Positions 1 through 64,000 of a stretch of 64,000 nt of DNA are shown here, piece by piece. Every line of letters starts with the position of its first letter. Position 1 is the first letter of the stretch. Origin of the DNA: Phoronis australis (Eukaryota; Animalia; Phoronida); contig NMRA01000124.1 in the NCBI GenBank assembly GCA_002633005.1, positions 844,902 to 908,901 on the forward strand, read 5' to 3'. A program made the position numbers and the translations under genes. Under the pieces are notes generated by a model. That model made no database searches, had not been told where the DNA came from, and saw nothing but the letters and a program-made list of their open reading frames with translations.

Positions 1-1957
1 TCGTGTTGACAACTTCACTCGTTTGTTAGGCATGATAAAGGGTTGGAAACAAATTAGCACATGAACACACTGAGTACCTAGCTGTGGCTCAAAAACCAAG
101 TACACCGCTTGGAACACTGTCGCAACACTGCCAAACCGCTACTAAGTCGACCTGACAAAATGAAGCCTAGCCTAGTGCGCACAATATGGGCCTACTAGCT
201 GTGCATGTTTTCATAATCAGGTGCATGCGCCTATGTATGAAACACTTCAATGAGGATTTTTTAAAAATAATCTGCGAGTGAAATTAAGGTTACTGTTTCA
301 ATATGGGGCTCCGATGTTTAATGAATTTTCTGCAGACAATTACAGTAGCCCGTTTTTAGGTACGCTCAGTATATAGGCGTATATGAAGGAAATCTCTGCA
401 GATACGCCCAGAACATCTATTGGGGGAAAATATGGATGAATGAATTCTGAACTCTTGTACCAGCCAGATTCTGCGCGCGAGCCACGCCAACTTAATTTAA
501 CGCTCGCACGCCGTAGGCCCATCTGCGCTTTTGAAAGTTACCCGTCCTGACGGCGCATCCTGTGATTGTGTAGGCGATGAATATCACTCAGTTGCGGTAG
601 CATATTTTTCTTTTATACCCTGTGTTTTATGGCAAACGAATTATCAGAAAAAAGTCCCAGAATTTTGTCAAAAATGTTCTTTTTTGAACCCCATCCATAA
701 TGCACGAATCTCGTATATGACGTTTTTCCACAGTAATGGGGATTTGGTTAAGTAGGGCAGAATGTCGTCATGTGCGGTGTGTCCCCGAGATGAGAGACAG
801 TTCGTCTGCTTATGACCGACTTGTGTTCATTTTCACGTGATCCTTTACTATAGCTTTGACCACTTTAGCTGCCTGAAAAGCTAATAATGTAGAAATGGCA
901 TCGTCATAACTTATTTACAAGACTGGTTACGTGTCTAATTGCAGTTAAGGCATGCATATGTATTCTCAAAATTACGGTTCGTATTCAATTCAATTTACAC
1001 GGGCCAAAACCGTTGAAGAGTGGTAATTTTCTATAGGCCCTACTATATGGAATTGATTCCAAAACTTTAGTCGGCGGCCTAAATCAATATCATTGTTTAA
1101 ATTATTATTTTGTTCTATAACTGATTGGCCTCGTGCACCACGGTTCACTATGCATTTAATGAGTAATCCGGTGATAGTAAAACCGCTGACTGGGGCCAAT
1201 ATGCTTTTTGAACAGTACCTACATATATAGCGATAACGGTTTGTAATTCCCATGATATTTAAATTGTTTGTTCGAAGATCCATACAATTCTCAAACCTGA
1301 CTGAGCACACCATTCCCCCCCTCAAAAAATGCGATTATTGAGCTCCCGGATATTTTTAAATAGGCTACGTAGGCTATATCTTCAAATAGATAAAAACGCC
1401 GAAAAAGAACCGTCCCATCTTCAGAATCTTGGCATGTGGTAAATGATCACAAATAGCGTCTCCGCCAGTTCGCAACGGCTATGCGTGACAGAAACTAAAT
1501 CAAAACAACAATAGGCCTCACGGCGAATTTTTGCCAAGTACGCCTTCATGAATATGGATTTATTTATAATCCCCGATTAACATTTCAGAACTCAGTCACC
1601 AAGTCAATGGTAAGCAATTTGTATCGTCTTTTCTGTTGCTTCTGTCAAATTAGTCATCTCAGGTGTCCAGGGGTGTGTATCAACATTGTTCTTCGTTTCC
1701 CCGGAACATGAATCAGAAAACATTTCGTTAATAAACACGTGATCAGTTAGTTATAAATTATGGGATGGACCAAATTCATTAATGACGTCACATGCGCATG
1801 TGTATTTAGTTTGGCGGCGGTGAGATAAGGGGTGAATGTCCCTTGTTTGCTCATCAAAAGTTATCATAACTTTGAATATTAAAGACATCCTGGTTTGGCA
1901 GGGAAGAAATTCTTGAGTGAGGATTCCCTTGTTATGCCTGGTCCTTTCAAAAGAACC

Positions 1958-32738
<30,781 letters not shown>

Positions 32739-33185
32739 ACCTGGCGTGCTGTTCATTTCTTAAATGTTCCATTAGCACTCGTATGGAACAACGAAGGTGG
32801 ATGCTTGAACAAAGTAAAAAAACAGGGGTTTCTATGTCTTATTTGCCTGAGCAGTGGAAGATGATTTCACTGCGGATAGTAGTTGTATTGCAATTTATTT
32901 TTGTTCAGAAGCCATTGGGATGTTATTCTACATCTAGTTTTTGCTGTTCATGATTGTTTTGTAACTCACAGTTGTACATAGGCGTTACACAGCTTGTGTT
33001 TACCATCATTGCTAACTTAAACTGTTCATTCATTTCTGGTTATCAACTAGCAAACTGAGTACTTGTTCAAATGTTGTGTTGAAGGTATGAGCTTGAAATG
33101 AAAAGTACAAAGATTCTTATGTTTTTTAAATTTTCCTAGCGCTTCAGTTGGTACATTTTGTAAATAAGATTGTTGTTAATTGTGG

Positions 33186-33304
33186 AATAAATATCTATTA
33201 AGTGTACACATCCACTATTTCTTAACAAAAATAAACTTCTCACGAGTCTACAACATTACCCACTGCAAATAAAACTTGTTATATACATCTATATACAAAA
33301 TAAA
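33186..33304 (+). terminator. Cluster of AATAAA polyadenylation signals for Mi-2
   Basis: AATAAA at 33186, 33230, 33268 and 33299, downstream of the stop at 32738. Confidence 0.5.
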
Positions 33305-33326
33305 TAACAAAAATGTAACAGATTGA

Positions 33327-36300
33327 TTAAAATGACAAGACGTCTTCGATGTAGTCTGTGCCAACATCGCCACCTATTGATATTGTCCTGTCGGTGGTCA
33401 GGTCGTCGTCGTTCTGCAAGAAGAGAAATGAATGTTATGAAAACATTTTAATCTTACGGTTCGACTTCAGTTCGACGAACACTTTAACATGAAGTGTTTC
33501 CTTCACGCTGTGAGCATGTTGGCTTGTGAAGCAGAAGCCACCAGACTGCTTTTCAGACAATGTTGAATTCTTATATGAAAACACAGCTTCACAATAATCC
33601 TTCACTAAGGTACAGAGATTGTTAATTTGCATGAAACTGTGGTAGTGGAAGTACGACTTCTAATGTGCTTTATGTTTCGAATGAAGTCTTCCTTGAAACG
33701 GACAGATTATACCTCTAGTGAAATGTCCTCTTCAATTTCTTCCTCAATTTCTTCTGCTATACTCTGCGACTTGGATTTCTCGGAGCGGGCACTTAGCGTT
33801 TCGCTCCTACCAGAACTGAGGAAATCGTCTTCATAATCATCATCAGGAACATCTGTCGGAAGTGAAACAAAATTAAAGGTGGTAGACCCGAGTTTGGTGG
33901 ATAAGACTGTTACATATCGAAACATCACGATCTTCGATAAGGTTACAAAAAATCGCAAAAGTGTCCTTGCATTCTCCAACAATCCTGCAAAAATTTGGTA
34001 TCCAACCCTTGCAAAATCTGGTCCGACATGATTGTTAAAGAAGACAAAATTTTTTGTACACATATCACAGATCACGATCTATAATGTACAGAAATTTGCT
34101 TTAATCAGGGCTTGGAATTTTCCGCGGAAACGCGGATTTCCGCTTTTTTCAAATGTGCTGTCCGCTTTTATTGTAATATTTCCGCATAATAAAAATCGGA
34201 TTTGATATAAAATTTCCGCGGCAAATTCCTTTCTTACCGCGGCGTTGCAGACGACGTTCACCTCGAAAAGCGGAAGTTGCTCTTTATGTTTCGGAGGAAC
34301 ATAAATTGTCAACATTGCCGGGGCACCTGGGACAGCGTGGTGGGATTTTCAATGGCGTCTCGTGTTATTGTTAAGCGCGGCGACAAATACTACCGCTCTG
34401 CAGCCAAAAATGTGTGGGGTTGGGAGTGGACGGGTGAGCTAAAAGGACGCAGACGCATGCTACTGATGGTGGTAACGTTTTTTTTTTTAGTGCTCCCGAT
34501 TTTTGTCAAGGAAAGGTTCACATTGACCATTTCAAGGCTGGTTAGCGGGCATGATTTGGGCCGTAAAAGTTTCCGCGTTTTTTTGTCATTGGTCATTCCA
34601 AGCCCTGTTTAATATAAATTTCAGCAACACTATTCGCCACTGTACAAGAAGCCGGTGAAACTTCTTCCTGGGGAACTTGTCCATATATTCACCTGTTTTA
34701 AATGGTGATTATGCCTGAAAGCAAACGCAGTATTTTCTCTAATAAGGCCCAGGGCAGCTGGTAAAGCCGTATTAAATTGTTTTTGCTGTAGACTGTATAC
34801 CTTGAAATGGGCAGGCTTTTCGTTTGATGTACGTAAAACTATACAGTAGAAAATAGGTTAGTTCTGTGACCTAACACTAAGTGGCGCTACCAGTCTATAC
34901 ACTGGGAGTAGTAGACTGGAAGCTATCGGCAACAAACTGTCGTTCTAACAGAACAATCGAACACACCACCTCCAGACTGCACCATGGTAAAGATTTACAA
35001 ACTTACCAAATCCCAGGTCTGCCATCTTCTTGTCAATGTCTTTGATATCTTTGTCAATTTTGTCTTCCTTAGCATCTGAAATATCAACAAATGTCCAGAT
35101 TTAGGGAGCACATAAGCATCAAAGCATTCACTTACAGACGATGCAGACACTTGAGGGTGTTAATACTCAGGGCTTGGAATGACCAATGACAAGAAAGCGG
35201 AAACTTTTACGGCCCAAATCATGCCCGATAACCAGCCTTTGAAATGGTCAAAGTGAACCTTTCCGCGACAAATATCGGGAGGACTAAAAAAAAAAAAAAA
35301 AAANGCGGAAATATTATAAAAAAAGCGGAAAGCACATTTCAAAAAAGCGGAAATCCGCGTTTTCGCGGAAAATTCCAAGCCCTGAATACTGCATTTTGGA
35401 CTAGATTACCCAGGTATGACGCTCAAGACTACGTTCCATAGGTTGAAAATGTGACTTCCCACTCAGAAGCACCTGGCTCCAATTACCTTTCTTGCTCCCA
35501 TTCATACCAGGGAGAGAGGGAGCATCCTTCAGCGAGAACGAGGACTTGTTGTCTGTCAGCGAGGGCAGTCCTTGCAATGACGACAGGCCAGAATTGCCAG
35601 AGGTGCCCCCCGTCTTCGTGACCTGTGGACTCTTCACTTGACCCGGTTTGTCCTTGTCCTGAGGTTTGGTTTTATCACTGCTACGAAATATATGAATATC
35701 ACTTTGCAGTTCAGTTTAATCCCATTTGTTGTACAAAACACGATATATCACCTCTTAGTGTTGACGCAAACAACCAAACAAGGTTTGTGTAAAATTTATC
35801 AGCGGAACAATGTGAAAACTTACGAATAAAAAGACAACGCAAAACAGATACCAAAACATGATGAAACATATCTTGGAGATTCACAGAGTTTCAAAAGCAA
35901 TACTAAAACAGGTGAAAAGCTGACAACAAATGTTCAGTGCTATGACACAGTATGGTAAGTGTGCCCAGGAATACGATCTTCACAAGTCTACCAATGACGT
36001 CAAACGGTCAACATTGCGGAAAAGTTTTGGCAATAATTTGATGTAGATTGCTCAAAATCATGAAGAAAGTTCACACAACAATAAAAACTGAAGAAGTTGT
36101 GTTTAAGGTAGAACTCAATAGCTGATAAAAATTCTACGCAGTCAAATGGGCACTGATACCTGGACAGAACGCCCTCTGCCAATCAGACTGTCACCAAATC
36201 ATGGGATAAGCAACCAAAAATACCGGGTAATCAACCATTTGACTGCGAAAACAGAACTTTTATCACGCAACTCGAGATTAGTTTGCTATTAATTACAAAC

Positions 36301-39300
36301 AGTGACACAACACCATTTTCCCCATTTTTAATTATTAAGGTCAACAAAACAATAAAACGACATTAACCCATGGTTAGATAAACGGATAACAATGGTCAGT
36401 TACGGTAATCAAAGTCGAATAACACAGTACGAGAAGTGATGTGTAACATAACACGAAATAAAAACATAAAAGCAAGGCGTGCATCGACGAGCAAATTCTA
36501 CCTGGCAGCTGACACAGAACCACGGCAATAGGCTAACAGTACTGAGCCATGTTTCTCACTGTTAGCATACAGCAAAAGCAGTAATGAGCATTGCCCAACA
36601 CGAACACACAAACACACAGAACACTACCCTGACCGTCTGTTTGCACCAAGATCACGCAAACGACGTCACAATTTCAAAATCTTGCTGAAATGTGAGGGGT
36701 ACGTAAGCGAAAACACGTTTTCGATACTCTAGATAAGTACAACGTTCTGGAATGGTGTTACTCAAAGTGTTAGCAACAAATTTCGTGCCTGAAATTAAAA
36801 CGAAAATTAAATCGCACAAGGGCACAGGCTTATGTAATCCAGGTATCGGGACATGTAGACTTCACAGTTGAGGTTTGAGAAGGGGTATTAGGAAAACGGT
36901 ACACGCATAAAACCAAGCACTGAGTTACAGCTAACACTACAGCTATGAGAGGGATTGTTGAGAAAATGGGGAGGGAGAGCAGACGATGTGGAAGTGCCAG
37001 CGTGTGTGTGTGTGTGAAGGTAGCACTATCTACTGACAGAAGAACGGGGCAAGTTAGTCTGTGTACGACGGCAGATTACCTGGGACTCGGTTTGGGGATT
37101 TGAGATGGTTTGGCCTCCTTCGCTGTCCTGCGACAGGGTCAAAACATGGCAGGCGTTAACAACGATGACAGTGCGTGCGCTACGATTCCCTCTCATACAG
37201 GGTTTCATGTTCCTTTCCCACAAGCTATTTTTACCGCAAGGATTAAAAGGGTAATTTTTGTCAACGATTGTCGATGAACACAACTGAATAATGGAGTGCA
37301 CGATATCGCAACACGACTCCCAAGCCATGCATTTTTTTCTCCGTTATGCAAAATTTCCCATAAAAAATCAGTCCGTTTTCAACGATCCCAGCTTTAACAT
37401 AACGAGTGGGAATGGAATGCACAGTGATAGGTGTACTCGCATCCAATGCTCTGGTTGTGTGCGCCTGGCAAGCCAATATGGCGGTGATTTAGCGAGTGTG
37501 ACACGTTGTTGACAGGTGCTTGTGCACTCATGGTACTCGGTTTCATCTAGCAAGCTGACCTCGTCTAGCATACATAGTGTAGGTATGAACTGTGGTACAT
37601 GGATCATTAAACTGTAAGTCTGTCAACAGTAAATCTTCAGGACAGATGTACTCTTAGACTAAAAGTTTCACACACCACTGGATGCCTTTCAGTGGGTTAT
37701 TTTAGTCAGTATTCTGACTATGCTAACTCAACAGTAATAAAATTCAGTATCCAAGGAGCTGCAAACATCTCAAGCCGAGTACAGCTAAAATTAAGTCAAA
37801 CTGCAAATTTCACACCATTTGTAATTAAACGAAAGACAATCGAACCTATTTGTTGATGAAATCAAGAGTCCTACTTGGTTCATAGAGAAATCGCAAAAAT
37901 AAGCCCAAATATTTTACACTACATCGCTATATCCGAAAACAGCTTTTAATAGTATTCCCAAGAGGACATTGTTCGAGGCTTTAGTACATAAAATGGAGGC
38001 TTGAGGACTGAAAATGTCAAATCATAGCTAATAATGGTCAAGTAATCCTGAAATCTGACAACAAAATAGATCTAAAAAGGATTACGATACATTTTTTTTT
38101 GTAGTGGACAACACATTGCTATCCATAATGACAGCAGTGACATATTTCAAGAGTAGAGGATTCGATTTTCTTCTAACCCAATAAAAACGCAAACAACAAC
38201 AAGCCTGCAAACAGACACAAAAATCACAGTTTTGCAGTTTTGGCCCTATAGAGGTCACCAATGTTGGCTGCCACTACAGGTGTTTGCAACAATCCCCATC
38301 TAAGCACATAGAGTTAGGTGACAGTGTAGCCAACAGTCAAGCATGTCTTACTTGGTTAGTGATTTGGCACGATTATTAGATGGTATCAGGTCGTCGAAGA
38401 AAGCATCGTCATCTTCACTGAAGCTGGACCGGTTGGAATCTTTCTTCGTTTTCTCCCAACCGTTGGTCTGTAACAGTGGAACACGCAAATTCAAGTCCAC
38501 AAATAAAAATTTGTGTTGGAGACTGTTACAGAAATTATTCAGCATTTCTTTTCTAAATCGATAACAGAGCGTATGTGAAACTTCTCAACAATAGAAAAAT
38601 GCAAAACAATAGGTCTTAATGAACAATCCCAAGTCTCAAAACAAGCTGCACTACACAACCAAACAACCAAACTAAGGATGATACGTCAGTGCCAGATAAA
38701 ACACAGTACCACCATGTCATTTGGGTTAGCAATACATCCTCCAGTTCAAGAATAGCAACTCGGTTAAAAACAGCGATAAAATAATGCGCCCACATATTTA
38801 TATATAAATGAGCCGAACAAAAATGTTTACAATGGTACGCAATGCGTTTCGGCCCTCACAGTCATGGGCAATGCCAGTACGGTATTTATCAGTCTTGCAT
38901 ATAAAAACACTAGAAAGCCAACAGCTTTTTCGACACCTTTTTCACAGGTCCTGGTATCTTGGACGGAGTTGCCGAAGACATAGACCCTCGTGGGGACGAC
39001 GGCACAATGTCGGACACGTCATGAGACACGACACTCTTGCACAGGATAAACAGACGCTTGTACATATTGAGGAACTCGTCAAAGTCGATGGCTGCAAGAG
39101 ATACCAGATGATGTCACAAGCTGTGAAGGTACAGCGTTATAACCAATCTTTCAGGGTAACGTTACCAATGTGTTGGAATTCAGGAGAGCCTCAGATCAGT
39201 GGTGAACCCAAATCTTTTATTAGATCAAAGTGAAAATTACATTGACAGGTTACAGCAATAGGAAAGCATATTTAAGTTTCCTAATATTTGTGTTTTCAGT

Positions 39301-42300
39301 GCATGTCACTGTTTTCGAAAACAAACTAGTTTCGTGTCAACTTGGCTGATACTTGCGTCACGCCACAACTATGTTATTGTCACCTAGCTACAGAAAATAA
39401 TCGCCTTTTACTTCTCAGTTTCTTCAACTCTGCTAGCACACTAACATGACAAAAAGGCCTTGACAGCAAACACGATCACTAAATATTTACAAACTACAAA
39501 TTATGAAGGCTGGTTAGCCATGAGAATCTATGATTATTTGTCAATGTACCTACACACATTTCGCCATTGTAGCTCTTTCAAAATGCTTCTGTGAAGAGAC
39601 TGTAGCAACATGAACACATCTCACACACAATACAGTTCACCTCCTAGCTTTAAACAACATCAACCACATCAACTACATGATCAGGTGAAGAAACAATCCA
39701 GAGTGCAGACTCGAAAGTACTCCGGCCAATCAACAGGCAACAGCTACAAAACATGGTCGCCACTCGTAATGTGATTTCGAGTTGCATGAGTTTTCCATCA
39801 TATAATTTCATTTTCCAAAAGTTATTTTTCTAGCCAAAAGTGGACGTACAATACTTTTTCCAAGTGCAAACATAAATAGCAATGTCATTTGCAAAATGAA
39901 TTTTAGAATTAACTTGTGAAAATTTCCATCAATTTCTCTGAGATTTTAAACCATTTTCATTTCCAGACTTGCCCTAAACTCTTCACGTAGTTCCACTGTT
40001 GAATCTGGGAGTCCGCACAAAGAATCATTTCTCAACCGCACATTTGTGCCAATGCTGGAAAATTCAACATACCATTGCTGAAGTCTTTGTCCACAGATCG
40101 AAACTCATCGTTCACGTAACGCTCCAGCATATTTCTGAAAATTTCCAGAAATTTATCCACATGCTGCACTAACAAGATACAAGAACCAACGGGACTCAAA
40201 TGCTGTGTTCAAACAACTAGCTGCAGATGAGCCAGAAGAACAATTTGGCAGCAGCTGCTTAATATGTAGATAAAATATGCTTAACACACACCATGTTCAT
40301 GACGAATACTTTTCAATGATATTCGCGCGATCTCTCTAGCTTTGACAGTCGTTCGCAACAAAACTATAAAGCAGGTGACCAAGAGACATGAGAAAACTAA
40401 TGACTAAAATGACAACTACGTTTCAAGACTGTTCTTGTCTCACCTTCAGGCAAAAATAAAACGACACACGGTTACAAAAATATGTCACGAAGGGTCGTGA
40501 CCCACTCAGTTACAAACCAATATACACGTACTGGAAAAACTGAGCCAGCGTATGGCACATCCTTGTGAGCTGCAGTTTTTTTTTCAAGTGATTATCAAAG
40601 ACTCCAATATATTCAACCTATGGGTGTCATGTTATGAACATGAAGACAATTTCATTGGTGCAATATGTTTTCTTAACTCAAGTATCAAGTTGAGCACATG
40701 AAACTGTGTGAATATAAGAAACTCCCTTATGCAATGCAGAATCAGTACGAAACAACGGTGAAGCTAGTCCCACTGAAAACATTACACAAACCTCTTTCAC
40801 AGAATGGATTCGTGTTTAAAGGCAAGTCACATCTCAAATTTTCAAAATGTCACAGGGAAGTCTCAGTTGTCACAACTTTTTGGTGCTTCTTCCACATATA
40901 AGACACATCAACTTTGCTTTTGTCACATATGTGATCCACACCACTTTACGATGAATTTAACAACTTCAAAATTTGTGAAAAAAGGAACCACCACTTGATA
41001 CACAATAAAATAACTGTAAACCCAACAAAACACAAACACTAAATAATAGGGTGAAAATTTGTTGCAGAACTCTCAAAATGTCAAAAAATTTCAGGCAAGC
41101 AGGTTTTTGTCGCAGAATGTCACGACGTCACAGGGAATCCTTTCTCTGCTCTTTATAGTAATAATTATATTTTTTCAATTTCTTCATTATGATATCCATT
41201 TCCACCACTACTGTCACTACCGCCATAGATCAGAACTACAGCCAATAGGAGGCGACACAAGTTACTAGGCACTCACCTGTGAAAACCCGGAAACATGTCA
41301 GCGAACAAACACCGCAGTTCGTCTTTTTCTATTGTACCGCTTTTATCCTAGGTGACAAAAAAGACCTTAGACACCACCGTCTACTTAAAATCTTAGCAAA
41401 TACGCAAGTTACGGCTCAGAAGAAATTAAACAAAACCAGGTGCAATGAAAGAAGAAAAGGTGGAACGAGTCAATTATATCCCCGTGTCATGAGACTGTAG
41501 ACAAATTTGCAAAGTCTGACTACTCAGTTTCATCGGCACTTTTCAAACGATGATAACTTTACTACAAATAGTGGAAATTTAATGAAACGTTATTTATGAC
41601 ATCTACACAGTACAAGCTGCGATAATAGGCTAAAATTTTCTTAATCTTTTTTTTGAGAAGAAATTTGACAAAACAGAACTATAACTTTGCTATAAATAGT
41701 GGAAACTTTATCAAATGTAATTAATTATATCTACACAGTACAAACTATGCTCGTAGCAGACTAAAATTTTCTTAATATTTATTTTTGAGAAGAAATTTGA
41801 CAAATAAGAACTTGAATTGTTAGCCATATTGTGTGCAAAATGCACGGTGCTCAGGATATACAGATTGTACCCGTCAACTGTCAATTTAGAATTAAATAAA
41901 TTTAAAGAAGGAAAACAAGGCGGTTGAATTAAATCAGGGTACAGCCGCAGCAATAAACAGAGGGTACCGTGACCTGTTAAAACCGTCACTGTCACATGCA
42001 AGGGTCTCACTATTTTGAGAGCCATTTTTTCTACTAACACTGAATAACAGACACCAAAAAGGTTCTCAAAATTCGAGGCCCCTGCAAGTGACCAAGGCCG
42101 TTGAAACAGCCTGTGGAGAACACGTACTACCCAGGCAAAATTTCCTCCGTAATTTTCTCAAGTTGAAAGTTAAATCGCGTACAAAAACACACAACTTGCT
42201 ATGAAAGAACCACTTACGGACTAAATGGAAGCTTGACACTACTCACCTTATCATAGAAATTAAATTTTTCTTTAGCATCAGCAATCTGCTGTGAAGTCAA

Positions 42301-45300
42301 ATCCTGCAAATGCAATGCCTCAATAAATCAAAATTCAAATTGCAAGATTGTCGAATAATGTGCTTCATCAAAAAATAGTCCAATAACTACGAATAAGGGA
42401 AACTATGGTAACAACCAAAGTGAACGTTTAACAAAAATATGTAAAAAGAACAATCGTGAGATATTAGGTAACCTTAGCTGCAGTAAACTGGTCAATCAGT
42501 TGCAGTGGAAAATAATTAATAGCGCTCTGCTTCGCGAAAAGTGACTGAAGACTTAATAAGTCTACTTCTGAAAAATAACTGAATCTCACTTGAGGAAAAA
42601 TTAAAAGAGAACATTAGACACATAAATGTTAGCTACTGAGATAATTTCTAGAATATATTTCTAGACTTCGGTAAGTCTTTATTCCGTAAGTGAAGTGATA
42701 GCGCAAAACCAAATTTCTTCCATAAGTCCAAGTCACTTGTCATGAAACCACAGGTTCTTTTACCATACAATGCCACAAATCTATACACTGTTACTGACAC
42801 TAACGGTTTTCTATATAACTTCTGACTTTTGAAAAGGATCACACAGTATATAACCATTAAGAAAGGAACTTTTGCTTCCAAACAGCAGAAGAAACACTTA
42901 ACGTTGGCACAGACATGGGTACCACAGCCAACAACATACATAGACATGGACAACACAATTAGCAACAGAAAACCAATCAACAATTACAACATTACAAAGT
43001 TGAGATTTGTCATGGCGAGTGGCCACTTAGTCACTGTGAGCGAACCTTTGCAGTAAAACGGGAACAACACACTGGCTTGCATACAAAGAATGGTCCCATA
43101 CCGAATGGAACGAACACTTTTGTTGATGTAGGGAAACACTTAGCGTGACTGATCTAGCTTTCAAATGTCGCACAATTTCAAGTTAAGTCACGACTAGTGA
43201 AGAAAGCTACACTGTGCCTCCACAGATGTCTGTCAAGCTTATTAAATTTTCTGATGTCAGTATTGTAATGTACTAGTACACAAGAGTAAGTTTCGTCGAA
43301 ATCAGAACTTATGAATGGGTCGATAATTTTAATGATGTATTATAGACTAGTGGCCAAAAAAACGAAGCAGTCAACAACAAGAGAACTACGGTAATCCGTC
43401 ACGTATTTGGCAGACAATATGGCCAACAAATGAAACTCTATTTTGTCAAATTTCTCCACAAGAGTAAAGATTAAGAACATTTTAGTCTGTTATCAGCATG
43501 GTTTGTAGTGTGTAGGTGACGTTAATCAACATTTCGTGAAGTATCCAAGATTTGTGGCAAGGTGACCAGCCTTTGAAAAATGGAAACGTGACAAATCTGC
43601 CGATTATTTTTTGTGCAAAAAAGTGGAGAATTACAGTACATAGTAGCAAATACGTGACAAAAAAGACCGTAGATAAATACCACAACAAATAGATCCCATT
43701 ATTCCATGAAGGCCATCAGTGATAATCCTATATTCTCAGACAGATATGCTACCATTAGACATCATTAGACAAAGGCATGAAATCAAACTGCAATGCAAAA
43801 TACGATACATTGCTTACGCTCACTATGGCATTGTTGGAACTATATCTGCAAACTGCTTTTTCAATTCAGAACAGCATACTGCTGAAAATTGAAAATTTCC
43901 TTCACTAAATTTCAAAGCAAATCAGTTCAATTTTGTTGCATCCTCTGCACTGTATATACCTGCCATTAAACACATAGGGGAAAATGTACATTTGCAGCCA
44001 GTAGTTGAAAAATTAAAAATAAACACAAAACATTTTGCAATTTTTTGTTTCAAATGAAGACACTTTCAATATTTAATAATCAAGACGGTAAAGCGAAGCA
44101 AAGATTAAATTTTAAAATATTGTTTTAAAGTTCATATTGCGACTTTGTTCCAACAAGATATAAACTAGTTTTTGCCCCACTACTCCAGGCAATATGTTTC
44201 AACCTAACAAGGCAACTTAATAGTTGTACTGTTCTCATGCCACTAAATGACATTAGAATATGGATAGTACAGTACTTTTCAGTTATGCTTAACATGCCAC
44301 GTCCTTTTAGCAATGAAATGTGAAGTGCGTATAAGTTATACATTGTACCAGCTTGTTACAGCATTCTCTCAAAACAGATCGGCCATGATACAACCTGTCT
44401 AGGGATGACAAATCTAGACAGAGGTCAGGGTAGAGTTCAATAACTGTCTAAAATCGAGCCCAAATCACACCCTCTCATTGAAAATACACGGTGATACCTC
44501 GCGATATCTTGCATTTCTAGTGAGACGAGCGTTATTGAACTCGACCCCACATTCACCAGATGGTAAAAAATCTCCAGTTCCGAACATTGAAAGATGAAAG
44601 ACAAACGAACATTCACCTGAATGTCACACAAACGGGATTGCGTGAAAATGTTGCGTCGGCAGCTATTTTGTTGATACAAATCACATGGTACGAGATTCAA
44701 AAAAAAGGATGAGCACCAACATCACTCGAGTCCCAATCTCCAGGATCACAAAAACTCAATTTTGGCTTGAATTTCTGTGTCCCAAAATTTAGCGACAGCC
44801 CGAACTGGAGAATTTGTACCGTACTATGAATCCAAGACGATTCCATGGCTTTAAATTGTCATTAAGTTACTCCATCAGCAAGCAAAAGACAGCTGTTGTC
44901 CCTGGCCTTAGTAATAAATGACAACACACCAGCATTAGTAAAACAGCAAGCTGTTAATGGCGAACAACTCATGACGTAGCTGGTTGCCAATTACAATATC
45001 AACAGACCCGTGTACCAGTAGAGCAGTAAGTGTACACCACACAGCAGAATTTACGGATATTGTTAACAAAATGCAGCTCTCAACAAATTAATGTTTGTAT
45101 GACTGAAAAAGTTGATTTACAAGTAACCACGGTGACTGAAATAAAAAAGTAAACCACAAAATCTGTGCAACAATAACAGTATGTCAATTTTAATTTCTAT
45201 ATTTTTTGCAGACAATGCAGATCAAGATGCCACACAGATGGTACACAAGTCTGACCCAACCGAAATGAGCAAGCAAGGTAAGGATTACGCAGAGAGAAAG

Positions 45301-48300
45301 AAACGTGCACAGTGAACGTAAAATACCTTTGGTATTCTAATGAAATCTTCACACTCCTGGCGGAAAGAAACAGGACAGATAATGAAGAAAACCAGTTAAC
45401 AAACGTAAACATGAAAAAACGAGGAAATTCTGGAAAAAATGATAACACAGCGAGAGTTCATGCAGCAAAACTTGAGGTCTGCTGATAGAGGTCAGTGCGA
45501 GCTGAAAGAAGCAAAGCACAAGTTACACAGGGCAAAAACGATATCATACTCATCAAGCATTCCACCGTTTACAAACGTTACATGTTCAACAATCTTAAAC
45601 AGCAGAGAGCACAGCCATCGAGCATTAAAAGTAGCTTCAACACAGGTGCGGGTCCAAGTGAGAAATCCCAGCAAGTGTCTGCTTAATCACGGTAACAATG
45701 ACGCATCGTTTTACTACGTGCCACTTCAAGGACGCGAGGAATTCTCAATTTCCGTGACTAAGCAGAAATTACCGTAAAATGCTTCAAAATTGTGTTCAGC
45801 GAACAAGCCATGCAAAAAAAACTTGCATAGACTTGTTCTGACCTAAGCGCGCAGTACACACAACATGCCATGCACCAAGATTTAGGTTTGCAGCAAGAGC
45901 TTAGCCCTGTTTCTAGTTCTAATACAGAATTAACAACGTTATATCAGCATTGCCATCTGCTATACCTCTTATGACTTCAGGCAATTTTAGGTTAACAGTG
46001 CCACTTAACTTTGCAGTGGACATTGCTATCTTCAACGATTAAAGGGCAGTGTCGTCACCAATATTTATTTTGCCCAAATAATTACCAATCGAATTAGAAT
46101 TAGAAATAAGTTTAATCTTAATTATCACACACATGTTCTCACATCCAAAAAAATCTAAGTACATTGGACTGGGATGCGTCAGTGCTAAATTGCGATTACT
46201 TCAAAAATGTCACTGTCACCCACCATTTACTTCAATGCCGTTAACCGCCAAAGCTGGTATGAACCATTCAATTAACTTCGCAGTTTACATCGACACTCCA
46301 CCCACAGAGGATTTTAGTTAGTATGAAAGCGCTTTTCCAATATTTTGGTCAATGCACATTTAAACTAGTAAGTTTATGTCTATTGGTGTTCAAGCTAATT
46401 AGTTACATGACTTTTAAGTGTAGTTTACAATTCATACCGCCAAACGATGACGTTATCCAAATTGTGTAGAACCCTACGAATGCGTTAAAACTGAAGTTTA
46501 GATTGAATTTATTACCCAAATGGATCAGATATCTTCAAGAGGACAAGAACTCAGACTAAAGTTATTTCAAGTCATTTAGCTTAAACGGCAGTTCTACTAA
46601 AAGCAATCTTCCAAGAAATCCTTCACATGCTACCATTCATGTCTGCTGAATTAGTACACACTCCGTCTGCTACAAGCATAGAGAACAGGGATAGCAGTGC
46701 CACCTAGCAGCACACATTGTACAAACCTCAATCTGTTTAAGGGTAAAACAAACACAGGAAGTAATAGCAAGCAGTAAATTGTAATGATTTTTACTGCCAC
46801 CAGGGCAGTCAAGTAGGAATCAAACCGTGCAACTGCATACTGTAAAATCCAATAAGCAAATCAGAGGCCAACATTTTGTCAAAGGTTAAATGCTTGTCAA
46901 GGCCAAAAAAGCATATATTCGTTCTGGCATCTTTTCTTGAAAATCTAACCTGTGGTGCACTGTTTTAGTTTCACCTTTTCAAAAAAGAAAACCCGAGACG
47001 AGCAAAATTGACGCGGGATCCGTTTTTATTCACTGCTTGGCAAATCACAGCGTTTCAAACCTTGGATACCCTTGGGTTACGTGCCTTTGCGCCGTTTTTC
47101 AAAAAATAAAAACATGAGACCTTGGCTAAATCTATTAAGGACAAGGGTATTTCAATTTTAATTGGCGAGCAGAGGTTGAGACCAGCACCAACTATCCTTT
47201 CTTGGCCTAATAGCTGAAGTTGGTCGTGGCCTCATTATAACATGCGATGCTACCCCTTCTTTGAAGAAGCGAGACACTGTTACTAATGGAAATTTGACCG
47301 TAGTCCACATTCACATGGAATGACATCAAAAAATTACACACAGTAACAGTCGGATGTAATGTGCCCTCATTATGAGTGGTTCTCAAAACGTGGGCATGTT
47401 ACATCTGACTATCGCCCATTTTGAATTCCGTGCCTGGAAAAAAGTTACGACAAATTAGGTCCCACTGAATGCAAGACAATTGATAAAACGGGCCTCTGAA
47501 CTCCAGAACCAACACAATTAAGGTAACTTATCTGCTTTAGCTGGTTTTTAACTACGACATTTCAACAGACACAGTACACAGCATTTTAAACCGACCAATG
47601 CCATTTACACCTTCGTTGTCAGATGAAGACAAACATTTTGGAGAAACCAAGTATGTTTGGGAAGCAGTTACCGTTGCCGGACCTGAGTCTGGCCAATATG
47701 ATGCTAAAATTCAGACACAAATCGTGATCTTCGATCCAGGTACAAAAAATCTCCAAAGCCCCGTGTCCTTCCAGCTCCAACAATAATTGTGAACACATTT
47801 AATCTGGTTACGGCAACGATTGTTAGAGAATATAAGGACAAGTGCCTCTGAGTGATTTTTCAAAAAAAATCAGTTTAATTTTAGCTGAATTCTAGCCATC
47901 TTATTCACTCAAGTCAGGTTAACTGCAGTATAAACATGTATATATATTGTTCATTGCTACTCATTTTTAAACACATTTTTGTGAGTCAAATATGCCAGTT
48001 GTTAGTGACAAGTTCAATTGATATCAATTACGCGATAAATCTTTAAAGGCCATTTTCAAGACCTTTAGATTTATGACAGATTTAGCCGTTTTAAACACTG
48101 ATTTTGTCTTTTGTACTCATATCAATGAGTACGAGATTTTGCACACATATGGTCTATGAACAAAGTGCAGCGCAGTGTCAGCTGTCAAAAAGTGAAGACT
48201 AATAATGAGGCTTTTAAAATGGATTTTTAGTTCTCTCTACTTGAGAGTAGATCATAAATCTGAGACACAAAGACATCCGCAACGAAAAGTTTTTCTCAGA

Positions 48301-50746
48301 AATTTGTGTTTAAAGCAAAAAAATAAGCAGTTGCGCAAAGTTTAAAGGCAGGAATTAAAACTTAACAGTAATCGTGGTCCCAGAGAATATAACTTATACT
48401 TTTAAACGTTAAAAATGGGTAGTCAACAGTTAACTACTGAAAGATTTAAGTTGGCAACTACCATAAATATTTTAAGAACAGGAAAATCTTTTTGATGCAT
48501 TTTTCAGCAATGTAACAACAGGAATAGGACAAATTAAAAATAAAATTTTGATAATAAGCAACTAGTCAGTTACCAGGGCATAGGGTCTAATCTATGCACT
48601 CCAACTCAAAATTACTTCCTGTTCAGAATAAGAACCAATTGTTCTGGGATCGATTAAATTCTCCTTTACATTGATGAATCTATGATTTTAGTTCGTAGCA
48701 AATAACGGTATAAATCAGAATCTAAAATTGAAGTCTTGAGTTTAAACGTGAGTGTGTGGTTGAAATCTAGGTCATGAATCGCGAACTTGAATTAGAAACT
48801 CAACCGCATAAGCCAATATGCATACTGGGGCACAAAATTCTAAATACTCGTACTCAAGTAAAACAGAAAATGCCCAAACTAAATTAAAGTTCTGAGATTA
48901 GACCACGGCCCAGGTAAAACAGTTCTTGTCATTAGCAGGCAGTATCAAATCCACTTTGCTCAGTAGGCACAATATTATCAAAAAAACAACAACTTGCTAT
49001 CAACTTATTCCTCAAGCTATCACACTTGAGATAAAGAATTAAGACAAAATCAGAGTTGCTTCAAACGAATCGAGCAAACTCGCCTTTCCATTACCTCGGC
49101 AGAGTTGGCAGATTTTGGTCTCCCCGTTTCTTCGCTAGAGTTCCTCTTGAGCAGCTCACAGATCAGCGGACTTTTCTTTGTGGCCGCTGACTCGATGATG
49201 TTCAGGTCTCGCGCTATGCTCTCTCGGCTGCCAAAGTCTGTCTGTGCATACCAGAAATATGCTTTAACATATTGGAAATACATACCATTTGTAACGTAAG
49301 TGTGCGTACTTAGACCTTAAGATCTGAAATGACCTTTTGTGGTACACTATGTGTGTAAACGTTCATGGCTGGAACCAATACACTGATCGCCTGATTTATG
49401 ACCATGAGGACCCCTCAGCGTGAAATTTCAAGTTTTAATTTTCCCATGAAAGATTAGTAACAATAATGTAATGCCTTTCCATGTTCATGGTCGGTACCAT
49501 AGCCAACACCAGACATTTTGAAAAATTTCTGACAATCACAACAATGCTAGAATCCTTTGAAAAATCATAGATTATAGATAAAAGATTCGCAACTCCAACA
49601 ATTTCTTGTGTACTATCCTAGAGGAGGCGCCACTCTCCTAAATTATCTGTTTCAATTTCCGGTTAGTGTATTGTGACGACAAAACAGCCGACCATGACCA
49701 GCAGATTACATACTTGCAGGAAATAAAACCTGCTAATTTGGCCAGGTGTCGCTAGTGAATAATGAAGTCATTGCTTCTGCAAGAGCACAGATTTCATCCA
49801 TTGAAAGTATACGGAGTGGGCTATTTTTTGGTAAATTATTTTTGTCCGAAATTGGCGAGATTGTACCACACAAGAGGCACGGCAAATCAACACTGGATAC
49901 AGGCACGGCTTCACAGCTTAGCGTGCGGGCATAAATGCACTCATTTACAATACGGGGCGTATATGTACGTTACCAATCGTTCATCTTACTTAGCCTGACA
50001 ACTGTTTTGCTACACCAACATCTTCAAGAGGCTCACCAAACAACAGTCTTGAAAGAAACAAATGCAGCACTTACAAATCCAGTCTCTGGTTCTAATGTTG
50101 CAGCGGTGAAGTCCAGGTTGAAGAATTGTAGGAACTCTCTGACCAAACTGACAGCTACTTGACCTGTAGTTGACAGAACAAAGATTGTAATTAAGGCTAC
50201 TAACAGTGAAAATTATGAATACACCCTAGGAACAAACATTAAAACCTTCCAAATTTAAAACATCTTTAAACTATTTGAAACAAACACCTAGATAGATAAC
50301 TTTACTTCTGGAGAATAAAATATGTTAAGTATAAAACTTGTCTACCATGTGGTCCTTTTGAAAATAAATAAATAATTGAACATAAGTACTGACTGCGTAC
50401 GTACAGACAAGGATGGAAAAAGGATAGTTAAGGGTGAAATGACACAAAATAACTTTCTGAATGTTCTGAAACGCGCAATCTGTTTGACGTTCTTTAGCAA
50501 AAGAAATCGAGCGAAAAATGTTTACAACAATGCACACATCCAAAACTAAATAATGAATGACATCTCTTAATTATATTGATTTGAAAATATAAGAGGCGCT
50601 GTTAACTCAAGCAAGCACAAAAGGTGGAGCCACATACCATCTTTGGTAGTCAGGAATTTCTTCAGGTCTTTGTTGAGAAAGGGTGTTTTATTCTCGACCG
50701 TCTCTTGATCTTCTAATGCCAGGAATACGCTGGCCCTTAGCTGAGC
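33327..50746 (-). CDS. CEP43: Centrosomal protein FOP / FGFR1 oncogene partner (CEP43), 5'-incomplete, with internal EF-hand pair
   Basis: Minus-strand exons 50746-50638 (AQLRASVFLALEDQETVENKTPFLNKDLKKFLTTKDG), 50163-50075 (QVAVSLVREFLQFFNLDFTAATLEPETGF, LisH), 49241-49095 (RESIARDLNII...PLICELL), 45356-45327, 42303-42247, 41347-41277, 40134-40073, 39091-38937, 38467-38352 (AFFDDLIP), 37127-37080, 35680-35487, 35075-35007 (DIDKKMADLGF), 33852-33713 (DDYEDDF...SIAEEIEE), 33413-33327 (DLTTDRTISIGGDVGTDYIEDVLSF*). Phases are consistent (1374 nt). N- and C-terminal motifs match FOP as I recall it. The small exons 45356-45327 and 37127-37080 are less certain. Confidence 0.9.
34106..34607 (+). mobile_element. 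hAT-like MITE family B, 6-bp TSD TTTAAT
   Basis: Same TIRs and internal sequence; TTTAAT at 34100-34105 and 34608-34613. Confidence 0.9.
35168..35384 (-). mobile_element. hAT-like MITE family B, inverted, interior collapsed at N35304; 6-bp TSD AATACT
   Basis: Same TIRs; AATACT at 35162-35167 and 35385-35390. Confidence 0.85.
46901..47207. mobile_element. Possible MITE with GGCCAA termini
   Basis: GGCCAAAAAAAGCATA...CTGG at left and CCAG...TATCCTTTCTTGGCC at right form an imperfect TIR. Confidence 0.4.
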
Positions 50747-51185
50747 CTAGAACAGACAAGAGCACAGGTCGTGACAGGAGTGACCAAACCGTGCCTCGCC
50801 TGTCCCAACTGGCTGTGGGGAGTCACATGACCTCATATAAGGAACAAATAGGGAACTTCCACTTCACTTTTTCCAAACTCATTTTCAAGGTAACAAAGAA
50901 TAAAACAATCAAATGGCATGTTTTGCTCAATTTCGTGATTTTCAGTTGAAACATCATAAAAAAATAACTAGCTGGAAAGTTAGCAGCCACAAAATTGTTA
51001 CGTTCCTAACATGAATCAAGTATCATGTGACTTTCCACAGTAATCACCATTGGTGGGACAAACGAATTCTTCACTGATAAAGTCTGGCATAACAAATGTT
51101 AGCACTATGCCAACTTTACCACTGGAGAAGTTTGGTCACCCCTGCCCGACCTCATGTTCAAGAAAATATCTTTATTTCGAAACAG

Positions 51186-51284
51186 TACAATACAATACAA
51201 AATTATACAATACAATGCAATACAATAAAATAAAATACGATACAATAAAATAAAATACGATACAATAAAATAAAAGACAATACA
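51186..51284. repeat. (TACAA/TAAAA)n pentanucleotide microsatellite
   Basis: Directly visible. Confidence 0.85.
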
Positions 51285-51544
51285 AGTGGAGAACACTGTA
51301 TCCATGCACACAATTTCAAGAAAACTGAAAAATGCACTCTCAGAAGCCTGAACTAGTAAATGGTACAAAAAAGCAAAGCTCACTCCTACTATGACCAAGC
51401 AATCCAAGCCCAAATCTTTTCTGCAATAGAATAAGATAAAATAAGCCCAAAAACAATTTGTGAATTGTATGTTGCTTGGTATGTCCTGGCAAACAAAACA
51501 AAACCACTGAACAGTAATTCTGATCCTCAAGTCCATCCTGGGGA

Positions 51545-52767
51545 TTAATATTGGTTCTTGACCTGGCAATACCATTAGGTGTCATGTTGCTTGATCTAAT
51601 GGGTGACACACTTATGTAATAGTCTCCCACATCAAAGGTCCAGTCACAAGTTCTAAGCATGAAATATACCTCTTGTGGTCCAATTCTTCAACAGAGGATA
51701 TGTTGCACAAAACAATACAATGTCCCTTCTCAGTCTGGCACAACACCTTGTAAAGTGTTAATTTGTGGTATACACTGAATGATAGTCCATTGTTACACTG
51801 TCAATTTCATTAACCAGCTTGACACAGCCAGAATGTTACATCACAGTGACAGTCAACTTATTCAGCAGCAAGCATTATGTTAAATCCCAGGCCACATTCA
51901 GTCTTGATCTCACAAGTGTCAAGTTGATTCATAAACATTGGAACCACCAGGTTTCCAGCGGAATGGCATTGAACCAATACCTGTTTACAGAAGCACCAGC
52001 TGACATCATCCTGTGTAACATCAAATAGTAAAGTTCTTCAGTGATGGTTCAAAGTGCAACTGACCGTCCACTACTGTGCACCATTGTTGGCTCCTCTCTC
52101 CACTCACGATTAGCCATGGAGGAGTACAAGCCACGTTACCAACAGTGCATCCTGTCGACACATTAGCGACCTCTTCATCAGCAATCGTTAGTCTGAAACT
52201 CACAATTTAACGCCGTTCTTAATCCAACACAGCATCCTATGCAACAGTGAAAGCTCCTGTCTTCAGTTTCATTTAGTCAAGAAGGAGCAGCCATGTTGCT
52301 ATGATTCTGTAGTCAGCAAGCGTAGTTCAAGAGAGTGCTCACCTTCACAAACCTCGCCACAATATTGTCACTTTCTTCAATGATACATTTCTTGAATACG
52401 CCAGTCTGCCAAGGCCGAATCTTAGAGGATTACTCGACAAATCCAATCAATGGGAGACCACTCATGTTCCCAGATCAAGAGTTGGTTGTGCACGATTACA
52501 CGAAGATAACTAAGAATCACAGATCAATACGATATAGTGAACTTCTTCAACAACTGTCACTTTGTAACTCATGGCTAGATTTCCCTGTGGAAGTCTTAGT
52601 TTCCTTGACATACCAAGCAACATTTCAAAATGAAAGCGCTCCGAGGAGCGAAACTTGGCAAAATTAACAGAAGAGATGACAATAGCGATGATGACGATGG
52701 TGGCTATGCTGGTCAAAGAAGTAGTGATAACATTCATGTGACGAACGTAGAGGTCAGAAATCAGTAA
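51545..52767 (+). pseudogene. Possible highly decayed intronless class A GPCR (peptide-receptor-like)
   Basis: Ordered fragments in shifting frames resemble TM1 (IPLGVMLLDLMGDTL), TM2 (IYLL), TM3 end (GMALNQYLF, NRY-like), TM5 (LTPFLI...LCN), TM6 (AMIL...VLTF) and TM7/helix 8 (NSWLDFPVEVL...FQNE); many stops and frameshifts. Confidence 0.35.
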
Positions 52768-53181
52768 GAAATTGGGTACAATCTATATCTACAATTTGCA
52801 ACAAGAATAATAGTTTGTTGGTTTTGTTTTCTAGGAGATCCGATTCTTATAAGTTTCATACTCATCTTCATGTATTAGTTTGCTGGGGGCTCCACTGGTT
52901 AATATGGAGGTTTTTACTTAATTAACTTTGTCATTTAACAACTCATTCTCTTACTTCCTATCCGTTTTATAACATGATAGGAAACACATGTCTTAAGTTA
53001 GGAGATAAAAATATTATTGCATAATGCAGTGTTCCGCATGGCTCATTTTGGTTAGACGCCCAAACATTATCCCAAACATTATCGAGTTCCTTTAACTTGA
53101 TAGTTTGTAATCGGATTATAGATGACATTTTTATTGATTTCGGAATGCCACTAAGTTGGGAGTAGTATCACTTTAATTGCT

Positions 53182-54242
53182 ACCAGATTAGCTCCAATGT
53201 CAACAATTTATCTTTGTAAATACTGCATCGCAGAGTCGATGTTCCACTTGTATACAGCTAAGTTAATCGTCGCTGTTAAATTTCGATTTAGGGTCGAAGT
53301 TAACGTTCATATTGACCTCAACACCCCAAAACATATGTTAATGGCAGGACTTCGTGGTATAGGTATGGAGCCCTTATGTTATTGGGAGATATGTCCACTG
53401 GATCTCAGTTCTTGCGAATTAAGTGAGAACAATGTTCTTCCATTAAAAATTTCCATGCATTTAGAAGCATTAAATACAGTCAGAAGTAATGAAGTACTGA
53501 CTTGGGTTCACGATTTGTAATCAGCAATGTTTCATATTGTGCAGAAACACATTGCCACAGCCAATATGATAAAAGTCTCTATCATTGTAATTAAACTTCT
53601 TGGGCCATATCAGTAGATTAAAATGTTACATAAGTTAGGTTAGAGCACCTGTTTCTAGTTAAGTCTTAATTTGAAAACTAGTAGGTGTAATGGGAGGCAG
53701 ATTNGCGACTGTACGCTACAACCAGATTAGCTCCAATGTCAACAATTTATCTTTGTAAATACTGCATCGCAGAGTCGATGTTCCACTTGTATACAGTTAA
53801 GTTAATCGTCGCTGTTAAATTTCGATTTAGGGTCGAAGTTAACGTTCATATTGACCTCAACACCCCAAAACATATGTTAATGGCAGGACTTCGTGGTATA
53901 GGTATGGAGCCCTTATGTGATTGGGAGATATGTCCACTGGATCTCAGTTCTTGCGAATTAAGTGAGAACAATGTTCTTCCATTAAAAATTTCCATGCATT
54001 TAGAAGCATTAAATACAGTCAGAAGTAATGAAGTACTGACTTGGGTTCACGATTTGTAATCAGCAATGTTTCATATTGTGCAGAAACACATTGCCACAGC
54101 CAATATGATAAAAGTCTCTATCATTGTAATTGAACTTCTTGGGCCATATCAGTAGATTAAAATGTTACATAAGTTAGGTTAGAGCACCTGTTTCTAGTTA
54201 AGTCTTAATTTGAAAACTAGTAGGTGTAATGGGAGGCAGATT
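53182..54242. repeat. ~520-bp tandem duplication around N53704 (probable assembly overlap)
   Basis: 53182-53703 vs 53721-54242 are nearly identical. Confidence 0.85.
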
Positions 54243-55948
54243 TAGCCAGTAATACTTATAAAATTTTGTTATCCTTAGATAAATGCTTATTTGACGATTG
54301 TTTGGAATTGATTTTCAAATCTATTACGTTTAGTTATGGATAACTTTACATAAACAGGACATCTAAATGTTAATGGAACTTCAATTGGTGCACAGAATGA
54401 AAACAAGATTGTTGTTTAGAATGCAGTTGTATAACAGTTCGATTGTTTCATTATATAATTTTAAAAGCGTGATAGGGCGTAAATATATTACATGAAGTAA
54501 TATTATTTGGTTATTGATCTTTAGCTATTAGAACAGTCAGGTGCGGATAGAGGGTTTTATTTTAGTGGGTGTACCGCAATGGAGAGACACACAGCTGTGT
54601 AAATGACTGAGGAGGGCGATTTGGGCTCTCCCGACTCATTCTTTGTCAGACTGCCTCAGTAAAACAACTAATGTATTTGAAATTTCTTATGTCACTACAA
54701 ACACTATTGGAGTCCTAGGTTTCACGTTACTGTTTATGCACAAGGTTTACTGCTCACCATTATCAATTTACAAGTAGTGTATCATTCCATTTTTTGATTA
54801 TGATTCTTCAGTTTTTGGACTATTATGTGATTTGTTTGTATTTGTGTCTAGTAGCTTAGTACAAACGTACACTGTCACCAAGTTTTTAAGTAATTATCTA
54901 TTTTCCATAGGGGTGCCCATAGTTTGAAGGTGAAGGGAGGCCCTTAATATTGTCTACTGTTTTAAGCCCTCGGTATGTGGTGTGCTCAGTTTTTGCTACT
55001 ATGTTTACCATATTTGGATCTCTAAATTTTGTTAGAGTTCAAATATCTGGGTATATTTATTTTGTTTTGTGTTTAATTACCATCACTTTTACTGGACAGT
55101 TGTTAGAAACTACATATATGGGCGTTGCGTTATCAATTTTATTGGTGCATGATATTAAAATTTTCTGAAAACGTTCATGTGTTTTATTTGTTTTCTTGCC
55201 ATTTTAGTTATCTTTTTTGGTAATGGGCTTTCCGCTAAGCGTTATGGAACAGAACCAATGGGTTCTACCCCAAAACGTGAGCCAAAGCTAATGGTCGATC
55301 TTACAAAATGGTGGACAACCTAATTTTCCTAACCTGTTTTTATAACGATGGGTCAAAATGTATTACGTATTTATGTGTATAATGTGTCTATGAATTATTA
55401 ACCATGAATTTATTGCCAATCCGTTACCCGTTTTCCATAAATTCAATAGACAGATATTCTTTTCGAGTTGTTTATTAAAAGAAGTAATGTCACCAAATTT
55501 TTAAGTTCTGGTTCAAGTTTCAAGCACTGTATATACAAAGGTCTATTTTTCATATACAGATATTGGGGCACTAATATTCAACTTGACAATTGGTGAATAT
55601 AATTAGGAATAATGGAGATATGTCCAAATTTGGCAAGTACGTTTACCTTATTTGTCGATCTTATATTCGGAATAGTTTAATTTTTGGGTAAAATGGTTTT
55701 TTTCTTTTGATATTGTTTTGATTTTTATATCGTCTAGTAGCATGATTTAGCAGTAATGTTTTTAATGTCAAATATTCCGTTCTTCTTAAAGTACCTAAAT
55801 GCTTTGTGTGCGTTTATTGTTACTATGTGTTGTTTGATTTAGTTTATTGGAACCCTCTCCAAAATGGAATATTCGAGTAAAATCCGTTCTTACACAAAAG
55901 AAGTGACACCTCAACAGAATTTTACTATTGTGCGTAGTATCTACTAAG

Positions 55949-57063
55949 ATGGAAGAAATACATGTAATAACTGAATTTGAACCAATACAGAATAAAGAAA
56001 CTTTTGTGGCCAAAGCTATTCTGCGTCATAAAGACGAAATAGTGTCGGTTTTCGTAAATGGAGAAGCAGTGCCTGAAGAATTAGAGAAAGGAAAATTTTG
56101 CACCTTGTTAAAAGTTAAGAGGTCTTAACATGGCCTCTTGGTCAGCCAAGATACAAAGGTAATTTTTATGAAGTATCATCAATTATTTTCTAGCGTGGTA
56201 ATATAATTATTGTTTGTTACATTTTCGTGTGTTAATATACATATTGCTGTTTTTCATGTTATGTGATTATTGTCGTGGATCGGATAATTAAACATGTTAC
56301 CGTTGCTAGGTGGTAAGACTAAATCGTTTAAGTGAGTAAATGTACATTTATTTTACAGATTTTTCCCGACGTGGCACTCTTCGATTACAGCAAATCTACT
56401 GTAGAAGGATAGCCGAGGCCCCCAGTCGTTAGCATCGACGAAATCATCAATAGTCCTCGGAAAAGGCGAGTGTCAGTTGCAGCACAGTGACCAAGGTCGG
56501 AGAAACCGTAACTTACAAGAGCGGATCAGTGCGAAAAGTAATAAGACTGGACGATCAAGTTGATGTAAAATTATGGGGAGCTTAAAGTAGCTTCGACTTA
56601 AAGAAAATGACATTACAGCAATTTTGGCCTTAGAAACTGACGAATGGGAGAAAATCGTCAGCCTTAACAGCACTCTTAGTACTACATACGAGGTCAAAGA
56701 AGAGGAACATGAACTTCTATTGGATATTAAAGCTACCAACAACAGGTAAGACAGTATTATTTCTTCATACAAATTTTTGAGGTGCAAAGGTAGTAATACA
56801 ATCGTTGGTTTTGATTGTCATTTACCTTTCGATTTTCATGTAGGTATAATTTTCTTTTTAATTAATGTAAGTTTATGTTTTAGTTAATGTATTACCGTTT
56901 TGTATATTTATCGATCTTTAATGTCCTATGTTACACTGAGATTGTCACCATGGGTAGATAGGTATACCCGTTTTCGTGAATCATACCAAGTGATCAGCGC
57001 CCTCAGAAGGTCAAAGCAACCATTCAACGGGGTTCAGTGATCGAAATGAGACTTGTAGATTAA
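55949..57063 (+). pseudogene. Spliced tandem OB-fold (RPA/HIN-like) gene, copy A, disrupted
   Basis: Exon 55949-56158 (MEEIHVITEF...SQDTK|gt, in-frame TAA at 56126); exon 56359-56745 (IFPDVA...PPVVSIDEIINSPRK.RVSV..TVTKV...VDVKLWG, with stops and frameshifts); third exon to TAA 57063 with its acceptor mutated to CAC. Confidence 0.6.
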
Positions 57064-57544
57064 GGGATTTGGCATCAGGGTATTTTGTAGATACTATAAC
57101 ATAACACAAAAATTATTTTGACGTATTCGGATAGATGTAGTTGACATAATTTCCTCCTCCATAGGTTCAACGACTAAGGGCAAAGCAAAATTGCGAAAAA
57201 GATATTTGAGTGGCTCAGGTACCTACCAAGGCAGAAGGGAGCCCTGCTACTATGAGGCGCTAACTACAGCAAAATAATATCAGCTTTTAAAGTACTACTA
57301 GCTATTATCTGATTTCCTTAATGCATTACTTTGCAGATACCTCAGTCATAAGTAAATACGGTAAGGCAATACAGTGAACTCGACGTTGAGAACAACATTA
57401 TCTAGAAGTAAATAACAAATGCTGTGTACATACAAGAAAAAAGGGTACAAATGATGAGGTGTTTAAAATCGCTCATTTTCCCAATATAAGTCCTTCCAAG
57501 TACAGGACATGCAGTGCAGACTCTGTTCATGGTTATCAATTTTG

Positions 57545-58696
57545 CTATTTTGCGTCATAAAGACGAAATAGTGTTGGCTTTCGTAAATGGAAAAGCAGTG
57601 CCTGAAGGATTAGAGAAAGGAAAATTTTGCACCTTGATAAAAGTTAAGAGGTCTAAACATGGCCTCTCGGTCAGCCAAGATACAAATGTAATTTTTATGA
57701 AGAATCAATTATTTTCTAGTGTGGTAATATAATTATTGTTTGTTACATTTTCGTGTGTTATTATACATATTGCTGTTTTTCATGTTATGTGATTATTGTC
57801 ATGGATCGGAAAATTAAACATGTTACCATTAGTAAGTGGTAAGACTAAATCGTTAAAGTGAGTAAATGTTCATTTATTTTACATATTTTTCCTGACGTGG
57901 CACCCTTCGATTACAGCAAATCTTCTGTAGAAGGATATCTGAGGCCCCCAGTCGTTAGCATCGATGAAATCATCAATAGTCCTCGGAAAATGCGAGTGTC
58001 AGTTCGCGGCACAGTGACCAAGGTCAGAGAAACCGTAACTTACAAGAGCGGATCNGTAAATGTTCATTTATTTTACATATTTTTCCTGACGTGGCACCCT
58101 TCGATTACAGCAAATCTTCTGTAGAAGGATAACTGAGGCCCCCAGTCGTTAGCATCGATGAAATCATCAATAGTCCTCGGAAAATGCGAGTGTCAGTTCG
58201 CGGCACAGTGACCAAGGTCAGAGAAACCGTAACTTACAAGAGCAAATCAGTGCAAAAAGTAATAAGACTGAACGATCAAGTTGATGTAAAATTATGGGGA
58301 GCTAAAAGTAGCTTCGACTTAAAAGAAAATGACATTACAGAAACTTTGGCCTTAGAAACTGACGAATGGGAGAAAATCGTCAGCCTTAACAGCACTCTTA
58401 GTACTACATAGGAGGTCAAAGAAGAGGAACATGAACTTCTATTGGATATTAAAGCTACCAACAACAGGTAAGACAGCATTATTTCTTCATACAAATTATT
58501 GAGGTGCAAAGGTAGTAATACAATCGATTTTCATGTAGGTATAATTTTCTTTTTAATTAATGTAAGTTTATGTTTTAGTTAATATATTACCGTTCTGTAA
58601 ATTAATCTATCTTTAACGTCCTATGTTACAGTGAGATTGTCACCATGGGTGGAGAGGTATACCCGTTTTTCGTGAATCATACCAAGTGGTCAGCGC
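57545..58696 (+). pseudogene. OB-fold gene copy B (5'-truncated, internal N-join duplication at 58055)
   Basis: ILRHKDEIVLAFVNGKAVPEGLEKGKFCTLIKVKRSKHG; MRVSVRGTVTKVRETVTYKSKSVQKVIRLNDQVDVKLWG; exon-2 acceptor AG mutated to AT; ends at N58697. Confidence 0.6.
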
Positions 58697-59392
58697 NGTT
58701 TGTAACATTTGTCCGAAAATGAAATGACATCATCGCCTCTGTATTTAAACCTTTTTGCCGAATTTCATGAAAATCCGTCAAGAAAGTCCAAAGATATAGG
58801 CAAACATACTAAAAAACTTAAATTGCCCAAAGGTGTCATGTAATATAATGAGACACTGCTCTCCACGTGTATGCAAATATGTCTTAATCTATTCCCAGGG
58901 GATGTTCATACTCCTCCACGTGCATGCAAACATGTCTTAAAATATTCTCAGGGAATGTGCATACTTCTGTTTTGTGTTCTCACGTGCATGCAAACATGTC
59001 TTAGTCTATTCCCAGGGGATGTGTATACTTCAGTGGTAGTCGAGATTTCTAAAGGATGTACATATCTCTAGAGTGGCAATTATATGGAGATTTCTCACGG
59101 GATAGGCACATTCCTGGTGTAGCAAATCTAGGAAGAGTGGCAGTTATGCAAGAATTTTCTATAGGATAGTCAATTAGTTGGTTGTAAGAGAGATGTACTA
59201 AAAGAGGTGGGACCATCACGTGATGGCTCCAAAGGTATTATTTAAGACAGAGGCAGATCAATTAGACCGCACCGAACAAGACGACTGAAGTCTTCAAAAA
59301 CTGCAAAGTCACGATCTCAGCTAGACAGTGAACGGCAGGGACATAGGACCGGACGGGAAAACCCACGAGTCAAGCACAACCGAGGAAAAAAA

Positions 59393-59785
59393 ATGGCCGA
59401 ATCAATCTACAAAACACTACCCGCTGTCCGATTGGATGCATCGGTGGAAGGGCAGTGGATCGTCTTCCGCGTCGACCCCACGGCGGACGCCACTGTGTTG
59501 TCACTTGCAGATTTTGCAAGTATACAATACGGGGGTAATCAGACTCCAAAAGGACTATCGTGCGACAGACAGTCGTGGGGTGGCACAAAAGAAAGTGACG
59601 CCCAATACGCCCAGGTCTATTATGACCGGAGGGAATGCGTTGCGGATGTGGTCGACATTTTCTCACTGGAAGTGGAGATACAAGGGAGAACCAAGCATAT
59701 GCCTGTGGCAGTGGCAAACGTACCGGAGAGCCTGTTGGCGTCAGACTTTTTTCAAACGCTGCAGACTCATCCGTTACGGTTATAA
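59393..59785 (+). CDS. 130-aa retropepsin-like (retroviral aspartic protease fold) protein with degenerate active site
   Basis: Intact intronless ORF, GC-richer than its flanks, ATG in AAAATGG context. LDASVEGQWIVFRVDPTADATVLS parallels the retropepsin pattern V-x-I-N-G-x-x-V-x-F-L-V-D-T-G-A-x-x-T-V-I-S; LEVEIQGRTKHMPVAVANVPESLLASDFFQTL parallels the C-terminal LLGRDFL motif. Confidence 0.65.
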   Translation: MAESIYKTLPAVRLDASVEGQWIVFRVDPTADATVLSLADFASIQYGGNQTPKGLSCDRQSWGGTKESDAQYAQVYYDRRECVADVVDIFSLEVEIQGRTKHMPVAVANVPESLLASDFFQTLQTHPLRL

Positions 59786-60755
59786 ATAATTAAATAATAT
59801 GTAGGTGTAATGTGCTATATTCTTAGTTAGTTTAGTTGGGGTGGCACTTTCATGGTTAATTAATTAGTTACGATATGAGATATTTTGGTGGATTTGGTTT
59901 AAGGGGAACTGTGACTTAGTTATGATTTTAATGGATATAAAGTATATTTGTTCATGTAATAAGGGGTTGGTATAAAGTTTGTTTGGTAATAGAAACATTC
60001 TGTATGTGTGTGTTACATTATATCAATTGTTGGGAAAGTTTATTGTGGTTGATATTTCGTTGTGAGATGCTGTTTGTTAACCTGTTTAACGATCATCTGG
60101 AGGCTGACGACTTTCCATGTTTTATCATTGTTTTTTTTTGTATATCTATTGCAGTTGTATGGCGATCATCTGGGTGAAACTTTACATTGTCGGAAAATCT
60201 ACGACTTCCCAAAAATTTATTGTGTAAATGTTTTGGCTTAACAAAAGGGGGGAGTGTAATATAATGAGACACTGCTCTCCACGTGTATGCAAACATGTCT
60301 TAAAATATTCTCAGGGAATGTGCATACTTCTGTTTTGTGTTCTCACGTGCATGCAAACATGTCTTAGTCTATTCCCAGGGGATGTGTATACTTCAGTGGT
60401 AGTCGAGATTTCTAAAGGATGTACATATCTCTAGAGTGGCAATTATATGGAGATTTCTCACGGGATAGGCACATTCCTGGTGTAGCAAATCTAGGAAGAG
60501 TGGCAGTTATGCAAGAATTTTCTATAGGATAGTCAATTAGTTGGTTGTAAGAGAGATGTACTAAAAGAGGTGGGACCATCACGTGATGGCTCCAAAGGTA
60601 TTATTTAAGACAGAGGCAGATCAATTAGACCGCACCGAACAAGACGACTGAAGTCTTCAAAAACTGCAAAGTCACGATCTCAGCTAGACAGTGAACGGCA
60701 GGGACATAGCACCGGACGGGAAAACCCACGAGTCAAGCACAACCGAGGAAAAAAA

Positions 60756-60996
60756 ATGGCCGAATCAATCTACAAAACGCTACCCGCTGTCCGATTGGAT
60801 GCATCGGTGGAAGGGCAGTGGATCGTCTTCCGCGTCGACCCCACGGCGGACGCCACTGTGTTGTCACTTGCAGATTTTGTAAGCATACAATACGGGGGTA
60901 ATTAGACTCCAAAAGGACTATCGTGCGACAGACAGTCGTGGGGTGGCACAAAAGAAAGTGACGCCCAATACGCCAAGGTCTATTATGACCGGAGGG
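60756..60996 (+). pseudogene. Truncated second copy of the retropepsin-like ORF
   Basis: Near-identical to 59393-59633, but codon 50 CAG is TAG (60903-60905) and homology stops at 60996. Confidence 0.8.
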
Positions 60997-61504
60997 TCTC
61001 AGCCTGTTAGTCAATTCGAACCAGTCTAGCGATTGTTCTAGAGGGTTAGTTCTTTTGCGACTTGTAATGCGTTTACATGTGCGGTTGCTACTGGTAACTG
61101 GTGACATTGTTATTTAGTACTTTCCCCAGCAGTGATATCTCTTCTCGTTCAGTTAGTCGTCAGTCTCACATCTTATTGTAAACTATTGTTTGTTAATCAC
61201 AACGCTGCAAATTAATAGACGTATTTTATTGGTTGAGGTATTTGTGTGTTGTTTTAATTACTACCACGTGCACGCCATCTGTCCGCCGCAACACGATTCA
61301 TTACACCACAAAGTAAATACGGTAAGGCAATACAGTGAACTCGACGTTGAGAACAACATTACCTAGAAGTAAATAACAAATGCTGTGTACATACAAGAAA
61401 AAAGGGTACAAATGATGAGGTGTTTAAAATCGCTCATTTTCCCAATACAAGTCCTTCCAAGTACAGGACATGCAGTGCAGACTCTGTTCATGGTTATCAA
61501 TTTT

Positions 61505-62521
61505 GCTATTTTGCGTCATAAAGACGAAATAGTGTTGGCTTTCGTAAATGGAAAAGCAGTGCCTGAAGGATTAGAGAAAGGAAAATTTTGCACCTTGTTA
61601 AAAGAGGTCTAAACATGGCCTCTCGGTCAGCCAAGATACAAAGGTAATTTTTATGAAGAATCAATTATTTTCTAGTGTGGTAATATAATTATTGTTTGTT
61701 ACATTTTCGTGTGTTATTATACATATTGCTGTTTTTCATGTTATGTGATTATTGTCATGGATCGGAAAATTAAACATGTTACCATTAGTAGGTGGTAAGA
61801 CTAAATCGTTAAAGTGAGTAAATGTTCATTTATTTTACATATTTTTCCTGACGTGGCACCCTTCGATTACAGCAAATCTTCTGTAGAAGGATAACTGAGG
61901 CCCCCAGTCGTTAGCATCGATGAAATCATCAATAGTCCTCGGAAAATGCGAGTGTCAGTTCGCGGCACAGTGACCAAGGTCAGAGAAACCGTAACTTACA
62001 AGAGCAAATCAGTGCAAAAAGTAATAAGACTGAACGATCAAGTTGATGTAAAATTATGGGGAGCTAAAAGTAGCTTCGACTTAAAAGAAAATGACATTAC
62101 AGAAACTTTGGCCTTAGAAACTGACGAATGGGAGAAAATCGTCAGCCTTAACAGCACTCTTAGTACTACATAGGAGGTCAAAGAAGAGGAACATGAACTT
62201 CTATTGGATATTAAAGCTACCAACAACAGGTAAGACAGTATTATTTCTTCATACAAATTTTTGAGGTGCAAAGGTAGTAATACAATCGATTTTCATGTAG
62301 GTATAATTTTCTTTTTAATTAATGTAAGTTTATGTTTTAGTTAATATATTACCGTTCTGTAAATTAATCTATCTTTAACGTCCTATGTTACACTGAGATT
62401 GTCACCATGGGTGGAGAGGTATACCCGTTTTTCGTGAATCATACCAAGTGGTCAGCGCCCTCTAACCGTCAAAGCAACCATTCAACGGGGTTCAGTGATC
62501 GAAATGCGACCTGTAGATTAA
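61505..62521 (+). pseudogene. OB-fold gene copy C (5'-truncated, disrupted)
   Basis: Near-identical to copy B (repeat unit 61311-62538 vs 57350-58696); 5-bp deletion near 61604, TAA and TAG stops, lost acceptors. Confidence 0.6.
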
Positions 62522-63186
62522 GGGATTTGGCATCAGGATTTTTTTAAATAGTTTTGTTGTAAACGTGCCGTATTCCACGCAGTTTTTTGGGTGTTGGTTT
62601 GTGATAAACAGGTAGTAACGTTTTTTGGACACGAAGCATTGCTAACTTCATTAGTTCTTCCACGATCATTTTTTTTAACTTCCTTTACTTGTTTTCCCTT
62701 CTTAGATGCGTATCTTTCTGATTGTCTTGTTATAGTAATGAAGCTGTTTTCATTCAACGCCTATGTCAGTTAAATAGCCCAATATTGCCCGTGAACTCAA
62801 ATTTCGAAATAATTAGTTAATTTTTGAAAAATTTTCCTGATTGTCGACTACAGCGTACATATCAATATTACTGTTAACTTGTTTGATTGTAATTTCATGA
62901 TAATTTAATGCGTTGAATAAGCAAAAACTATGATCGTTCAAGAACTAATTAAACGCTTTAATTAAGTAAAACTTTGCTTTCAACTCGTTCTAGGACCTCT
63001 TGGGATTTTTTATTATAGAACTTGAATTTTATTGTATATCAAACATAACATCAATGCGTTGATGTTATTTTTGTATTTTACAACGTTCTCGGAAATTGAG
63101 TTTCGAGTTTCTGAGTTTTGGCAGCATTTGAAATATTGTTAAAATACAATGTGCGTTAATTTAAGAGGATTTTTGTAGATAACATA

Positions 63187-64000
63187 CCGTATTCGCCGTA
63201 ATAACCGCCCATGCCCCTATAAGGGCCCCCCACGCGTTTTCAGACTTTGCTGAAATAAGCGCCCAGTCCATGAACGTGTACATGCGAACAATGACGTACC
63301 TACAGTTCTAAAACTCGGCTACATATAAGCGCCCCCCCACGCGTTTTCAGACTTTGCTGAAATAAGAGCCCAGTCCATGAATGTGTACATGCGAACAATG
63401 ACGTACCTACAGTTCTAAAACTCGGCTACAGTAACGTCTTAAATTTACCAAAAAAATTTTTGCACGGGTCTTCTAGACCACCAGCGGCACTGCTACGATT
63501 GTATTTAGCCGTGACAAAGTAACGCAGCGCTTCAAAAAGAACGCAACAGCGTTGCTACGCTCTCGCGACGACCGTGTCCCATGGTCTGACCTTTCAGTAG
63601 ACACATCGACTGTCTCATGAATAAAAATAACTCGGTGTTAAACGCACGTGGCCATGAAGCGCGCGCTACATAACCTGTCATCAAAGACATTAGTTGGGAA
63701 CTATCCATTCATGAAGCGGGTAGCATAGCATCGATAAGAAATGAATACTGGAACTAATTTCCGACATTTTCAAAGACTATCAACATGTTTGCGTTATTTT
63801 TGAGATGGATTGTTTGATTAACCGTAATTGGTGTTATTAAGCCGAATATCCGATAAAATGACAACTGACACTGAATGCTTACACACCCTTACACCGAAAA
63901 ATAACTGTCAGATAGTTACGTACCCATCCAGCTACACGGCGACTAATATGGGCCTTGCCGAGACAAATGTCGAAAGTTTTTAGCACGAGACCGGCAAGTG
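63187..64000. mobile_element. Probable left end of a pogo/Tc1-mariner-type DNA element with an internal ~105-bp tandem duplication
   Basis: TA|CCGTATTCGCCGTAATAACCGCCC terminus; repeated ATAAGCGCCC-like subterminal motifs; duplication about 63220-63430; right end not in the window. Confidence 0.45.

Follow-up and report, generated by a model that had tools for sequence, protein, structure and literature searches.

A PBS-less LTR-type mini-element with a retropepsin-like, predicted inactive protein, likely copied from spliced RNA

LTR retrotransposons typically express their ORF3 genes through spliced mRNAs (PMC5408684). The closest cases are the GDSL and DEDDy ORF3s of the bdelloid Vesta and Juno elements (PMC5408684) and the env of Oikopleura Tor3a (PMC4402516), each an extra ORF ahead of the 3' LTR whose expression relies on a spliced RNA beginning in the 5' LTR. 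We analysed a 64,000-nucleotide window of Phoronis australis DNA that holds an element at 58839-61310 (plus strand) whose parent, as we infer, had the same layout. It differs from Vesta, Juno and Tor3a in its cargo, which is retropepsin-like with an altered active site, and its splice donor lies inside the LTR rather than near the start of gag as described for Tor3a (PMC4402516).

A genomic DNA copy of a spliced subgenomic transcript also has a precedent in the HERV-K rec retrocopy chr5q15_K-31. That copy, however, was made by L1 and needs a flanking promoter (PMC6091006), whereas the element described here has U3 upstream, a polypurine tract (PPT), a TG..CA end and several near-identical copies. 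The upstream U3, the PPT and the TG..CA end point to reverse transcription of the LTR type. TRIM, LARD and TR-GAG elements (PMC4350172) are likewise short, pol-less and dependent on helpers, and TR-GAG keeps one ORF; in contrast to all three, our element has no PBS, a truncated 5' LTR, a splice-type junction and an ORF that is protease-like rather than Gag. We discarded an identification as TR-GAG, which has a single gag ORF between two LTRs, because the ORF resembles a protease, and one as Troyka, defined in PMC12440569 by CG..CG termini and a 3-bp TSD, because the element is bounded by TG..CA.

The encoded protein shares with MEROPS family A2 and Pfam clan AA (EIAV and HIV proteases, Ddi1) the order and spacing of the motifs, the invariant Asp, the flap glycine Gly64 and the LL-x-x-D helix. 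It departs from A2 retropepsins in its D-P-T-A and LLASD motifs, a longer flap region, its own ATG and the lack of any homologue by sequence search. No accessory or stand-alone inactive retropepsin in a retrotransposon was found in the open literature, the subscription literature and Repbase being outside the scope of that search. We give an even chance to the reading that the element is a copy of the spliced subgenomic RNA of a longer Gypsy-like LTR element, and that its gene, in ORF3 position, encodes a pseudo-protease, predicted to be inactive, that would damp the parent protease through mixed dimers.

Anatomy of the element and its surroundings

Evidence on copies and RNA came from five of eight public runs listed for 'organism A', comprising DNA contigs X1 (sample S1) and X4 (sample S2) and RNA reads X5-X7, of which 18-19% of each run was sampled. 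Statements on loose ends draw on 24 of 141 rows for the window, those on ORF copies on 16 of 29 records, and those on variants on 40 of 101 changes. The window has single-N joins at 30702, 35304, 53704, 58055 and 58697; three of the five have near-identical sequence on both sides (1058, 522 and 196 nt; 98-99%), and these duplicates are probably uncollapsed overlaps or alleles. Elsewhere the window contains, at about 6-28 kb (5750-28278, plus strand), a spliced SNF2 chromatin-remodeller gene with matches to SNF2-rel_dom (E 8e-22) and Helicase_C (E 5e-11), which we take to be CHD3/4/5-like. There is also an interspersed repeat of ~500 nt in both orientations (15690-16212, 34102-34613 and 35168-35388; 91-96% identical), an acidic exon-like ORF on the minus strand at 33707-34078 that has no Pfam match and resembles the C-terminus of a centrosomal FOP/CEP43-type protein, and a 107-nt tandem duplication at 63218-63430 (96%).

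The outer features of the element are those that an earlier note on this DNA had read from it. Both repeats open with TGTAAT, at 58839 and 60255, and a PPT-like purine tract, AAAAGGGGGGAG, adjoins the second at 60243-60254; this tract is canonical on the plus strand, so a minus-strand orientation was discarded. A TATA-like box, TATTATTTAAG, lies at 59236-59246, with a copy at 60599-60609. For the right end, the TG...CA boundary at 61310 gives 10 of 13 inverted matches, and likeness to the paralogous flank at 57350 begins exactly at 61311; an end at 61305, with 8 of 13, was discarded.

Between these features the structure departs from that of an LTR element with a free-standing ORF as cargo, which the same note had proposed. 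Long, TG-initiated direct repeats are present (58914-59633 and 60277-60996, 99% identical with 7 differences in 720 nt), but they are not clean LTRs around a cargo: the repeat pair takes in the TATA-like box, the leader and codons 1-80 of the ORF itself. The 5' LTR is partial (58839-59385). It comprises U3, the TATA-like box and the start of R up to a splice-type junction, behind which a family contig departs, and the left repeat runs directly into the ORF with neither a U5-like end nor a PBS behind it. Its U3 contains two copies of a 53-nt tandem unit (58861-58965; 86%), of which the right LTR has one fewer (joint of 60278 to 58916). The ORF (59393-59785) is followed by a T-rich 3' untranslated region of 32% GC (59786-60242), the last ~250 nt of which are common to many relatives, and by the PPT. 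The 3' LTR (60255-61310) is a hybrid of U3 and leader, ORF codons 1-80 (60756-60996, with a stop at 60903), and a family R-U5-like tail (60995-61310) that shares a 2-nt GG overlap with the ORF piece at their joint and contains AATAGA at 61214, a possible poly(A) signal. The final 314 nt, 60997-61310, ending in CA, occur only in the right repeat. The element has no pol, and thus no PR-RT-RH-IN order to read.

Of the canonical features of an LTR element, then, the TG...CA termini and the PPT are present, and two complete LTRs, a PBS and a TSD are absent. No LTR end with TGG occurs between 59250 and 60254, the six CA..TGG matches in this interval all lying within the ORF or the 3' untranslated region. 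No TSD of 4-6 nt was found for any start at 58835-58842 combined with any end at 61300-61315, a result to be read with the possibility that the flanks are misjoined in the assembly. The element starts 142 nt past the N join at 58697, in a region with duplicated flanks, and its left and right flanks are unrelated to each other. Because there is no TSD and the flanks are unrelated, this site may have arisen by recombination, or by the joining of different copies during assembly. Searches for a tRNA or Rfam match, and for related loci in metagenome or viral contigs, found none.

Two further repeats border the element. Its right end sits in a unit present in three copies (56015-57086, 57350-58696 and 61311-62544; 91-99%) with short exon-like ORFs and GT..AG-like borders. 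The unit has no convincing Pfam match or homologue, and its ORF at 61895-62170 yielded no homologue among 63 candidates; it may be beta-rich, OB-fold- or Helitron-like. At 58747-58796 lies a high-copy short repeat with a near-palindromic core, on which RNA reads are ~90-95% of one strand, unexpected for a randomly oriented interspersed repeat.

A splice-type junction and a hybrid right LTR

The LTR exon (ending GAG) and the ORF exon (beginning with G, an A-run and the ATG) meet at 59382-59392, in what we read as a putative splice product. On the donor side, a single X4 contig agrees with the window as far as 59385, where it departs to give GAG|GT; its listed letters end in the same 7 letters that open the tail at 60995. 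This departure and the 7-letter match suggest that the family's normal LTR probably consists of U3, leader, ~23 nt and then the tail, with no ORF. Splice donors inside the LTR are known from foamy viruses and HTLV. On the acceptor side, one X1 contig matches 59391-59470 (92.5% over 80 nt), and in it a pyrimidine run and CAG|G immediately precede position 59391, itself two bases upstream of the ATG. In the window the donor and acceptor points of the two contigs are joined, with a longer A-run, whose length varies among copies, two X4 contigs having an A insertion at 59385.

The joined form is present as DNA beyond the assembled genome. In S1, an X1 contig covers 59205-59473 with 0 differences at a depth of 12.8, against 4-5 for single diverged copies, and the two X4 contigs with the extra A at 59385 probably represent it in S2. 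Near-identical contigs of the ORF (1 difference in 345) have depths of 16.8 and 11.9, compared with ~4-5 for most diverged contigs, which suggests that the mini-element is present in a few near-identical copies, depth being distinct from copy number. It is 99.7% identical to copies in two other samples, and hence young.

Since the normal LTR would continue past 59385 with a GT donor, a CAG acceptor precedes the ATG and the window joins the two points, the element is likely the reverse-transcribed spliced RNA of a longer LTR element. Against splicing stand the origin of donor and acceptor from one contig each, in different samples and with no link within one element, and 3 nt of microhomology at the junction, compatible with a microhomology deletion. 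No parental gag or pol was seen in the contigs examined, and no RNA joint occurs among the X5-X7 reads sampled, none of which demonstrates splicing. U3 (58860-59237) and the pre-PPT region (59994-60290) are common to many diverged relatives, mostly lacking the ORF and present in RNA; these relatives are candidate helper families.

The hybrid 3' LTR, in which U3 and leader, the ORF piece and the R-U5-like tail follow one another, is absent from the X1 and X4 contigs. Contig depths at 59539 are fully explained without the copy-2 variant, and no loose end is listed at 59633 (among the rows covered), so this LTR either occurs only in the individual that was assembled, was lost from the contigs or is a product of assembly. 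The reverse-transcription steps that we apply to it below follow PMC12789967.

A retropepsin-like protein and purifying selection on its reading frame

The ORF is intact, with 130 codons and its own ATG, and reads D-P-T-A (59474-59485) where the catalytic D-T/S-G-A belongs and LLASD (59732-59746) where LLG-x-D belongs, as had been noted before. The suggested likeness to retropepsins held up in comparisons of several kinds. Pfam gave no match to the 130-aa protein, and its only PDB match was the EIAV protease at E=1. Language-model (ESM) features placed it with RVP and Asp_protease_2 clusters at 0.92-0.94 (RVP at 0.94, from one source), with 160 of 256 shared features, under the 170 typical of same-family matches. 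Against a profile HMM built on bacterial PF13650 domains, taken from 29 of 30 loci, the protein scored 6.3 bits, a value attained by four shuffles among 2000 and by a single one of the 459 other frames of the window. Aligned with hhalign to the same 29 domains, the protein scored 20.9, which none of 150 shuffles attained, with both motifs in register and an HH probability of 10-13%. In this alignment Asp28 falls in an invariant column and the flap glycine is kept. Four weak but concordant signals make it, in our judgement, very probable that the protein is homologous to the retropepsins of clan AA.

Other searches returned nothing that could be used. None of 14 near-length and none of 400 longer candidates was a homologue, a PF13975 search found nothing in three of three genomes, and P0001, the sole match among 1.84 billion representatives, was dropped as a repetitive translation matching 18 residues. 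A single-sequence AlphaFold model (pLDDT 43) had no meaningful structural match. When guided by the retropepsin alignment, the model reached pLDDT 63 and its best match was the EIAV protease (Z 9.2, rmsd 3.1, 93 residues aligned; Foldseek E 3.5e-4), a partly circular comparison. The homodimer prediction score of 0.00 speaks neither for nor against a dimer.

The catalytic D-T/S-G of retropepsins is not matched, the ORF reading D-P-T. Thr30 and Ala116 stand in columns that are at least 90% Gly, and the Thr/Ser column is changed as well (Pro29). PMC8537868 describes the hydrogen-bond network of Asp-Thr-Gly as building the active site of retropepsin, an obligate homodimer. Because the motif is altered here, we predict with good confidence that the protein is catalytically inactive.

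The earlier note had held that the frame stayed open while the motifs changed. Purifying selection among diverged copies bears this out, but given the youth of the mini-element it is to be placed in the parent family. Identity in the diverged contigs is 81-93%. The ORF is free of gaps in all 16 of the 29 records covered, the only indel listed lying upstream of the ATG, and three contigs diverge directly past the stop, at 59787-59788. Among the 40 of 101 changes listed, 24 are synonymous, against 31% expected (p=1.2e-4), and 25 fall at third positions; the two other plus-strand frames have 6 and 8 synonymous changes of 40. A 139-codon antisense frame was discarded with 8 of 40, and one minus-strand frame that shares the ORF's third positions also has 24 of 40, with no listed ORF of at least 50 codons. 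With every change judged singly and lineages pooled, omega is roughly 0.3 from the 40 of 101 changes and would be ~0.6 if the remaining 61 were neutral. We conclude that this pattern shows purifying selection on the frame in the parent family.

Among the 40 listed changes, Asp28, Ala31, Leu115, Ser117 and Asp118 have synonymous changes only, and diverged copies carry such changes at 59476 and 59485 within D-P-T-A and at 59735, 59743 and 59746 within LLASD. The codons of Pro29 and Thr30, covered by diverged contigs and six X7 reads, have no change among the same 40 of 101, from which their conservation across copies may be presumed. Codons 62-66 vary among copies. In one lineage (X1, X4 and X7) the changes 59588 and 59589 are listed together and probably turn codon 66 into a stop.

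In X5 and X6 the ORF is covered by RNA at a depth of 2-9; most of U3 and the pre-PPT region reach 10-40 in the same runs, mostly through reads from relatives. Of the reads on the ORF, 9 of 29 in X6 are at least 99% alike, and all 11 in X7 are below 90%. No pile-up of read starts that would mark a transcription start for the TATA-like box occurs in these reads. First mates are almost all on the plus strand in X5 and X6 and mostly on the minus strand in X7, their direction being uncalibrated. Under the commonest stranded RNA protocol, a first mate on the plus strand means antisense RNA. The X5 and X6 RNA would then be antisense.

Competing readings, proposed mechanism and significance

The main competing reading makes the domain the C-terminal end of a longer ORF in the parent, such as a Gag fused to an inactive protease in a TR-GAG-like family without pol. 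An acceptor within the coding region would then be the sole origin of the stand-alone form, and selection would have preserved the domain for folding or particle entry. Pol-less, gag-bearing LTR elements are known (PMC4350172), and foamy-virus pol acceptors lie within gag (PMC7828637). In the X1 contig the 27 letters preceding the acceptor are free of in-frame stops, but nine open codons are expected by chance ~65% of the time, and the ATG stands 2-7 nt past a consensus acceptor, matched in the acceptor contig. We regard this reading as unlikely, if still to be reckoned with. Considerably less probable is an origin in the host: a gene, or a small gene family, would encode a retropepsin-like pseudo-enzyme, its last exon would have been captured behind an LTR donor and retrocopied, and the diverged copies would be host genes. 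Domesticated retropepsins such as Ddi1 and PEG10 exist, the acceptor-bearing copy is seen without LTR context and copy depth is low. On the other hand, diverged contigs also span the 3' untranslated region (59824-59964, with 16 differences), the pre-PPT region is common to many relatives, one lineage probably has a stop, and three large protein searches gave no annotated homologue.

That the locus is a functionless, decayed fragment of pol, fused to an LTR by microhomology deletion, would agree with the 3-nt microhomology, the absence of PBS and TSD, the probable stop in one lineage and the low RNA depth. Decay fits poorly with the synonymous excess, the absence of ORF indels in the 16 of 29 records listed, the onset of divergence directly past the stop codon, a junction that fits GT..AG with full acceptor context, and the exclusively synonymous changes of Asp28 and Ala31 among the 40 of 101 listed; we consider it very improbable. 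Slightly more improbable again is the same anatomy with an active or substrate-binding retropepsin of unusual active site. Asp28 is retained, its codon changing synonymously in diverged copies, and the foamy-virus protease has an unusual catalytic centre (PMC7828637), but both near-invariant Gly columns and the Thr/Ser column are altered, and it is the Asp-Thr-Gly hydrogen-bond network that builds the site (PMC8537868).

Our preferred reading, a retrocopy of a spliced subgenomic RNA, can be set out as a sequence of steps. The first step is observed: the window has LTR sequence joined to the ORF at the point where one genomic contig goes on with a GT donor and another has a CAG acceptor, and the joined form is present as DNA in other samples. 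The excised intron would have comprised the remainder of R together with U5, the PBS and the coding interior, which would place the ORF just upstream of the 3' untranslated region and PPT, the env/ORF3 position in the parent. The PBS-less RNA may then have been copied in a helper particle by strong-stop DNA primed on full-length RNA, with a template switch at the 2-nt GG overlap creating the hybrid 3' LTR. Purifying selection on the frame is evident among copies that are 81-93% identical. Catalysis is predicted to be abolished by Pro in the Thr/Ser column and Thr in the Gly column.

Inactive subunits can poison retropepsin dimers. It is conceivable, though somewhat short of an even chance and speculative, that mixed dimers of this protein tune the timing of polyprotein processing or limit sibling elements. 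Bolder and rather unlikely is the full proposal, in which an animal LTR family regulates its protease through a second, catalytically dead retropepsin encoded by a spliced accessory gene. The spliced RNA would itself have turned into a PBS-less mini-element; using helper strong-stop DNA to spread, it would supply a dominant-negative protease subunit and act as a self-limiting or defective-interfering module.

The timing of protease activation governs the maturation of retroviral and retrotransposon particles. If the proposal is true, a pseudo-protease encoded by the element itself would lend itself naturally to regulating that timing, and would extend the known ORF3 cargoes by a new type, or accessory genes by a new kind. 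The anatomy further points to a route by which non-autonomous elements may arise, one that combines splicing with trans-priming and needs no PBS.
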